A stretch of 64,000 bases of DNA, from NCBI GenBank assembly GCA_051877895.1, contig JBJEJI010000076.1, forward strand, positions 3,671 to 67,670. Direction: 5' to 3'. This document shows, in pieces, positions 1-64,000 of the stretch; position 1 is the stretch's first letter, and each line of letters begins with the position of its first letter. The notes below the pieces were generated by a model, which had not been told where the DNA came from, did no database searches, and saw only the letters and a list, made by a program, of their open reading frames with translations. The position numbers and the translations under genes were made by a program. The stretch comes from Lachnospiraceae bacterium (lineage in GTDB: Bacteria; Bacillota; Clostridia; Lachnospirales; Lachnospiraceae).

Positions 1-399
1 GGTAGTATGAAAAATAGCACCGGTTTTTTCAAGATCATCACGAAGTTTAAAAGCATTACTTAAATTTCCGTTATGTGCAAGAGCCATTTTACCTTTTTGA
101 TGGTTTACCTCAATAGGCTGACAGTTTGCACGGTTTGTACCTCCTGTCGTACCATAACGAACATGTCCGACAGCAATGGTTCCCATTGGAAACTTATCAA
201 TAATTTCATTGGTAAAAACTTCCCCTACCAATCCAAGATCTTTGTGGGAAAAGAATAAACCGTCATCATTTACAACAATGCCACAACTTTCCTGTCCTCT
301 GTGTTGCAGTGCATAAAGACCATAATAAACCAGATTGGATACCTTTGCCGGCTTCGGACTGAAAACACCGAATACGCCGCATTCCTCATGTATACCCAT
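1..399 (-). CDS. purF: amidophosphoribosyltransferase (glutamine PRPP amidotransferase), N-terminal 133 codons; the C-terminus lies beyond the window edge
   Basis: My translation of the minus strand from ATG at 399 gives MGIHEECGVFGVFSPKPAKVSNLVYYGLYALQHRGQESCGIVVNDDG...VGHVRYGTTGG...MALAHNGNLSNA. This is a class-II (Ntn) amidotransferase N-terminus with a short propeptide before the catalytic Cys. GGAGG lies just upstream. The frame is open to position 1, so it is absent from the ORF track. Confidence 0.85.
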   Translation of the reverse strand, partial: MGIHEECGVFGVFSPKPAKVSNLVYYGLYALQHRGQESCGIVVNDDGLFFSHKDLGLVGEVFTNEIIDKFPMGTIAVGHVRYGTTGGTNRANCQPIEVNHQKGKMALAHNGNLSNAFKLRDDLEKTGAIFHTT

Positions 400-427
400 A
401 ATTTCCTCCAAATATCCCGATATTAAG

Positions 428-451
428 ACTCGCAAACGCTTCGCTTTTTTG
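428..451 (+). repeat. copy A (core only) of a short dispersed intergenic repeat, ACTCGCRAAYGCTWCGCTTTTTG
   Basis: actcgcaaacgcttcgcttttttg lies between pyrG and purF. The same core recurs at 49026-49062 (+) and 59603-59639 (-). Confidence 0.6.
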
Positions 452-463
452 TCATTGCAGTTT

Positions 464-2071
<1,608 letters not shown>

Positions 2072-2080
2072 TTACTCCTA

Positions 2081-3658
2081 TCAGATTCCACTGTTTCCGT
2101 AGTTTGATAACACTCTTGCTGAAGGATCGTTAACATTACATCCTTCCCATGACTTATTTGGCATCCAGAAATCAACAACCATTTCGGCCTGACCCGGATA
2201 GTATTTTTCAAAAATTTCTCTGTACAGAAGTGATTCCTTTGTAAAAGGCTGTGCATGTGTATATGCCTGTTTCTTTTCTTCAAGCTCACTGTCTGTATAG
2301 TAGTTTTCAGCATATTCCTTCAGATAATCTACCATGGAATGTCCCACAGCATCGGAGAAAGCTGCCTTTTCACGATATAAGATCGATTCCGGAAGATAAT
2401 CTCCCTCGAAAGCTTTACGAAGAAGATATTTGCCCTTATTGTATCGGTTCATCTTCTTTTCAGGATCTACAGCCATAACATATTTCACAAAATCAAGATC
2501 TCCGAAAGGAACTCTTGCTTCCAATGAGTTTACAGAAATACAACGGTCTGCACGAAGAACATCGTACATGTAAAGCTCTTTAATACGCTTTACAGCCTCT
2601 TTCTGGAATTCTTCTGCGTTCGGAGCAAAATCGGTATACTTATAGCCAAAAAGCTCATCGGAAATCTCACCGGTCAGAAGTACTCTGATATCGGTAGTTT
2701 CATGAATAGCCTTACATACAAGATACATACCGATACTGGCACGGATTGTTGTAATATCGTAGGTTCCAAGAATTTTTACAACAGTATCCAAAGCCTCAAT
2801 AACATCTTCCTTTGAAATAATAACCTCGGTGTGGTCACTGCCGATATAATCTGCGACTTCCTTTGCATACTTCAAATCTATTGCATCACCGGACATACCG
2901 ATAGCAAAAGTTTTAATCGGCTCACTGCTTTTCTTGGCAGCAATTGAGCAGACAAGGGAAGAATCAAGACCACCGCTTAACAGAAAACCAACCTTTGCAT
3001 CTGAAACAAGTCTTTTTTCAACACCTGCTACCAGTTTGTCATGAATGTTACTGCAAATAGTATCAAGGTCATCGTGGCAGACCTTATCAACAGCAGTAAT
3101 ATCATTGAAGCATACAAATTCACCGTCTTTGTAATAATATCCCGGAGGGAAAGGCATTATTTTATCTGTCAGACCGACTAAGTTCTTAGCCTCACTGGCA
3201 AAAATAATAACACCGTTTTTATCATATCCATAAAACAGAGGACGTATTCCTATTGGATCACGGGCTGCGATATAACTCTGTGTTTCAGCATCATAAATAA
3301 TACATGCAAACTCAGCATCCAACTTAGAAAACATATCTGTACCATATTCTTTGTAAAGAGGAAGCAGAAGTTCACAGTCCGAGTCACTGACAAAGGTATA
3401 TTTTTTCTCTAACTCTTTTTTAAGTTCTGCAAAACCATATATCTCGCCATTGCAGACTACATAGCTTCCGTCTAATTCGAATGGCTGCATACCATCCGGT
3501 GTAAGTCCCATAATTGCCAGTCTGTGAAATCCAAGCAATCCTTTGCCTGTATCCACAATTCTGCTGTCATCAGGGCCTCTGGAAATAGTGCGGTCAAATC
3601 CTTCCTTAAATAAATCATAAGAAACACCGCTGTCACAATATCCCATAATAGAACACAT
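2081..3658 (-). CDS. asnB: asparagine synthase (glutamine-hydrolysing)
   Basis: 525-aa ORF beginning MC (Cys2 nucleophile), with an SGGLDSS PP-loop motif. GGAGG is 6 nt upstream. Confidence 0.93.
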   Translation of the reverse strand: MCSIMGYCDSGVSYDLFKEGFDRTISRGPDDSRIVDTGKGLLGFHRLAIMGLTPDGMQPFELDGSYVVCNGEIYGFAELKKELEKKYTFVSDSDCELLLPLYKEYGTDMFSKLDAEFACIIYDAETQSYIAARDPIGIRPLFYGYDKNGVIIFASEAKNLVGLTDKIMPFPPGYYYKDGEFVCFNDITAVDKVCHDDLDTICSNIHDKLVAGVEKRLVSDAKVGFLLSGGLDSSLVCSIAAKKSSEPIKTFAIGMSGDAIDLKYAKEVADYIGSDHTEVIISKEDVIEALDTVVKILGTYDITTIRASIGMYLVCKAIHETTDIRVLLTGEISDELFGYKYTDFAPNAEEFQKEAVKRIKELYMYDVLRADRCISVNSLEARVPFGDLDFVKYVMAVDPEKKMNRYNKGKYLLRKAFEGDYLPESILYREKAAFSDAVGHSMVDYLKEYAENYYTDSELEEKKQAYTHAQPFTKESLLYREIFEKYYPGQAEMVVDFWMPNKSWEGCNVNDPSARVLSNYGNSGI

Positions 3659-3727
3659 AATATTCCTCCATTCAGAAGTAAAAATTTTTCAGGTTTATTT
3701 GTTTTTAAAAATAGTCCCGATTACAAT

Positions 3728-3768
3728 ATACTGCCACAAACCACCGGTATAGTGATTTGTGGCAGTAT
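3728..3768 (-). terminator. 13-bp perfect hairpin downstream of glnN (atactgccacaaa...tttgtggcagtat)
   Basis: Inverted repeat seen directly, 16 nt after the glnN stop. The U-tract on the minus strand is poor and the T-tract is on the plus side, so this is a hairpin without a classical tail. Confidence 0.45.
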
Positions 3769-3783
3769 TTTCAGAGTTTTTTC

Positions 3784-5880
3784 TTATCGCACACCAAAGA
3801 GAAGATCACCATATGTTGGGAATGGCCAGTACTTCTCAGCTGTAACTGTTTCAGCTTCATCAGCAATAGCTCTCAGCTCACTCATCTTTACAAGGATGTT
3901 ATCGCGGATGTCGTAGCCTTCTTCTTCAATACCTACAACTTCCTTATGTTTAACGATTACATCTTCCAGTTCATCAATCTTAACTGAAAGCTGGTCAGCA
4001 AGTGCGGAAAGCTTCTTAATCATCTTCTTCTCATAGCCACAAACAATATCAGCATCAACTGCCTTCTTTGCAGCTGCTGTTTTAGCAAGATCGGAAGCAT
4101 ATGCTTCAATAGCAGGAAGAATTTCCTTGCTTGCAATGTCTACCATTGTATTTGCTTCAATAAGAACTGTCTTGCAATAGTTTTCAAGCATAATCTCTGT
4201 TCTGGATTTCAGCTCTGCCTCGGAAAATACCTTGTGGGAGGTAAGCATTTCAACATTCTTCTTATCAAGGAGATGTGGCATGCAATCCGGTGTAGTACGG
4301 TAATTGCTTAAACCTCTTACCTCTGTTGCTTCTTTAATCCATGCATCATCATAACCATTTCCGTTGAAGATAATTCTCTTGTGGTCTTTAATTGTTCTCT
4401 TAATAAGTGCATGGACTGCTTCGTTGAAATCAGCACTTCCTTCAAGTTCATCAGCAAACTGTTTTAAGGATTCTGCAACCGCACTGTTAAGCATCATGTT
4501 TGCACATGCAATACTGTTGGAAGAACCAAGCATTCTGAACTCGAACTTGTTACCTGTGAAAGCAAACGGTGATGTACGGTTACGGTCGGTAGTGTCACGG
4601 AAGAATTTTGGAAGGACATCTACGCCAAAGAGCATCTGCTCTTTTTCTGCCGCACTGTATTCACTGTCAGTTTCGATTGCATCAAGAATAGCTGTAAGCT
4701 CATCTCCAAGGAAGATGGATATAACTGCAGGAGGTGCTTCATTTGCTCCAAGACGATGGTCATTTCCTGCTGTAGCAACGGAAAGACGAAGCAGATCCTG
4801 ATAATCATCTACTGCTTTAATTACTGCACAAAGGAATAAAAGGAACTGTGCGTTTTCATATGGTGTATCACCAGGTGTTAAAAGGTTTACACCTGTATCT
4901 GTAGCAATAGACCAGTTGTTGTGCTTACCGGAACCGTTAACTCCTGCAAATGGCTTTTCATGAAGGAGACAAACAAGTCCATGCTTTGTAGCAACCTTCT
5001 GCATGATTTCCATTGTAAGCTGGTTATGGTCTGTTGCAATATTTGTTGTGGAATAAATTGGTGCCAACTCATGCTGTGCAGGAGCAACTTCGTTGTGCTC
5101 AGTCTTAGCAAGAATTCCAAGCTTCCATAATTCGTCATTTAAGTCAGCCATGTAAGCTGCTACTCTTGGCTTAATTACACCAAAGTAATGGTCATCCATT
5201 TCCTGACCCTTTGGAGGCTTTGCACCGAATAATGTACGTCCTGTGTAAATTAAATCCTTACGCTTGTTGTACATTTCTCTGTCAACCAGGAAGTATTCCT
5301 GTTCAGGACCTACGGAAGTACGTACGCATTTAACGGAATCATTTCCGAATAATTTTAAAATTCTCATTGCCTGACGATTCAGAGCTTCCATGGAACGAAG
5401 AAGCGGGGTCTTCTTATCAAGTGCTTCACCGCTGTAGGAACCGAATGCTGTAGGAATGCAAAGTGTCTTTCCTTTAATAAATGCATAAGAGGTAGGATCC
5501 CATGCTGTATAACCTCTTGCCTCAAATGTTGCTCTGAGACCACCGGATGGGAATGAAGATGCATCAGGCTCACCCTGAATTAATTCCTTGCCGGAGAACT
5601 CCATGATTACGCTTCCGTCCGGAGCCGGTGAAATAAAGCTGTCGTGCTTTTCTGCAGTAATACCTGTCAACGGCTGGAACCAATGTGTATAATGTGTGGC
5701 TCCATTCTCAATTGCCCAGTCTTTCATTGCTGAAGCAACTGCATTTGCAACAGACGGATCAAGCTGAGCTCCTTCATCAATTGTTTTCTTTAATGAGTTG
5801 TAGACCTTAGCCGAAAGGCGGGACTTCATTACTCTGTCATCAAAAACCAAGCTGCCGAAATAATCAGATACTGTTTCCAT
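3784..5880 (-). CDS. glnN: glutamine synthetase, type III
   Basis: 698-aa ORF. The length and the N-terminus ([22 protein letters not shown]...[11 protein letters not shown]) are typical of GSIII. AAGGAG RBS is present. Confidence 0.9.
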
Positions 5881-5930
5881 AAAAAATCTCCTTTTCGTTA
5901 ATGAAATATTTTTTTCGGGAAATAAAAAAA

Positions 5931-5976
5931 GGCAAAAACGTCAAAGAGGCTATAACCTCTAAGACATCTTTGCCTT
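5931..5976 (-). promoter_or_regulatory. glnN leader: intrinsic terminator with an overlapping 5-bp/hexaloop antiterminator hairpin (AAGGC-AAAGAU-GUCUU)
   Basis: The minus-strand RNA ggcaaagaugucuu-agagguuauagccucu-uugacguuuuugcc followed by U7 lies between the promoter and the RBS. The small 5' hairpin uses the same bases as the lower terminator stem. Confidence 0.6.
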
Positions 5977-5986
5977 ATTGCCGATA

Positions 5987-6015
5987 ATTTTAAACCTTGT
6001 TCAAGCATTTGTCAA
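5987..6015 (-). promoter_or_regulatory. sigma-A type promoter of glnN (TTGACA-17-TAAAAT)
   Basis: Minus strand reads ttgacaaatgcttgaacaaggtttaaaat. The hexamers and the 17-nt spacer were read directly. Confidence 0.6.
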
Positions 6016-6049
6016 CAGAAAGATTTAATTTTTTTACAAGCAGATAACT

Positions 6050-6514
6050 TTATTGCTCCAAAATAAACTCTCTCTCCCCCCAAACAATGAGGTTATCAAC
6101 CGGATTATATTCCATTGTTACTGCGAGAAATTCTCCGTCAAACTCAACAATACGAATTTTTATCACATCACCTTTTTGAGTTACCTCAAAAACATAAGGA
6201 GTAGACAAAACTTCTCGTGCATTTTTAAGATAGGAATTTCGCTCTTCTAATGTATCATCCGGAAAATCCACAGATCTAATTTCTTCTAATGCCTCAACCA
6301 TCAACTCAATATCCGCATTTGATACATCAATCAAATCCTCAGATAAAATTTCCAAAAAAGGGTTTTCAGTATTTCCGTCCTGATAATACCGTCCTATTTC
6401 GACGTTGTTTTCCTTTTTTTCAACATTTTTTTCTTCTTTTGTCTCACTACTACATGCCACTAAAACAAGACACGATAAAAAACAAACAATCAGAAAAACA
6501 TTTCTTTTTTTCAT
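6050..6514 (-). CDS. hypothetical lipoprotein
   Basis: 154-aa ORF with signal peptide MKKRNVFLIVCFLSCLVLVAC (lipobox LVAC). AGGAG RBS is present. I recognise no family. Confidence 0.75.
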   Translation of the reverse strand: MKKRNVFLIVCFLSCLVLVACSSETKEEKNVEKKENNVEIGRYYQDGNTENPFLEILSEDLIDVSNADIELMVEALEEIRSVDFPDDTLEERNSYLKNAREVLSTPYVFEVTQKGDVIKIRIVEFDGEFLAVTMEYNPVDNLIVWGEREFILEQ

Positions 6515-6544
6515 AAGCTATCTCCTGTTTTACTTGTTTACCTG

Positions 6545-6616
6545 TATATCTTACTTGATATCTTACTTGATATCTTACTTGTATATCTAACTTGTATATC
6601 TTACTTGTATATCTTC
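6545..6616. repeat. tandem repeat, about 5.7 copies of a 12/13-bp unit (T)ATATCTTACTTG
   Basis: tatatcttacttg atatcttacttg atatcttacttg tatatctaacttg tatatcttacttg tatatcttc. It starts about 30 nt upstream of the lipoprotein ATG, in the divergent intergenic region. Confidence 0.9.
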
Positions 6617-6731
6617 AAATCAATAATTAATATTTTAAATCTTAAATTTTATTTTACACAAGACTTATAAACCATGTCAATCTTTATATACAGTAAAGCA
6701 ATATAATCTCGCGATTATACGAAAACATACA

Positions 6732-6761
6732 TTGACAAGATTGTACATTATGTGCTATAAT
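6732..6761 (+). promoter_or_regulatory. promoter of the glutamate synthase operon (TTGACA-18-TGcTATAAT, extended -10)
   Basis: attgacaagattgtacattatgtgctataat was read directly. Confidence 0.65.
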
Positions 6762-6770
6762 GCGGTCTAA

Positions 6771-6835
6771 ATGAGCAAAGACGTTCATTCAGTAGGGAAG
6801 TTTCGCCTTCCTTAGTGAATGGGCGTCTTTTTTTC
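6771..6835 (+). promoter_or_regulatory. glt operon leader: long intrinsic terminator with an overlapping 6-bp/hexaloop antiterminator hairpin (AUGAGC-AAAGAC-GUUCAU)
   Basis: aaagacgttcattca (6777-6791) pairs continuously with tgaatgggcgtcttt (6816-6830). An apical hairpin agggaag-tttcgc-cttcctt sits on top, and T7 follows. The 5' hairpin at 6771-6788 competes with the lower stem. Confidence 0.65.
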
Positions 6836-6942
6836 ATGCCACGGGATGCTGGTATTTCCCGGATATAGAAACAGAAATACACTGAAAGGGATAGGTAGTG
6901 TGATATTCACTTCCGTATATCACTTCGGAATGGAGGAAAACA

Positions 6943-8034
6943 ATGAAATTAGAAGGTCAAATTCGTATTCCGTCCGGCTGTGCAATAGCGGCTGTTATTT
7001 CCCGCGAAGGGAAGAAAATGACGGGCGAATCAATCATCAACGGCATGAAGCCTATGCATGATCGTTCCAACGGTCTTGGAGGCGGCTTTGCAGGATACGG
7101 AATTTATCCTGAATACAAAGAACTGTATGCATTGCACCTCTTTTATAATGACAATGTATGCCGCAGTACCTGCGAACAGTTTTTAAAGGAAGCTTTTGAA
7201 GTAGTAAAGGCGGAAATTATTCCAACCCGTAAAATTGCAGCCATTACCGACGAACCGCTTATCTGGAGATATTTTGTTACTCCTCTCCGTTCTGTGCTTG
7301 CTTCCATGCAGCTGGACGAGAAGGAATATGTTGCAAGAACAGTAATGAAAATCAACACGGATATTAAGGGTGCGTATGTATTTTCCAGCGGGAAAAATAT
7401 GGGTGCATTCAAGGCAGTTGGTTTTCCTGAGGATGTAGGTGTGTTCTACAAGCTTGATGAATACGAAGGCTACTCCTGGACGGCACACGGACGTTATCCA
7501 ACCAACACACCGGGCTGGTGGGGAGGTGCCCATCCGTTCACACTGCTTGATTACTCCATTGTTCATAACGGTGAAATATCATCTTATGACGCCAACAGAC
7601 GTTTTATCGAAATGTTCGGATATAAATGTACTCTGCAGACAGATACAGAAGTTATTGCTTACATTTGTGACTATCTGCTTCGCAGACAGGGTCTTACCCT
7701 CGAAGAGACAGCATCTGTAATCGCTGCTCCTTTCTGGAGCACCATCAACCATATGAGCGATGCGGACCGCGAAAAGATGACTTATCTCAGAACCGTGTAT
7801 TCCAGCATGCTCGTAACCGGTCCTTTCTCCATCGTTTTAGGCTTTAACGGCGGATTGATGGCATTAAACGACAGGTTAAAGCTTCGTTCCATGGTTGTAG
7901 CAGAGAAAGACGACAAAGTATTTATTGCTAGTGAAGAATCTGCAATCAGAACTATGGAGCCAAATGCTGAAAATGTCTATGCTCCTGCCGGTGGAGAACC
8001 GGTAATTGTCAGACTGAAGGAGGGTACATACTAA
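6943..8034 (+). CDS. class-II glutamine amidotransferase subunit of a split (archaeal-type) glutamate synthase
   Basis: 363-aa ORF. The candidate catalytic Cys lies in PSGC-AIAAV after a 12-residue leader, and an HNGEISSY motif is present. GGAGG RBS. First gene of a tightly packed 5-gene operon. Confidence 0.85.
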   Translation: MKLEGQIRIPSGCAIAAVISREGKKMTGESIINGMKPMHDRSNGLGGGFAGYGIYPEYKELYALHLFYNDNVCRSTCEQFLKEAFEVVKAEIIPTRKIAAITDEPLIWRYFVTPLRSVLASMQLDEKEYVARTVMKINTDIKGAYVFSSGKNMGAFKAVGFPEDVGVFYKLDEYEGYSWTAHGRYPTNTPGWWGGAHPFTLLDYSIVHNGEISSYDANRRFIEMFGYKCTLQTDTEVIAYICDYLLRRQGLTLEETASVIAAPFWSTINHMSDADREKMTYLRTVYSSMLVTGPFSIVLGFNGGLMALNDRLKLRSMVVAEKDDKVFIASEESAIRTMEPNAENVYAPAGGEPVIVRLKEGTY

Positions 8035-9539
8035 TGGGTGTAAATTATATTTATCCGGAGTTTGAGGTTGTCAGAAATGACAGCCGCTGCATCCGATGCA
8101 GAGTCTGCGAAAGACAATGTGCAAATGAAGTACATAAATACGATGAAGACGGTCATGTTCTCTACAGTGACGAGTCCAAATGCGTAAACTGCCAGAGATG
8201 CGTATCCCTCTGCCCTACCCATGCACTTAAAATTATTAAAAGTGACTGTGCACTCAGAGAAAACGCCAACTGGTCCAATGAAACAATTAAAGAAATTTAC
8301 AAACAGGCAAACAGCGGTGGTGTTCTGCTTTCTTCAATGGGTAATCCAAAACCGCTTCCTGTTTACTGGGATAAAATTCTGATTAATGCTTCTCAGGTTA
8401 CCAACCCTTCCATCGATCCTCTTCGTGAGCCAATGGAAACAAAGGTATTCCTCGGAAAGAAGCCATCTGATGTTAAACGTGATGAAAACGGCAACATGAT
8501 ATGCAATCTGCCTCCTCAGCTGGAGCTTTCCATGCCTGTTATGTTCTCCGCAATGAGTTATGGTTCAATCAGTTATAATGCACACAAGAGTCTTGCCTGT
8601 GCTTCCAAAGAACTTGGAATCTACTATAACACAGGTGAAGGCGGTCTCCATGAAGATTTCTACTGTTACGGCGAAAATACAATAGTTCAGGTGGCATCGG
8701 GACGTTTCGGCGTTCACAAAGACTACCTTGAAGCCGGTGCGGCAGTTGAAATAAAAATGGGTCAGGGTGCCAAGCCGGGTATCGGCGGACACCTGCCGGG
8801 TGCTAAAATCGTTGGTGACGTATCTAAAACAAGAATGATACCTGAGGGCTCTGATGCAATTTCCCCTGCCCCTCACCATGACATTTATTCTATTGAAGAT
8901 TTACGACAGCTTGTATTCTCTTTAAAGGAAGCAACAGAATACAAAAAACCGGTTATCGTTAAAGTTGCTGCCGTTCACAATATTGCTGCCATTGCAAGCG
9001 GTATTGCACGAAGCGGTGCAGATATTATTGCCATTGATGGTTTCAGAGGCGGTACCGGTGCTGCTCCTACCAGAATACGTGATAATGTTGGTATTCCGAT
9101 TGAGCTTGCCCTTGCAGCAGTTGATCAGCGTCTTAGAGACGAGGGAATACGTAATAATGTTTCTCTTGTTGTGGGAGGTAGTATCAGAAGTGCTGCAGAT
9201 GTTGTAAAAGCAGTTGCTCTCGGTGCAGATGCATGTTATATTGCTACCGCAGCTGTTCTTGCTCTGGGCTGTCACTTATGCCGTACCTGCCAGACCGGTA
9301 AATGTAACTGGGGTATTGCTACCCAGCGTCCGGAACTGGTAAAGAGACTGAATCCTGAAATCGGAACTCAGAGGCTTGTAAACCTTATGACTGCATGGCA
9401 GCATGAAATTAAAGAGCTTATGGGTGGTATGGGTATTAACTCGATTGAAGCGCTGCGTGGTAACCGAAAGATGCTTCGTGGTGTAGGATTAACTGGAAAG
9501 GAGCTTGAGATTCTCGGTATCTCACACGCAGGAGAATGA
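8034..9539 (+). CDS. FMN-binding glutamate synthase family protein with an N-terminal 2x[4Fe-4S] ferredoxin domain
   Basis: 501 aa with CIRCRVCERQC and CVNCQRCVSLCP clusters and KMGQGAKPGIGGHLPG. TAATG overlap with the upstream gene. Confidence 0.9.
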   Translation: MGVNYIYPEFEVVRNDSRCIRCRVCERQCANEVHKYDEDGHVLYSDESKCVNCQRCVSLCPTHALKIIKSDCALRENANWSNETIKEIYKQANSGGVLLSSMGNPKPLPVYWDKILINASQVTNPSIDPLREPMETKVFLGKKPSDVKRDENGNMICNLPPQLELSMPVMFSAMSYGSISYNAHKSLACASKELGIYYNTGEGGLHEDFYCYGENTIVQVASGRFGVHKDYLEAGAAVEIKMGQGAKPGIGGHLPGAKIVGDVSKTRMIPEGSDAISPAPHHDIYSIEDLRQLVFSLKEATEYKKPVIVKVAAVHNIAAIASGIARSGADIIAIDGFRGGTGAAPTRIRDNVGIPIELALAAVDQRLRDEGIRNNVSLVVGGSIRSAADVVKAVALGADACYIATAAVLALGCHLCRTCQTGKCNWGIATQRPELVKRLNPEIGTQRLVNLMTAWQHEIKELMGGMGINSIEALRGNRKMLRGVGLTGKELEILGISHAGE

Positions 9540-9964
9540 AAAAAGTATATGCTGACGAAAAATGGTGCTTAGGCTGCCATTTATGTGAATATAACTGTGC
9601 CTTTGCAAATTCCGGACTGGACAATATGGTTAAGGCACTTAAAGACAAGACCATCTATCCACGAATCAGAGTGGAAGACACCGGGAAAATCACCTATGCA
9701 GTGTCGTGCAGACACTGTGACGATCCGCTTTGCGTAAAAAGCTGTATTTCCGGTGCACTTACCAGAAAAGACGGTGTTATGACCATAGATCACAATAAAT
9801 GTGTGGGCTGTCTCACCTGTATTCTTGTCTGCCCTTACGGTGCTGTAGCCCAGGGTCCTGAAGGTGTTGTTCAGAAATGTGAACTCTGTCTGCAGAATTC
9901 CTGCGGTTCACCTGCCTGTGTACAGGGCTGTCCGAATAAAGCACTGGTTTACGAAGAAAGATAA
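9536..9964 (+). CDS. 4Fe-4S dicluster ferredoxin-domain protein
   Basis: 142 aa with CLGCHLCEYNC, CVGCLTCILVCP and further Cys clusters. ATGA overlap with the upstream gene. Confidence 0.85.
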   Translation: MKKVYADEKWCLGCHLCEYNCAFANSGLDNMVKALKDKTIYPRIRVEDTGKITYAVSCRHCDDPLCVKSCISGALTRKDGVMTIDHNKCVGCLTCILVCPYGAVAQGPEGVVQKCELCLQNSCGSPACVQGCPNKALVYEER

Positions 9965-9979
9965 TGGGGAGGGAAAAAA

Positions 9980-11227
9980 ATGAAAAAATATGTGATTATC
10001 GGTAACGGTGTTGCTGCTACCGGTTGCATTGAAGGCATACGCAGTGTTGAACACGAATCCGATATAACCGTTATTTCCGCAGAAAACTATCCTGTTTACT
10101 GCCGTCCGTTAATCTCCTATTATCTTGAAGATAAAACGGATTTGGAAAAAATGAAATACAGACCGGACAACTTTTATGAAGAAAATGGCTGTACCGTATT
10201 GTATGGAAGAAAGGCTGAAAAAATTGATGCTGCTTCCCATACTGTTACTCTGGACGACGGAACTGCTCTTCCATATGACAGTATATGCGTGGCTGCAGGT
10301 TCTTCTCCTTTTGTTCCGCCTTTTGCAGGTCTCGATACCGTTGAAAAGAAATATTCATTTATGACAATTGATGATACCCTTGCACTCGAAAAGGCAATCA
10401 GTAAAGATTCCAGAGTATTAATCGTGGGTGCAGGTCTTATCGGTCTTAAGTGTGCCGAAGGTATTGCTGAAAAGGTTAAAAGCATTACAGTATGTGACCT
10501 TGCAGAAAGAGTTCTCTCCAGTATTATGGATGACGAATGTGCTGCAATCATGCAGAGAAAGCTGGAGGAGCACAATATAAGCTTTATGCTGGGAGACAGT
10601 GCAGATAAGTTTGATAAGAACGTTGCATATATGAAGAGCGGCAGACAGGTTGAGTTTGATGTTCTTGTATTGGCTGTGGGTGTTCGTGCAAACACTTCTC
10701 TCATTAAAGATCTGGGTGGAAATGTTAACAGAGGTATTGTTGTAAACGACAAAATGGAGACTTCTGTAGAAAACATTTATTCTGCCGGAGACTGTACTGA
10801 AGGCTTTGATTCTTCCTTCGGTCAGAACAGGGTTCTTGCAATCCTTCCTAATGCCTATATGCAGGGTCATTGTGCAGGTGTAAACATGGCTGGTGGTGAG
10901 GAAGCCTTTGACAATGCCATTCCAATGAACTCTATCGGATTCTTTGGACTCCATGCAATGACCGCCGGCACCTACTACGGACCTGATGCAGGCGGAGAAC
11001 TTTACGAAGAGAAAGGTGAAAACAGCATTAAACGTCTCTTTACCAAAGATGGTCTGCTTACAGGCTTTATGATTATCGGAGATGTTGCCTGTGCCGGAAT
11101 TTATACTTCAATGATTCGTGAGAAAACACCTCTTGATACTGTTGATTATGAATTGCTCAAGAAAAAACCTAGTCTTGTGCCATTTTCTCAAAAATATCGT
11201 TCAAATAAGCTGGGAGGTGTGATATAA
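9980..11227 (+). CDS. FAD/NAD(P)-dependent pyridine nucleotide-disulfide oxidoreductase (electron-input subunit)
   Basis: 415 aa with Rossmann motifs VIIGNGVAATG and VLIVGAGLIGLKCAE. GGGAGG RBS. Confidence 0.85.
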   Translation: MKKYVIIGNGVAATGCIEGIRSVEHESDITVISAENYPVYCRPLISYYLEDKTDLEKMKYRPDNFYEENGCTVLYGRKAEKIDAASHTVTLDDGTALPYDSICVAAGSSPFVPPFAGLDTVEKKYSFMTIDDTLALEKAISKDSRVLIVGAGLIGLKCAEGIAEKVKSITVCDLAERVLSSIMDDECAAIMQRKLEEHNISFMLGDSADKFDKNVAYMKSGRQVEFDVLVLAVGVRANTSLIKDLGGNVNRGIVVNDKMETSVENIYSAGDCTEGFDSSFGQNRVLAILPNAYMQGHCAGVNMAGGEEAFDNAIPMNSIGFFGLHAMTAGTYYGPDAGGELYEEKGENSIKRLFTKDGLLTGFMIIGDVACAGIYTSMIREKTPLDTVDYELLKKKPSLVPFSQKYRSNKLGGVI

Positions 11228-11228
11228 T

Positions 11229-11948
11229 ATGAAAATAAATGCATCTAACCTTGACTATAAAGAAATCAATGAAATGATTCGCAGCACCGAAGAAGACTGC
11301 GAAATCACCGAATGCATGGGACAACGTTTCATCGGAGCAGGCATGAGCGGTAAATCAATAAATATTACCGGTACACCGGGTAATGCTCTCGGAGCATACT
11401 TAAACGGTACAGATATTACAGTTTACGGAAATGCCCAGGATGCTGTGGGCGATACCATGAATGCCGGAAAGATTATCATCCACGGAAATATCGGTGATGC
11501 TGCCGGTTATGCCATGAGAGGAGGAGAAATTTTTGTAGAAGGTGATGCCGGATATCGTGCCGGAGTTCACATGAAGGCCTATAAAGAAAAACTTCCGGTT
11601 ATGATTATCGGTGGACGCACCGGAAGCTTTTTAGGAGAATATCAGGCAGGCGGACTAATTATTGTTCTTGGATTACACAAGGACGGAAAGAAAATCGTCG
11701 GTAATTTTCCATCAACCGGTATGCACGGCGGAAAAATATTCTTAAGGGGAGAATGTAAAGATATCATTTTCCCAAATCAGGTATCTGCACTTCCGGCAAC
11801 CAAAGAGGATTTAGAACAAATCAAAAAATATGTGGAAGAATTTTGTGAATTGTTTGGAAAAGACAGCAATGAAATATTAAATTCACCATTTACTGTAATT
11901 ACTCCGGACAGCAAAAATCCATATAAACAAATGTATGTAGCAAACTAA
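11229..11948 (+). CDS. GXGXG-motif protein (glutamate synthase alpha-subunit C-terminal domain homologue)
   Basis: 239 aa with repeated G-x-G beta-helix motifs (GTPGNALGAYLNG, GNAQDAVGDTMNAG, GNIGDAAGYAMRGG, GDAGYRAG). It starts 1 nt after the upstream stop. Confidence 0.88.
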   Translation: MKINASNLDYKEINEMIRSTEEDCEITECMGQRFIGAGMSGKSINITGTPGNALGAYLNGTDITVYGNAQDAVGDTMNAGKIIIHGNIGDAAGYAMRGGEIFVEGDAGYRAGVHMKAYKEKLPVMIIGGRTGSFLGEYQAGGLIIVLGLHKDGKKIVGNFPSTGMHGGKIFLRGECKDIIFPNQVSALPATKEDLEQIKKYVEEFCELFGKDSNEILNSPFTVITPDSKNPYKQMYVAN

Positions 11949-11962
11949 AAAAGTAATACAAA

Positions 11963-11993
11963 GTGAAAAAACGGGCACTACCCGTTTTTTCAC
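11963..11993 (+). terminator. intrinsic terminator between the glt operon and glnA
   Basis: gtgaaaaaacggg-cacta-cccgttttttcac forms a 13-bp stem with a T-tract. It ends about 15 nt before the glnA RBS. Confidence 0.75.
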
Positions 11994-12017
11994 GTTTATT
12001 TTGAAATGGAGGATAAT

Positions 12018-13229
12018 ATGAAATACTCAGCTACAGAAGTAGTTCAATATATTTTAGAAGAAGATGTCAAGTTTATCAGACTTGCTTTCTGTGATATTTT
12101 CGGAATACAAAAAAACATATCAATTATGCCGGGAGAACTTGAACGTGCATTCAAATACGGCATCGCAATTGATGCATCTGCCGTTAACGGATTTGGTGGC
12201 GATGTACATTCTGATTTATTTCTCTTACCTGACCCATCAACTCTGGCAGTTTTGCCTTGGAGACCTGAGCACGGCCGTGTTGTCAGAATGTTTTGTGATA
12301 TTGTTTATCCGGACGGAAAACCTTTTGAATGTGATTCAAGAAAAATATTGATTAATGCAATACAATATGCTAAAGAAGAAGGCTATTCCTTTTCTTTCGG
12401 CTCAGAAATGGAATTTTATCTCTTTAAGCTGGATGAAGATGGCAACCCAACTTCTATTCCATATGACCATGCAGGATATATGGATATAGCTCCTGACGAT
12501 AAGGGTGAAAATGTTCGTAGAGAAATATGCCTGACTTTAGAACAGATGGGAATAAGTCCTGAAAGTTCGCATCATGAGGAAGGTCCCGGACAGAATGAAA
12601 TTGATTTCCGTTATTCCGATCCTTTAACAGCTGCTGATAATGCGGTAACCTTTTGCTCGGTTGTTAAAACCATTGCTGCCAGAAACGGTCTGTGTGCAGA
12701 CTTTTCACCAAAGCCACTTTGCAACAACCCGGGTAATGGTATGCATATTAATATTTCAGCAAAAGGGAGTACAAAAGAAGATATTCTGCCAAAGATTATT
12801 GCAGGAATACTGAAGAATATAAAGGCAATGACTGTATTTCTCAATCCTTCGGAAAATTCTTACAAAAGATTAGGAAACAACAAAGCTCCTCGCTATATTT
12901 CCTGGTCTACAGAAAACCGTTCACAGCTTATAAGAGTACCTGCTGCACACGGCGAATATAAACGTGTGGAGTTACGTTCTCCCGACCCTTCTGCAAATCC
13001 TTATCTGGCTTATGCCCTTTTGATTTATGCCGGTCTTTCCGGAATAAAAGATAATCTTGATTTGCCTGAAGCAGCTGACATAAATTTATTTACTGCCGAT
13101 GCTGAAAAACTTGCAAAATATGAAACGCTTCCTGCTACTTTAACGGAAGCAACAGAACTGGCTTGTGATAGCGAGTTTATTAAAGCCTATATCCCGTCTT
13201 CTGTTATTGATACTTATTGCAAGAGATAA
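12018..13229 (+). CDS. glnA: glutamine synthetase, type I (short form)
   Basis: The ORF track gives 12006-13229. I prefer ATG at 12018 (MKYSATEVVQYILEEDVKFIRLAFCDIFG) because GGAGG at 12008-12012 overlaps the first ATG. Confidence 0.9.
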   Translation: MKYSATEVVQYILEEDVKFIRLAFCDIFGIQKNISIMPGELERAFKYGIAIDASAVNGFGGDVHSDLFLLPDPSTLAVLPWRPEHGRVVRMFCDIVYPDGKPFECDSRKILINAIQYAKEEGYSFSFGSEMEFYLFKLDEDGNPTSIPYDHAGYMDIAPDDKGENVRREICLTLEQMGISPESSHHEEGPGQNEIDFRYSDPLTAADNAVTFCSVVKTIAARNGLCADFSPKPLCNNPGNGMHINISAKGSTKEDILPKIIAGILKNIKAMTVFLNPSENSYKRLGNNKAPRYISWSTENRSQLIRVPAAHGEYKRVELRSPDPSANPYLAYALLIYAGLSGIKDNLDLPEAADINLFTADAEKLAKYETLPATLTEATELACDSEFIKAYIPSSVIDTYCKR

Positions 13230-13252
13230 ACGCTTTGGAATGGAGGATGCAT

Positions 13253-13833
13253 ATGGATTTAAAAGAACGTGTTTACAGCGTCCTTTTGGTTTCTTCAGGT
13301 GAAAAGTTCAACGATTCCCTTTTGAAATTACTTCCCGAAACCAAATATACTCCGATTCATATTGTAGATAACATCAGTGCCGCCAAGCGTATAGTACTGG
13401 AAAGGTTCTACGATTTTGTAATCGTTAACACCCCTCTTCCTGACGAATTTGGCACACGTTTTGCCATCGATGTATGTAGCGAAAAGGGAACTGTTGCCCT
13501 TCTTCTGGTGAAGAATGACATGTACGGCGAGACCACTGTCCGTGTTGTAAATTATGGAGTATTAACTTTACCAAAACCAATATCCGTTCCCATGATTTCT
13601 CAGGCACTTGACTGGATGTGTTCTACCAGAGAACGACTCCGTAAACTGGAGAAAAAATCTTTGACTATAGAAGAAAAAATGAATGAAATCCGTCTGGTCA
13701 ACAGAGCTAAATGGATTCTGATTGAATCTCTCAAAATGACCGAAGAGGATGCTCATCATTTTATAGAACGGCAGGCAATGGATAACTGCACTACCAAAAA
13801 GGAAATAGCTGAAAATATAATTAAAACCTATTC

Positions 13834-13837
<4 letters not shown>
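13253..13837 (+). CDS. ANTAR-domain response regulator (NitR/AmiR-like RNA-binding antiterminator)
   Basis: The ORF track gives 13217-13837. I prefer ATG at 13253, 6 nt after GGAGG. It has an N-terminal receiver-like domain and a C-terminal ANTAR signature (IRLVNRAKWILIESLKMTEEDAHHFIERQAMDNCTTKKEIAENII). Confidence 0.85.
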
Positions 13838-15715
<1,878 letters not shown>

Positions 15716-15900
15716 TTAAAAGTAATTCGTTTCTTTTTCTCACAAGTGTTATTTTTACATAAAGAAGCATTTTTTTCAAGCATTATTATTCTTTTTTTAT
15801 GCTTTTTGTGAACCACATCCTAAAAAGTCAAAAAAGTACACAACCACGGGAAGCTATTTTTGCTTTAAAGTACAGACAATCTGTGTTATAAAATAAGTAA

Positions 15901-15928
15901 GGGCATGGAAACAAATATCTCCATGCCC
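15901..15928 (-). terminator. intrinsic terminator after the beta-helix protein gene
   Basis: Minus strand reads gggcatggagatatttgtttccatgccc followed by a T-rich tail. Confidence 0.7.
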
Positions 15929-15940
15929 TAAAATGATTAA

Positions 15941-17893
15941 TTATAATTCTTCACCGGTGCGGGTATCTTCATACAATGAACTATCAATATCACTGTTCAT
16001 GTTACCTCTCATGCCGTCATGCATTCCACCATGCATACCGCCATTCATGCCACCATTCATGCCGCTGCTACCATATGATGTAATTCCGCTTTCCAGTGTC
16101 AGTGTGGCAATTTCACTTCCTCCGCTGTATGTGCCACCGTTTTCCAAAACACTTTCAAAAGCTTCACTATAAGTTCCACCGGAGAGAACAGTTACCACAT
16201 CTCCCTCATTCATGTCAGGAGTAATCAGTGTAAAGTGGTTATAATTCTTTGCGGCCTCAAAACAGTACAGATAATCTTCGGATTGCACACAAACAATATC
16301 TCCTGCAGATAAGTTCTGTGTCAGTGTAACATTAACTCCTGTAACCGCACAACTGCTTGGTATCATAGCCATGCCGCTCATATCCATAACGAGCAGTGTT
16401 CCCGACTTGAATTCAAAGCCTGAAGCATAATCCAGTCCTCCGTTTCCGCTGTTTGCAGGACCATATATGATAACACTTCCGCCATCCATATAGAGATTTC
16501 CGTTTGAATCAAGTCCGTCACCGCCGCAATCTATAAAAATATTGGAATTCTCAAGACGAACAAAGATCTCGTAATCACTTTCAGTTATGGTGGTCTGATT
16601 TCTAACAGAATCTGCTGCATTCTGTCCATCCTGAGGCATCATGATTCCCTCTTTCCCGTCAGGGAGTGTCATTTCTCCATCCGCACCGCCAGGAGGCGTC
16701 ATGTCCCCGTCCATGCCGTCAGGAAGTATCATTTCTCCATCCGCACCGCCAGGAGGCGTCATATTACCTTCCATGCCGCCCTGCTGGAATTTTCCACCCT
16801 GCATAGGGTCTTTGCCACCCATGCCATTATCAAAGAACTGGTTGCCACCAAAATCCCATTCATCCGATGCACCGTTTGTAGCATTTATGGCATCATCATC
16901 AGAATATATGGTCACGTCGCAGCCGGTAAGGGTTATCTGCCAGCCTTCAATTCCTTCGTTGGATTCTTCCACATATATGGCTGCATTCCGGCACATAATT
17001 GCTGCATCTGCATGAATTCCATCATCTCCGGAAGCAAGTGTATAGGAGCCTGCCGTAAGGAAAATATTTCCATTGCTGTGAATAGTATCATCCTCAGACT
17101 CTGCATTAATCTCAGAACTGTCTGCAACAATTTTGTCTTTTCCAAGTATTGCTTTTCCCTTTGCCCATATATCCAGCTTTGCATCTGCAATGTAAAGAGC
17201 ATCCTTACCGCTTATTCCCTGTTCACAGTTACCATTTACCGTAAGCTCTCCCGTACCACAGATTAACAAATCTGATTTGGAATACAGACAGGCATTAGGC
17301 ACAAGGTCCGCCTCTGCCGAATAATCATCGGAATAATCATATGTTGTACCGTCTGTAATGGAATTTACGGTTCCTTCCGCAAGTACTATTGTCAGCTTTG
17401 CCGCCTTATATGCGTATATTGCACTACTATATGAGCATGTAATATCCGCACCGCTTAATCGTATATAAACCTCTTCATCCTTGGCATCAATTAAAATACG
17501 TCCTTCTGCCAGTGTGCCCGAGATGTCATACTGTCCGCCATCCAGAATAATAATATCGTTTCCGGATATTTTCACTCCATCTCCTTCTACAGTTGCCTGT
17601 GAAGGATTTTCCGCATTTCCAAACGCAATCGTTGTGGTGCGTACTGATTCATCCCATTTATAGCTTTCTGTTTCTTCCATTTCGTCTGCCGGCTCAATTA
17701 CCGTTTGTGTATCCTGAGTAGTATCAGAAGCGGTATCCTCCGAACCGGTCTGATTAGTATCAGAAGTTGAGTTTTCTGAGCCTTTCTGACTGTTTTCGTT
17801 CTCATCATCGCTAAATATAACGAAGGCACCTACAATAACTGCCAGAAGAACAATAATGACTACTATCATAGCCAGTTTAATATTACGTTTCAT
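15941..17893 (-). CDS. membrane-anchored repeat protein with a Cthe_2159-like carbohydrate-binding/parallel beta-helix region and Met/His/Gly-rich repeats
   Basis: The ORF track gives 15941-17929. I prefer M13 (MKRNIKLAMIVV...) after GGAGG. It has one N-terminal TM helix, repeated DDxIHx/DGIHAD-like motifs, a 20-aa tandem repeat GGADGEM(I/T)LPDG..., and a C-terminal GMNGGMNGGMHGGMHDGMRGNMN. Confidence 0.7.
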   Translation of the reverse strand: MKRNIKLAMIVVIIVLLAVIVGAFVIFSDDENENSQKGSENSTSDTNQTGSEDTASDTTQDTQTVIEPADEMEETESYKWDESVRTTTIAFGNAENPSQATVEGDGVKISGNDIIILDGGQYDISGTLAEGRILIDAKDEEVYIRLSGADITCSYSSAIYAYKAAKLTIVLAEGTVNSITDGTTYDYSDDYSAEADLVPNACLYSKSDLLICGTGELTVNGNCEQGISGKDALYIADAKLDIWAKGKAILGKDKIVADSSEINAESEDDTIHSNGNIFLTAGSYTLASGDDGIHADAAIMCRNAAIYVEESNEGIEGWQITLTGCDVTIYSDDDAINATNGASDEWDFGGNQFFDNGMGGKDPMQGGKFQQGGMEGNMTPPGGADGEMILPDGMDGDMTPPGGADGEMTLPDGKEGIMMPQDGQNAADSVRNQTTITESDYEIFVRLENSNIFIDCGGDGLDSNGNLYMDGGSVIIYGPANSGNGGLDYASGFEFKSGTLLVMDMSGMAMIPSSCAVTGVNVTLTQNLSAGDIVCVQSEDYLYCFEAAKNYNHFTLITPDMNEGDVVTVLSGGTYSEAFESVLENGGTYSGGSEIATLTLESGITSYGSSGMNGGMNGGMHGGMHDGMRGNMNSDIDSSLYEDTRTGEEL

Positions 17894-17928
17894 AATATCC
17901 TCCATTTCCTGCAGGCCGGAGTTCAACA

Positions 17929-18606
17929 TTAAATGGCATTTTCATCCACTTCCGGTCTTCCAAGCATTACTTCCAGATTTCCGTTTCTTTCCCTTATTGC
18001 ATCAAGAAATTCTTTCTGCTTATCTGTATTTTTCAGAACAATCTCATATTTAAGCTTATACATGCTGCCCATATTTGTGGTTCTGACCTTACAAAGCTCT
18101 GCATTCTTTGTATACTCTGAAAAAAGATCATCAAAGATTTCTGTATAATCCAGATTTTCCGGAATAACAATGGTGAGAGTCTTTACATTCTCTGCCGGAG
18201 TTCCCAGACCCATTGTAAGATATAATATGGAAAGCAGGGAAACCACTACAGTAAAAAGAATTGCCACTCCAATGTATCCTGTTCCGCAGCAAAGACCGAT
18301 TACCATGGCAAAGAAAATGCTGCCGATTTCCTTAGCGGTTCCCGGCTGGGAACGAAATCTTGTCAGACTGAAGGCTCCCGCCACTGCAATTCCGGTACCG
18401 ATATTTCCGTTTACCATTAATATTATAATGGTTACCATTACGGGAAGCAGGGAAAGTGTAATCACATAACTCTGAGAACATTTTGTTCTGTACATATGTA
18501 CCAGAGCAATACAAAGTCCCAGAATCAATGCAGTTACAAAACACAGAAGAAAACTTGTAAAATTAATTCCTGTAGCACCTATTACCGAATTTAATATTTT
18601 ATCCAT
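17929..18606 (-). CDS. DUF4956-like polytopic membrane protein with a C-terminal soluble domain
   Basis: 225 aa with 4-5 predicted TM helices followed by an ~85-aa hydrophilic domain. The family assignment is from memory of the usual VTC-DUF4956 gene pairing. Confidence 0.65.
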   Translation of the reverse strand: MDKILNSVIGATGINFTSFLLCFVTALILGLCIALVHMYRTKCSQSYVITLSLLPVMVTIIILMVNGNIGTGIAVAGAFSLTRFRSQPGTAKEIGSIFFAMVIGLCCGTGYIGVAILFTVVVSLLSILYLTMGLGTPAENVKTLTIVIPENLDYTEIFDDLFSEYTKNAELCKVRTTNMGSMYKLKYEIVLKNTDKQKEFLDAIRERNGNLEVMLGRPEVDENAI

Positions 18607-18630
18607 TTATTATTAATCCTCCTCAGTTAC

Positions 18631-19332
18631 TTACTTTAGGTAAAATGTTTTGTATGCCATTCCATACTTAGAAAAAGATACGGGATATATCTGAAGTTCT
18701 TCCAGAATTCTGACAAATGACAGTGGCAATGAAGTACATGTCTTAACTTCCATAAGCACCTGTCCATCTGTAAAAAGTCTTTTCCCATCCGGTGTATCAA
18801 AAAATGTAATGTTATCCGTTCTCCATTGTATGTCAAAGTCAAAGGTCAGTCTTACATTTCTGTCATTTTCCAAAACGTAAGAAAGTCTTTTATAACTCAG
18901 ATACATTGCCGGCACAAGGTTTCCATAATACCTTACAAACCATGCCAGTTCCCTTGCAATCTGGGAGTCCGGTTTATCCGGCGGATTAGCAAGAAATTCC
19001 TGAGCCCTGACTACATTCATTTTTTCTCTTCGTTTATAAACAATTCCGTTGTACTTTTTCTTGATTTCCAGATAAGCATCGCTTTCCGGTGTAACCCGGT
19101 TATAACACCGTAGTCTGAGTTTTTCCTTATAAACCGGCTTATCGACAGACTCCCTTATGAGCCTGTAATTCGGGGTATCATAGTAAATGTTCTGAACCAT
19201 ACAGCTAAAATATTCATCCGGTATTAAAGCCGTGCCAAGCTTCTCTTTTAAGTTACGGAACTGCTCAGCCGTAAGCAGATACTTTCTTTCGCATCTTTTA
19301 AAAATTCTTATATCACTCATTTTGTCTGCCAC
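18631..19332 (-). CDS. VTC-domain (polyphosphate polymerase-like, triphosphate-tunnel) protein
   Basis: 233 aa. The FKRCERKYLL N-terminus and alternating K/R/E beta-strand pattern (YLEIKKKYNGIVYKRR, LMEVK) are typical of CYTH/VTC tunnel folds. The start is uncertain (GTG at 19332 or ATG at 19320). Confidence 0.7.
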   Translation of the reverse strand: MADKMSDIRIFKRCERKYLLTAEQFRNLKEKLGTALIPDEYFSCMVQNIYYDTPNYRLIRESVDKPVYKEKLRLRCYNRVTPESDAYLEIKKKYNGIVYKRREKMNVVRAQEFLANPPDKPDSQIARELAWFVRYYGNLVPAMYLSYKRLSYVLENDRNVRLTFDFDIQWRTDNITFFDTPDGKRLFTDGQVLMEVKTCTSLPLSFVRILEELQIYPVSFSKYGMAYKTFYLK

Positions 19333-19383
19333 AAATCCTTGAAGGTACTCTTCGGATTTCCATCTTTCCTACTGTGTATCTGT

Positions 19384-19432
19384 ATAATAAAGTATGAAAC
19401 TAAAATTTAGTTAATGTTTTACCTAATGTTTA
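19384..19432 (-). promoter_or_regulatory. promoter of the VTC operon with three ~11-bp direct repeats (TAAACATTAGG TAAAACATTAAC TAAATTTTAGT)-9 nt-TATTAT
   Basis: Read directly on the minus strand. The proximal box and its 9-nt distance to the -10 hexamer match the response-regulator promoter at 21426-21451. Confidence 0.5.
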
Positions 19433-20719
19433 CTTAAAATTTACACGAAAAAGTATACTTTTACAATCCTCTGTTTCCACATTTATAGACATATTTTTAT
19501 GAGAAGCAACAATTGCCTCTGCCACAGAGAGTCCGATTCCGCTTCCGCCGGTTTCTCTGCTTCTGGATTTATCGATACGATAAAATCTTTCAAACAGTTT
19601 TGGCAATTCATCCCTGTTAAAACTATGGCAGGTGTTATATATTTCCAGTGTAGTATTTTTATGACCACTTTTCAGGCTGACACAGATTTTACCCTTTTCG
19701 TTAACATATTTAACTGCATTGTCCATAAGTATGGAAATAAGCTGTCTTACACCTGCCTCATCTCCATTAAAAAGAATTCCCTCCTCAAAGCTGCTTTCAA
19801 AAGTAACCCCTTTATTTTCTGCCGGTGTTTTAAAGGACAGTGCCACATCTGCTGCGGCATCACTTAGATTGAATTCCTCGGTAACGAATTTAATGCGGTC
19901 CTCATCCATTTTTGCAAGATAAACCATATCATTTACCAGCTTTGTCATTCTTCGGGTCTGTTTTTTAATGCTGTCTGTCCATTCATTTTTTCCTTCAGTC
20001 AGTTCAAGCACCTCAAGATTTGCCAGAATAATAGTCAGTGGTGTCTTTAATTCATGACTGGCATCGGTAATAAACTGCTTCTGCTTTGCATTACTTTCCA
20101 CAACAGGCTTAACCACTTTTTGGGAAAGAATACTCAGAATAATCACTTCAACCACAAGGCTTATAAAAGCCACTGCAACGGAAATCATCAAAAGCTCCCT
20201 GCAGCCTGTATATTCCTTGGAACAATCCAGATAGACAAGCATTTTTGAATCGGAAGAAGTTATAATTCGGTAATAATAATCACCGTCCCAGCCCTTTTCT
20301 TTGCCGGAAGAAATGATTTCTTCCGTAACTGAAACCGCTGTTTCTTCATTAAACCTTGCTGTATTGTCCAAATTGACTGTTGTTATATCTCCGGAAGTAT
20401 CTATTGTTGCAGTAAAAAACCTGGTTATATATTTGGTTTCCTCTGACAAATCCGGATTATGCTTTTTTATGGCATTGTTATAATCCGGCATTTGGTCTTT
20501 GTTGTCCGGTTTCATTTGAGGCATGGTTTCAAATTCCGGAATTTTTCCACCATTCATGGAAATAAGCTCAATCATTCCGTTAATTGAATCCATAGTATTG
20601 AAATAGTGAACCATATTAATCATGCCTACTACAATAACAGTAACAATAAAGATTGCCAGCATGGCAAACGATACGAAATGTATTCTTAACTGATTTAACA
20701 GTTTTCTGTTGCTCTCCAT
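19430..20719 (-). CDS. sensor histidine kinase
   Basis: The ORF track gives 19430-20827. I prefer M37 (MESNRKLL...), which sits 2 nt after the RR stop and behind AAGGAG. It has two TM helices flanking a ~140-aa extracytoplasmic domain, an H-box SHELKTPLT and an HATPase domain. Confidence 0.9.
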   Translation of the reverse strand: MESNRKLLNQLRIHFVSFAMLAIFIVTVIVVGMINMVHYFNTMDSINGMIELISMNGGKIPEFETMPQMKPDNKDQMPDYNNAIKKHNPDLSEETKYITRFFTATIDTSGDITTVNLDNTARFNEETAVSVTEEIISSGKEKGWDGDYYYRIITSSDSKMLVYLDCSKEYTGCRELLMISVAVAFISLVVEVIILSILSQKVVKPVVESNAKQKQFITDASHELKTPLTIILANLEVLELTEGKNEWTDSIKKQTRRMTKLVNDMVYLAKMDEDRIKFVTEEFNLSDAAADVALSFKTPAENKGVTFESSFEEGILFNGDEAGVRQLISILMDNAVKYVNEKGKICVSLKSGHKNTTLEIYNTCHSFNRDELPKLFERFYRIDKSRSRETGGSGIGLSVAEAIVASHKNMSINVETEDCKSILFRVNFK

Positions 20720-20721
20720 GA

Positions 20722-21396
20722 TTACTCCTTTATTTTCAGTGTATATCCGATTCCTCTGACTGCTGTTATTACAACTATACTTTCCATCTGAGCCAGTTTC
20801 TTTCTGAGTGAAGATATGGTAACCCACACAACATTTAACTCTACATCAGCATCATATCCCCAAATTTTATCTAAAAGTCTTTCTGTGGAAATCAGGGTGC
20901 CGGGCTGACTCATAAAGGTTTCCATAACCTGAAACTCCTTGTGGGTTAATCGGAAACTTCTTCCGTTTCCTGAAAGTGCGGCTGCAGATAAATTCAATTC
21001 AATATCTCCAAATCTGACATTGTCCGGCACAATATCCCCTTTACGTCTGGTAATTGCCCTCAGTCTTGCCAACAATTCCTGCATGACAAAAGGCTTTGGG
21101 AGGTAGTCATCCGCACCTGCATCCAGTCCCTCAATGCGGTCTTCCACTTCTCCTTTTGCAGTCAGAAGAATAACAGGGGTAGAAATGCCTTTCTGACGCA
21201 TTTTTTTCAACGCAGTAAGCCCATCCATGACAGGCATCATAATGTCCAGAATAATACCGTCATACTCTGTATTAACTGCATAATCATATGCATCTGCTCC
21301 ATTATACACCGCATCAACAGTATAATTATTTTTCGTCAGAACCGCCGTTAATGCACTGGACAGGTCCTTTTCATCTTCAGCCAGTAATAATCGCAT
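20722..21396 (-). CDS. OmpR/PhoB-family response regulator
   Basis: The ORF track gives 20722-21408. I prefer M5 (MRLLLAEDE...). It has a receiver domain and a winged-helix C-terminus. Confidence 0.92.
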   Translation of the reverse strand: MRLLLAEDEKDLSSALTAVLTKNNYTVDAVYNGADAYDYAVNTEYDGIILDIMMPVMDGLTALKKMRQKGISTPVILLTAKGEVEDRIEGLDAGADDYLPKPFVMQELLARLRAITRRKGDIVPDNVRFGDIELNLSAAALSGNGRSFRLTHKEFQVMETFMSQPGTLISTERLLDKIWGYDADVELNVVWVTISSLRKKLAQMESIVVITAVRGIGYTLKIKE

Positions 21397-21425
21397 ATTA
21401 GCCCCCATAACATTTATTTTTTATG

Positions 21426-21451
21426 ATTATAACATTTCTAACTAAATTTTA
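21426..21451 (-). promoter_or_regulatory. promoter of the two-component system: box TAAAATTTAGT-9 nt-TATAAT (TGt extended -10)
   Basis: Minus strand reads gtaaactgtttaagtaaaatttagttagaaatgttataat. Confidence 0.5.
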
Positions 21452-21470
21452 CTTAAACAGTTTACAAAAA

Positions 21471-21497
21471 ACCGGATGAGTTTTTTGCTCATCCGGT
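21471..21497 (-). terminator. intrinsic terminator after the HTH-cupin-acyl-CoA synthetase gene
   Basis: Minus strand reads accggatgagcaaaaaactcatccggt followed by TTTTTT. Confidence 0.8.
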
Positions 21498-21502
21498 ATT
21501 AA

Positions 21503-23791
21503 TTATCTGCCTGCTTTTTCCCTCAGCTCACGACGCTTGATTTTACCGCTTACTGTTTTAGGAAGTTCATCTACAAATTCTACAATACGTGGATATTTGT
21601 ATGGTGCAGTATGGGTTTTAACATAGGTCTGAATTTCTTTTTTAAGTTCTTCCGACGGTTCTTTGCCGCCTACAAGAACGATGGTTGCTTTAACAATCTG
21701 CCCTCTCACTTCATCAGGAACTGCAGTAATGGCACATTCCAGAACATAAGGTAGCTCCATAATAACGGACTCAATTTCAAATGGTCCGATTCTGTAGCCG
21801 GAGGACTTGATAACATCATCAATTCGTCCAACAAAGCGTATGCAGCCCTCTTCATCAAACCAAGCCTGATCACCGGTATGATAATAACCATCATGCCATA
21901 CCGATGCAGTTTTTTCTTCGTTATTGTAGTATCCGTTAAAAAGACCTATTGCATAGCCGTCTCTGTCTGCCTTTACACAGATTTCGCCTGTTTCACCTGT
22001 CTTACACTCATTTCCTTCTTCATCCAGAATGTGAATGTCATAAAGCGGATTCGGTCTGCCCATGGAGCCAACCTTTGGAGGATTTCCAATAAAGTTACCT
22101 ACCAGCACTGCAGTTTCTGTCTGGCCGTAGCCCTCCATAATCCCCAGATTTGTTGCATCCATGAAACGGTCATATACTTCAGGATTAAGTGCTTCACCTG
22201 CCGTGGAAACATGTTCCAGACCGGATAAATCATAATGGCTTAAATCCTGCTTGATTAACATACGATAAATAGTTGTTGGTGTACACAGAGTTGTGATGCC
22301 ATACTTGGCAAACATAGGCATCAAATCCTCAGCATGAAATCTTTCATAATCATAGGCAAAGAGACCTGCCTCGCACATCCATGGCCCGTAGAGCTTGCCC
22401 CACAGAGACATAATCCAGCCTGTATCTGAAATGGTAAAATGCAGACCATCAGGATTTACGCTAAACCAGTACTTTGCTGTAATATAACTTGCAAGAGGAT
22501 AGGTGTGTGCATGTACTGCAATATTCGGATATCCAGTTGTTCCGGAAGTAAACATCATAAGCATAGGATCATTTCCGCACGGAGTGTCAGGCTTTCTGTC
22601 ATAAACATCATTATGAAGAATCATTTCTCCGTTAAAATCATGCCAGCCTTCACGCTGTTCTCCTACCAGAACTTTAATCATATCCGGAAATTCCCTGCAT
22701 GCCAGTTCGGCCTGATGTGCTATGTCACCGGATGAAGTGATTACGATTGCCTTAATGCCTGCCGCCTTATATCTATAGGTAAGGTCATGTTCCAGAAGCT
22801 GATTTACAGCAGGAATTGCTATGGCTCCCATTTTATGGAGTGCAAGCATGGTAAACCAGTATTGATACTGTTTTTTCAAAATAACAAGAACCCTGTCTCC
22901 CTTTTTAATTCCGATGGATTCAAAATAATTTGCAGTCATGTTGGAATACTTCTTCATATCTGCGAAGGTAAAGGCATGGTCATTTTTCTTCTCGCCTACC
23001 CACATCAGAGCAGTTTTATTCGGACATTTATCTGCCAGCTTATCAACGATGTCAAAAGCAAAATTGAACTTTTCAGTGTTTTTAAAAGTAACCTTTTTCA
23101 GTGCACCCTTTTCATCATCTTCAGTTTCAATATACTTATCGGATACAGTAGCCTTCTTTCTTTCAGCCTTGTACTGCTCAATATTGGTTTCATGGACAAC
23201 ATAGGAATTATCATCCGGCGTCGGTTTGATTACAATGGCATAAATTACACAGTCTTTTCCATCCAGTGCACGATTGGAGTGAGGAATGCCGGAATTATAA
23301 TAAATAGTATCTCCCGGAGAAAGAATCTCGACCTTGTCACCAAGCTGAATCATCATACGGCCTTTTACAACAATATCAATCTCATGTCCTTTGTGGGAAG
23401 AAAAATGAACTTCTTCGTCATCTGTATACGGAATGGTAACATAAAACGGCTCTGCAAGCTTATTTTTAAAATCCGGAGCAAGGTTTAGATACTCAAAACC
23501 TGTTCTTCTTGTAATGGGAAGTCCCTCACCTTTACGGGTTACGGTATAGAGAGAAAGTGTTGCACTCTCCCCTTCCAAAAGGTCTTTAATGTCCACACCA
23601 AAAACATTGGCACATTTAAAAATAAAAGTAAAATTAAAATCGGACTGTCCCTGTTCGAGAATGTGGTATTCTTCCTCCGTCACACCTGTTTTTTCCGCCA
23701 TCTGTGCTTCAGTAAGCCCCGCAATTTCTCTGGCAGCCTTAATTCGGGTTGCGATTTCCAGTAATTCTTTGTCAACAATCTTCTTATTCAT
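21503..23791 (-). CDS. fusion protein: XRE-family HTH + cupin domain + AMP-forming acyl-CoA synthetase (adenylate-forming enzyme)
   Basis: Single 762-aa ORF. Residues 1-70 form an HTH_3-like domain (ATRIKAAREIAGLTEAQMAEKTGVTEEEY). Residues ~110-190 form a cupin (GHEIDIVVKG...GDTIYYNSGIPH). Residues ~235-762 form an ANL enzyme (TSGTTGYP, YGQTE, GYYHTGD, SGKIKR). There is no internal Met between the domains. Confidence 0.85.
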   Translation of the reverse strand: MNKKIVDKELLEIATRIKAAREIAGLTEAQMAEKTGVTEEEYHILEQGQSDFNFTFIFKCANVFGVDIKDLLEGESATLSLYTVTRKGEGLPITRRTGFEYLNLAPDFKNKLAEPFYVTIPYTDDEEVHFSSHKGHEIDIVVKGRMMIQLGDKVEILSPGDTIYYNSGIPHSNRALDGKDCVIYAIVIKPTPDDNSYVVHETNIEQYKAERKKATVSDKYIETEDDEKGALKKVTFKNTEKFNFAFDIVDKLADKCPNKTALMWVGEKKNDHAFTFADMKKYSNMTANYFESIGIKKGDRVLVILKKQYQYWFTMLALHKMGAIAIPAVNQLLEHDLTYRYKAAGIKAIVITSSGDIAHQAELACREFPDMIKVLVGEQREGWHDFNGEMILHNDVYDRKPDTPCGNDPMLMMFTSGTTGYPNIAVHAHTYPLASYITAKYWFSVNPDGLHFTISDTGWIMSLWGKLYGPWMCEAGLFAYDYERFHAEDLMPMFAKYGITTLCTPTTIYRMLIKQDLSHYDLSGLEHVSTAGEALNPEVYDRFMDATNLGIMEGYGQTETAVLVGNFIGNPPKVGSMGRPNPLYDIHILDEEGNECKTGETGEICVKADRDGYAIGLFNGYYNNEEKTASVWHDGYYHTGDQAWFDEEGCIRFVGRIDDVIKSSGYRIGPFEIESVIMELPYVLECAITAVPDEVRGQIVKATIVLVGGKEPSEELKKEIQTYVKTHTAPYKYPRIVEFVDELPKTVSGKIKRRELREKAGR

Positions 23792-23859
23792 TACAACCTC
23801 CGGGTAAATTCATATATCTGCATTCTGTTCTTTTTAACCAACTATCAGTTTCTAAATCT

Positions 23860-24102
23860 CCGTAGTGAAAGTATCAGAAAGCTCGTAAGCTTCGCTTTAC
23901 TTCTCGCTTCGCGAATATCCGGGAAAGCTTCGCTTTACTTCTCGCTTCGCGAATATCCGGGAAAGCTTCGCTTTCCACGTAGTAACGCAACCTCGTAAGC
24001 TTCGCTTACTCGGTCGCGTTACTACGTGGGAACAGTTACAAACTCTTTCAGGAATAAATTCCTGACGAGTTTTTAACTGTTCCCACTACGGATATTCGCG
24101 AA
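23860..24102. repeat. composite block of tandem and nested inverted repeats (REP/MITE-like, non-coding)
   Basis: Two full 38-bp units agcttcgctttacttctcgcttcgcgaatatccgggaa at 23888-23925 and 23926-23963, plus a partial third. Inverted repeats: ccacgtagtaacgc/gcgttactacgtgg (23975/24015), gaacagttacaaactc.../...gagtttttaactgttc (24030-24082), ccgtagtg/cactacgg (23860/24084) and ttcgcgaatatcc/ggatattcgcgaa. Confidence 0.85.
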
Positions 24103-24360
24103 AAAAAACGCCCCAAGCATACAATTTATTGTATGCTTGAGACGAACATAATCCGCGGTACCACTCAACTTGCACTTTCGTGCCTCTTAACGAACTCCAA
24201 CAAGTCCTTTGCTTTTACGCAGCAAGTACGGGAAACGTCTACTGGCATTTCTGCGTTGGGGTTTCCGGCTCAGAAGGGATGGGCTTGTTGAACAGCCTGC
24301 TGTCGGTTCACACCATCCACCGACTCTCTGAAAACACTTTATTCAGCCTTCTTCGTCACA
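24101..24360 (-). promoter_or_regulatory. T-box leader (tRNA-sensing transcription attenuator)
   Basis: The minus strand carries the stem I elements CAGAGAGUCGGUGG...GGUGUGAACCGA (24318-24330 region). The conserved T-box sequence GAGUGGUACCGCGG is at 24153-24166. The terminator cucaagcauacaau-aaa-uuguaugcuugggg plus U8 is at 24101-24141. Confidence 0.8.
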
Positions 24361-24407
24361 GCCTTTATTATCTATTAAATTTTAAATATTTTTTTCTGCT
24401 GTCTATC

Positions 24408-24436
24408 AATATAGCACATTTAACAATTCAGGTCAA
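24408..24436 (-). promoter_or_regulatory. promoter of the T-box leader (TTGACC-17-TGcTATATT)
   Basis: Minus strand reads cttgacctgaattgttaaatgtgctatatt. Confidence 0.55.
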
Positions 24437-24498
24437 GACGATATTTTATTCGCCAACGAATTGTAATCGTTCCGCTATCTTTATGAATAAATTGCATT

Positions 24499-25167
24499 TT
24501 ATTTCTGAGCCCTTATAAGTCCATCCTCAATTCTGATAATTCTGTTCGCCCTCTCTGCAACTTTTGGGTCATGTGTAATAAGAATTATCGTCTTTTCCAT
24601 TTCATTTATCCGGTCAAAAATATCCATAATTTCCTGCCCGGTTCCACTGTCTAATGCACCTGTTGGCTCATCTGCCAGTATTAGCTCGTTTCCGGAAGCG
24701 AGAGCTCTGGCTATTGCACAACGTTGCTGCTGACCTCCCGAAATATGTATGGGAAGCTTTTTTGCGAGATCGGAAATACCGGTCAGTTCCAGTTTTTCCT
24801 CTACAATCCTTTTTCGTTCCCTTGACGACAATCCTTTAGAAAGAAGAGGCATTTCCACATTTTCAAACACTGTATAATACTTCATAAGTGCAAAATTCTG
24901 AAATATAAAACTGACATGATTTTTTCTGAATTCATGAAGCTGATTTTCCTTCAGCTGATCCACTCTTATGTCATTGTAATAATATTCACCGGCGGTTGCC
25001 CTGTCCATTCCGCCCAGGATATGTAGCAAAGTTGATTTACCTGAGCCGGATGCACCCATAACTGCTATGTATTCTCCGTTTTCAATCTTTAAATCCACCC
25101 CTTTTAAGGCTTCCGTTTTTACTCCATCATTATCGTAAATCTTTACTATTTTTTTAACTTCTAACAT
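24499..25167 (-). CDS. ABC transporter ATP-binding protein (MacB/LolD/FtsE-like), module 1
   Basis: The ORF track gives 24499-25263. I prefer M33 (MLEVKKIV...), which makes a TAATG overlap with the upstream permease. Walker A GASGSGKST, signature SGGQQQR, Walker B ILADEPT. Confidence 0.92.
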   Translation of the reverse strand: MLEVKKIVKIYDNDGVKTEALKGVDLKIENGEYIAVMGASGSGKSTLLHILGGMDRATAGEYYYNDIRVDQLKENQLHEFRKNHVSFIFQNFALMKYYTVFENVEMPLLSKGLSSRERKRIVEEKLELTGISDLAKKLPIHISGGQQQRCAIARALASGNELILADEPTGALDSGTGQEIMDIFDRINEMEKTIILITHDPKVAERANRIIRIEDGLIRAQK

Positions 25168-26450
25168 TATTCTGTTTCTCCTGCAAGCATAGTTGTAACC
25201 GGTGTTTTTTTCAGAATCATTAACGGAATTAACGATGATATAATTATCATCACTATTCCACATACTATCATAACCGGAACAGACACACCCAAATATATGC
25301 TTTTTGCCAAAGCATCTGTTTCCACATCAACAGCTTCCTGTCTTAACAGGAACAACAATACCGCTCCCGCCACAGGCAGGGCTGCTATGGTTCTAATACT
25401 GTTCTGAAACCAAAAAGCATATACCAAATCCTTTTTTGTCGCTCCACTGGACAGCCATACCCCAAAATCTCTCGTATGCGACAACAGAGTGATTGTCTGA
25501 CTACAAATCACCATAACCAATGCTGATATTCCCAACAACATACTGAGTTCTGCAAAGGAATCAGCAACTTTACTGTCGTTTTTTTCGGCCTTACTTACTA
25601 TTGCATCCATACTGTATACAGAAATATCTGCGGAATATTGTTCTGCGAGAGTATAGAAGTTTTTTACCACTTCATCATATTTTCCTTTTTCACAGACAAA
25701 CATTCCGTCCTGTTTACCCGAATCCACAACAATAACAGAGTACTCCGGCATATAAAATCCTACACTGTCAGATGTTTTTTGAAGCAGTACTCTTTCATCC
25801 ATCATTCTGGTTGAAGAAGAGTAAAACCCGGCAATTAAATATTCTGCCAAAACATTACCTTCCCGGTCATAAGAATAATACTGCTCTCCCATTGTGACTG
25901 CATCCTTAAACTCTTCTGAAAGATACAAAAGCCATGTTCTTTCATTTATATCATATTCTGTAGGAGCTTTTCCCTCCTGAAGGTCTATATTCATTGCCTG
26001 CCATATACCGGCACCAACAATTGTCGTCTGAAAACATCCTTCATATTCATTTTCATATTCCTGATCCGTGATTCCTTTAAAATGTCCCTTCTGAAGATTT
26101 CCTAAAAATGCCAGGTCTTTAACGAAAAAAAACTGATTACTTTCCATTGTTCCGATTCCCATGACCCCATTTACATTATTCAAGGCATCAACAAATTCAT
26201 CATACCGGTCTGTGTCCTCTACAAGAATTGTTCCAATCTGTTCTGCCGAAACCTTTAATCCCGTTTCTGCTCTCTTTCGATAATCATTTAATGAATATTG
26301 AGTGTATGCTAAATATCCAATTAAAAACATGGTTACCGCCAACAGGAAAATACTGAGTACAAATCCTTTTCCCTCATGAACACACAAATCACGGGCAATA
26401 CGAAATTTAACTCGATTTTTCACTTTATTCCTCCGAAGCTTAATACTCAA
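25167..26450 (-). CDS. FtsX/MacB-type ABC permease (4-TM, large extracytoplasmic domain), module 1 permease B
   Basis: 427 aa with an N-terminal TM, a ~240-aa loop and three C-terminal TMs. Confidence 0.8.
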   Translation of the reverse strand: MSIKLRRNKVKNRVKFRIARDLCVHEGKGFVLSIFLLAVTMFLIGYLAYTQYSLNDYRKRAETGLKVSAEQIGTILVEDTDRYDEFVDALNNVNGVMGIGTMESNQFFFVKDLAFLGNLQKGHFKGITDQEYENEYEGCFQTTIVGAGIWQAMNIDLQEGKAPTEYDINERTWLLYLSEEFKDAVTMGEQYYSYDREGNVLAEYLIAGFYSSSTRMMDERVLLQKTSDSVGFYMPEYSVIVVDSGKQDGMFVCEKGKYDEVVKNFYTLAEQYSADISVYSMDAIVSKAEKNDSKVADSFAELSMLLGISALVMVICSQTITLLSHTRDFGVWLSSGATKKDLVYAFWFQNSIRTIAALPVAGAVLLFLLRQEAVDVETDALAKSIYLGVSVPVMIVCGIVMIIISSLIPLMILKKTPVTTMLAGETE

Positions 26451-27576
26451 GTTTCACATCATCTGCTATTCCGGTGTAAAATCTCCGCATGAGAGAAATT
26501 GCCAGAACCAAAGCACATACAACAAACAATATAGCCAATGCACCCAGTCCATATAGAAATACTGTTGGGAAATAATACCCCTTCCACCAGACATACACAA
26601 TTATTTCAAACACCCATGCACAGAATGCACCGCAAAGCAACACTATGGCCACCTCTTTAAACATTTCTACGAAAATGCCGGAACGGCTACGTCCGAAAGC
26701 CCTGCATATTGCAATATCTCTTCTTTTTCTTTTTGTATAGAGTTCCAGGACACGAATCAGATTCAGTACACAGAAAAAGAAGGCTGATATATAAATTACA
26801 ATTTTTATTGATTCAATACCGGAAATCTCAACATCATTGTTGTCTTCAGTCTCAGTTATTTTCTCAATGCTTAATAAAGACAGGCTGTCTGCTGTCTGTT
26901 CTAAAAACAATTCATCTTTTTTTACTTCATGATTATTACTGCCCAGACAAATAACCAGCGACTCATCTTCTGCTCCGGAATCATATTTTTGATACAAAAT
27001 GACATCCAGGATTTCCTTTTGAGACTGTCCGGACAATGTGTCATAGGAAAGAAGAAACATTTCATTTTCTTCTATTCCTTTTGTTTCCATGATTCCGAGA
27101 ACCGGAAGCTCATCCAGAAAAACTTTGATGATATTGTCTTCCTTTATGTAATCACTATATGCATTTCCTACGTATACGCCTGTTTTATCAAAATCATAGT
27201 CACCACTTTGGAGAGGATATGGCACCGGTTCGTTAAAAGCCAGATAAACCTGAAACTGCTCTTTACCGCCTCCATTGACTTGTCCCGGAATCTGACATAC
27301 AAAAACATTGGATTCCGATTTTTCCGTAGCTTCAAAAAGACTGCCTAATTCTTTTTCGACTGCATTACGACTGTCCTCCTTAATGTCCTCGGTAACATTA
27401 AAGTTTACTTTATAGTACGAATGATAAATATAGGTTTCCCCGGCGTCTGTTTCCATTTTCGCCTTGGAAAACCTATTCATAATACCGACTATATTCATGC
27501 AGATAAGCATAAATACTACAGTTGTAATAAACAATAAAAACTGTGGGAGAATATCTCTCTTTATTCTTCGCAACAT
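26440..27576 (-). CDS. FtsX/MacB-type ABC permease, module 1 permease A
   Basis: The ORF track gives 26440-27594 (TTG). ATG at 27576 (MLRRIKRDIL...) is preferred, but the start is uncertain. Same 1+3 TM topology. 11-nt overlap with the next permease. Confidence 0.78.
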   Translation of the reverse strand: MLRRIKRDILPQFLLFITTVVFMLICMNIVGIMNRFSKAKMETDAGETYIYHSYYKVNFNVTEDIKEDSRNAVEKELGSLFEATEKSESNVFVCQIPGQVNGGGKEQFQVYLAFNEPVPYPLQSGDYDFDKTGVYVGNAYSDYIKEDNIIKVFLDELPVLGIMETKGIEENEMFLLSYDTLSGQSQKEILDVILYQKYDSGAEDESLVICLGSNNHEVKKDELFLEQTADSLSLLSIEKITETEDNNDVEISGIESIKIVIYISAFFFCVLNLIRVLELYTKRKRRDIAICRAFGRSRSGIFVEMFKEVAIVLLCGAFCAWVFEIIVYVWWKGYYFPTVFLYGLGALAILFVVCALVLAISLMRRFYTGIADDVKLEY

Positions 27577-27640
27577 ATTTTTCCCTACCAACAATTTTTT
27601 CTATTAAACGGAGTGCCTTGGTTTAAAATATCATTGTATG

Positions 27641-28240
27641 TCAGCGGAATTCATTGTATGTATATCCATACTCGGGAACATTATAGATATCCCTTGTCAT
27701 GTGATCCATTTTGTAAACCTCTTCTTCGCTGACAGGTTCACCTTTTTCCATCTTTTCAAGTATTTTTTTATAAATGTTTCTGCGCTTTTCAAGAATGATA
27801 ATACATTTAGTATAACGTTCTACTTTATATTCATAGCTGTTTACATATCCGTCAGATTTGGATTCCTTTTTGTCTTTATCTGCAAGGGCTCTGTACTTTT
27901 TTCTGGATTTGCGATATTTGAAAATCACAAGAAAAAAGGGAATTCCAAAAAGAGGAGTTCCAATTAATATCATAATGGCAGTACCAACATCCGCAATTTT
28001 TCCGGGATAAAATAAATTAATATATATAGCCCCCACAACTAATAATAATATTATCACCGTTATTGCAATAACCATCAGATAAGTGGAGTTTCTCTCCGAC
28101 TTTGCTTTGTCATGATAGTTAACCAGACTGTCCCTTTCGCACCTCAGTTCCGAGATAAGCACGTCATATCGTTCAATTACTGCCCTTACTTTGCCCGAAT
28201 AACAGATGTACAGTTTTTCCGTTTCTGAAATTCCGTTCAT
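27641..28240 (-). CDS. hypothetical two-TM membrane protein, first large gene of ABC module 1
   Basis: 199 aa. Two central hydrophobic helices are flanked by charged, K/E/Y-rich segments. GGAGG RBS. I recognise no family. Confidence 0.65.
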   Translation of the reverse strand: MNGISETEKLYICYSGKVRAVIERYDVLISELRCERDSLVNYHDKAKSERNSTYLMVIAITVIILLLVVGAIYINLFYPGKIADVGTAIMILIGTPLFGIPFFLVIFKYRKSRKKYRALADKDKKESKSDGYVNSYEYKVERYTKCIIILEKRRNIYKKILEKMEKGEPVSEEEVYKMDHMTRDIYNVPEYGYTYNEFR

Positions 28241-28370
28241 TTATATCCTCCATGAACACTCATGACAGAAGTACAGAGTCTCCGGTTCTGTGTAAACCTG
28301 ACTGTTCATCTGTCATGTTGTTCGTAATACCCAAATTTATACAGCACTGTGTTTAATGAACCACACAGAC

Positions 28371-28463
28371 TTAGTCAAATTTTTCCGCATCCATACATAC
28401 AGATGTAATTGCAATTCCTGCTATGGAAACAATTGCTACAACAACCATAATCATTTTTTTCAT
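28371..28463 (-). CDS. 30-codon ORF encoding a hydrophobic peptide (MKKMIMVVVAIVSIAGIAITSVCMDAEKFD)
   Basis: My own translation; it is too short for the ORF track. GGAGGG lies 7 nt upstream of the ATG. It looks like a signal peptide or single TM helix followed by Cys and a 7-residue acidic tail. Confidence 0.45.
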   Translation of the reverse strand: MKKMIMVVVAIVSIAGIAITSVCMDAEKFD

Positions 28464-28530
28464 ACTTTCCCTCCATTCCGAAACCATTTCTGATTTTCTG
28501 TTTAAAATTATTTAAATATCACAAAGGTTT

Positions 28531-28562
28531 CCCCTGCCTAAGCAGAGGAAACCCTTGTGTTT
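28531..28562. terminator. hairpin downstream of the rubrerythrin gene (ggtttcccctgc-ctaa-gcagaggaaacc)
   Basis: Inverted repeat read directly. T-rich sequence is present on both sides. Confidence 0.45.
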
Positions 28563-28633
28563 TACATTTACTTGCAGCTGAGTTATTCGTGCATAAAATA
28601 AAAATACTTTAAGCCACGTTCATAAATTCTTTA

Positions 28634-29176
28634 TTAATAATTATCCGCTTTAACTTCAAAAAAGCTCTGTGGATGGTTGCATACCGGACATACTTCCGGT
28701 GCTTTAGTGCCTACAACCACATGTCCGCAGTTTCTGCACTCCCAAACCTGAACGCCGCTCTTTTCAAATACCTGCTTTGTTTCAATGTTTTTAAGAAGTG
28801 CACGATATCTTTCTTCATGCATCTTTTCAATTGCTGCTACGCCTCTGAACTGTGCAGCAAGCTCTAAAAAGCCTTCTTCTTCAGCTTCTCTTGCCATACG
28901 GTCATACATATCTGTCCACTCAAAGTTTTCACCTTCAGCAGCATGAAGAAGATTTTCTTCCGGAGTTCCCAGTTCTCCCAAGGCCTTGAACCAGAGTTTG
29001 GCATGTTCCTTTTCATTTTCAGCAGTTTTTAAGAAAAGGGCTGCTATCTGTTCATAGCCGGCTTTTTTCGCAACAGAAGCAAAATAAGTGTACTTATTTC
29101 TTGCCTGGGATTCACCTGCAAAAGCCTCCCAAAGATTTCTTTCCGTTTTTGTTCCTGCATATGGATTATTTGCCAT
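28634..29176 (-). CDS. rbr: rubrerythrin
   Basis: The ORF track gives 28634-29185 (GTG). ATG at 29176 ([12 protein letters not shown]...) follows GAGGTG. It has a ferritin-like diiron domain and a C-terminal rubredoxin motif CRNCGH...CPVCNHP. Confidence 0.93.
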
Positions 29177-29284
29177 AAATAACACCTCACTTGTTTATAT
29201 TTCTCCTGATTACCTCTTTGGAGATTTGCTTTTTTTAGTTTACCATAACTTACCCGAAAAATACAGATAATATAATAAATTTTC

Positions 29285-31168
29285 TTATTTTTTTATTGCC
29301 TTCTGGGTACGGGCTGCATTAAGTACTGCCAGTACCATAACACCCACATCGGCAATAATGGCTTCCCACATGGTTGCAAGGCCCAATGCACCCAAAATTA
29401 AAACAGCAAATTTGACAATCAGAGAACCGGATATATTCTGTTTTACAATCCTGTTGGTTTTTCTGGCAATTACCACTGCATCACACAGCTTTGACGGTTT
29501 ATCATCCATCAGCACCACATCTGCCGCTTCAATGGCCGCATCAGAACCCAGACTTCCCATGGCAATTCCAACATCTGCTGCCGCAAGAGCCGGCGCGTCA
29601 TTTATACCGTCTCCCACATAAGCCACAAAGCCTGTTCCCTTGGTTTTCAGTATCTGTTCCAGCATGGCAACCTTTTGATTCGGTAAGAGTTCAGCGTAGA
29701 CACTGTCGATTCCGACTTTTTTACCGATACTTTCCACCACGTTCTTTTTGTCACCCGAAAGCATTATAGTTTTTGTTACACCTAAGGATTTAAGCTTTTC
29801 TACTGCTGTAGTGCTATCTTCCTTGATTTCATCGGATACAACAATCACTCCAAGAAACCTTCCGTCTTTTGCAACATATACCAGACTTCCCGTCAAGTCA
29901 TATTCCGGTGCTTCAATTCCGAATTTCTGCATTAATTTTTTATTTCCTGCAAGAATCACACTGCCTTCAGAAATGGTCTTAATCCCATGCCCGGGTATTT
30001 CTTCCGAGGTTTCGGCACGATTTGGAGTAATACCTGCTTCCTTGGCTTTAGCTATAACAGATAAAGCAATCGGATGTGTAGAACCTGCCTCTGCGGAAAC
30101 TGCTGCCGACAGGCATTCTGTTTTGTCTGAATCTCCGGCACACAAGATTTCGGTTACCGCAAAGCTTCCTTTGGTGAGTGTTCCGGTTTTATCAAACACA
30201 TAAATTCCCGCTTTTGCCAGCATTTCCAGATAGTTTCCCCCTTTGACCAGTACTCCCTGTCTGGCTGCTGCTCCGATTCCGCCAAAATAACTGAGCGGTA
30301 CGGAAATAACAAGTGCACAAGGGCAGCTGGTTACCAGGAATACACAGGCTGTTCTGATACTGTCGCTGATGCTCCTGTCTGTGAACAAAGGAGGGAACAC
30401 CGCTAACATCAGTGCTGCAATCACTACCACCGGAGTATATATTTTTGCAAAACGATGAATAAAATTTTCCGTTTCGGCCTTATGATCCGATGCCTCTTCC
30501 ACCAGTTCAAGAACCTTTGCCACCGTGGTGTCATTGTATTGTTTTGTAACACGAACCTTGAGCATTCCCTGTCCGTTAATGCATCCTGCGAGCACCTCAT
30601 CCCCTGTTTTTGCACTTCTTGGCACACTTTCTCCGGTAAGTGCAGAGGTATCAATCATAGATTTACCCTCTGTTACAATGCCGTCCAGTGGGATTTTTTC
30701 TCCGCTTCTTACCAGAATAATACTGCCTACCGGAACATCCTCCGGATCAACCTCATGTACTTCATCTCCTTCAACAAGGTTTGCAGACTCCGGTGCAATA
30801 TCCATCATATCGGCTATGGACTTTCTGGATTTATTTACTGCATAACTCTGAAAAAGCTCACCTATCTGAAACAGCAGCATAACGGCCACGGTTTCTTCAA
30901 ATTCCTGTATGGCAAAAGCACCAAAGGTTGCCACAATCATCAGAAACTTTTCATCGAATACCTGTCCTTTTGCAATGTTCTTTCCTGCCGATATGAGCAC
31001 ATCATAACTTACAATAAGATAAGGAATCAGAAAAGCAATCAGACTGATAACCAGAGATTTTTCCTTTCCGATTATACCGGTAAAAAGGAGTATAAGTGCC
31101 ACTGCGTAAAGCACCCCGCCGATAATAATTCTTTGTAAAAGTTTTTTCTGCTTTTTTGTCAGCTTCAT
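29285..31168 (-). CDS. cadA: heavy-metal P1B-type ATPase (Zn/Cd/Pb-type TM signature)
   Basis: 627 aa with CPC in TM4, DKTGT, GDGINDAP, a TM Lys (LIVKFAV) and an ADVG...LNA motif. There is no fused N-terminal HMA domain. Confidence 0.85.
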   Translation of the reverse strand: MKLTKKQKKLLQRIIIGGVLYAVALILLFTGIIGKEKSLVISLIAFLIPYLIVSYDVLISAGKNIAKGQVFDEKFLMIVATFGAFAIQEFEETVAVMLLFQIGELFQSYAVNKSRKSIADMMDIAPESANLVEGDEVHEVDPEDVPVGSIILVRSGEKIPLDGIVTEGKSMIDTSALTGESVPRSAKTGDEVLAGCINGQGMLKVRVTKQYNDTTVAKVLELVEEASDHKAETENFIHRFAKIYTPVVVIAALMLAVFPPLFTDRSISDSIRTACVFLVTSCPCALVISVPLSYFGGIGAAARQGVLVKGGNYLEMLAKAGIYVFDKTGTLTKGSFAVTEILCAGDSDKTECLSAAVSAEAGSTHPIALSVIAKAKEAGITPNRAETSEEIPGHGIKTISEGSVILAGNKKLMQKFGIEAPEYDLTGSLVYVAKDGRFLGVIVVSDEIKEDSTTAVEKLKSLGVTKTIMLSGDKKNVVESIGKKVGIDSVYAELLPNQKVAMLEQILKTKGTGFVAYVGDGINDAPALAAADVGIAMGSLGSDAAIEAADVVLMDDKPSKLCDAVVIARKTNRIVKQNISGSLIVKFAVLILGALGLATMWEAIIADVGVMVLAVLNAARTQKAIKK

Positions 31169-31278
31169 AATTTCATTCTCCTGTCCACAGCCTTTATTGC
31201 ATTAACTTTCACTCTGCCCGGCAATTCCGTTTTCTGCCCTCCGGCACAGACAGAATGCATATCAGACCGCCGTCTTTT

Positions 31279-31500
31279 TTAAATTTCTTCTACCGCAGCA
31301 TCGGGTTCCACCGTTTTTACTGCCTTTTTTACTTCATCAAGAAGTGTATTGGCTATTTTATCATCAGCCTCTACCGTAAGCTTTTCAGCCATAAAATTAA
31401 TTTTTGCGAGTGTAACACCATCAATAGCTGCTACCAGCTTTTCAATTTTTGCTGCACAATTTGGGCAGTCAATTCCTTCAACCTTAAATTTTTTCTTCAT
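31279..31500 (-). CDS. heavy-metal-associated (HMA) domain metallochaperone
   Basis: The ORF track gives 31279-31536. I prefer M13 (MKKKFKVEGIDCPNCAAKIEK...) after GGAGG. CxxC metal site. Confidence 0.85.
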   Translation of the reverse strand: MKKKFKVEGIDCPNCAAKIEKLVAAIDGVTLAKINFMAEKLTVEADDKIANTLLDEVKKAVKTVEPDAAVEEI

Positions 31501-31550
31501 AATTTCCTCCATTCCATGACCCGGTCTTTCCTGCAACCGTACTCATATAA

Positions 31551-31901
31551 TTATTCTAAAATATGTTCCATACCCTGACCGATAATGGTTCTGACGTGAC
31601 CGTCAGCCAGGGAATAAAGTATGGATTTTCCGTCACGCCTGCTTTTAATCAGCTTCGCATTTTTCAAAACCCGGAGCTGATGTGAAATTGCTGACTGAGA
31701 ATATTCCAGAACCTCGGCTATATCGCAGACACACATTTCATGTTCAAACAGACAGAACAATATTCTTATTCTGGTAGTATCCCCAAATACCTTGAAGATT
31801 TCCGCCAGATCCATCAGCGTTTCTTCCTTCGGCATGTGGGGCTTTACTTCTGCAACTACTTCTGCACATACATGCTCTTTGTGTTTTATTTCTTCGCTCA
31901 T
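31551..31901 (-). CDS. ArsR/SmtB-family metal-sensing repressor (CadC-like)
   Basis: The ORF track gives 31551-31964. I prefer M22 (MSEEIKHKEHVCAEVV...). CVC lies in the alpha-3 helix, with a winged HTH (SQSAISHQLRVLK). Confidence 0.85.
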   Translation of the reverse strand: MSEEIKHKEHVCAEVVAEVKPHMPKEETLMDLAEIFKVFGDTTRIRILFCLFEHEMCVCDIAEVLEYSQSAISHQLRVLKNAKLIKSRRDGKSILYSLADGHVRTIIGQGMEHILE

Positions 31902-31957
31902 TTTTAATCCTTTCCGGGAAAGTAGAAACAATTCTGTCACTAAACCCAAAATTGGTT

Positions 31958-31986
31958 TGAACATATGAATAATTGTTCATATGTTT
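31958..31986. promoter_or_regulatory. candidate ArsR-family operator: imperfect inverted repeat TGAACATATGAA-taattg-TTCATATGTTTA
   Basis: Read directly about 60 nt upstream of the repressor start codon. Confidence 0.55.
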
Positions 31987-32144
31987 AATATATACCCTTA
32001 TTATATAAATGTCAAGATATAATTTTTAATTTACAGATTTAATTATCTCATTTTTTCTTACTGGTAATTTTCTATTGATAGTTGTATAATAAACAAGTAT
32101 TATATAGATAAAAATTTTGATTTTGTACTTAACAGGAGGATATT

Positions 32145-33653
32145 ATGTCCCGGATTAGTAATAAAATTGCTTCCCTGGTTGCATATGGAATTAAAAATAA
32201 TCTTTTACTGGAGGAAGATGCCGTTTATGTTACCAACCGTCTTCTTCACACAATGGAGCTGGATGAGTATGACGAGTCTGCTACGGCAACGGAAGAACCA
32301 TTAGAGGACATACTTGCTGCCCTTCTTGATGACGCAGTGGGAAGGGGACTCATTTCCAATGATATTGTTAGCAGGGATTTATTTGATACAGAGCTCATGA
32401 CCCAGCTTATGCCCAGACCAAGCGAGGTCATTGCAGAGTTTAGTTTCCACTATCAGGAAAATCCTAAAGCAGCCACTGACTATTATTATAAACTCAGTCA
32501 GGCTAGTGACTACATCCGTACATATAGGGTAAAAAAGGACATGAAATGGATTGCAGAGACAGAATACGGTCCTCTTGACATTACCATTAACCTCAGCAAG
32601 CCGGAGAAGGATCCTAAAGCCATTGCTGCTGCTTTAAAAGCAAAGGCATCCAACTATCCGAAATGCCTGCTTTGTAAGGAAAATGAAGGCTATGCCGGAC
32701 GGGCAAATCATCCGGGACGGGGTAATCACCGTATCATCCCTCTCGTTTTAAATAACGAGACCTTCTATTTACAATATTCCCCGTATGTATATTACAATGA
32801 GCATTGCATTGTTTTTAATGCAGAGCATACACCCATGAAAATTGACCATGCTGCTTTTGCAAAGCTGATGGATTTTGTAACAATTTTTCCTCATTACTTC
32901 ATTGGCTCCAATGCAGATCTTCCAATTGTAGGCGGTTCCATCCTGACACATGACCATTTTCAGGGCGGAAATTATGAATTCCCTATGGCAAAATCACCTG
33001 TGGAAACCCCTCTTGTTTTCAAAGATTTTGAGGATATTTCGGCAGGTATTGTCAAATGGCCTATGTCCTGCATCCGTTTAAACGGCAAGGATAAAGACCG
33101 CATTATCTTGCTTGCAGACAAGATACTGGCTGCATGGCGTGAATATACTGATGAAGCTGCCTTTATTTTTGCATATACAGATGGCACACCACACAATACC
33201 ATTACTCCTATTGCAAGAAGGCGTGGTGAAAACTACGAGCTTGACCTGGTACTGAGAAACAATATTACTACCGAGGAACACCCTCTGGGAGTTTACCATC
33301 CTCATGCGGAGCATCATCATATCAAAAAAGAAAACATTGGTCTTATTGAAGTTATGGGGCTTGCAGTTCTTCCTGCAAGACTTAAAAATGAAATGATCTT
33401 ACTGGCAGATGCCTTGAAGAACGGCAAAGCTGTAAGCGATATAGAAGAAATAGCAAAGCATGAGCAATGGATAGCAGAGCTGAAATCTAAACACGGAGAC
33501 TTTGTCCTGATGAGCGAAGAGAAAATAAATGAAATTCTCCGCATGGAAATCGGAAATGTATACTGCTCTATTTTGGAACAGGCAGGAGTATATAAACGGG
33601 ATGCTGACGGAAAGGCTGCCTTCCTTCGATTTATTGACACCGTTAATAGCTAG
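32145..33653 (+). CDS. galT: UDP-glucose--hexose-1-phosphate uridylyltransferase (type 2 GalT)
   Basis: 502 aa. The length and sequence are typical of Firmicute GalT (KPEKDPK, HTPMKIDH, GGSILTHDHFQGG). AGGAGG RBS. Confidence 0.9.
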   Translation: MSRISNKIASLVAYGIKNNLLLEEDAVYVTNRLLHTMELDEYDESATATEEPLEDILAALLDDAVGRGLISNDIVSRDLFDTELMTQLMPRPSEVIAEFSFHYQENPKAATDYYYKLSQASDYIRTYRVKKDMKWIAETEYGPLDITINLSKPEKDPKAIAAALKAKASNYPKCLLCKENEGYAGRANHPGRGNHRIIPLVLNNETFYLQYSPYVYYNEHCIVFNAEHTPMKIDHAAFAKLMDFVTIFPHYFIGSNADLPIVGGSILTHDHFQGGNYEFPMAKSPVETPLVFKDFEDISAGIVKWPMSCIRLNGKDKDRIILLADKILAAWREYTDEAAFIFAYTDGTPHNTITPIARRRGENYELDLVLRNNITTEEHPLGVYHPHAEHHHIKKENIGLIEVMGLAVLPARLKNEMILLADALKNGKAVSDIEEIAKHEQWIAELKSKHGDFVLMSEEKINEILRMEIGNVYCSILEQAGVYKRDADGKAAFLRFIDTVNS

Positions 33654-33759
33654 TACAAAAAACTGTAAACTTAATAATGAATATCATATTATTTTGATAT
33701 ATCAGAAACGCCCGTGTCTTCAGTCATGGGATAAATTGATAAGATAACAAGGAGGAGAA

Positions 33760-34341
33760 ATGAATCTAATCAAAAAACTGGACTATAATGCGCCTGTGAC
33801 CCTTACCTTTGCACTAATCTCTCTTTTTGCACTGGTTCTTGCCACCATCACAAATGGTGCCTCGAACAGACTGCTTTTTATGACTTACAGCGACAGTCTG
33901 ACAAATCCGTTAATGTATGTGAGACTTTTTACTCATGTACTGGGACATGCAAGCTGGTCCCACTATATGGGAAATATGCTTCTCATCCTCCTTTTAGGAC
34001 CGATTCTGGAGGAAAAATACGGGAGTCTGAACCTGCTTGAAATGATTGCAATCACCGCTCTTATTACCGGTATTGTAAACAATCTGCTTTTTCCACATGT
34101 TGCACTGTTAGGAGCAAGCGGCATCGTATTCATGTTCATTATACTTGCAAGTGCCGTTAATTTTAAAAGTGGTTCAATTCCGATTACTTTTCTGCTGGTA
34201 TTCATCCTGTATGTAGGCGGTGAACTGGTAGATGCCATCAGAATTAACGATAACGTATCCCAGCTTACCCATATCCTTGGTGGTACCTGCGGAGGCTTAT
34301 ACGGTATCATATATTCTAATATGAAATCCGGCAGACGGTAA
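33760..34341 (+). CDS. rhomboid-family intramembrane serine protease
   Basis: 193 aa with 6 TM helices, GASG (catalytic Ser) and a downstream HILGG (catalytic His). AGGAGG RBS. Confidence 0.85.
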   Translation: MNLIKKLDYNAPVTLTFALISLFALVLATITNGASNRLLFMTYSDSLTNPLMYVRLFTHVLGHASWSHYMGNMLLILLLGPILEEKYGSLNLLEMIAITALITGIVNNLLFPHVALLGASGIVFMFIILASAVNFKSGSIPITFLLVFILYVGGELVDAIRINDNVSQLTHILGGTCGGLYGIIYSNMKSGRR

Positions 34342-34429
34342 AGAGAGTGCCATTCATCCCACCACCTAAAGGTTATGGGTTTTCTGTCTGTTTAACTATA
34401 AAATCATGTGCCATGGGGTACACAATATA

Positions 34430-34478
34430 AGCCCCTTTTATCCGCATTCCTGTTAACAGGCTCCGGAAAAAAGGGGCT
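34430..34478. terminator. hairpin terminator between the convergent rhomboid and module-2 genes
   Basis: agcccctttt...aaaaggggct with an inner palindrome cctgttaacagg, followed by T6 on the plus strand. Confidence 0.65.
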
Positions 34479-34495
34479 GTTTTTTGTCATTATAT

Positions 34496-35131
34496 TTAAG
34501 CAATTACTTCTTTAATCGTTGATATATACGGAAGCATGTGCCATTCGTTTTCAATTTTGTAAAAGAAGAAATCTGCTTCAAGATTTCCCAATTCACTGTT
34601 TCTGTTTGCTTTAACTATATAAGCATCTTCTATTTTGAATTCTTCCCCAAAAAGATTCTCTAATTCTTTACTGAGAGATTTTTTATCATTAAACCATTTT
34701 ACTCCTACCAGGCTACAGGAAGAATCAGAAACATCCCGTACCGAGTCACCGTAAAACTCTCTCATATGCTCTAAAAGTTCCTCTTCATTTTCGGCATGAA
34801 ACATATTGAAAAGAATTTGCATTTCAGAGTCTTCCACATCGGTAAATTCCGGCTGGTTTATTTCACACATAAGAAACCAAGCCACAACCTTCTTGTCAAA
34901 TTCCATTTCAATATCTGCATCCAGTTCTGTATCTCCCTCTGTCAGGTCAAAAATACGGAAAACCCCTTTGTTTATTCTTTGATCGGCATAGGAAAAAAAT
35001 AAAAACAAAGTTACAATCACCATAAAGGCAAAAACTGCAGTCCAAATAACACATGACCTGCGTTTTCTCTTCTTTTCTGCTATTTCCTCTTCCATTTCAG
35101 CAATTCGTCTGAATTCATTCCGATCTTCCAT
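34496..35131 (-). CDS. hypothetical single-TM protein, last gene of ABC module 2
   Basis: 211 aa with a charged N-terminus, one TM (CVIWTAVFAFMVIVTLFLFF) and an acidic extracytoplasmic domain. I recognise no family. Confidence 0.65.
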   Translation of the reverse strand: MEDRNEFRRIAEMEEEIAEKKRKRRSCVIWTAVFAFMVIVTLFLFFSYADQRINKGVFRIFDLTEGDTELDADIEMEFDKKVVAWFLMCEINQPEFTDVEDSEMQILFNMFHAENEEELLEHMREFYGDSVRDVSDSSCSLVGVKWFNDKKSLSKELENLFGEEFKIEDAYIVKANRNSELGNLEADFFFYKIENEWHMLPYISTIKEVIA

Positions 35132-35200
35132 CTGTATCCTCCATTATTACCTGTTCGGTTAAGTTCACCTGTTTTCCGCAGCCTCTGCATCTTTTTGATT

Positions 35201-35878
35201 TTAGGATAATCTTACATCCTGCATGATTGCCCCTTCATCTATGGTAATAATTCTTTTACACATTTCTGCCAACTTTATATTGTGGGTTACAATTACAATA
35301 GTCTGCCCTGCCTCATTAAGTTCCTTAAAAATATTCATTACTTCCAATGCTGTTTTATTGTCAAGTGCACCCGTAGGTTCATCAGCCAGAATCAGATTAT
35401 TCCCGGAGGCTATGGCTCTTGCAATAGCAACCCTCTGCTGTTGCCCTCCGGAAAGTCTGCTTACATTTTTCTTTTCCATCCCGGAAAGTCCTACCTTTTC
35501 CAGTGCTTCTTTTATAATCCTTTGTCTCTCAGCACGTGGAACTCTCTTTGCAAGAAGGGGAACCTCTACATTTTCACCTGCCGTATAGTTATTTAACAGT
35601 GAAAAATTCTGAAACACAAAACTGACATGGTTTTTTCGGAACATTGAAACCTGTTCTCCCATCAGACTATCTACGCTGGTTTCATCAAAATAATACTTTC
35701 CGGTTGTCAGCGTGTCCATACATCCCAATATGTTCAATAAAGTAGATTTTCCGGAACCGGATTCTCCTACGACCGCTGCCATTTCTCCACGTTCTATGGA
35801 TAGATTAATATGATTCAATGCAGTCAATGATTCATGATTTGTTTTATATACTTTTGTTACATCCTCAAGCCTTATCAT
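35201..35878 (-). CDS. ABC transporter ATP-binding protein (MacB/LolD-like), module 2
   Basis: 225 aa with GESGSGKST, SGGQQQR and ILADEPT. It is clearly paralogous to 24499-25167 (shared FRKNHVSF(I/V)FQNF). Confidence 0.93.
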   Translation of the reverse strand: MIRLEDVTKVYKTNHESLTALNHINLSIERGEMAAVVGESGSGKSTLLNILGCMDTLTTGKYYFDETSVDSLMGEQVSMFRKNHVSFVFQNFSLLNNYTAGENVEVPLLAKRVPRAERQRIIKEALEKVGLSGMEKKNVSRLSGGQQQRVAIARAIASGNNLILADEPTGALDNKTALEVMNIFKELNEAGQTIVIVTHNIKLAEMCKRIITIDEGAIMQDVRLS

Positions 35879-35951
35879 TACGCCCCTTTCCGGTATATCT
35901 TACTGATAAACATACCTGACATTCTTCCAAACTTTATATTTAATCGGTTTC

Positions 35952-37121
35952 CTATTCCTTGCTTTTTAGCAGTTCCGTAACCGACATTCTTTGGAAAGTC
36001 AAAACCGGTAATAATGTTGAAACACAAAAGACCGCTATTCCCAATCCTGCTAATAACATTCCTCCATAAATAGCATGTGTCTTAATTACGGTATTTCTGA
36101 CAAAGTCCCAGTACCCATCTCCATAAGTAACAAAGGTATAAAGACATGAAATTGCGTAAGCGGGTATTACCGAAAGCAGAACCCTGACACCATTTTCCAA
36201 CATTAAAATCCTGTTGATATCTTTATGGTCGTACCCAAATGCATATATTACTGCATACATAGGAGCATTCAGAAAAACCGAAGAAATTGCCATTACACAA
36301 ATAACAGCAAAAGTAATTGCCAAGAGAATATATCCCAGAACAATTACAGTTTTTGAAGCCTGAATATCCTGAGCATTGTTTTCCTGAATACACTGATAAA
36401 TACTTTGCATTCGGAAACCATATTCATAATCTGCTGCAATACCCTTCATAGTTTCTTTCAGTTCATCCTCAGAATTCTCCGAAAAGAGGTAAAACTTACT
36501 TAAACTAACTTCCTGACTGATGCACCCAACCATCACCTGTTCAGAAGGAATACTGTCGTATAATTGATTACCATCGGGTGATGGAACAAATAATTGTCCG
36601 TCATCCAAAATGCCTTTCACGCAGTAGATTTCTTCTCCAACAGAGAACCTTGTTCCTACCGGATATTTATCCTCATATTTGCTGCCGACATAAGCAGGAT
36701 AATCCTGCCCCTCTTTCTTGTTTAAATCAAGATCATTTCCTCCGGATGTCAGTTTAAGATAGCTGCTGTATCCGGAGTCCACACAATATATTTCTTTAGT
36801 GGTTCCATTTATTTCAGAAGCATATATTCTGCCCACTGTAATGTGTTCTACGTCTGATAATTCATTTAAAAAATGATTAACGTTTTGAAGCTCATCATAA
36901 AAAATCGTCAATTTAACCACATATGACTGTTTCTGACGGTAATTGGTTGCATCGTCTAAAACTCTATCGGAAATACTATAATCCACATGCATCATAAAAA
37001 CAGCATAAACAAGTGAAAAAGAAACAATTCCCAAAAACACGGTAAGAATAAATAACCCCATTCGTCTTGTCATAACATCTAGTGCAAGTTTCAGAATACG
37101 GCCTCTTTTGCTTTTTTTCAT
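35952..37121 (-). CDS. FtsX/MacB-type ABC permease, module 2 permease B
   Basis: 389 aa with 1+3 TM topology and a large loop. Confidence 0.8.
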   Translation of the reverse strand: MKKSKRGRILKLALDVMTRRMGLFILTVFLGIVSFSLVYAVFMMHVDYSISDRVLDDATNYRQKQSYVVKLTIFYDELQNVNHFLNELSDVEHITVGRIYASEINGTTKEIYCVDSGYSSYLKLTSGGNDLDLNKKEGQDYPAYVGSKYEDKYPVGTRFSVGEEIYCVKGILDDGQLFVPSPDGNQLYDSIPSEQVMVGCISQEVSLSKFYLFSENSEDELKETMKGIAADYEYGFRMQSIYQCIQENNAQDIQASKTVIVLGYILLAITFAVICVMAISSVFLNAPMYAVIYAFGYDHKDINRILMLENGVRVLLSVIPAYAISCLYTFVTYGDGYWDFVRNTVIKTHAIYGGMLLAGLGIAVFCVSTLLPVLTFQRMSVTELLKSKE

Positions 37122-37188
37122 CCGTCACCTCCGGAGAGCATATATTTCAATATCCTCTGTTACAACATCTCTTTTATTCCTGTTCTTA

Positions 37189-38331
37189 TTAATATTCATA
37201 TTTCCGCAGTGCATCTGCAGGAGTGATTCTTTTACTTCGTTTCAGTTCAATAACCGACATGACAACTGTAATAAACACCATAATGCCTACAACCACAAGT
37301 ACCTGAGAAACATTCAAATAACCAAACAAATCAAATCCTTCTCTCCACAAAAAAGTAATAGGTATCTGAATTAAAAACGCCGTCACAAGTGACACCAGTG
37401 CCAGAGTTCCAAGTTTTTTAAACAAATTTTCTGCAAGCTGCCATACACTGTAACCCCAAAGTTTCCGGACAGCAATCTCCTTTTTATGTGCGCTAAACCA
37501 CAGTCCTGACAAGGCAAAACTTCCCGCAAGTGCAAACATTGCCAATGTCATAAAAAACATTTGAAACATTTTATTATTGCTCTCTTCTGCCTCACCATGG
37601 TAACCTCTGTCAATGCTTCCCATTGTGTTTTCCCGGATTCCAAACTTCGTTTCATCATAAACATATTTATACTGTTCCTCAACCGATTCAAACACATTAG
37701 TTTGCTCATCAGTCTCTTCAAATGCTTCAACACTCATTCTTCCAAACTGTGTTCTTAAGCAAGGTTCCATAATTGCTTTCTGCACATTTTCTCCAAGGGC
37801 ATCCGGAGTAGAAAAAATTATTCCTGAGGAATATTCCACATTTAATGCTCCGATAATCCCTGTCACGATGCATTCAACACCGTTAATTAAAATATATGAT
37901 TTATCGTCTCTTTCATATGTATACTGCTCATACTCGTACCCAATGGCAACGGCTGGCTTATTTTCAGTATTTTCACCAGGAAGCGTACCTTCCATTAATT
38001 TCTGAAGCAATGGAATTTGACAATCATAATAAATATATAATACTGTTGTATCTGAGGCATCTGCTTCACTTTCACCAATGTATACCTGTAACAAAAGACC
38101 CCTGTTGGAATCAGAATCATTAAGCGATGAAAAGAACTCATCATATTTTTCCAAATTCATCTCTTCATCATAAATACGAACTGTATTTAAATACCGATAC
38201 AAATATTTTGCCCGAATATTATCCTCTTGCTCTGCATATCCGGCAACGGCAAAGCCATTAATCACAGCCAGAAGCGTCAGTGTAAAACCTATAATTAATG
38301 CCAGATTTGACAATCTGTTTATATTTTTCAT
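37189..38331 (-). CDS. FtsX/MacB-type ABC permease, module 2 permease A
   Basis: 380 aa with 1+3 TM topology. FtsX-type motif KKEIAVRKLWGYS. Confidence 0.8.
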   Translation of the reverse strand: MKNINRLSNLALIIGFTLTLLAVINGFAVAGYAEQEDNIRAKYLYRYLNTVRIYDEEMNLEKYDEFFSSLNDSDSNRGLLLQVYIGESEADASDTTVLYIYYDCQIPLLQKLMEGTLPGENTENKPAVAIGYEYEQYTYERDDKSYILINGVECIVTGIIGALNVEYSSGIIFSTPDALGENVQKAIMEPCLRTQFGRMSVEAFEETDEQTNVFESVEEQYKYVYDETKFGIRENTMGSIDRGYHGEAEESNNKMFQMFFMTLAMFALAGSFALSGLWFSAHKKEIAVRKLWGYSVWQLAENLFKKLGTLALVSLVTAFLIQIPITFLWREGFDLFGYLNVSQVLVVVGIMVFITVVMSVIELKRSKRITPADALRKYEY

Positions 38332-38419
38332 AATCAGCCTCCGCCGTTTTCTTTTCTTCCACTCTGAATTTAAAATTCATATAAGAATTTTATATAACTT
38401 TTTTTATAAAATCATGTCA

Positions 38420-38460
38420 AAAAGACCCTGCCTCCCCCAAAAGGAGACAGGGCTGTTTTT
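38420..38460. terminator. bidirectional-looking intrinsic terminator after pgi
   Basis: aaaagaccctgcctcc-cccaaaa-ggagacagggctgttttt. Confidence 0.65.
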
Positions 38461-38462
38461 AA

Positions 38463-39809
38463 CTATAATCTTTCCAGCAGTTCTGCTCTCATTTCTTCAT
38501 AGCCCGGTTTTCCGAGAAGAGCAAACATGTTCTTCTTGTAGCTCTCTACACCCGGCTGGTTGAACGGATTAACGCCCAGCATGTAACCGGAAACACCGCA
38601 TGCGAATTCAAAGAAGTAGAAAAGCTGTCCGAGAGAATACTCATCCTTGTTAGGAACCTTAACCATGAGATTTGGAACTCCACCATCAATGTGTGCAAGA
38701 AGTGTACCTTTCATTGCGGACTTGTTTACGAAATCTACTGTCTGACCTGCAAGGTAATTCATACCATCAAGGTCAACAGGCTCTGCTTCCAGAACAATTT
38801 CATCTGCAGAATTTTCAAGTTCCAGAACCGTTTCAAACATAATTCTGGAGCCATCCTGGATGAACTGACCCATGGAATGAAGGTCTGTTGTAAGGTCAAC
38901 GCTTGCCGGGAAAATACCCTTCTGATCCTTACCTTCGGACTCTCCGTAAAGCTGTTTCCACCATTCAGAAATAAAGTGCATGGAAGGCTCGTAGTTTGCA
39001 AGTACTTCTACACCTTTTCCTTTGTTGTAGAAGATATTTCTTACTGCAGCATAGAGAACTGCATCATTTTCTTCAAATGGCTTGTTTAGGCAGTTTTCAC
39101 GCATTGCAGCAGCACCTTCCATTAACAGGTCAATGTCTGCACCGGAAACTGCGATTGGAAGTAAACCAACTGCTGTAAGAACAGAAAAACGTCCTCCAAC
39201 ATTATCAGGAACTACAAAGGATTCATAGCCTTCTGTGTTCGCTACATTCTTTAATGCTCCCTTAGCTTTATCTGTGGTTGCATAAATACGCTTGTTGGCT
39301 TCTTCCTTACCATACTTGTCAATCAACATCTTTTTAAATACTCTGAATGCGATGGCCGGTTCTGTAGTAGTTCCGGACTTGGAAATCATATTGATAGAGA
39401 AATCTCTGTCTCCGATTACATCCTTAAGGTGTGCAATGTAAGTGGAACTGATACTGTTGCCCACATAATAAATTTCCGGTGTCTTACGAACAGACTTTGA
39501 AACATTGTTATAAAAGCTGTGACGTAAAAACTCAATTGCTGCTCTTGCACCAAGGTAGGAACCACCGATACCGATTACAAGAAGCACCTCTGAATCACTT
39601 TGAATCTTTTCAGCAGCCTTTTTAATTCGTGCAAATTCTTCTTTATCATAGTCAACAGGCAAATTAATCCAGCCAAGGAAATCATTTCCTGCACCGCTCT
39701 GGCTTACCAGAGTTTCTTTTGCAGTCAGTGCTGCAGCCTTTACTCCGCTAAGTTCGCTGTCTGACATAAACTTAGCAGCTTTTGAATAATCAAATGTTAC
39801 GTTACTCAT
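38463..39809 (-). CDS. pgi: glucose-6-phosphate isomerase
   Basis: The ORF track gives 38463-39848. I prefer M14 ([14 protein letters not shown]...) after GGAGG. It is a ~448-aa Firmicute-type PGI ([11 protein letters not shown]). Confidence 0.93.
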
Positions 39810-39963
39810 TCTTAACCTCCATTCCGTCGCTTTATTACGCAACGCCAAATTACTTTAATTTTAACACTGAACAAGTATCTGTTCAACTGTTTTTTCTAAT
39901 ATCTGAATAATCTGCTTTCTGTCTGCATACATTGTAAAAACAAATGGTTCAGCGAGACTTGGT

Positions 39964-40224
39964 TTGAAGGATTATATTATAGAGCGTGTCATCAACACTG
40001 CATGGTACATTGTGAATAATAATTCTACTGTCCGTCAGGCAGCGAAACAGTTTGGTATAAGCAAATCCACGGTTCATCAGGATGTTACAAAAAGACTGGA
40101 GAAAATAAATGCACCTCTTGCTGCGGAGGTAAGAAAGGTACTGGATGTAAATAAATCAGAACGTCATATAAGGGGTGGACTTGCCACAAAAGATAAATAC
40201 AGCAGACTTACGCAGGAAAAATAA
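39964..40224 (+). CDS. spoIIID: sporulation transcriptional regulator SpoIIID
   Basis: 86 aa with a TTG start. (M)KDYIIERV...STVRQAAKQFGISKSTVHQDVTKRL...ERHIRGGLATK matches the SpoIIID HTH and basic C-terminal region. Confidence 0.85.
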   Translation: MKDYIIERVINTAWYIVNNNSTVRQAAKQFGISKSTVHQDVTKRLEKINAPLAAEVRKVLDVNKSERHIRGGLATKDKYSRLTQEK

Positions 40225-40275
40225 CAAAATGCGGACTGCTAAAAAAAGAAATGAAGCATACATAATAGTAAAAAA

Positions 40276-40299
40276 GGCTCCGGGAATATTCCCGGAACC
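40276..40299. terminator. hairpin between convergent spoIIID and the DUF3810 gene
   Basis: ggctccggg-aatatt-cccggaacc with an A-tract before it. Confidence 0.55.
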
Positions 40300-40313
40300 T
40301 TTCCACAAGGCAT

Positions 40314-41414
40314 TTAGTATCCGCCTTTGTCTCTGTAATATTCAAGTAAAAGCTCTGTTACCCTGTCATAGCTGATGATACCTTCTTCAACTCCGAAGAA
40401 TTTCAGGGAATTGTCAGTAAAAGTATCTGTTACTTCATCCACGGTTTCCGTGTCAATTATACTATCCTCTTCCACAACTTCCCAGGTTTCCGGTGTAAGA
40501 AAAATAAAATCTTTTAATACAAGCTCATGGATTTCAACCTGATTAACATACCGGTCTATGCCCACACTGTCAAAATAAGAATCGTCCACATATCCCAGAA
40601 CACTTGAATATCCACTGTATCTTACAAATGGGTCATCACTGTTTATGCATGCCAGATACCCGAAAAAATTAGCCTCGTCTTCGAATATATATCCTTTCAG
40701 ATGACAATACTCATGGCAAATTACTGCCGGGTAATTAACAATATACATCATATTGTTATAGTTGGCTTCCATGGAGAAAGGGAAATATACTCCGGAAGTA
40801 TAGGACTGTGACATAAAGCCGGAAGCACTTATTGGCTTTGCTTTAGGGTAATAACCACGGAAACGCGGAAAGTCTTCCGAAATACTTTTCATTGCCTTTA
40901 CAGTTTCCTCATACATATCTCCGTCATATACCACATAACCGTTTTCGTCCCGTTCCATAAGCGGTGCCAGTCTGTTACACTCTTCTACAATCATATTCCT
41001 CAGATTTTCCAGTTCTTCAATTGTATACTCTTCTTTGCTTTGGTCAGTCAGAGTTAATTTTGAAGCTCCATATAAAAGTGAACAATTTAAGGTCATAATC
41101 AGAACTACACCTAATAATATACAGGCAAAGGTTTTAAAAAAAATAACGGCATACTTTTTATAGCCCGATTTCTTTCTGAGAAAAATAAGAAGAATACCCG
41201 ATACAAGAGCCCATAATACCAACACTATCCCGGCTATAATAAGTTTTTCTCCCAGTGAAAATGAAAAAATACCGGAAAACCTTCCGTAGGTATTTACCCA
41301 TACAGGAAAGATATGATCTATATAAAAATCACAAAAGCTGTTGCTAAGTGCCAGCAGATTCAATATAACCGCCAGACAAACAACAGCTATAAATATTTTA
41401 TTAAACCGTTTCAT
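40314..41414 (-). CDS. DUF3810-like membrane protein with an HExxH zinc-protease motif
   Basis: 366 aa with three N-terminal TM helices and the motif CHEYCHLKG. Confidence 0.7.
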   Translation of the reverse strand: MKRFNKIFIAVVCLAVILNLLALSNSFCDFYIDHIFPVWVNTYGRFSGIFSFSLGEKLIIAGIVLVLWALVSGILLIFLRKKSGYKKYAVIFFKTFACILLGVVLIMTLNCSLLYGASKLTLTDQSKEEYTIEELENLRNMIVEECNRLAPLMERDENGYVVYDGDMYEETVKAMKSISEDFPRFRGYYPKAKPISASGFMSQSYTSGVYFPFSMEANYNNMMYIVNYPAVICHEYCHLKGYIFEDEANFFGYLACINSDDPFVRYSGYSSVLGYVDDSYFDSVGIDRYVNQVEIHELVLKDFIFLTPETWEVVEEDSIIDTETVDEVTDTFTDNSLKFFGVEEGIISYDRVTELLLEYYRDKGGY

Positions 41415-41706
41415 AGTCCAGACATACTCTTGTTTTTGTGTAAGGTCTTACTTTGTTGTCAGCAACTTTTACATGCTCCGGATGTACTGCATATCCTTTA
41501 AGTGATTTTTCATCTTCAAACAGGCTGTCCAGCATTACATCTGCATTGGAACTTCCTAATCCGTTAATATTAACCTCTATGCTGACAAGTCCGGGAATTT
41601 TTCCTGCAAGGCTTTCAAGTCCTTCTTTGATTCCTGTCTTAACTATATTTTTCTCACTCTCGGTAAGTTCATCTTTTAACTGCCATAAAATAACATGTTT
41701 AACCAT
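41401..41706 (-). CDS. Dabb-family (stress-responsive alpha/beta barrel) protein
   Basis: 101 aa. MVKHVILWQLKDE...HPEHVKVA. Confidence 0.8.
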   Translation of the reverse strand: MVKHVILWQLKDELTESEKNIVKTGIKEGLESLAGKIPGLVSIEVNINGLGSSNADVMLDSLFEDEKSLKGYAVHPEHVKVADNKVRPYTKTRVCLDYETV

Positions 41707-41784
41707 AATAGCCCTCCATTCAGATTAATATTAAATATATCTTACCATTATGGTCAGGCTCTGTCAATTTCCATTATCTGAACA

Positions 41785-42876
41785 TTATCTGAACAAGTAC
41801 TCCTTCAACACCTCCTCAATAAGCTTTTCATCATCTTTGCCTGTCCTGCTTTCCGGAAATGCCTCCTGCAAAGTCTGATTTAACACATCCTTCTTTTCCC
41901 CGGATTTTTCGTTATGCTCTGCAACGCGGGTAACATTTTCTGTTTTTATATTTTTTCTGTCCTGTATTACCCTCTTAACTTCTTCTCCGGTTTCAGCACC
42001 TGCTGTAGCAAATGCAAGCTGCACAGATTCCTGTTCCTTGTTTTCCTCTGCATTTAATTTATATTTTTCCTGAAGCTTCTTCATTTTTTCTTCGTATTCT
42101 ATTTTTATCGCCTGCTGTCTGACCATTTCCCTTGCTTTCCGGCGTTTAATTCGCTCTTCCTGTTTCTGCTGCTTCATAAGCCTTTTAAGCCTAAGCTTTT
42201 CTGCCTTCAAGCGTTTTCTTCTGGTCCGGGTGGAGATATTCTCTGTTTTCTCCGATTTCGCTTCTTTTTCAGCTTTATCTCCTATCTCTTTTGTGACTGC
42301 CACCAGGGCATTTGGTGAATAATTCTCATTCTCGGATATAAGTTTTTCATCCTCATATCGGTTTGTAAGTATAAGTGGCAGCTTTTCATTTCCGAAATAC
42401 TGAGTAAGCATTATTCTCAGACTTTTTTCTTTGCTTTCATTATTTACCATCATGTTGAAGGTATGTATTGCCAGACACATTGTAACACCGAAAAAAGTAA
42501 ATGACAGCAACTCGGTTATGGGTCTGCCCCGGGTAATAAACAAGAAATCAAAAGCAGTGGTTGCAGTTAAAATAACCAGCGGAAACTGATTTGTCCTTTC
42601 ATCAAAGCTTTTTAAAGAAATGCCCCCAAACCGTCTTCCATTCATTTCATTTTCCACGAACAATTCTGCATCTCTGCATAGCCCGTCACCAAATGTTTTT
42701 TCAAAATTGCGCTTCATTCGTTTCATCCAACGTTTTTTCGTGTGTTCTATGCTCCGCGCATTACGGATATCTCGTTTGTATATGCTGCCAAGCAGTATTT
42801 TGACTCCGACGCCTAATGCCGCAAATGAACCTACTGTGGCATAGGCTGAAGAAATGTCCAACATGTCTAAGAGCAT
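41785..42876 (-). CDS. hypothetical membrane protein with a long K/E/R-rich coiled-coil-like C-terminal half
   Basis: 363 aa with hydrophobic segments in the first 150 residues, followed by highly charged repeats (KAEKEAKSEKTEN, RRKRLKAEKLRLKRLMKQQKQEERIKRRKA). Confidence 0.6.
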   Translation of the reverse strand: MLLDMLDISSAYATVGSFAALGVGVKILLGSIYKRDIRNARSIEHTKKRWMKRMKRNFEKTFGDGLCRDAELFVENEMNGRRFGGISLKSFDERTNQFPLVILTATTAFDFLFITRGRPITELLSFTFFGVTMCLAIHTFNMMVNNESKEKSLRIMLTQYFGNEKLPLILTNRYEDEKLISENENYSPNALVAVTKEIGDKAEKEAKSEKTENISTRTRRKRLKAEKLRLKRLMKQQKQEERIKRRKAREMVRQQAIKIEYEEKMKKLQEKYKLNAEENKEQESVQLAFATAGAETGEEVKRVIQDRKNIKTENVTRVAEHNEKSGEKKDVLNQTLQEAFPESRTGKDDEKLIEEVLKEYLFR

Positions 42877-42970
42877 ATATAAACCTCTCCTTCCATTGAT
42901 TTTTCTTAATTATATTCCCGATATATTCGTTTGAAAAGATGAAACAGAAAGTTTCGTAAGACATAAAAAA

Positions 42971-43004
42971 ACGTCATATGACAATTATTTTCATCACATG
43001 ACGC
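42971..43004 (-). terminator. intrinsic terminator after the TrmH-family gene
   Basis: Minus strand reads gcgtcatgtgat-gaaaataatt-gtcatatgacg, an 11-bp stem with two G-U pairs, followed by T7. Confidence 0.65.
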
Positions 43005-43053
43005 AACTTTTTTATTTACTGCTTATTTCTGTATTATTTGATTCCAAGACACA

Positions 43054-43866
43054 CTATACACTGCTACTGTTTTTTGCCTGATACATTAAAAGTGCAGCGG
43101 CTACAGAAGCATTAAGAGATTCAACTTTTCCTTCCATCGGAATGCGGATACAACCATCAGAATATTCAATGACCTGTCTGCTGACTCCATTTGCTTCATT
43201 GCCAACTACTATTCCATAGCACTGTCCAAAATCTGCCTGTGTATAGGGTACCGAACTGTCAAGAGCAGAAGAAAAAACCTTGAAATCCGGATGCTTTTTC
43301 TTCAACAATTCCAGTGTTTCTATGATACTACCCGTGTAGAAAATCGGCACTCTGAGAAGTGCACCCATGGTGGAACGTACCACCTTGGGATTGGTAACGT
43401 CAACCGACTCTGCAGAAAGTAAAATTCCGGTCATGCCTGCAGCTTCTGCAGTTCTGATTATAGTTCCAAGATTACCGGGATCTCTTAAATCGTCTAAAAC
43501 AAGCAGTCTGATTCCTCTGTCATCACAAAGGGAATCAATAGTATACTCCGGCATTGTTACAACAGCCATAACGCCCTGAGGTGTTACTGTTTCAGCTATA
43601 TGACGGAAAACCACGGAATCTACCAGCTGACAAGAAACTCTTTTTAAGTTTTTCCCATACTCTGATTCAAGTTCTTCATAAGCCTCCGGTGTAAAATAAG
43701 CTTCCTGAATTCGTTCCGGAAACTGACACAGTACCTCAAGAAACATCTTTTTCCCTTCGCAGACAAAGACCCCTTCTTCACGTCTTTCCCTGGCTTTCTT
43801 CAAAAGAGCCGTAAGTTTTTTAATGCGACTGTTAGTCTGGCTTGTAATTATTTCACTTTTGCCCAT
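43054..43866 (-). CDS. TrmH/SpoU-family RNA 2'-O-methyltransferase
   Basis: 270 aa with SpoU motifs (LDDLRDPGNLGTIIRTAEA, VVGNEANGVS, IPMEGKVESLNASVAAA). Confidence 0.85.
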   Translation of the reverse strand: MGKSEIITSQTNSRIKKLTALLKKARERREEGVFVCEGKKMFLEVLCQFPERIQEAYFTPEAYEELESEYGKNLKRVSCQLVDSVVFRHIAETVTPQGVMAVVTMPEYTIDSLCDDRGIRLLVLDDLRDPGNLGTIIRTAEAAGMTGILLSAESVDVTNPKVVRSTMGALLRVPIFYTGSIIETLELLKKKHPDFKVFSSALDSSVPYTQADFGQCYGIVVGNEANGVSRQVIEYSDGCIRIPMEGKVESLNASVAAALLMYQAKNSSSV

Positions 43867-43900
43867 GTATCCTCCGAAAATTCTTTAAACCGTTCCCGGC

Positions 43901-44563
43901 TTAATTTACAACTTTTCCGAGAAGTTTCTTTAAAACATCATTTTTACCAATAACCACAAACACATCACCGGCAACGGAAGGTGCATCTGCCGGTGGAGAT
44001 ATAGTCAACTGTCCGTGACGTTTAACACCAATAACGTTAATTCCGTATTTTTCACGACACTTAAGCTGAATTAAGCTTTTTCCAACCCATGATTCCGGAA
44101 TATCAAAATCAACAATGGAATAGTCATCAGACAACTCTATAGTATCAAAAATATTGTTCATTGAAAGATTGTTGGCAAGGTGAATTCCCATTTCCTGCTC
44201 CGGGAATACAACTTCATCTGCACCAACCTTTTTCAGAATTTTAGCCTGAAGCTCACTGTTGGTTTTGGCGATTATCTGCTTAACTCCCTGCTCTTTCATC
44301 CAGATGATGGAAAGCACCGTTGCTTCCAGATTACCACCCATTGCAATAACAGCACAGTCAAAATTCCTGACTCCCACTTCTTTTAAACTTCCGGCATCAG
44401 TTACATCAACACACATTGCATAGGTAACTTCATCCGCAACACTTTTTACTTTCTCCGCGTCTACATCAAGAGCCAGTACTTTGCAACCATTTCTTTCCAA
44501 TTGAAGGGCTACGCTTCTTCCGAAGTTACCCAAACCCATTACTATATATTCCCGATTATTCAT
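43901..44563 (-). CDS. trkA: Trk/Ktr potassium uptake system NAD-binding subunit
   Basis: 220 aa with VMGLGNFGRSVA (Rossmann) and a TrkA-C domain. Confidence 0.88.
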   Translation of the reverse strand: MNNREYIVMGLGNFGRSVALQLERNGCKVLALDVDAEKVKSVADEVTYAMCVDVTDAGSLKEVGVRNFDCAVIAMGGNLEATVLSIIWMKEQGVKQIIAKTNSELQAKILKKVGADEVVFPEQEMGIHLANNLSMNNIFDTIELSDDYSIVDFDIPESWVGKSLIQLKCREKYGINVIGVKRHGQLTISPPADAPSVAGDVFVVIGKNDVLKKLLGKVVN

Positions 44564-44604
44564 ATGTCCCTCCGTTTCGAACCAATACTCAACACTCCGT
44601 TTTT

Positions 44605-45972
44605 TTATCCGATTGTAACTTTTGCTTCTGCATAAGTAATCTTGTCTGTTTTATTTTTATTGCTGTTAAAAGCAAGTGCCAGTGTTATAGGACCGATACG
44701 TCCCAGATACATAGCCAGAGTAACAATCAGTTTACCTGCGGTGTTAAGTTCACCTGTCAGTCCCCTGCTAAGTCCCACTGTTGCTATTGCTGAAGTCATT
44801 TCATAAAAGGTATCCAGGAAATCTCCGTCCTGCACATACATAAGAGCAACTGTGAGAATAAATAAAGTAGTCATGCTGAAACATATAATTGCCACAGAAC
44901 GTCTGACGTAATCATCGGATATTTTACGTTTAAACACAACCACATCTTTGTTTCCTTTGATATTAGACATCATTGAGGCAAATAATATGGCAACCGTTAC
45001 GGTTTTTACACCACCTGCCGTACCGGCCGGTGAACCGCCGATAAACATCCAGATAATATAAACCACACAGGTAACATGTCTGAAAAGACTCTGGTCAATA
45101 GTTGCAAATCCGGCTGTTCTTAAAGTCACCGACTGAAAGAGACATGTCATAATTTTCTCACCGGAACTGAGATTACCAATAGTATCAGGATTATCATATT
45201 CAAAAATAAAGGTAAGAAGTGCTCCTACGAGAATAAGACCTAATGTAACTGTAAGAACCAGCTTGGTGTGAGTGTTAAATTTTGAAAAGAATCTTTTATT
45301 CTGTTTGCTTTTATTGTATCTGTAAACACGTACAATCTCCCAGCAAATCGGAAAACCAATTCCTCCGGAAATAATCAAAAACATGGTTGTAATATTCAGC
45401 ATCACACTGTCTCTGAATTCTAAAAAGCTGGAGCCGCCAAGAATATCAATTCCTGCATTGCAGAAAGCCGACACAGAATGGAAAACGGAATACCACACAC
45501 CTATACTGCCATATTCAGGTATGAAAACAAAGCAATACCCAATGGTTCCAATCAATTCCAGTACAAATGTTAAATACACTACATTTTTTATGAGCTTAAC
45601 CAGTCCAACAAGCGTATCCTGATTATATGCACTCTGAACAAGCAGTCTCTCACTTAAAGTTATTTTACGTCCTAACAAAAGAAGCATGCCTGTGGTAAAG
45701 GTTACAATGCCCAGTCCGCCTACCTGTATAAGACACAAAATAACAACCTGTCCGAATGTGGTGAAGGTATCTGCCACTACTACTGTTGTGAGTCCCGTAA
45801 CGCACACACTTGAAGCCGATATAAACAAAGCATCAACATATTCAAGTGTAACGCCGGGTTTTACACTAATGGGCAGCATAAGAAGCACAGAGCCTAACAT
45901 CAGGGTAACAAAAAAGCCCAACATAATAACTCTGGTTGCGGATAAACGACTTTTCCTTTTCTTCTCTGTCAT
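44605..45972 (-). CDS. trkH: TrkH/KtrB-family potassium transporter membrane subunit
   Basis: The ORF track gives 44605-45999. I prefer M10 (MTEKKRKS...) behind AGGGAAAG and after the prfA stop. It is polytopic with repeated selectivity-filter-like TGL/GG(S/I)GF motifs. Confidence 0.88.
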   Translation of the reverse strand: MTEKKRKSRLSATRVIMLGFFVTLMLGSVLLMLPISVKPGVTLEYVDALFISASSVCVTGLTTVVVADTFTTFGQVVILCLIQVGGLGIVTFTTGMLLLLGRKITLSERLLVQSAYNQDTLVGLVKLIKNVVYLTFVLELIGTIGYCFVFIPEYGSIGVWYSVFHSVSAFCNAGIDILGGSSFLEFRDSVMLNITTMFLIISGGIGFPICWEIVRVYRYNKSKQNKRFFSKFNTHTKLVLTVTLGLILVGALLTFIFEYDNPDTIGNLSSGEKIMTCLFQSVTLRTAGFATIDQSLFRHVTCVVYIIWMFIGGSPAGTAGGVKTVTVAILFASMMSNIKGNKDVVVFKRKISDDYVRRSVAIICFSMTTLFILTVALMYVQDGDFLDTFYEMTSAIATVGLSRGLTGELNTAGKLIVTLAMYLGRIGPITLALAFNSNKNKTDKITYAEAKVTIG

Positions 45973-45985
45973 AATAACTTTCCCT

Positions 45986-47062
45986 TTATTGCTGCTCATT
46001 CATTTCTGCAAGCTTTGCCGCCTGATCTGCAGCGATAATATTATCAAGAACTTCAGCAATGTCTCCGTTCATAATATCATCAAGTCTGTAGGAGGTAAAG
46101 TGAATTCTGTGGTCAGTACAACGTCCCTGCGGGAAGTTATAGGTACGGATTTTTTCAGAACGGTCACCTGTTCCTATCTGATTTTTCCTGTATGCCGCTT
46201 CTTCCTTCTGCTTTTTCTCAAGTTCAAGTTCATACAGCTTTGCTCTCAATACTTTGAAAGCTTTGTCCCTGTTCTTCAACTGGGATTTCTCATCCTGACA
46301 GGAAATTACGATTCCGGTAGGAATATGAGTAAGACGTACTGCAGAGTCAGTAGTATTGACACACTGTCCACCATTACCTGAGGAACGGAACACGTCAACA
46401 CGGCAATCCTTAGGATCGATAACTACATCTACATCCTCAGCTTCAGGCATGATCGCAACAGTAGCTGTTGATGTGTGGATTCTTCCGCCGGATTCGGTAA
46501 CAGGAATTCTTTGGACACGATGAACACCGCTTTCATATTTCAGTTTGGAATAGGCTCCCTGTCCGTTTATCATAAAGACAACTTCCTTAAATCCTCCTAT
46601 TCCGTTTTCACTGACACTGACCATTTCCGTTTTCCAACGCTGTGTTTCGGCATATTTGCCATACATTCTGTAAAGCTCAGCTGCAAATAAAGCAGCCTCA
46701 TCTCCACCTGCACCTGCTCTTATTTCCACAATAACGTTTTTATCATCGTTAGGGTCCTTCGGAAGCAGCAGTATCTTTAATTCTTTTTCGAAAACTTCAA
46801 GCTGCTCCTTACTTTCTGCCAGCTCTTCTTTGGCAAGTTCACGCAATTCTTCATCACTTTCCTCATCAAGAAGCTGAAGGCTTTCTTCAATATTATTTTT
46901 AGCCGCTTTGTACTCATTAAATTTTTCTACAAGTGGCTGTAAATCACTCTGTTCCTTCATTAACTTACGAAATCTTGCCTGATCGTTTGCAACATCAGGA
47001 GAAGCAAGTTCCGCATGTATTTCTTCAAATCTCAACAAAATATCTTCTAATTTATCAAACAT
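45986..47062 (-). CDS. prfA: peptide chain release factor 1
   Basis: The ORF track gives 45986-47074. I prefer M5 ([10 protein letters not shown]...). It has the GGQ motif (SGNGGQCVN) and the RF1-type PVT tripeptide. Confidence 0.95.
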
Positions 47063-47121
47063 AACATTCTCCATTTCATGGGGGTTATTTTTAATTCATT
47101 TAATTTAAAAATACAATTACT

Positions 47122-48003
47122 CTATGTCCACTCAGCTATAACAACTCTGTCTAAGTGATTATAATCCTTCAGAACGCGAATGTCGGAAAAGCCCTGCTGC
47201 TCCAGAATTTCCGGAACGGATTCACCCTGGTCATAGCCTATTTCAAGCATGAGCCTGCCTCCTTTTTTCAGAAAGGCTCCGGCTTCTGCTCCTATAATCC
47301 GGTAAAAATCCAGGCCATCCTCCCCACCGTAAAGTGCGGTATCAGGTTCATATTTCAAAACTTTTTCATCCAGTTTTTCAAGCTGTTCTCCGGGTATATA
47401 TGGCGGATTGGAAACTATGACATCATATTTTCCGCTTATGTTCTCAAACATGTTTCCTGCAATAAAATCAATCTCAGCCATGTTTAATCCGGCATTCTTT
47501 TTAGCCACCTCAAGAGCTTTCAGGGAAATATCAGATGCTTTTACTGCCGATGGTATTTCATATTCATCCAGCATCTTTTTGATACTTATGGCAATACATC
47601 CGGAACCGGTACACATATCCAGAATGTCATAAACATAATTTTCTTCAAAAGACTGCCCTTTACTGTCACTGTTTTCTTTTATATGTTGTACAGCCTCTTC
47701 AACCAGAAGTTCTGTATCCTGTCTGGGAATCAACACATCCGGATTCACGTAAAACTTTAGTCCCATAAAATCACGGCTGCCGATAATATATGAAACCGGC
47801 TCATTATTACTCAGGCGGTTAACCATAGTCTCAAACTTTACTCTGTCATCTTCCGGCATTTCTTTCCCGGAATTTAAAAACCATTTCGCCCTTGAGAAAC
47901 CTGTTACCTCTTCCATTAGATACCAGGCATCAATTTCCGCCTCATCATGATTTATTTTTTTCAGTTGTGACACTGCATTTTTTAACACTTCAGAGTATTT
48001 CAT
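47122..48003 (-). CDS. prmC: release factor glutamine N5-methyltransferase
   Basis: The ORF track gives 47122-48060. I prefer M20 (MKYSEVLKNAV...), which removes the overlap with the upstream gene. NPPY motif and a GTGSG SAM site. Confidence 0.9.
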   Translation of the reverse strand: MKYSEVLKNAVSQLKKINHDEAEIDAWYLMEEVTGFSRAKWFLNSGKEMPEDDRVKFETMVNRLSNNEPVSYIIGSRDFMGLKFYVNPDVLIPRQDTELLVEEAVQHIKENSDSKGQSFEENYVYDILDMCTGSGCIAISIKKMLDEYEIPSAVKASDISLKALEVAKKNAGLNMAEIDFIAGNMFENISGKYDVIVSNPPYIPGEQLEKLDEKVLKYEPDTALYGGEDGLDFYRIIGAEAGAFLKKGGRLMLEIGYDQGESVPEILEQQGFSDIRVLKDYNHLDRVVIAEWT

Positions 48004-48010
48004 TTCGATT

Positions 48011-48991
48011 CTATTCCTCTGGCCGGTCAAAATTTTCCTTAAGAAAGCTTCGCCAGTCAAAGACTGCTTCTACAGATGCGATGGCAACCTCTATCATGTC
48101 ATCATTCGGCTCTTTGGTGGTAAGTGCCTGCATCCACATTCCCGGCTTAGACAAAATATTAACAACAGGATTATTGCTTCTTCCGGCCAGTTTAAGGAAC
48201 TCATAGGAAACACCTGCTATTACAGGGAGCATTACAATTCGTATGCAGAATCTCAGGAGGAAATTCACAATAGGACCGAATGCAGTTATAGGAGGAATTA
48301 TCATAAATATAATAATTGCAATCACCATTACTATAATCATAAAGCTTGTTCCGCAACGTTTGTGTTCCTTGCTTGACTTACGGACATTTTCCACAGTAAG
48401 TTCCATCCCATGCTCCAGGCAGTTTATGGATTTATGCTCCGCACCATGATACATGAAAGTACGTTTAATGTCGTTCATAAGTGAGATTAACAAAACATAT
48501 CCAATAAAAATTACCAATCGCATTAAGCCTTCAATAAAAGCACAGAACTTGCCGCCAACCTCAAAATCAAGCAGGGAAGATATTCCTTCTGCCACAAGCT
48601 GTGGAAGAAGCATAAACAGACCTATTGCCAAAAGCAGTGCTGCGGCAACAGTTCCAAAAAGCACTCCTCCGGTCATAAATCCGCCTTCTTTGTCACCATC
48701 TTTATTTTTACCGTCAGCATCCTTTGATGCCGGCTTCTCATCTTCATCTTCGAAAAAGTCAGCCGAGTATGTAAGTGTCCGCATGCCAACAATCATAGAT
48801 TCAATCAGATTGACAGAACCTCTGATGAAAGGCAGACTCATCCATTTGTGCTTTTCTGTAATACTCTTATATTCTTTTACATCGGTAACAATGGAGCCAT
48901 CTGAAAGTCTGACGGAAACAGCATACTTTTCCTTATTTTTCATCATAACTCCCTCAATAACCGCCTGTCCACCGATTCCTGAATTTTTCAT
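48011..48991 (-). CDS. DUF1385-family membrane protein (YqhQ-like)
   Basis: 326 aa. The GGQAVIEGVMM N-terminus and the conserved position upstream of prmC/prfA are typical of DUF1385. Confidence 0.75.
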   Translation of the reverse strand: MKNSGIGGQAVIEGVMMKNKEKYAVSVRLSDGSIVTDVKEYKSITEKHKWMSLPFIRGSVNLIESMIVGMRTLTYSADFFEDEDEKPASKDADGKNKDGDKEGGFMTGGVLFGTVAAALLLAIGLFMLLPQLVAEGISSLLDFEVGGKFCAFIEGLMRLVIFIGYVLLISLMNDIKRTFMYHGAEHKSINCLEHGMELTVENVRKSSKEHKRCGTSFMIIVMVIAIIIFMIIPPITAFGPIVNFLLRFCIRIVMLPVIAGVSYEFLKLAGRSNNPVVNILSKPGMWMQALTTKEPNDDMIEVAIASVEAVFDWRSFLKENFDRPEE

Positions 48992-49025
48992 AATTCCTCC
49001 ATTTCATGGTTTCAGAATATATTGT

Positions 49026-49062
49026 CAAACTCGCAAATGCTACGCTTTTTGCTCGTTAAAAA
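49026..49062 (+). repeat. copy B of the dispersed 37-nt intergenic repeat
   Basis: caaactcgcaaatgctacgctttttgctcgttaaaaa. 34 of 37 positions are identical to the reverse complement of 59603-59639. Confidence 0.8.
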
Positions 49063-49187
49063 TCCCATCACCTTTTGGCAGTGAGTTCCTCACTTAATAA
49101 TATTTGAATTAATTGTTATTTTAATGCAAAAATAGGCTGAGATGATTACCACCTCAACCTAATTTAAACCGTGCTTTATAGACTGTA

Positions 49188-49385
49188 CTAAAAACCGTAC
49201 TTCTTATTGAACTTCTCAATAGCACCACGAGCGGCAGCTGCTTTAGACTGGCCGGTGTAGAATGGATGGCACTTTGAACAAATTTCTACGTGTATTTCCT
49301 CTTTTGTAGAACCTGTTACAAACTGATTACCACAGTTACATGTAACTTTTGCCTGATAATACTTTGGCTGAATTGCTTCCTGCAT
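49188..49385 (-). CDS. rpmE: 50S ribosomal protein L31 (Zn-ribbon type A)
   Basis: The ORF track gives 49188-49439. The conserved start is M19 (MQEAIQPKYYQAKVTCNCGNQF...CSKCHPFYTG) behind GAGGTG. Confidence 0.9.
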   Translation of the reverse strand: MQEAIQPKYYQAKVTCNCGNQFVTGSTKEEIHVEICSKCHPFYTGQSKAAAARGAIEKFNKKYGF

Positions 49386-49568
49386 GTTATTCACCTCACA
49401 TATAATTAATTGTAGTCTACCATGTCTGACACATCCCAAGCAGCCATGACTATTATGTTACGCTTATAAAAGCGACACTGTTATTCTAAAAAACTGTATA
49501 TAAACAGCTTGTTTATTATATCATACCGATTTTATGATTGCAATACCCTTTTTTCTTTACTTTTCACA

Positions 49569-51440
49569 TTAATTTGCAAAGATTCCCCTTGCTCTGATGA
49601 GATTAACTAATTCTTCATTATTTACGGTACGCTTAAGATAATTAAGAATAGCTTCAATTGCCTCATCTGATTTTGCACCATTAAGTGCATTGCGCATTAA
49701 ATAGCTTGCTTCAAGTTCTTCCTGTGACAAAAGAAGATCTTCACGTCTGGTTCCGGATTTAGGAAGATCAATGGCAGGAAAAATTCTTTTTTCGGACAAA
49801 GAACGGTCAAGCACCAGTTCCATATTTCCTGTTCCCTTAAATTCTTCAAATACCACGTCATCCATACGGCTTCCCGTATCTACAAGTGCTGTAGCAAGAA
49901 TTGTTAAACTGCCTCCTTCCCGCATGCATCTTGCAGCGCCAAAAAACTTTTTAGGCATATAAAGAGCAGATGGGTCGAGACCACCGGAAAGAGTACGTCC
50001 GGAATTAGTTACTGTAAGGTTGTAAGCTCTTGCAAGTCTTGTAATACTATCCAAAAGAATGCACACATCTTTTTTATGCTCAACAAGTCTCTTTGCCCTT
50101 TCAATTACCATTTCAGATACTCTTTTATGATTTTCAGGCAGTTCATCGAAGGTAGAATAAATGACTTGAACATTATTTCCAACAATGGATTCCTTTATAT
50201 CGGTCACTTCTTCAGGTCTTTCATCAATAAGCAGAATTATTATTTCCATTTCAGGGTTATTGATGGTTATTGCATTGGCAATCTGCTTTAAGAGAGTGGT
50301 TTTTCCTGCTTTTGGCTGGGATACAATCATACCTCTTTGTCCTTTTCCGACAGGTGAAAGAATATCCACCAGTCTCATTGCCGGTGAACACCCCTTTGTT
50401 TCAAAATGAATTCTTTCATGAGGGAAAACAGGTGTTAAATCTTCAAATTTTGGACGTTTCTGTGCCACTTCCGGCGGTTCACCATTTATTGTCTCCACAA
50501 AAGCAAGTCCATGGAATTTATCATTGGAACTTTTTTCTTTAAGATTTCCCTTAACCATATCTCCTGTTTTCAAATTAAACTTTCGAATCTGAGCAGGTGA
50601 TACATAGACATCATTTTCTCCCGGCAGAAAATTGTCGCAACGAATAAAGCCATAGCCCTCTGTTTTTACAAGTTCCAGTACACCTTCTCTGGAAACTCCG
50701 GTATCCTGTACATATCTTTCGTTGTTGTTTTCCTGATTGTAAGTCTGAAATCCATTATCCTGACCATATCCGGATGCACTGTTACATACATTTTCCTGTG
50801 CATATCCGGAATTCAAAACACTCTGCCCATTATCCTGAGTATATCTGTTGTTTACAGAATTCTGAACATTGTCCTGGTTAAATCTGTTATTAACAATATT
50901 CTGAGCATTATCCTGATTATATCTTGGATTACTACTGTAAGACGCTACATCCTGATTGTATCTTGGATTACTACTGTAAGACACTACATCCTGATTGTAT
51001 CTGGACTGGCCTGTATACGAATTTCCATTCTGCTGAGAAAAATTTTGTCTCTGCTGGTAACCGGTCTGTGTACGCTGAGGTACATTACGCTGATTATCAT
51101 TGGGCCGCACTGTTCTCTGTGTTCTCATGGAAGAATTATTAACATTATTATAAGTCCTTGTATTTCTGTAAGGCTCATAATTATTTCTTTCATAGGTATA
51201 TTTCTTTTCAAAAGGTGCCTGAGAAATATTGTTGCGGTTTTCCGCTTCCACAACTTTATTTTCTTTGACCTCTTCTTTTACTTCTTCTTTTATTCCTTCT
51301 TTTTCCTTCTTCTGATTATTTATTATTCTTTCATTGAAAATTTCAATCAGTTCATTTTTTCTTAATGCACTTACGCCTTTAATATTATTTTCTTTAGCAT
51401 ATGCTTTTAACTCAGCTAAAGACATATTTTCAAAATCCAT
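49569..51440 (-). CDS. rho: transcription termination factor Rho with a ~180-aa N/Q/Y-rich N-terminal insertion
   Basis: The ORF track gives 49569-51461. I prefer M8 ([14 protein letters not shown]...) after GGAGG. It has a Rho_N SAP-like motif, a cold-shock-like RNA-binding domain and a RecA ATPase ([15 protein letters not shown]). Confidence 0.93.
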
Positions 51441-51574
51441 TGCGTCCTCCAACCTATACATATAGTCCTTAATATCTGCTCTAAAAATATGGGGGTATAC
51501 TTTATTTAAATTTTTTCTGTTCTGGGAATATTCGGTAATCTGTACCTATAGTATTGAATCGTATTTTTAAGATA

Positions 51575-51609
51575 CAGGCAGCTGCCGGCTATATACCGGC
51601 AGCTCCTGC
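51575..51609 (-). terminator. 13-bp GC-rich hairpin downstream of rpoC
   Basis: Minus strand reads gcaggagctgccgg-tatata-gccggcagctgcctgt. There is no clear U-tract. Confidence 0.4.
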
Positions 51610-51646
51610 GAAATTGTTATTTTACATTATTTCAAAAGACTAAATG

Positions 51647-54600
51647 CTACTGTTCATCTGATGACTCAAAATCATCTTCATCTGCATAAACATAATCTTC
51701 ATCATAAACAACCTCATCATCAGCGAATACAAGGTCATCTTCATAGTATACATCTTCGTATACAACTTCCTCTGTATCCATCTCATCAATTGGTTTTTCT
51801 TCATCTTTCTTATCGAGCTTTCTGTCAATCTTCTCAACTTTTTCTTCTGCTTCAGCTAAAGCTCTGAGTCTGGCTTCTTCAAGTCTCTTTGCTTCTCTTG
51901 CATCGGAATCAAGCTTAACATTTCTGTATACGTTCATACCTGTTCCTGCAGGAATAAGTTTACCAAGAATAACATTTTCTTTCAAACCGATAAGCGGATC
52001 AATCTTACCCTTGATTGCAGCATCTGTAAGAACTCTTGTTGTTTCCTGGAAGGAAGCTGCAGAAAGGAAAGAGTTGGTTGCAAGAGATGCCTTTGTAATA
52101 CCTAACATTACCTGCTCTCCTGTTGCCGGTTCTTTACCCTCTGCTTCGAGTTTTGCGTTTGCATCTTCAAAATCAAGAATATCTACCATTGTACCCGGTA
52201 AGAAATCAGAATCACCATTATTTTCAATTCTGATTTTCTTTAACATCTGACGCACAATTACTTCAATATGCTTATCATTAATTTCTACACCCTGAAGTCT
52301 GTATACACGCTGTACTTCCTGAATCATGTAGTCCTGTACCGCACGAAGACCCTTGATTTTAAGGATATCATGTGGATTTACAGAGCCTTCAGTAAGTTCA
52401 TCACCGGCTTCAAGTACCTGACCGTCAGTAACCTTAATGATAGAGCCATAAGGAATAAGGTAAGCCTTTGAATCACCTGTTTCAGGATTGGTTACAACGA
52501 CTTCACGCTTTTTCTTTGTATCAACAATGGAAACTACACCACCGAACTCAGCAATAATTGCAAGTCCCTTTGGACGTCTCGCTTCGAAAAGTTCTTCGAC
52601 ACGAGGAAGACCCTGTGTAATATCATCTCCGGCAACACCACCGGTATGGAATGTTCTCATTGTAAGCTGTGTACCAGGCTCACCGATTGACTGTGCAGCG
52701 ATAATACCAACTGCTTCACCAACCTGTACCGGTTCTCCTGTTGCCATGTTTGCGCCATAACACTTTGCACAAACACCGATATGAGAACGGCATGTAAGGG
52801 CGGTACGAATCTTAACCTTTGCTTCTACACCGGCTTCAGAGATACTCTTTGTAGCACAAATTTTTGCTGCACGGGCAGGTGTAATCATTTGATTCTTCTT
52901 TACAATGACTTCACCATTGTCATCATAGATTGTGTCACAAGCAGTACGGCCTGTAATTCTTTCCTGAAGACTTTCAATTACTTCCTTGCCTTCCATGAAA
53001 GTCTTAATAGCCATTCCCGGAATTTCCTCGGCACCTTCGCAACAGTCAATTTCGCGAATAATTAAATCCTGTGAAACGTCTACAAGACGACGTGTAAGGT
53101 AACCGGAGTCTGCTGTTCTAAGAGCTGTATCGGAGAGACCCTTTCTGGCACCGTGAGCAGAGATGAAGTACTCGAGTACGTCAAGACCTTCACGGAAGTT
53201 AGCCTTAATAGGGAGCTCAATTGTTTTACCTGATGTATCAGCCATGAGACCACGCATACCTGCAAGCTGTTTAATCTGCTTGTCAGAACCACGGGCTCCG
53301 GAATGAGCCATCATCTTAATATTGTTATATTTATCCAGACCGGACAACAGCTTTTCAGTAATTTCGTCATCGGCAGTCTTCCATGTGGAGATAACCAGCT
53401 TGTAACGCTCGTCATCAGTCATGAAGCCCTGCTTGTAAGCTTCTGAAATCTGTGCAACTGTTTCTTCAGCCTTTGCAAGAATTTCTTTCTTTGCTGCAGG
53501 CACTGTCATGTCGGAAACGGATACGGTCATGGCAGCTCTTGTGGAATACTTGTAACCAAGAGATTTTACATGGTCAAGTGTTTCAGCTGTCTTTGTGGCA
53601 CCATGCTTATTAATACATTTTTCAAGAATGCCCTTTAACTCTTTTCTCTTTACAAGGAAATCAATTTCAAGAGCAAATCTGTTTTCAGGCTTGGTTCTGT
53701 CTACATATCCAAGGTCCTGTGGAATAACTTCATTAAATATGAGACGTCCTAATGTGGTAACAATCACACCTGTATCAACAGTTCCGTCTTCATTTTCAAT
53801 GTATCTGCGGACATTAATTTCAGACTGAAGTGTAATTACACCATTTTCGTAGGCAAGAATTGCTTCGTTAATGCTTGTGAAGTACTTTCCTTCACCCTTT
53901 GAACCAGGCTTTGTCATTGTCAGGTAGTAAATACCCAGTACCATATCCTGAGAAGGAACGGCAACAGGACCACCATCGGATGGCTTTAACAGGTTGTTAG
54001 GTGAAAGTAAGAGGAAACGGCACTCTGCCTGAGCTTCAACACTAAGCGGAAGGTGAACAGCCATCTGGTCACCGTCGAAGTCAGCGTTGAACGCTGTACA
54101 TACCAATGGATGAAGCTTAATTGCCTTACCTTCAACAAGGATTGGCTCAAACGCCTGAATACCAAGTCTGTGAAGTGTAGGAGCTCGGTTCAGCATAACC
54201 GGATGTTCTTTAATAACATCCTCAAGTACATCCCATACCTCTGTCTGAAGACGTTCAACCATCTTCTTTGCAGACTTAACGTTAGTAGCAATACCTCTTG
54301 CGGTCAGTTCCTTCATTACGAAAGGCTTGAAAAGTTCTATTGCCATTTCCTTTGGAAGACCACACTGGTAAATCTTGAGTTCCGGACCAACTACAATAAC
54401 AGAACGACCGGAGTAGTCAACTCGCTTACCAAGAAGGTTCTGACGGAAACGACCCTGCTTACCTTTAAGCATATCTGAAAGAGATTTCAGAGCTCTGTTT
54501 CCGGGACCGGTTACAGGACGTCCTCTACGTCCGTTATCATTTAATGCATCTACAGCTTCCTGAAGCATTCTCTTTTCATTACGAACGATAATGTCCGGAG

Positions 54601-55480
54601 CACCAAGTTCAAGAAGTCTCTTAAGACGGTTATTTCTGTTAATGATACGACGGTATAAATCGTTCATATCAGATGTTGCAAAACGTCCGCCATCAAGCTG
54701 AACCATTGGACGGAGATCCGGAGGAATTACAGGAATTACTGTAAGAATCATCCATTCCGGCTTATTGCCTGACTCTCTGAATGCTTCAACTACTTCAAGA
54801 CGTTTAATAATTCTGGCACGCTTCTGACCTGTGGCATTCTTTAATTCAGCTTTAAGTTCAGCAGCGTCCTTTTCCATATCGATTTTCTGCAAAAGTTCCA
54901 TGATGGACTCTGCACCCATACCAACGCGGAAAGCGTCAGAGCCATACTTTTCACATGCAGCAGCATATTCCTGCTCGGATAATATATCCTTTTCATGAAG
55001 TTCAGTTTCACCCGGATCCAGTACTATATAGCTTGCAAAATAAAGAACCTTTTCAAGTACTCTAGGAGACAGGTCAAGAATAAGACCCATGCGGCTTGGA
55101 ATACCTTTAAAATACCAGATATGGGAAACCGGTGCTGCAAGTTCAATATAGCCCATACGTTCACGACGAACTGTAGCCTTGGTTACTTCAACTCCACAGA
55201 ACTCACAAATAACACCCTTGTTACGAATCTTTTTGTACTTACCGCAATGACATTCCCAGTCCTTTGTAGGTCCGAAAATCTTCTCGCAGAATAATCCGTC
55301 TCTCTCAGGTTTAAGTGTTCTGTAGTTGATTGTTTCAGGCTTTTTTACTTCATATTCGGTAATATCACCTGTTCTGCCTGCTCTTGCCCACTCCTTAATT
55401 TTTTCCGGAGAAGCAAGACCAATTTTAATTTTATCGTAGGTTATCGGCCTTACGTTATCTTCTATTGTTTCAGCTGACAT
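51647..55480 (-). CDS. rpoC: DNA-directed RNA polymerase subunit beta'
   Basis: 1277 aa with the NADFDGD catalytic motif and zinc-binding Cys clusters. It has a C-terminal acidic/Tyr-rich extension. Confidence 0.98.
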
Positions 55481-55515
55481 GTCGGTTGCCCCTTTCTTAA
55501 AATGATTTCAAAATC

Positions 55516-58500
55516 CTAAAACTCATCCAACTCCACAAAATCTTTGTCGGCATAGCCACCGAAAAGGTCACCGGCAGCATCAGGAATAACCTCACCAAAT
55601 CCTGCTTCGCCCATGCCTTCATAGCTTGCACTACTCTTAGGAGCATCACCTTCAATCAATGCCTTCATATCTGCATTGTTTGAGTAATCAATTTCTTCTG
55701 AGAGGATTACTTCTTCACCATTTTCATCGAGAACTGTAACATCCAGAGCAAGTGACTGTAATTCCTTAAGCAATACCTTGAAGGACTCCGGAATACCAGG
55801 CTCTGAAATGTTTTCACCCTTAATGATTGCCTCATAGGTTTTAACACGACCGGTTACATCATCGGACTTAACAGTAAGGATTTCCTGAAGTACGTGCGCT
55901 GCACCATATGCTTCAAGAGCCCATACTTCCATTTCACCGAAACGCTGTCCACCAAACTGTGCCTTACCACCTAAAGGCTGCTGTGTTACCAGAGAATACG
56001 GACCGGTTGAACGTGCATGAATCTTATCATCAACAAGGTGATGAAGTTTCAGATAATGCATGAAACCGATTGTAACTTCACCGTCAAACGGCTCACCGGT
56101 ACGTCCGTCACGAAGCTGAACCTTTCCGTCCGGTTTAATCGGTACTCCTGCCCATTCCTTACGATAATCCTGATTTTCAATAAGGAACTTCATGAGATCA
56201 GGATTAATCTGGTCTTCATATTTCTTCCGGAATTCATCAAGCGGCATATTTACATAGTCATTTGCCAGCTTGAGGGAATCTTCAATATCAACCTCTTTCG
56301 CACCATCAAATACAGGAGTAGAAACTTTAATTCCAAGCACCTGCGAAGCAAGACTGAGGTGAATTTCAAGTACCTGTCCGATATTCATACGGGAAGGTAC
56401 GCCCAGAGGATTTAATACAATGTCAAGAGGACGTCCGTTTGGAAGGAATGGCATATCTTCAACAGGAAGTACACGGGAAACAACACCCTTATTACCGTGA
56501 CGACCGGCCATCTTATCGCCCACCTGAATCTTTCTCTTCTGTGCAATATATACTCTTACGCACTCATTTACACCAGGCGCAAGTTCATCGTTGTTAGCTC
56601 TTGAGAACACCTTAGCATCAACAATAATACCAAATTCGCCGTGCGGAACTCTAAGAGAAGTATCTCTTACATCTCTTGCCTTCTCTCCGAAGATGGCTCT
56701 TAACAGTCTTTCCTCGGCTGTAAGCTCTGTTTCACCCTTAGGTGTAACCTTACCTACAAGAATGTCTCCGGCACGAACCTCTGCACCGATACGGATGATA
56801 CCTCTTTCATCCAGATCCTTCAGTGCATCCTCACCAACGCTTGGAATGTCGCGGGTGATTTCTTCAGGTCCCAGCTTAGTATCTCTTGCTTCTGCTTCAT
56901 ATTCTTCAATATGGATGGAGGTATAAACATCCTCCTGTACCAGTCTTTCACTAAGAAGAACCGCATCCTCGTAGTTATATCCTTCCCAGGTCATAAATCC
57001 AATGAGAGGGTTCTTACCAAGAGCAAGCTCACCCTGTGATGTAGAAGGACCGTCAGCGATAACCTGTCCGGCTTCAATCTTTTCGCCCTTAGATACAATC
57101 GGTCTCTGGTTAATACTTGTTCCCTGGTTACTTCTTACAAACTTCTGAAGCTTGTATTCATCAAGTGTACCTTCTTCGTTACGTACTGTAATTCTGTCAG
57201 CGGTAGCTCTTTCAACCACACCTGCATTTTCAGCAACAACACACACACCGGAGTCAACAGCAGTTTTCATTTCCATACCTGTTCCTACTACAGGAGACTC
57301 GGTAAAGAGAAGCGGTACTGCCTGACGCTGCATGTTGGAACCCATGAGAGCACGGTTAGCATCATCGTTCTGTAAGAATGGAATCATTGCTGTAGCTACA
57401 GAAAATACCATCTTAGGAGAAACGTCCATGAGGTCAATTTTTCTTCTTTCGAATGAAGATGTCTCATCGCGGAAACGACCGGATACACTTGCATTAATGA
57501 AATATCCATTTTCATCAAGCGGTTCGTTAGCCTGTGCAACGATGTATTTATCTTCCTCATCAGCCGTGAGATATACATAATCTTCTGTTACTCTTGGATT
57601 TTCCGGATCGGACTTGTCGCAGATTCTGTAAGGAGCTTCTACGAAACCATATTCATTAATTCTCGCATAGGATGCAAGGGAGTTAATGAGACCGATGTTT
57701 GGACCTTCAGGAGTTTCAATAGGACACATTCTGCCGTAATGTGTATAGTGAACGTCTCGAACTTCGAATCCGGCACGATCTCTGGAAAGACCACCAGGTC
57801 CCAAAGCGGAAAGACGTCTTTTGTGTGTCAACTCACCTAATGGGTTATGCTGATCCATGAACTGTGATAACTGGGAACTTCCAAAGAACTCCTTAACTGC
57901 TGCAGTCACCGGTTTGATGTTAATCAGACTGGAAGCAGTAAGTGTAGAAGGATCCAGTGTTGTCATACGTTCACGAACAACTCTCTCCATTCTGGACATA
58001 CCAATACGGTACTGGTTCTGAAGGAGTTCGCCCACTGCACGAATACGACGGTTGCCCAGATGGTCGATGTCATCCTGATTACCGATGCCGTATTCAAGGT
58101 GCATATTGTAATTAATAGAAGCAATTATATCTTCTTTTGTGATATGTTTTGGAATAAGATCATTAATGTTGTTCTTAATTGCTTCTTTTATTTCATCTTC
58201 ACTGCTATACTCGTCAAGAATACTCTTAAGTGCAGGATAGTAGACAAGTTCCGTAATGCCAAGTTCTTTCTTGTCACAAGGGAAGAAGCTGTCAATGTCT
58301 ACCATGAGGTTGGAAAGTACCTTTACATTACGTTCTTCTGCCTGAACATAAATGTAAGGAACAGCCGCATTCTGGATTGCATCAGCCAGTTCTTCTGTAA
58401 TTACAGTTCCTGCTTCAGCAAGGATTTCACCTGTAGTAGTGTCAACAACATCTTCTGAAAGGGCAAATCCTGTTACTCTGTTCTTCAAGAGCAGTTTCTT

Positions 58501-59334
58501 GTTGAACTTGTAACGTCCGACCTTGGCAAGGTCGTATCTTCTTGGATCGAAGAACATTGCGTTAATAAGAGACTCTGCGCTCTCAACAGACAAAGGCTCG
58601 CCCGGACGAAGCTTTTTGTACAACTCAAGAAGACCATCCTGATAATTCTCAGACGGATCCTTAGCAAAGGTTGCCTCAAGTTTTGGTTCATCGCCAAAAA
58701 GTTCACGAATTTCAGCATTTGTACCATAACCAAGTGCACGGATAAGTACTGTAACCGGAACTTTACGGTTTCTATCTACACGGACATAAAAAACGTCATT
58801 AGAATCTGTTTCATACTCAAGCCATGCACCCCTGTTAGGAATTACAGTACATGAATACAGGGTTTTACCAATTTTGTCATGGCCAATAGCATAATATATG
58901 CCGGGTGAACGAACAAGCTGACTTACAATAACACGCTCTGCACCGTTAATTACGAATGTACCGGTAGCAGTCATGAGAGGCAGATCACCCATGAAAATTT
59001 CATGTTCGCTGATTTCGTCAGTTTCTTTATTGTGAAGTCTTACCACAACATGCAGAGGTGCTGCATATGTAGCGTCTCTCTCTTTACATTCCTCGATAGA
59101 ATATTTTGCTTCCCTAAGCTCATAGTCAATAAACTCAAGGCTTAAATGACCCGCAAAATCTGTAATCGGGGAGATGTCACGGAACACCTCGTAAAGTCCC
59201 TCTTCCAGGAACCAGCGATAGGAGTCCTTCTGAACCTCGATAAGATTTGGCATCTCAAGGATTTCTTTCTGCTTCGAAAAACTCATTCGAACGTTTTTAC
59301 CGACTTTGACCGGATGAATTCTATTCTTATCCAT
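55516..59334 (-). CDS. rpoB: DNA-directed RNA polymerase subunit beta
   Basis: The ORF track gives 55516-59346 (GTG abutting the RBS). ATG at 59334 ([10 protein letters not shown]...) lies 11 nt after AAGGAG. Canonical beta-subunit motifs run throughout. Confidence 0.97.
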
Positions 59335-59418
59335 TGACGTTTTCACTCCTTGATTATATAATACAACCTAAAGGGCATAGTACACCCATGCATACCACAC
59401 CACAATAGTGCATTTTTT

Positions 59419-59447
59419 ATAATATCACCTGTTTTTCTGCTTGTCAA
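59419..59447 (-). promoter_or_regulatory. rpoB promoter (TTGACA-17-TATTAT)
   Basis: Minus strand reads ttgacaagcagaaaaacaggtgatattat. Confidence 0.6.
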
Positions 59448-59521
59448 CATAAAATTTAAGTAATTTTCCAAATAATTCCTGCATACTGTTTATTCTTAAT
59501 TATATAAAAAACTAAAGATAA

Positions 59522-59543
59522 CCCACTGCCTTTAGGCGGTGGG
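59522..59543. other. GC-rich hairpin cccactgcc-ttta-ggcggtggg
   Basis: Read directly. T-rich sequence follows on the minus strand. Confidence 0.5.
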
Positions 59544-59555
59544 ATTAGATTTAAA

Positions 59556-59583
59556 GCGGTACAGGGTACAAGCCCTGTACCGC
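59556..59583. other. GC-rich hairpin gcggtacaggg-tacaag-ccctgtaccgc
   Basis: 11-bp perfect stem read directly. Confidence 0.55.
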
Positions 59584-59602
59584 ATATGGCACGAAGTGCA
59601 GT

Positions 59603-59639
59603 TTTTTAACGAGCAAAAAGCGAAGCGTTCGCGAGTTTG
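59603..59639 (-). repeat. copy C of the dispersed 37-nt intergenic repeat
   Basis: The reverse complement reads caaactcgcgaacgcttcgctttttgctcgttaaaaa. Confidence 0.8.
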
Positions 59640-59710
59640 ACTGTTTTTCTGGCGAGTGCGCATCCGGAAGGAGCGTTTTTATTGTACAGAAAAAAGTTTC
59701 AGATGCAAAA

Positions 59711-59738
59711 AGAGCACCGGGGAAATTCCCGATGCTCT
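59711..59738 (-). terminator. intrinsic terminator after rplL
   Basis: Minus strand reads agagcatcggg-aatttc-cccggtgctct followed by TTTTT. Confidence 0.75.
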
Positions 59739-59771
59739 CTATCAGTCTTTTAATTTCAAATCTGTGCTAAA

Positions 59772-60140
59772 TTATTTAAGAGTAACTTTAGCGCCAACTT
59801 CGTCAAGCTTCTTCTTGATGTCTTCAGCTTCTTCCTTAGTAGCTGCTTCCTTAAGAACCTTTGGAGCACCCTCAACTAAGTCTTTAGCTTCCTTAAGACC
59901 AAGGCCGGTAATTTCACGAACAACCTTAATAACCTTAACCTTCTGAGCAGCGTCAAACTCTGTAAGTTCAACATCAAACTCTGTCTTTTCTTCTTCAGCT
60001 GCTGCTGTAGCACCTGCTGCTGCAACAACAACGCCTGCTGCTGCGCTAACACCAAACTCTTCTTCGCAAGCCTTTACTAAATCGTTTAACTCTAAAACTG
60101 TCATAGCCTTGATAGCATCGATAAATTCCTGATTTGTCAT
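59772..60140 (-). CDS. rplL: 50S ribosomal protein L7/L12
   Basis: The ORF track gives 59772-60155. I prefer M6 ([22 protein letters not shown]...) after GGAGG. Confidence 0.96.
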
Positions 60141-60255
60141 TTTATTTTCCTCCATTTAATAAATATTTTCAGGGTCTTTGACCCGACCGCTTATGCGGCA
60201 ATTAATTTTAAATTATTGTTGTAATTGTACAAAACCCTTAGGGATTGTAAAAATC

Positions 60256-60744
60256 TTAAGCAGCAGTATTCTCTGCAATCTGCTTGAGAACGCGTGCAAG
60301 ATTTGTGATAGGAGACTGAAGACTTCCCAAAAGCTTGGAAATGAGTTCCTCTCTGGATGGGATTGTAGCAATAATTGCCATTCCCTTAGCGTCATAGTAG
60401 GTTCCTTCAACTATACCTGCTTTAAACTCTAAAGCGTCAGCAGTTTTCTGAACGTTTGCAATAACCTTAGCAGCGCTTGTTGCATCCTGCATGCTGAATG
60501 CTACAGCTGTAGGACCTTCAAGACTTGAAGCAAGCTCTTCATATACTGTGCCTGCGAAAGCCATCTTTAAATAAGTGTTCTTGTAAACTTTGTAAACAAC
60601 ACCGTTTTCTCTGAAAGACTTACGAAGGCCGGTATCCTGCTCTACGGTTAAACCACGATAGTCAACGAGAACAACAGACTTTGCATCAGCAACATATCCT
60701 TTGATCTCTTCAATAATCGGAGCCTTTAATTCAACCTTTGCCAT
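60256..60744 (-). CDS. rplJ: 50S ribosomal protein L10
   Basis: The ORF track gives 60256-60795. I prefer M18 (MAKVELKAPIIEEIKG...) after AGGAGG. Confidence 0.95.
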   Translation of the reverse strand: MAKVELKAPIIEEIKGYVADAKSVVLVDYRGLTVEQDTGLRKSFRENGVVYKVYKNTYLKMAFAGTVYEELASSLEGPTAVAFSMQDATSAAKVIANVQKTADALEFKAGIVEGTYYDAKGMAIIATIPSREELISKLLGSLQSPITNLARVLKQIAENTAA

Positions 60745-60822
60745 TACTTTTTCCTCCTTTAAAAATTTATATAATGGCTGCCATGAGCTAATCATGTTTA
60801 CTAAACATGCTTTACTTTCGAT

Positions 60823-60942
60823 AAAAAAGCTGTCCCAACCGAAATCAGGACAGCATAAATTACATAGTAATAATCAGCTGACATATCCTGGGTAGGCGGC
60901 AAGCCTTACGCCACACGGGCACCTACTGTCTTCGGCAGTCAA
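60823..60942 (-). promoter_or_regulatory. ribosomal protein L10 leader (autoregulatory mRNA structure ending in an intrinsic terminator)
   Basis: Minus strand reads gacugccgaagacaguaggugcccguguggcguaaggcuugccgccuacccagg, a long helix that resembles the L10 binding site. It is followed by gcugucc-ugauuucgguu-gggacagc plus U6 (60823-60854), which lies upstream of the rplJ RBS. Confidence 0.6.
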
Positions 60943-60947
60943 ATATT

Positions 60948-60976
60948 TATATAACACAGAATGCTTTAGGTGTCAA
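60948..60976 (-). promoter_or_regulatory. rplJL promoter (TTGACA-17-TGtTATATA)
   Basis: Minus strand reads ttgacacctaaagcattctgtgttatata. Confidence 0.6.
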
Positions 60977-61002
60977 TAGCAAATTTGCATTGCACCTTTT
61001 AA

Positions 61003-61695
61003 TTAGCCAAGCTTTGCAGGATTAACCTTGATTCCAGGGCCCATTGTAGAAGCAACGGTTACGCTTCTTAAATACTGACCCTTTGCAGCTGCCGGCTTAG
61101 CTTTGATAATAGCACCCATAAGAGCCTGGAAGTTGTCTGCGAGCTGTTCCTCTGTAAAGGATGCCTTTCCTAAAGGACAATGAATAATGTTTGCTTTATC
61201 AAGACGGTATTCAATCTTACCAGCTTTAATATCGTTAATAGCTTTGGTTACATCCATTGTTACAGTACCGGCCTTAGGGTTTGGCATTAATCCCTTAGGA
61301 CCAAGTACACGACCAAGACGACCTACAGCACCCATCATATCCGGTGTTGCAACAACAACATCGAAGTCAAACCAGTTCTCTTTTGTGATTTTCTGAACTG
61401 TTTCATCATCGCCAATGTAATCAGCACCTGCTGCAAGAGCTTCGTCAACCTTTGGTCCCTTTGCAAATACGAGAACCTTTACAGTCTTACCGGTTCCATG
61501 TGGGAGAACTACTGCACCACGAACCTGCTGATCTGCATGACGTCCGTCTACACCAAGACGAATGTGTGCTTCGATAGTTTCATCAAATTTAGCTGTAGCT
61601 GTCTTCTTGAGAATTGCCATTGCTTCAGGAACTTCGTACTGAGTACCCTTTGTAATAAGCTTGGCAGCCTCGTTATATTTCTTTCCTCTTTTCAT
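61003..61695 (-). CDS. rplA: 50S ribosomal protein L1
   Basis: The ORF track gives 61003-61758. I prefer M22 ([13 protein letters not shown]...) after AGGAGG. Confidence 0.96.
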
Positions 61696-61769
61696 AATAA
61701 CCTCCTGGTGGTAATTGCGGAATGCATTATAACTGCACTCCTTCCACGTATGATACAATTTACTGTTTA

Positions 61770-62195
61770 TTAGTCTTCTACAACGATACCCATACTACGT
61801 GCGGTACCGGCGATCATGCTTGTAGCTGCTTCAATGCTTCCTGCATTGAGATCCTTCATCTTTGTTTCAGCGATTTTCTGAACTTCTGCCCTGCTGATTT
61901 TTGCAACCTTTGTCTTGTTAGGTGTGCCGGATCCACTCTCAATTTTGCATGCTTTCTTAAGAAGAACTGCTGCAGGTGGTGTCTTTGTAATGAAGCTGAA
62001 GCTTCTGTCCTGGTAAACAGTAATTACTACAGGAATGATAAGTCCTTCCTGTCCTGCTGTTCTTGCATTGAATTCCTTAGTAAACTGTACAATGTTTACA
62101 CCGTGCTGACCAAGTGCCGGACCTACAGGAGGAGCCGGTGTTGCTTTTGCAGCCGGAATCTGTAATTTGATATAACCTGTAACTTTCTTTGCCAT
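61770..62195 (-). CDS. rplK: 50S ribosomal protein L11
   Basis: 141 aa. [35 protein letters not shown]. Confidence 0.97.
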
Positions 62196-62328
62196 AATAG
62201 CGTACCTCCTAAAAATGTGGTGTTATCGGAAGATTCCTCCCACTTACCGGTCTTACGACCGGCAACTCGCATGGTTTTCATGCTGATTGTCCGCTGCCTT
62301 TACGGACAATGGATTTTGGTTTTAAAGT

Positions 62329-62847
62329 TTAACGTTCTACTTTTACTTCATTGAAGCCAATCTCGACAGGTGTTTCACGTCCAAACATGTCCACGCTGAT
62401 AGTCAATGTCTGCTTGCCGAGATTAATTGCCTTGATTACGCCCTGGGTATCCATCCATGCACCGCTTATTACGGTTACTGTCTCGCCCTCAGCAAAATCA
62501 ACATCAATTTCTTCGGAACTAATTCCCATAGTTCTTATTTCTTCATCGCTCAGAGGAACCGGTTTTGATCCTGGTCCGACGAACCCTGTTACACCTCTGG
62601 TATTTCTTACTACATACCATGTATCATCATTCATGACCATGTTAAGCAGAACATAACCCGGAAACAGTTTCTTCTGAACTTTCTTTTTGACGCCATTTTT
62701 TGTTTCAATAACGTCCTGCATCGGAACACTTACTTCAAGTATCTGATCCTGAAGTCCACGATTCTCTATCGTGCTTTCAATGTTCGCTTTTACCTTGTTT
62801 TCATAACCTGAGTAGGTATGAACCACGTACCATTTTGCTTCTGCCAT
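62329..62847 (-). CDS. nusG: transcription termination/antitermination factor NusG
   Basis: 172 aa. WYVVHTYSGYENKV N-terminal NGN domain and a C-terminal KOW domain. Confidence 0.96.
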   Translation of the reverse strand: MAEAKWYVVHTYSGYENKVKANIESTIENRGLQDQILEVSVPMQDVIETKNGVKKKVQKKLFPGYVLLNMVMNDDTWYVVRNTRGVTGFVGPGSKPVPLSDEEIRTMGISSEEIDVDFAEGETVTVISGAWMDTQGVIKAINLGKQTLTISVDMFGRETPVEIGFNEVKVER

Positions 62848-62865
62848 ATCATCACCCTTATCCTA

Positions 62866-63066
62866 CTAGATAATTAAGTCAATGCCAAACTTCACAACAT
62901 AGTCAATAAGCACAATAATTATTGCCAAAATAATAGTAACGACAAACACAGCGATGGTTTCTTTAACAAGTGACATTTTATCCGGCCAAACAATTTTCTT
63001 GAATTCTGACTTGATTCCCTGCCACCAGCTTGCCTTTTTTACTGATGCATCTTTTTTCTCGCTCAT
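62866..63066 (-). CDS. secE: preprotein translocase subunit SecE
   Basis: The ORF track gives 62866-63072. M3 has better RBS spacing. It has a single TM and a conserved EFKKIVWP motif. Confidence 0.88.
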   Translation of the reverse strand: MSEKKDASVKKASWWQGIKSEFKKIVWPDKMSLVKETIAVFVVTIILAIIIVLIDYVVKFGIDLII

Positions 63067-63090
63067 GTCCATTCCTTTCCAAGCAATAAC

Positions 63091-63240
63091 TTACTTTGTT
63101 TCCTTATGCAATGTATGCTTTTTGCAAAATCTACAGTACTTTTTGGTCTCCATCCTATCCGGATGGTTTTTCTTTTCTTTCGTCATGTTATAATTACGCT
63201 GCTTGCAATCTGTACATGCCAATGTAATTTTTACTCGCAC
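63091..63240 (-). CDS. rpmG: 50S ribosomal protein L33
   Basis: My own translation (49 aa, below the ORF-track cutoff) with a GTG start after GGAGGTG: [49 protein letters not shown]. Confidence 0.9.
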
Positions 63241-63498
63241 AACTTCCACCTCCGTTGAAATTTTAGGCATAAAAAAAAGACCTCTTCCATAGCCATATTA
63301 CAATATCACAAGGGGCCATGGTATGTCAACCACTTTTTTCATTAATTTATTTTTTATTGTATCGGAAGCTTCGTTCCTACTTATCAAAATATCAAAAACG
63401 CTCCGCGAGAATGTGTACCTGCACGTATAAGGCAGATGTCGATTAAACGACCCGTAAGACGCAAGAGTCCGCAAGCGGACTCTTCGTTCTTTCTCTGT

Positions 63499-64000
63499 TT
63501 ACAAATTTGAGGGTTCTGCTTTTTCTTCCTCAACAAGAGGTTGTGGTATAAAGCTGGATGCTATGAAACCTTTTCCATGATGCTTTACATAAACATAACC
63601 CAAGGCACTAAAAATAACAGCTCCTACAAAATTTACGAACAAATCCTTCATGGTATCGTTAATTCCCACATCAAGATAGCCGCCTTCCACAACAACCTGC
63701 GTTCCATCAGCACACTCAATTATTGTTCTGTCTATATTCTTTACCTTAATGGCAATATTGCTGTTGGTCTCATCAAGGGCAACCGAGGAAATTTCAGTTA
63801 TAATGGTATCTTTCTGCATGTCAAAACGAATTGTATGATCCACTCCGTACTCTACAAATTCCCAGAGTATACCAATTGTCATAGAAAAGCAAAAAGCAAC
63901 AATGGCAAGATACCCTGCCGAGAGCTTAAACCGTATCTTGTGATTTCTGTTAAGAATGTCTACAAGGCAAAAACCAAATGCAGCAAACATGAAACCGTTT
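63499..64000 (-). CDS. hypothetical polytopic membrane protein, probably 5'-truncated by the window edge
   Basis: The ORF track gives 63499-63990, but the frame stays open to position 64000. Hydrophobic helices flank a ~70-aa loop. I cannot assign a family with confidence. Confidence 0.6.
   Translation of the reverse strand, partial: NGFMFAAFGFCLVDILNRNHKIRFKLSAGYLAIVAFCFSMTIGILWEFVEYGVDHTIRFDMQKDTIITEISSVALDETNSNIAIKVKNIDRTIIECADGTQVVVEGGYLDVGINDTMKDLFVNFVGAVIFSALGYVYVKHHGKGFIASSFIPQPLVEEEKAEPSNL

Follow-up and report, generated by a model that had tools for sequence, protein, structure and literature searches.

The yeast VTC complex combines the catalytic tunnel of Vtc4 with a transmembrane channel formed by Vtc1, Vtc3 and Vtc4. 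Polyphosphate synthesis by Vtc4 requires K200, R264, R266, K281, Y359 and R361, and K458 distinguishes the active Vtc4 from the inactive Vtc2/3 (bioRxiv 10.1101/2023.01.27.525886). In a 2025 review, VTC still stands for the eukaryote-type enzyme and PPK for that of prokaryotes (PMC12526157). Bacterial VTC genes are on record: in Clostridium perfringens, NELoc-2 (CP4_0460-0466) encodes a 230-232-aa VTC protein, a 222-226-aa membrane protein, CotH and a 685-aa hypothetical protein (PMC2879425), and expression of the VTC gene and of its membrane-protein neighbour changes in concert in vivo (PMC4983038). Furthermore, cotH, a 'poly-phosphate polymerase', DUF4956 and DUF4832 are accessory genes of Gram-positive pel loci, the role of the VTC-DUF4956 pair being stated as unknown by the source (bioRxiv 10.1101/768473 = PMC7112168). 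Our literature searches returned no activity, localisation or interaction data for any bacterial VTC member.

The DNA analysed here, a 64-kb window (64,000 nucleotides), comes from a gut Lachnospiraceae bacterium. Pfam searches and open reading frames place in it five genes, all on the minus strand, for an OmpR-type regulator, a histidine kinase, a VTC protein, a DUF4956 protein and a Cthe_2159 beta-helix protein, which agrees in every case with the families assigned by eye in the preliminary description. The features are, from upstream to downstream:

21471..21497, minus strand: intrinsic terminator of the upstream gene (HTH-cupin-acyl-CoA synthetase), a 10-pair stem with 6 G-C pairs followed by TTTTTTG
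21440..21456, minus strand: direct-repeat box TTAAGTAAAATTTAGTT upstream of the regulator gene (sequence pattern)
20722..21396, minus strand: OmpR/PhoB-family response regulator, 224 aa (Response_reg, 6.5e-30; Trans_reg_C, 3.7e-21)
19430..20719, minus strand: sensor histidine kinase, 429 aa (HisKA, 8.4e-17; HATPase_c, 2.3e-18)
19398..19414, minus strand: further copy of the box, TTAACTAAATTTTAGTT, between the kinase and VTC genes (sequence pattern)
18631..19320, minus strand: standalone VTC-type triphosphate-tunnel protein, 229 aa (PF09359, AlphaFold2 model, Foldseek)
17929..18606, minus strand: DUF4956 membrane protein, 225 aa (PF16316, E=2e-15; structure model)
15941..17890, minus strand: membrane-anchored Cthe_2159-family beta-helix protein, 649 aa (PF14262, PDB 4peu)
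15900..15929, minus strand: strong intrinsic terminator, a 13-pair stem with 6 G-C pairs and a T-rich tail

This five-gene cassette is real and conserved, and its function is not yet characterised in the literature; its earlier labelling as an undescribed system holds as regards an assigned function, but the cassette itself had been noted in passing (PMC2879425; bioRxiv 10.1101/768473). The block is bracketed by the two terminators: the upstream one marks the module boundary, and the downstream one, 12 nt past the stop codon of the beta-helix gene, marks the end of the operon, with a tryptophanyl/tyrosyl-tRNA synthetase as the next gene. The intergenic distances of 2 nt (regulator to kinase), 24 nt (VTC to DUF4956) and 38 nt (DUF4956 to beta-helix) were given correctly before, the last as about 35 nt. 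The 109-nt gap between kinase and VTC was absent from that account and contains a promoter-like site. Gene boundaries match independent gene calls for the same proteins on other contigs. The longest open reading frame of the regulator begins at an alternative ATG at 21408, the independent contigs calling 224 aa; the kinase ATG, 2 nt past the regulator stop, has the ribosome-binding site AAGGAG; and an alternative GTG start of the VTC gene at 19332 gives 233 aa, the frame used for VTC residue numbers below.

The proposed VTC/CYTH-type tunnel protein was recovered by the VTC profile over almost its full length (PF09359, E=9.5e-36, profile positions 2-235 of 235). In a Foldseek search with its AlphaFold2 model (pLDDT 92.3), the top 13 matches were the yeast Vtc4/3/2 domains (E ~3e-12, TM 0.62-0.69), and YgiF and other CYTH triphosphatases and cyclases ranked below them. 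The six residues required in Vtc4 align, in the order given above, to K17, R73, R75, K91, Y147 and R149, which are invariant across 25 homologues. Of the nine triphosphate-site residues, six were thus recovered by alignment; for the three C-terminal ones, sequence alignment to Vtc4 gave no match-up, and they are assigned by the invariant motifs MExK and SFSKYG, which lie at the positions expected for E426 and S457/K458 (Vtc4 numbering). We infer that the protein may make polyphosphate that is exported to the surface, a reading that fits the intact Vtc4-type site residues, the obligatory membrane partner and the extracytoplasmic third genes described below. Overall, we tentatively regard the cassette, at somewhat less than even probability, as an operon that is induced by a signal and encodes a bacterial polyphosphate polymerase of the VTC type acting at the cytoplasmic membrane.

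Since hydrolases or cyclases account for most solved structures of bacterial triphosphate-tunnel proteins (the lower-ranked fold matches), the protein could instead be a triphosphatase, polyphosphatase, NTPase or cyclase that supplies phosphate or a signal, or that energises transport of an ion or metal by DUF4956. We consider this unlikely: all 13 best fold matches are domains of the VTC polymerase family and not hydrolases, and the lysine at the expected K458 position, lost in the non-catalytic Vtc2/3, is invariant. The Met/His-rich segments of the beta-helix protein, which suggest metal binding, would suit a transport role, as would the architecture of DUF4956 (five transmembrane helices and a C-terminal ACT-like domain), which is like that of MgtC-type proteins, and its weak Pfam MgtC match (E = 0.36). 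In a profile comparison, however, E. coli YhiD of the MgtC family scored a probability of 0.1%, and no relation of DUF4956 to MgtC is detectable.

The DUF4956 model (pLDDT 78.8) has five transmembrane helices, with the N-terminus outside and the C-terminus inside, and a cytoplasmic C-terminal beta-alpha-beta-beta-alpha-beta (ACT-like) domain, in line with the four to five membrane segments and cytoplasmic tail first described. Lysines and arginines are concentrated in loops 1 and 3 and in the C-terminal domain, a distribution that puts the invariant RFRS loop and the ACT-like domain on the cytoplasmic side. Structural matches (ACT/ferredoxin-like folds) were found for the C-terminal domain only; the transmembrane part matched neither the yeast VTC channel nor any solved channel, and no similarity to Vtc1 was detected. 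As a counterpart of the yeast channel, DUF4956 was thus unsupported by every similarity test run. Full-length VTC-DUF4956 fusions were sought, and none was convincing, three longer proteins being partial-partial chimeras.

The beta-helix protein, described earlier as 650 aa with one anchor helix and Met/His/Asp-Gly repeats, proved to have a basic N-terminus followed by a single hydrophobic helix (the predicted anchor) and a Cthe_2159 domain (PF14262, E=1.5e-51, residues 122-352; PDB 4peu, E=1.8e-22, residues 115-325). An internal insertion with repeats rich in Gly/Met/Pro/Asp follows, together with a GGM(N/H) tail; the stretch past the insertion has a weak similarity to additional turns of the beta-helix, and Gly/Met-rich segments are also present in orthologues.

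Conservation was assessed in 80 other genomes seeded on VTC, and the three effector genes proved to be co-conserved. DUF4956 lies directly downstream of VTC in 74 of 77 loci, an order kept so consistently that the arrangement is far beyond chance, and the pair occurs in Clostridia, Bacilli and Actinobacteria-, Bacteroidales- and spirochaete-labelled assemblies. A Cthe_2159 gene, with a membrane anchor or lipoprotein signal, is third in 47 loci (~70%); other third-position genes encode CotH (with Fn3-associated/chitobiase C-terminal N-terminal domains) or NAGPA. The closest genome relative (L001) has no beta-helix gene, which is thus dispensable; conversely, locus L092 has lost VTC and kept the beta-helix gene. 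In Streptococci, Clostridia and Bifidobacteria the VTC-DUF4956 pair directly adjoins genes for the Pel exopolysaccharide; within our window, no pel genes were found near the module.

Such independent gain and loss of the beta-helix gene would also suit an arrangement in which polyphosphate stays inside the cell (e.g. for granules or phosphate/metal buffering), DUF4956 serves as a membrane tether or an allosteric regulator of the tunnel enzyme through its ACT-like domain, and the beta-helix protein is a separate surface carbohydrate-binding protein or adhesin sharing the regulon. Ligand binding and regulation are the usual functions of ACT-like domains. The site residues likewise support polymerase chemistry here, no pore is demonstrable in DUF4956 by structural comparison, and Pfam labels Cthe_2159 as carbohydrate-binding, not phosphate-binding. 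However, the third gene nearly always encodes an extracytoplasmic protein (Cthe_2159, NAGPA, or CotH with domains of extracellular type), and the pair is also found as part of loci for exopolysaccharide export, both of which are hard to explain by a purely cytoplasmic product; moreover, in the VTC enzymes characterised so far, synthesis is coupled to membrane transit (bioRxiv 10.1101/2023.01.27.525886). We rate an intracellular product as rather unlikely.

As described initially, an OmpR-type regulator is paired with a kinase carrying an extracytoplasmic sensor, here of ~150 aa between two transmembrane helices; Pfam detected no HAMP domain in the kinase, and HisKA follows directly. The regulator falls below all NCBIfam equivalog cut-offs (best RppA, 226 bits against a cut-off of 250), and neither protein is PhoB/PhoR by these cut-offs. 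The sensor domain is conserved among VTC-linked kinases, but it is not dedicated to them as had been claimed: the same family adjoins ABC ATPase and ABC-2 permease (exporter) genes in other gut bacteria, and a two-component system adjoins only about half of the VTC operons. The exporter link, the departure from PhoB/PhoR and the Met/His-rich tails of the beta-helix protein would agree with a role in envelope stress or antimicrobial defence, compatible with a surface-acting polymerase, in which a surface polyanion absorbs cationic peptides or metals and the signal is an envelope-active compound and not phosphate status. These arguments are all contextual, however, and the ABC-2-linked kinases form one redundant lineage; we hold this role to be distinctly improbable.

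Control of the effector genes by the two-component system, as proposed, gains sequence support from regulator-type boxes of the form TTAAGT-N5-TTTAGT before both transcription units. The box upstream of the regulator gene ends 8 nt before TATAAT (21426-21431), itself preceded by TG (extended -10), and that in the spacer 8 nt before TATTAT (19384-19389); the latter pair is proposed as a regulator-dependent promoter of the VTC operon. The two boxes are identical at 16 of 20 bases with equal distance to the -10 (shuffle p ~0.02); they are the only two exact pattern matches in the 64-kb window, a circular count, as the pattern was written from these sites. In related loci, similar direct repeats precede the VTC genes. 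A box with a -10 is present in 34 of 79 loci, compared with 0.6% of background windows; these are 22 of the 35 loci that adjoin a two-component system and 12 of the 44 that do not. Box variants track clades of the regulator recognition helix (Fisher p = 0.0014), and the shared boxes appear to be a previously unreported element of the cassette. Because the sequence suggests a separate regulator-dependent promoter, transcription independent of the two-component system is not a valid argument against the module, as it had been taken to be. Direct repeats overlapping the -35 region are a layout typical of PhoB-type activators. The present sites share with PhoB/OmpR-type activation two half-sites of 11-bp period that end 8 nt before the -10 and a copy upstream of the regulator's own gene; they differ in the half-site, TT[AT]A[AG]G/T, defined here only, at which binding is putative, and in the equivalog scores given above.

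Taken as a surface-acting polymerase system, the cassette might work as follows. An envelope or extracellular cue would be sensed by the outer kinase domain, and the phosphorylated regulator would bind half-sites 11 bp apart (TTAAGT/TTAACT ... TTTAGT) overlapping the -35 regions of its own promoter and of the spacer promoter, the latter switching on the three effector genes. With ATP and a divalent metal, the soluble tunnel enzyme of 229 aa would then build a polyphosphate chain in a Vtc4-like manner while docked on the basic cytoplasmic face of a DUF4956 oligomer, the RFRS loop and ACT-like domain being candidate docking sites. DUF4956 would replace the Vtc1/3/4 transmembrane channel and pass the nascent polymer to the outside, where the anchored beta-helix protein may bind, organise or use the polyanion, probably with Ca2+, other metals or polysaccharide of the matrix; a CotH kinase or phosphodiester glycosidase would take its place in other genomes.

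Compared with Cthe_2159 of Clostridium thermocellum (PDB 4peu; PF14262), the beta-helix protein shares the domain covered by the Pfam match, but is twice as long and membrane-anchored, with the helix interrupted by the Gly/Met/Pro/Asp-rich insertion and the GGM(N/H) tail added. NELoc-2 likewise has a VTC domain protein followed by a cytoplasmic-membrane protein of similar size; the latter is annotated as 'tubulin/FtsZ', and we take it to be DUF4956 from its size, location and context. There, CotH and not Cthe_2159 lies directly past the pair, and no adjacent two-component system is listed. The pel loci share the VTC-DUF4956 pair, an extracytoplasmic partner and a link to surface-polymer production, whereas the module in our window has a Cthe_2159 partner and its own two-component system, without pel genes. 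Yeast VTC (PDB 3g3q, 7ytj, 8i6v) has the same Pfam domain and tunnel fold and is the closest structural match, with the aligned triphosphate-binding residues conserved and the catalytic domain always coupled to a membrane component. The bacterial protein, in contrast, is the tunnel domain alone, without the SPX sensor domain or the fused 3-helix transmembrane domain; its membrane partner is a separate protein dissimilar to Vtc1, and its control is putatively transcriptional through the two-component system, in place of inositol pyrophosphate. With PPK1/PPK2, the established bacterial polyphosphate kinases, it shares the presumed product and not the fold, and the cassette offers the strongest lead so far to a third bacterial route to polyphosphate, one coupled to the membrane.

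The five genes of the module, which encode in 5' to 3' order a response regulator, a histidine kinase, a VTC protein (229 aa), a DUF4956 membrane protein (225 aa) and a Cthe_2159-type beta-helix protein, were all found on the minus strand, head to tail, from 21396/21408 down to 15941. In Pfam searches, the regulator matched Response_reg (6.5e-30) and Trans_reg_C (3.7e-21), and the kinase matched HisKA (8.4e-17) and HATPase_c (2.3e-18); this receiver and winged-helix regulator and this kinase, encoded by coupled genes spaced by 2 nt with an AAGGAG ribosome-binding site, constitute an OmpR/PhoB-type two-component system. The following spacers measure 109 nt (kinase to VTC), 24 nt (VTC to DUF4956) and 38 nt (DUF4956 to the beta-helix gene). 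Independent gene calls on contigs with an identical VTC protein agree on complete genes of 224, 429, 229 and 225 aa; the beta-helix gene runs off the ends of those contigs. A 100% identical protein (P0001) points to a Lachnospiraceae metagenome-assembled genome as the source of the window. The module is bracketed by two terminators:

21497-21471, minus strand: strong intrinsic terminator 5' of the regulator gene
15929-15900, minus strand: strong intrinsic terminator 3' of the beta-helix gene

Between them the terminator scan gave short, weak stem-loops only, and an Rfam search of 15500-21700 at E <= 0.1 returned no riboswitch or leader RNA match. The neighbours are unrelated: a gene for an HTH-cupin-acyl-CoA synthetase fusion precedes the module, and a Trp/Tyr-tRNA synthetase gene comes after it. 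The preliminary description of a five-gene module was accurate, with Pfam families and junctions in agreement.

The neighbouring fusion is an unusual regulator-enzyme ORF of 762 aa (21503-23791, minus strand), which comprises HTH_3/HTH_19, Cupin_2 and a complete AMP-binding acyl-CoA synthetase and is a single gene on an independent contig too. Elsewhere in the window, an ABC ATPase gene is followed by two large membrane ORFs (24499-27594, minus strand), one with an FtsX-type permease domain and the other with no Pfam match. A glutamine synthetase gene overlaps the gene that follows it, whose product has an ANTAR RNA-binding antitermination domain at its C-terminus (12006-13837, plus strand); the two look like a nitrogen-control pair.

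The VTC protein was recovered by the PF09359 profile with an E-value of 9.5e-36 and 123.9 bits (cut-off 23), residues 13-231 (233-aa frame) corresponding to positions 2-235 of 235. When its AlphaFold2 model (pLDDT 92.3, pTM 0.88) was compared with solved structures by Foldseek, ranks 1-13 were all occupied by the tunnel domains of yeast Vtc4, Vtc3 and Vtc2 (E 2.7e-12 to 5.7e-10, TM 0.62-0.69), with YgiF and CYTH proteins (from 1.8e-8), triphosphatases and class IV cyclases ranking below them. Cryo-EM of the yeast complex has identified K200, R264, R266, K281, Y359, R361, E426, S457 and K458 as the triphosphate/Mn2+ residues needed for polyphosphate synthesis; E426 of Vtc4 is a metal ligand, and K458, the sole site residue substituted in the inactive Vtc2/3, marks the active Vtc4 (bioRxiv 10.1101/2023.01.27.525886). 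Profile alignment to Vtc4 chains (5iiq chain numbering is shifted by +3) placed six of these opposite residues that are invariant among 25 homologues of the VTC protein:

Vtc4 K200: VTC protein K17
Vtc4 R264: VTC protein R73
Vtc4 R266: VTC protein R75
Vtc4 K281: VTC protein K91
Vtc4 Y359: VTC protein Y147
Vtc4 R361: VTC protein R149

The homologues share two further invariant motifs, M194-E195-x-K197 and S219-F-S221-K222-Y-G, at the places expected for E426 and S457/K458, and E195, S221 and K222 are thus the putative counterparts of these three residues. Opposite the first motif, Vtc3 has 'MEIK', at a low score. PDB profile searches with the C-terminal third (100 and 44 C-terminal columns) gave no sequence alignment to Vtc4 and returned either spurious DARPin/aminotransferase matches or VTC matches on the N-terminal side. 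In Pfam the 229-aa protein consists of the VTC domain only; it lacks both an SPX domain and membrane segments. The family assignment made earlier from the sequence thus stands, with the full profile recovered and six tunnel residues aligned and invariant. The sequence evidence largely establishes the protein as a VTC-family member with a polymerase-type site, and polyphosphate synthesis from ATP is predicted for it. A non-polymerase chemistry in the tunnel, which would find its likeness in the lower-ranking triphosphatases and class IV cyclases, appears improbable beside the thirteen leading VTC domains.

The DUF4956 assignment was likewise borne out, PF16316 being matched above threshold (2e-15, 57.4 bits, cut-off 30.6). 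The model of this protein (pLDDT 78.8) has five membrane-length helices (16-38, 45-64, 67-83, 91-109 and 112-132) followed by a beta-alpha-beta-beta-alpha-beta domain with invariant K198, R205 and R207. Among 35 homologues, Lys and Arg cluster after helix 5 and in loops 1 and 3, and loops 2 and 4 have none. This distribution argues for an N-out, C-in topology, in which the loop with the invariant sequence R-F-R-S-x-P-G and the C-terminal domain would both be cytoplasmic. In Foldseek searches only the C-terminal domain was matched, to ACT and other ferredoxin-like regulatory domains, and the membrane part had no fold match among solved structures, the yeast VTC complex included. Kinship with the yeast VTC channel was not supported, as Pfam at E <= 10 gave only DUF4956 and a weak MgtC match, and Foldseek matched the C-terminal ACT-like domain alone; the protein may possibly be a functional analogue of that channel. 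Membership of MgtC/SapB (PF02308) was rejected (E = 0.36; 11.6 bits, cut-off 31.4), and hhalign with E. coli YhiD did not support it (0.1% probability in a low-powered comparison with a single sequence on one side); MgtC and DUF4956 are alike in overall layout only.

Homologous loci were collected with a profile of VTC homologues from one-genome-per-species contigs (80 loci) and compared with the window proteins by six-frame phmmer. DUF4956 lies directly 3' of VTC in 74 of the 77 loci with enough sequence, and a beta-helix homologue directly follows DUF4956 in 45 of 67. The effector grouping is therefore co-conserved in the gene-neighbourhood check that had been proposed earlier, and the near-obligate adjacency strongly implies that the VTC protein would need DUF4956. 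A regulator-kinase pair adjoins the VTC locus in 30 of 62 cases (18 upstream and co-directional, 10 divergent, 2 downstream). The carriers are labelled mostly as Lachnospiraceae, Oscillospiraceae/Ruminococcaceae and other Clostridia, and also as Bacilli (Carnobacterium), Coriobacteriia, Bifidobacteriaceae, Bacteroidales and spirochaetes; the VTC-DUF4956-Cthe_2159 trio is present in the named, presumably cultured Roseburia inulinivorans DSM 16841, Bittarella massiliensis and Holtiella tumoricola. At 90% identity the VTC family comprises at least 5,834 clusters and the DUF4956 family at least 7,516. VTC-type tunnel enzymes with apparently intact site residues are thus common among Firmicutes of the gut and rumen and occur outside this group too. 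The DUF4956 family forms 5,514 clusters at 50% identity (E <= 0.001), and the best 150 of these 5514 representatives are nearly all 170-265 aa long and include no full VTC-DUF4956 fusion. Three longer cluster representatives (P0299, P0363 and P0309) join a partial VTC to a partial DUF4956, for example VTC positions 35-175 followed by DUF4956 33-108, and are probably deletion or assembly chimeras, not natural fusions.

The third gene encodes a protein that matched PF14262 (Cthe_2159) at residues 122-352 (1.5e-51, 175.7 bits) and, over the same region, the solved founding member Cthe_2159 (4peu, 1.8e-22), which confirmed its earlier designation as Cthe_2159-like. A short basic stretch and then a single hydrophobic helix at the N-terminus indicate that the bulk of the protein would lie outside the membrane. 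After the Cthe_2159 helix come a Gly/Met/Pro/Asp-rich insertion, a region weakly resembling more helix turns, and the C-terminal GGMNGGMNGGMHGGMHDGM tail. Gly/Met(Phe)-rich low-complexity segments, some with His, occur in many orthologues, and one orthologue has a lipoprotein signal. A Pfam scan of the loci seemingly devoid of a beta-helix gene revealed divergent Cthe_2159 proteins in four more, CotH kinases in two (L002 and L011) and a phosphodiester glycosidase in another (L048). Of the 112 ORFs that lie downstream in the same orientation, 47 belong to Cthe_2159, far more than to any other family (3 for NAGPA and 2 for several others), so the operon normally ends after it. The NAGPA-type phosphodiester glycosidase, a further extracytoplasmic enzyme acting on phosphate-linked substrates, lies directly 3' of DUF4956 in three loci, in one of which it precedes the Cthe_2159 gene (L048:11420-12421).

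The presence of the beta-helix gene varies between loci. In the closest genome relative (L001:753-3755, compared with 14615-18606 of the window), DUF4956 is directly followed by the Trp/Tyr-tRNA synthetase gene, which in the window follows the beta-helix gene; this placement identifies the beta-helix gene as an insertion or deletion between related genomes. Another locus (L092:6318-10792) has the regulator, the kinase, a 125-aa DUF4956 remnant (last helix and C-terminal domain) and an intact 636-aa lipoprotein-type Cthe_2159; VTC is deleted and most of DUF4956 is gone, and the beta-helix gene is retained.

A 17-nt box occurs both in the 62 nt ahead of the regulator gene and in the spacer of 109 nt between kinase and VTC:

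21456-21440, minus strand: box copy 1, TTAAGTAAAATTTAGTT, 8 nt upstream of a -10-like TATAAT
19414-19398, minus strand: box copy 2, TTAACTAAATTTTAGTT, 8 nt upstream of a -10-like TATTAT

A degenerate box pattern, derived from these same two sites, has two exact matches in the window, both of them the box copies, and a non-circular shuffle test of the two spacers gave p ~0.02 for 16/20 matches. The comparative evidence is stronger than that from within the window. Upstream of VTC in other genomes, two half-sites with an 11-bp period stand immediately before the -10 box; the strict pattern TT[ACT]AG-N5-7-TT[ACT]AG was detected in 28 of 79 VTC upstream regions, as against 0.7% of 150-nt background windows. 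A relaxed pattern together with a -10 box was found at 22 of the 35 loci where a two-component system adjoins and 12 of the 44 where none does, and in 13 of 34 regulator upstream regions (background 0.6%). Box variants also track regulator clades: regulators with the recognition helix NVVWVYIS pair with TT[AT]A[AG]G repeats, those with NNLEAY.SFVRKK pair with TTTAAT-N5-TTTAAG, and those with NNVEAYISF pair with TTTCAG repeats at 5 of 7 loci, a variant present at 0 of the 13 loci of the NVVWVYIS clade (Fisher p = 0.0014, which ignores phylogeny). Six loci with the two-component system divergent from VTC (L029, L030, L060, L064, L072 and L077) contain TTTCAG-N5-TTTCAG in the spacer, not the TTTAAG type, and their regulators have the different recognition helix NNVEAYISF.

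These boxes support control of effector expression by the adjacent two-component system. The terminator scan detected no terminator in the kinase-VTC spacer of the window; many related loci have a hairpin-plus-T-run, judged by eye, between the kinase gene and the box. One five-gene transcript as the sole option was rejected, as the spacer box with its -10 and the hairpin-plus-T-runs of related loci argue for a separate regulated promoter, and the simplest reading would be an autoregulated two-component operon with a regulator-dependent promoter for the three effector genes. The regulator boxes are new here and render the model developed below testable.

A conserved outer domain, marked by the motifs EETP[YF]xTR[YF]F, YKY and DC, is common to the VTC-linked kinases. 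A reverse search of metagenome contigs with the sensor domain found VTC-DUF4956 next to the kinase in 16 of 80 loci, about one third of those with at least 2 kb of downstream sequence. The notion of a dedicated sensor was therefore not upheld, ABC/ABC-2 genes being found elsewhere. In L100:6328-11660 and about 25 near-identical, redundant human-gut metagenome loci, an ABC ATPase with a DrrA-like C-terminal domain and two ABC-2 permeases replace the VTC genes beside a two-component system of the same sensor-domain family as the kinase of the window; this context indicates that the sensor type is common to at least one other envelope-related output. Identity with PhoBR was rejected by the NCBIfam equivalogs (PhoB 173.7 bits against a cut-off of 296.2; PhoR 154.8 against 334.2). 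An anti-phage defence system was likewise rejected, since PADLOC had no match for VTC or DUF4956; it otherwise returned generic kinase and receiver matches and a weak PD-T4-6 match for the beta-helix protein (E = 0.0057).

Full-text literature searches found no functional study of any bacterial VTC or DUF4956 protein. As an undescribed system the module thus holds with respect to function; with respect to gene content it does not, the genes being already listed in three papers. NELoc-2 of C. perfringens comprises VTC, a membrane protein of 222-226 aa that goes under the wrong name of tubulin/FtsZ, CotH and a hypothetical protein of 685 aa (PMC2879425), and the VTC gene and its membrane neighbour are jointly down-regulated in vivo in this species (PMC4983038). 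Whitfield and colleagues listed cotH, 'poly-phosphate polymerase', DUF4956 and DUF4832 as accessory genes, with a role stated to be unknown, contiguous with pelDEA(DA)FG in Streptococci and Clostridia and in a variant form in Bifidobacteria (bioRxiv 10.1101/768473). In a 2025 review, VTC still figures as the eukaryotic type and PPK as the bacterial one (PMC12526157).

The third gene consistently encodes an extracytoplasmic protein, and the pair is linked to exopolysaccharide loci; both suggest that the product of the enzyme may act outside the cell, and by analogy with yeast VTC we infer that DUF4956 might be a conduit for the polymer. To our knowledge, no enzyme other than VTC links synthesis of the polymer with its passage through a membrane. 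In a full synthesis-plus-export model, which we put forward tentatively and at somewhat less than even probability, the tunnel enzyme would make polyphosphate in the cytoplasm and DUF4956 would pass it out across the membrane, with expression under the adjacent two-component system. Intracellular, membrane-tethered polyphosphate synthesis, set beside the extracytoplasmic third gene, seems unlikely. An envelope-stress role for the operon, whose sensor type also adjoins ABC-2 permeases, is compatible with the synthesis-plus-export model. Should the pair export polyphosphate, this would define a new way for bacteria to secrete an inorganic polymer, could explain the accessory genes of Pel biofilm loci and C. 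perfringens NELoc-2, and would be relevant to how the eukaryotic VTC complex arose in evolution. The wider proposition, which we consider less likely than not, is a third, VTC-type bacterial polyphosphate route built for secretion. In it, a cytoplasmic tunnel polymerase would deliver its chain to the surface by way of a DUF4956 oligomer, and beta-helix, CotH or Pel-associated proteins would use the polymer as a matrix polyanion, a metal/peptide sink or an extracellular phosphoryl donor, with an envelope-sensing two-component system as the switch for the whole machinery.

The bacterial system departs from the architecture of the eukaryotic VTC complex. In the latter, an SPX domain and a C-terminal three-helix transmembrane domain are fused to the tunnel domain, whereas the bacterial protein is without both, and the eukaryotic channel is formed by Vtc1-type subunits, whereas the bacterial partner is DUF4956, which has no match to the chains of the VTC complex. 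The bacterial enzyme is thus near-obligately paired with a membrane protein unlike that of yeast, and usually with a surface protein as well.

Follow-up and report, generated by a model that had tools for sequence, protein, structure and literature searches.

A candidate isoleucine-specific T-box upstream of an HTH-cupin-fused acyl-CoA synthetase gene in a Lachnospiraceae bacterium

In a 64-kb stretch of DNA from a Lachnospiraceae bacterium (the whole stretch analyzed, hereafter the window), a functional-looking, transcription-attenuating tRNA-Ile T-box with the specifier AUC probably controls a single gene, which encodes a MacsMa/MbcS-type synthetase for small branched acids fused to an HTH-cupin module. 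According to this reading, whose probability we put at roughly 0.7, uncharged tRNA-Ile would induce the activation of an isoleucine precursor for reductive carboxylation. As an RNA, the leader is an ordinary T-box. It has all modules in common with the transcriptional, stem II-containing T-boxes of RF00230, such as the Ile and Val leaders of aminoacyl-tRNA synthetase and ilv genes in the Bacillota, including the K-turn, the 14-nt T-box and a specifier ending in C. However, classical T-boxes regulate a synthetase, a biosynthetic gene or a transporter, whereas the gene behind this leader encodes an acyl-CoA synthetase with a fused HTH-cupin module, and about 220 nt of repeats follow the terminator. 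An earlier reading of this DNA (the original prediction) had considered T-boxes unexpected before genes of this kind. That premise reflects the textbook list, and the ligase is itself most likely an amino-acid supply gene. With this pairing, an acyl-CoA synthetase joins the genes of the T-box regulon.

The T-box leader is real. A covariance-model search of 1 kb, the check that the original prediction had proposed, matched the leader to RF00230, the Rfam T-box family, over the complete model (1-219 of 219) with 83.3 bits and E=2.4e-18, which is far beyond chance. Because this score is 10 bits under the RF00230 gathering score of 93, the T-box was missed by a window-wide Rfam scan at the gathering threshold, which returned the L10 leader only, and it surfaced with an E-value threshold. 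Against RF00230, the homologous leaders of other genomes reach 94.6-112.2 bits, above the gathering score. For annotation, the caveat is that the gathering score misses the leader clade to which the window belongs. The promoter, the stem I motifs, the T-box core and the U8 terminator of this minus-strand leader are each present where they had been placed in the original prediction (Table 1), and the promoter is also kept in the two closest relatives (L081 and L082). The core pattern TGGNACCRCG occurs as a single copy in the window, and a tRNA scan of the window found no tRNA genes.

At the base of stem I, the GA/K-turn strands UGUGAC ... UGAGCC are followed by the helix GAAG/CUUC, the specifier loop and the helix GGCU/AGCC. 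Across 24 distinct Ile-class leaders, GAAG/CUUC is the same throughout, and covariation (C-G, U-A, U-G, A-U) is seen in the helix above the specifier loop. These specifier-adjacent helices were counted with anchored patterns because RNAalifold, applied to MAFFT alignments of stem I, recovered the distal helix only, where covariation is strong. The specifier loop of the window leader is reduced, having a 5' side of 2 nt and no AGUA/GAA S-turn. In the antiterminator, the UGGU of the bulge is predicted to pair with the NCCA of the tRNA 3' end. The CUCA strand is both the 3' strand of the antiterminator and the 5' strand of the terminator, making the two pairings mutually exclusive.

Table 1. Features of the T-box leader, the downstream gap and the ligase gene (window positions).
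Feature	Position	Strand	Basis
Leader promoter, sigma-70-type: TTGACC, 17-nt spacer, extended TG, TATATT	24408..24436	-	10/12 hexamer matches; TG present
T-box leader RNA: stem I, stem II, IIA/B pseudoknot region, stem III, antiterminator	24135..24368	-	RF00230 match
Stem I	24267..24360	-	Sequence and covariance-model alignment
AG bulge AGAGAG in stem I	24324-24329	-	Sequence and covariance-model alignment
Distal loop GGUGUGAA of stem I	24307-24314	-	Sequence and covariance-model alignment
Specifier AUC (Ile), then C, then CUUC strand of basal helix	24278..24280	-	Comparative alignment
Antiterminator: helix UGAG/CUCA, 7-nt bulge UGGUACC (24157-24163), upper helix	24138..24167	-	Covariance-model alignment
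T-box core GAGUGGUACCGCGG	24153-24166	-	Sequence
Intrinsic terminator: 16-bp stem (24109-24144), 4-nt loop, U8 (24101-24108)	24101..24144	-	Terminator search
Inserted repeat block, ~220 nt	23879..24102	-	Repeat analysis; absent from L081 and L082
Non-repetitive spacer; RBS GGAGG at 23797-23801, 5 nt before ATG at 23791	23792..23878	-	Sequence
762-aa HTH-cupin-ligase fusion	21503..23791	-	Pfam HTH_3, Cupin_2, AMP-binding, AMP-binding_C
XRE-type HTH, residues 13-76	23564-23755	-	Pfam
Cupin, residues 126-186	23234-23416	-	Pfam
AMP-forming acyl-CoA synthetase, residues 252-750	21542-23038	-	Pfam; PDB 3ETC
Terminator-like hairpin and U5, 6 nt past ligase stop	21471..21497	-	Hairpin search

Comparative alignment identifies the leader as presumably specific for tRNA-Ile, with the specifier AUC in the canonical register. 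The triplet is invariant in all Ile-class leaders (43/43), while both adjoining nucleotides vary; the nucleotide after the window specifier is C, where a purine is usual. At the identical register, 64 paralogous leaders carry GUA or GUC (Val), and the leaders before leuA-like genes from the ligase loci carry CUC (Leu), an internal positive control. The register is fixed, since a shift of +1 in the Val class would give the stop codons UAG or UAA. AUC also conforms to the 'C rule' of T-boxes (PMC7583486). The CAU and UAU registers were ruled out because the preceding base varies, and the UCN register because an equal shift in the Val class yields stop codons. A GCC specifier, suggested by the covariance-model alignment with 'ucc' as an insertion, was dropped in favor of the comparative alignment. 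The original prediction had tentatively read an Asn specifier, AAC, and this triplet is indeed present at 24287-24289, on the 3' strand of stem I. However, this AAC is part of an internal bulge that is not conserved and that sits above the GGCU/AGCC helix, outside the specifier loop; even the closest relatives do not keep it, having GAAU and AAAA there. Against the invariant AUC in the canonical register, an Asn T-box is thus exceedingly improbable, and that assignment gives way to Ile.

The association between the T-box and the ligase is ancestral, not an accident of the insertion. Of 80 species-level genomes in which a homologous HTH-cupin-ligase is encoded, 76 have a T-box core in the fetched locus. 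Over 108 leader-ligase pairs, the distance from the core to the ATG has a median of 93.5 nt, compared to 372 nt in the window. In L081 and L082, 12-60 nt separate the terminator from the ATG, and the T-box directly adjoins the ligase without repeats, which is the arrangement that the original prediction had proposed to look for in related genomes. The specifier class tracks the phylogeny of the ligases, with an Ile group and a Val clade. All 64 Val-specifier ligases fall into one monophyletic clade, along with 2 whose specifiers are unreadable, and nearest-neighbor class agreement is complete among the classified ligases. An Ile ligase followed by a Val ligase in tandem occurs in 29 loci. The two classes also differ in a pocket-region motif, which is GWGK in 40/43 Ile ligases and in MacsMa but GWAK in 64/64 Val ligases. 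Since GWIM replaces GWGK at this class-separating position in the window, L081 and L082, the substrate of the window clade may differ from that of the other Ile-class ligases. The homologous ligases come from rumen and gut Clostridia. One of the two readings originally offered, that tRNA charging controls an adenylating enzyme with an amino-acid-related substrate, is strengthened by the recurring pairing, by the adjacency in relatives and by the agreement between specifier and phylogeny.

The next gene on the same strand starts at 23791 and had been recognized as an HTH-cupin-AMP-forming ligase, with which its Pfam domains agree. The T-box unit looks monocistronic. The best PDB relative of the ligase, and the closest solved relative of its catalytic domain, is 3ETC, the medium-chain acyl-CoA synthetase MacsMa from Methanosarcina acetivorans (E 8.8e-181, 606 bits, 50% identity over 520 residues); the next family scores 375 bits. 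MacsMa favors 2-methylbutyrate, and its hallmarks are a Gly that replaces the acetate-restricting Trp (Trp416 of AcsMt) and the alternate Trp259 (PMC10455477). Both are found in the window ligase, where GYGQTE and KYW align with GFGQTE and KYW of MacsMa. In contrast, MacsMa possesses neither the N-terminal HTH-cupin module nor a T-box, and it has GWGK where the window clade has GWIM. The top NCBIfam model for the ligase is MbcS (NF047394), with 431.8 bits against an equivalog cut-off of 850, and from these scores the ligase is best filed as a relative of MbcS, not as MbcS itself. In Staphylococcus aureus, MbcS activates 2-methylbutyrate and isobutyrate and feeds FabH with their CoA esters (PMC10026030). 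These substrates are the two acids implied by the pairs of Ile and Val T-boxes. However, MbcS provides primers for lipids, has no counterpart of the HTH-cupin module, and no T-box is known to regulate it. Based on the Ile and Val specifiers, the GWGK/GWAK motif and the linkage to vorB, we infer that the window ligase would prefer 2-methylbutyrate or isobutyrate.

The N-terminal part of the ligase, in which Pfam places HTH_3 and Cupin_2 in tandem as expected of an XRE-HTH and cupin protein, was modeled by AlphaFold with a pLDDT of 79, and Foldseek matched it to 1Y9Q and HppE with E-values of 1e-11 to 1e-10. The two-domain HTH and cupin architecture of HppE (1ZZ6-1ZZ9) and of the Vibrio cholerae HTH_3 regulator 1Y9Q matches the N-terminal 200 residues, but the TM-scores are low (0.33-0.40), the domain orientation being different or unmodeled. 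His133, Glu137 and His171 are invariant, as is the metal triad of HppE. A literature search found no characterized precedent for an HTH-cupin module fused to a CoA ligase. An analogy is provided by BirA, a bifunctional adenylating enzyme and repressor. It is conceivable, though doubtful, that the fusion is a 'trigger enzyme', whose module with the His-Glu-His triad would bind DNA and sense a metal, the acid or its adenylate or CoA ester. The system would then have two inputs, the precursor and the uncharged tRNA, and together with the Val paralog and VorB it could form an undescribed, riboswitch-labeled salvage route that would account for why rumen and gut Clostridia require isoacids. The HTH-cupin-enzyme fusion is a very common one.

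The neighborhood of the homologous ligases provides further indications of their role. In 41 of 83 loci, a ParA-like gene and a set of oxidoreductase alpha, beta and gamma genes lie directly downstream of the ligases. The alpha subunit exceeds the NCBIfam VorB cut-off (552.7 vs 399), identifying a VorB-type 2-oxoacid:ferredoxin oxidoreductase. In some loci, leuA-like genes with a Leu (CUC) T-box adjoin the ligases. The Ile and Val T-boxes on paralogous ligases, the VorB in the operon and the leuA-like gene with its Leu T-box thus place the ligases in a context of amino-acid supply. No oxidoreductase homolog was detected in the 64-kb window at E<1e-8 or within 6 kb in close relatives, and no tandem Val ligase was found near the window-clade ligases.

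The sequences show the anatomy of the leader, its specifier, the conserved pairing with the ligase, an Ile/Val division that follows ligase phylogeny and, elsewhere than in the window, linkage to vorB and leuA. In the resulting scheme, we infer that the leader responds to tRNA, that the enzyme acts on the substrate named below, that the pathway runs in the direction given and that read-through survives the insertion. The leader would be transcribed from its promoter, and the AUC of stem I would read the anticodon GAU of tRNA-Ile. The ACCA end of an uncharged tRNA would pair with the UGGU bulge and stabilize the antiterminator, allowing RNA polymerase to pass the terminator, cross the strongly folded 309-nt 5' UTR made by the insertion and transcribe the ligase. 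The enzyme would then convert the acid precursor of isoleucine, most likely 2-methylbutyrate or possibly propionate in the window clade, into its CoA thioester. Reductive carboxylation of the thioester by the VorB-type oxidoreductase would produce the 2-oxo acid, and transamination would give isoleucine. Reportedly, Allison, Bryant and Robinson described in the 1960s-80s that rumen anaerobes reductively carboxylate branched-chain fatty acids to branched-chain amino acids. The predicted chemistry is the same, from acid to acyl-CoA, then to 2-oxo acid by a ferredoxin-dependent oxidoreductase and finally to amino acid, but that literature is physiological. Carboxylation of isovalerate to leucine has also been mentioned (PMC7356843).

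Nested inverted repeats and a tandem duplication of 38 nt occupy the 309-nt gap between the terminator and the ligase start, where the original prediction had seen a nested-repeat element. The outer 14-nt inverted repeat of the block pairs 24089-24102 with 23908-21 and 23946-59, two long hairpins are formed by 24026-45/24067-86 and 23972-24000/24004-32, and the duplicated 38-nt unit occupies 23887-23962. The two longest hairpins of the entire window lie in this block, and the folding energy of the gap is -130.6 kcal/mol (z = -12.4). Relatives with an 84-89% identical ligase lack the block, and because the terminator of the closest relatives lies so near the start codon, it is a private, lineage-specific insertion. 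Neither the window nor the ligase loci L001-L083 contain a second copy, and plasmids and phages gave no matches. When a 20-mer from hairpin A was searched against JGI metagenomes, three single matches turned up by chance, none with similarity in the surrounding sequence. Weak Rfam 'microRNA' matches in the block (MIR8001 and others) were discarded as plain hairpin artifacts.

A structure of -130 kcal/mol between the terminator and the RBS could impair read-through, stability or translation. The second reading offered in the original prediction was that the insertion orphaned the T-box. Transcripts would end at 24101 or be processed in the repeats, and the ligase would have its own promoter in 23792-24100. 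The part of this claim that stands is the insertion, which is real and restricted to the window lineage. Moreover, the core-to-ATG distance is an outlier relative to the median, the UTR is extremely structured, and a weak promoter-like stretch, TTGGTT ... TATATG, can be seen by eye in the unique spacer. However, a search of 23792-24100 found neither a sigma-70-like promoter nor a coding-strand terminator-like site. The T-box elements are all intact and nearly identical to those of insertion-free relatives, and spacers of 214-394 nt are tolerated in three other lineages (L046, L076 and L022), where their sequences are unrelated. Uncoupling is therefore unlikely, and transcription of the ligase under T-box control remains the preferred reading.

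Two other explanations accept that control and differ in the fate of the acyl-CoA. If the ligase acted as MbcS does, it would supply branched acyl-CoA primers for the synthesis of branched-chain fatty acids of membrane lipids, and the T-box would sense a shortage of primers derived from isoleucine. MbcS is the best NCBIfam match and is known to provide FabH with 2-methylbutyryl-CoA and isobutyryl-CoA (PMC10026030), but the score is far under the cut-off, the Ile and Val T-boxes, the VorB in the operon and the leuA-like neighbor with its Leu T-box form an amino-acid context, and T-boxes report tRNA charging, not lipid status. A role in lipid priming is therefore quite unlikely. Somewhat less improbable, but still doubtful, is the same regulation with propionate or another small acid as the substrate of the window clade, in which case propionyl-CoA would yield 2-oxobutyrate and enter the ordinary ilv pathway. 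The GWIM of the window, L081 and L082, in place of the GWGK of MacsMa and the rest of the Ile class, is consistent with this variant, as a bulky Ile would shrink the pocket; so is the lack of a tandem Val ligase or vor genes nearby in the clade. The position presumably corresponds to Ile312 of the M. thermautotrophicus acetyl-CoA synthetase, reportedly a pocket residue (Ingram-Smith 2006). Against this variant, the window ligase keeps the MacsMa hallmarks.

[quoted passage not shown] The genes for the activation step are poorly defined in the Clostridia. No paper was found that assigns a ligase gene or T-box control to branched-acid carboxylation, and neither the searchable literature nor PMC3766115 yielded a description that connects T-boxes to these ligases or to vor genes, although an earlier mention elsewhere is possible. 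The specifier codons serve as natural tags, whereby one ligase subfamily would be turned on with uncharged tRNA-Ile and its paralog with uncharged tRNA-Val, and in half of the loci the two precede a VorB-type oxidoreductase. This provides a concrete, testable gene assignment for the whole pathway in many species that are uncultured and in some that are cultured, such as Ruminococcaceae bacterium YRB3002 (L013). Overall, the recurrence of the pairing across gut and rumen Clostridia, together with the Val twin and the keto-acid synthase, points to a starvation-induced route that may lead from branched fatty acids to isoleucine and valine.

The leader on the minus strand contains the promoter, the stem I motifs, the T-box core and the terminator with its U8 run that had been noted in the original prediction (24436-24101), and that observation is confirmed. 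Under an E-value threshold, the Rfam T-box model RF00230 aligned to 24368-24135 over all 219 model positions (83.3 bits, E = 2.4e-18), so the covariance-model check yielded a significant full-length match. This match is highly significant yet sub-threshold, because its score lies below the curated gathering score of 93. The TGGNACCRCG core occurs once in the 64-kb window. A whole-window Rfam scan at the gathering threshold returned a single match, an L10 leader (RF00557; 60814-60953, minus strand; 71.8 bits vs a gathering score of 44). As an RNA, the leader adds to an established family, the T-boxes, and would use its established mechanism.

Features of the T-box leader, the gap and the ligase gene in the window
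Feature	Position	Strand	Basis
Sigma-70-type promoter, TTGACC-17-(TG)-TATATT	24436..24408	-	consensus scan
Leader motif AGAGAG	24329-24324	-	sequence
Leader motif GGUGUGAA	24314-24307	-	sequence
T-box core GAGUGGUACCGCGG	24166-24153	-	sequence
Terminator, 16-bp stem	24144-24109	-	
Terminator U8 run	24108-24101	-	
Gap repeat 1, outer inverted repeat, 14 nt			
Gap repeat 2, hairpin, 20-nt arms			
Gap repeat 3, hairpin, 29-nt arms			
Gap repeat 4, tandem duplication of a 38-nt unit			
Ligase gene, 762 aa (HTH_3/HTH_19, Cupin_2, AMP-binding, AMP-binding_C)	23791-21503	-	domain search
Terminator-like hairpin 3' of ligase	21497-21471	-	

The specifier was read from an alignment of 109 leaders preceding ligase ORFs of ~760 aa, in the canonical register of NNN, one nucleotide, the 3' strand of the basal helix and then YGAGC, which we take to be that of the glyQS specifier (GGC-A-CUUC-GAGC). 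The triplet is AUC in 43 leaders (the Ile class, including the window) and GUA or GUC in 64 (the Val class), while one leader has GGA and one did not align. The GGA leader, a 105-bit match before a Val-clade ligase (L062, 1092-1330) with two tRNA genes just upstream (753-974), could reflect a mutated specifier in place of GUA or a misalignment. The register is fixed because the triplets of Val-class leaders would become UAG or UAA if shifted by +1, and a CAU specifier was rejected because both flanks of AUC vary (C, U or A before it; A, C or G after it). The basal helix GAAG/CUUC is invariant, and the helix above the specifier loop (GGCU/AGCC in the window) shows C-G, U-A, U-G and A-U exchanges. 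In four loci (L010, L023, L058 and L075), opposite-strand leaders that precede a 2-isopropylmalate-synthase-like gene carry CUC at this position of the register and serve as an internal positive control. These divergent Leu T-boxes (620-861 in L010 and 632-872 in L023, both minus strand) adjoin the Ile- and Val-T-box ligases, placing three branched-chain amino-acid T-boxes within ~4 kb. The tentative Asn specifier of the original prediction was wrong: AAC (24289-24287) falls above the GGCU/AGCC helix, in a bulge that is not conserved, and the closest relatives, L081 and L082, have GAAU and AAAA at this place. The UGGU bulge implies discriminator A, fitting tRNA-Ile. Additionally, AUC obeys the T-box 'C rule' (PMC7583486). 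Overall, it is very probable that this is an Ile-specific T-box that ancestrally controls the ligase.

A protein search for the HTH-cupin-ligase returned at least 7973 matches; nearly all of the best 120 are full-length and carry these domains, and the architecture is very common in Clostridia. Ligase homologues at 54-64% identity were sampled from 80 species-representative genome loci; these belong to Acutalibacteraceae, Christensenellales, Ruminococcus and other taxa, represented by MAGs and isolates from rumen and gut. A T-box core is present in 76 of the 80, and in nearly all of these one immediately precedes the ligase in the same orientation. The median distance from core to start codon is 93.5 nt (108 leader-ligase pairs), vs 372 nt in the window. 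L081 and L082, whose ligase proteins are 89 and 84% identical to that of the window, have a leader matching almost base for base, with 12-60 nt from the terminator U-run to the ATG and no repeat block. The pairing is thus ancestral and the repeat block a private insertion.

The alternative reading, in which the repeats orphaned the T-box, was thus correct as to an insertion, but the proposed uncoupling from the ligase is unsupported, though it may have occurred. Four repeat features lie in the 309 nt that separate the ligase ATG from the U-run; the two hairpins among them are the longest inverted repeats of the 64-kb window, and the region folds with an energy of -130.6 kcal/mol (z = -12.4). 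A consensus scan of the insertion found neither a sigma-70-like promoter nor a terminator-like site on the coding strand, and the ligase RBS, GGAGG, is intact downstream of it. Searches of the window, the ligase loci, metagenomes, plasmids and phages found no source for the block. Elsewhere in the window, a 30-nt near-perfect palindrome, AAAGGCTCCGGGAATATTCCCGGAACCTTT (40273-40302), is among the strongest. Long core-to-start distances (214-394 nt) also occur in three other lineages (L046, 3601-3995; L022, 3708-3974; L076, 3781-3995), where the inserts are unrelated sequences; L022 carries a duplicate of the 3' arm of the terminator.

The T-box unit of the window looks monocistronic because a terminator-like hairpin follows the ligase. 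In the window (17929-21408, minus strand), as in L081 and L082, the ligase is followed in order by a response regulator, a histidine kinase, a VTC-domain protein and DUF4956; in L081 and L082 a Cthe_2159-family protein comes next. The upstream neighbour is an ABC/FtsX transporter in the window vs rubrerythrin and small unknown ORFs in these relatives. In L018 (6248-8566), L036 (6263-8575) and L072 (3941-6268), the first ligase ORF is followed almost immediately by a second, of ~770 aa, that lacks a separate T-box and is presumably transcribed together with it from the first leader.

The tree built from the 109 ligases places every one of the 64 Val-specifier ligases, together with two whose specifiers are unreadable, in one clade, and the Ile-specifier ligases make up the remainder. 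The nearest neighbour of every classified ligase belongs to the same class, and an Ile-T-box ligase is followed by a Val-T-box ligase in 29 loci. The two classes are cleanly distinguished by only five columns of the alignment, among them the residue after the conserved DTGW. The motif is GWAK in the Val class (64/64) and GWGK in 40 of 43 Ile-class ligases, that is, in all outside the window clade, as well as in the Methanosarcina acetivorans synthetase MacsMa. The window, L081 and L082 have GWIM instead (3/3; residues 457-461, nt 22409-22423, minus strand), and their substrate may differ from that of other Ile-class ligases.

The catalytic part of the ligase shares 50% identity over 520 residues with MacsMa (PDB 3ETC; 606 bits vs 375 for the next structure family), which prefers 2-methylbutyrate (PMC10455477). 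The ligase shares both hallmarks of MacsMa: Gly takes the place of the acetate-limiting Trp, and the alternate Trp, Trp259, is present. Among NCBIfam models, the highest score is that of MbcS, a methylbutyryl-CoA synthetase of S. aureus that selects 2-methylbutyrate and isobutyrate (PMC10026030). Since the score of 431.8 is well below the cut-off of 850, the ligase is classed as a relative of MbcS and not an equivalog.

The N-terminal module is, as a hypothesis only, a putative second regulatory input. Residues 13-76 resemble XRE/434-repressor HTH domains, and an AlphaFold model of residues 1-215 (mean pLDDT 79) is structurally closest to HppE and to 1Y9Q, an HTH_3 regulator of V. cholerae, both of them HTH-cupin proteins with two domains (Foldseek E about 1e-11 to 1e-10); TM-scores are low (0.33-0.40) because domain orientation differs. 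In the cupin (residues 126-186, nt 23234-23416, minus strand), His133, Gly135, Glu137, Asp139 and His171 are invariant in 49 homologues, and His133/Glu137/His171 form a possible triad resembling the 2-His-1-Glu metal site of HppE.

Of 83 loci, 41 have a ParA/CbiA-like P-loop gene immediately after the single or paired ligase, and 38 of these also have a 2-oxoacid:ferredoxin oxidoreductase alpha subunit, with beta and gamma subunits next wherever the fetched flank is long enough. The alpha subunit of L010 passes the NCBIfam cut-off for VorB, 3-methyl-2-oxobutanoate dehydrogenase (552.7 vs 399). The P-loop protein (220 aa, NUBPL-like; L010 6477-7142 and equivalents in the 41 loci) invariably separates the last ligase from the VorB-type genes. 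It matched no NCBIfam family and may serve in the delivery or maturation of Fe-S clusters.

Uncharged tRNA switches T-box genes on, AMP-forming ligases drive acid activation, and a ferredoxin-dependent VOR is able to run in the carboxylating direction. These three point one way: in the most coherent scheme, isoleucine and valine would be made from salvaged 2-methylbutyrate and isobutyrate through reductive carboxylation, a long-known physiology of rumen anaerobes. An analogous route leads from isovalerate to leucine (PMC7356843). The ligase thus likely functions in the conversion of isoacid to isoleucine. The conserved pairing, the short terminator-to-ATG spacing in L081 and L082 and the class-tracking specifiers bear out the proposal that an adenylate-forming enzyme with an amino-acid-related substrate is under control of the tRNA charging ratio. 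The best overall explanation, an Ile T-box and a ligase in an isoacid-to-isoleucine route, is given a probability of roughly 0.7. No oxidoreductase was found in the 64 kb of the window or within 6 kb in L081 and L082, and any partner enzyme of this clade would be encoded elsewhere. As GWIM also differs, its substrate may be 2-methylbutyrate or another acid such as propionate.

In the full-text literature searched, no paper was found on the HTH-cupin-ligase fusion, and none tying T-boxes to these ligases, vor genes or isoacid assimilation, although these T-boxes may be listed in an earlier survey. Both the target class of the T-box and the pathway that it marks are apparently new.
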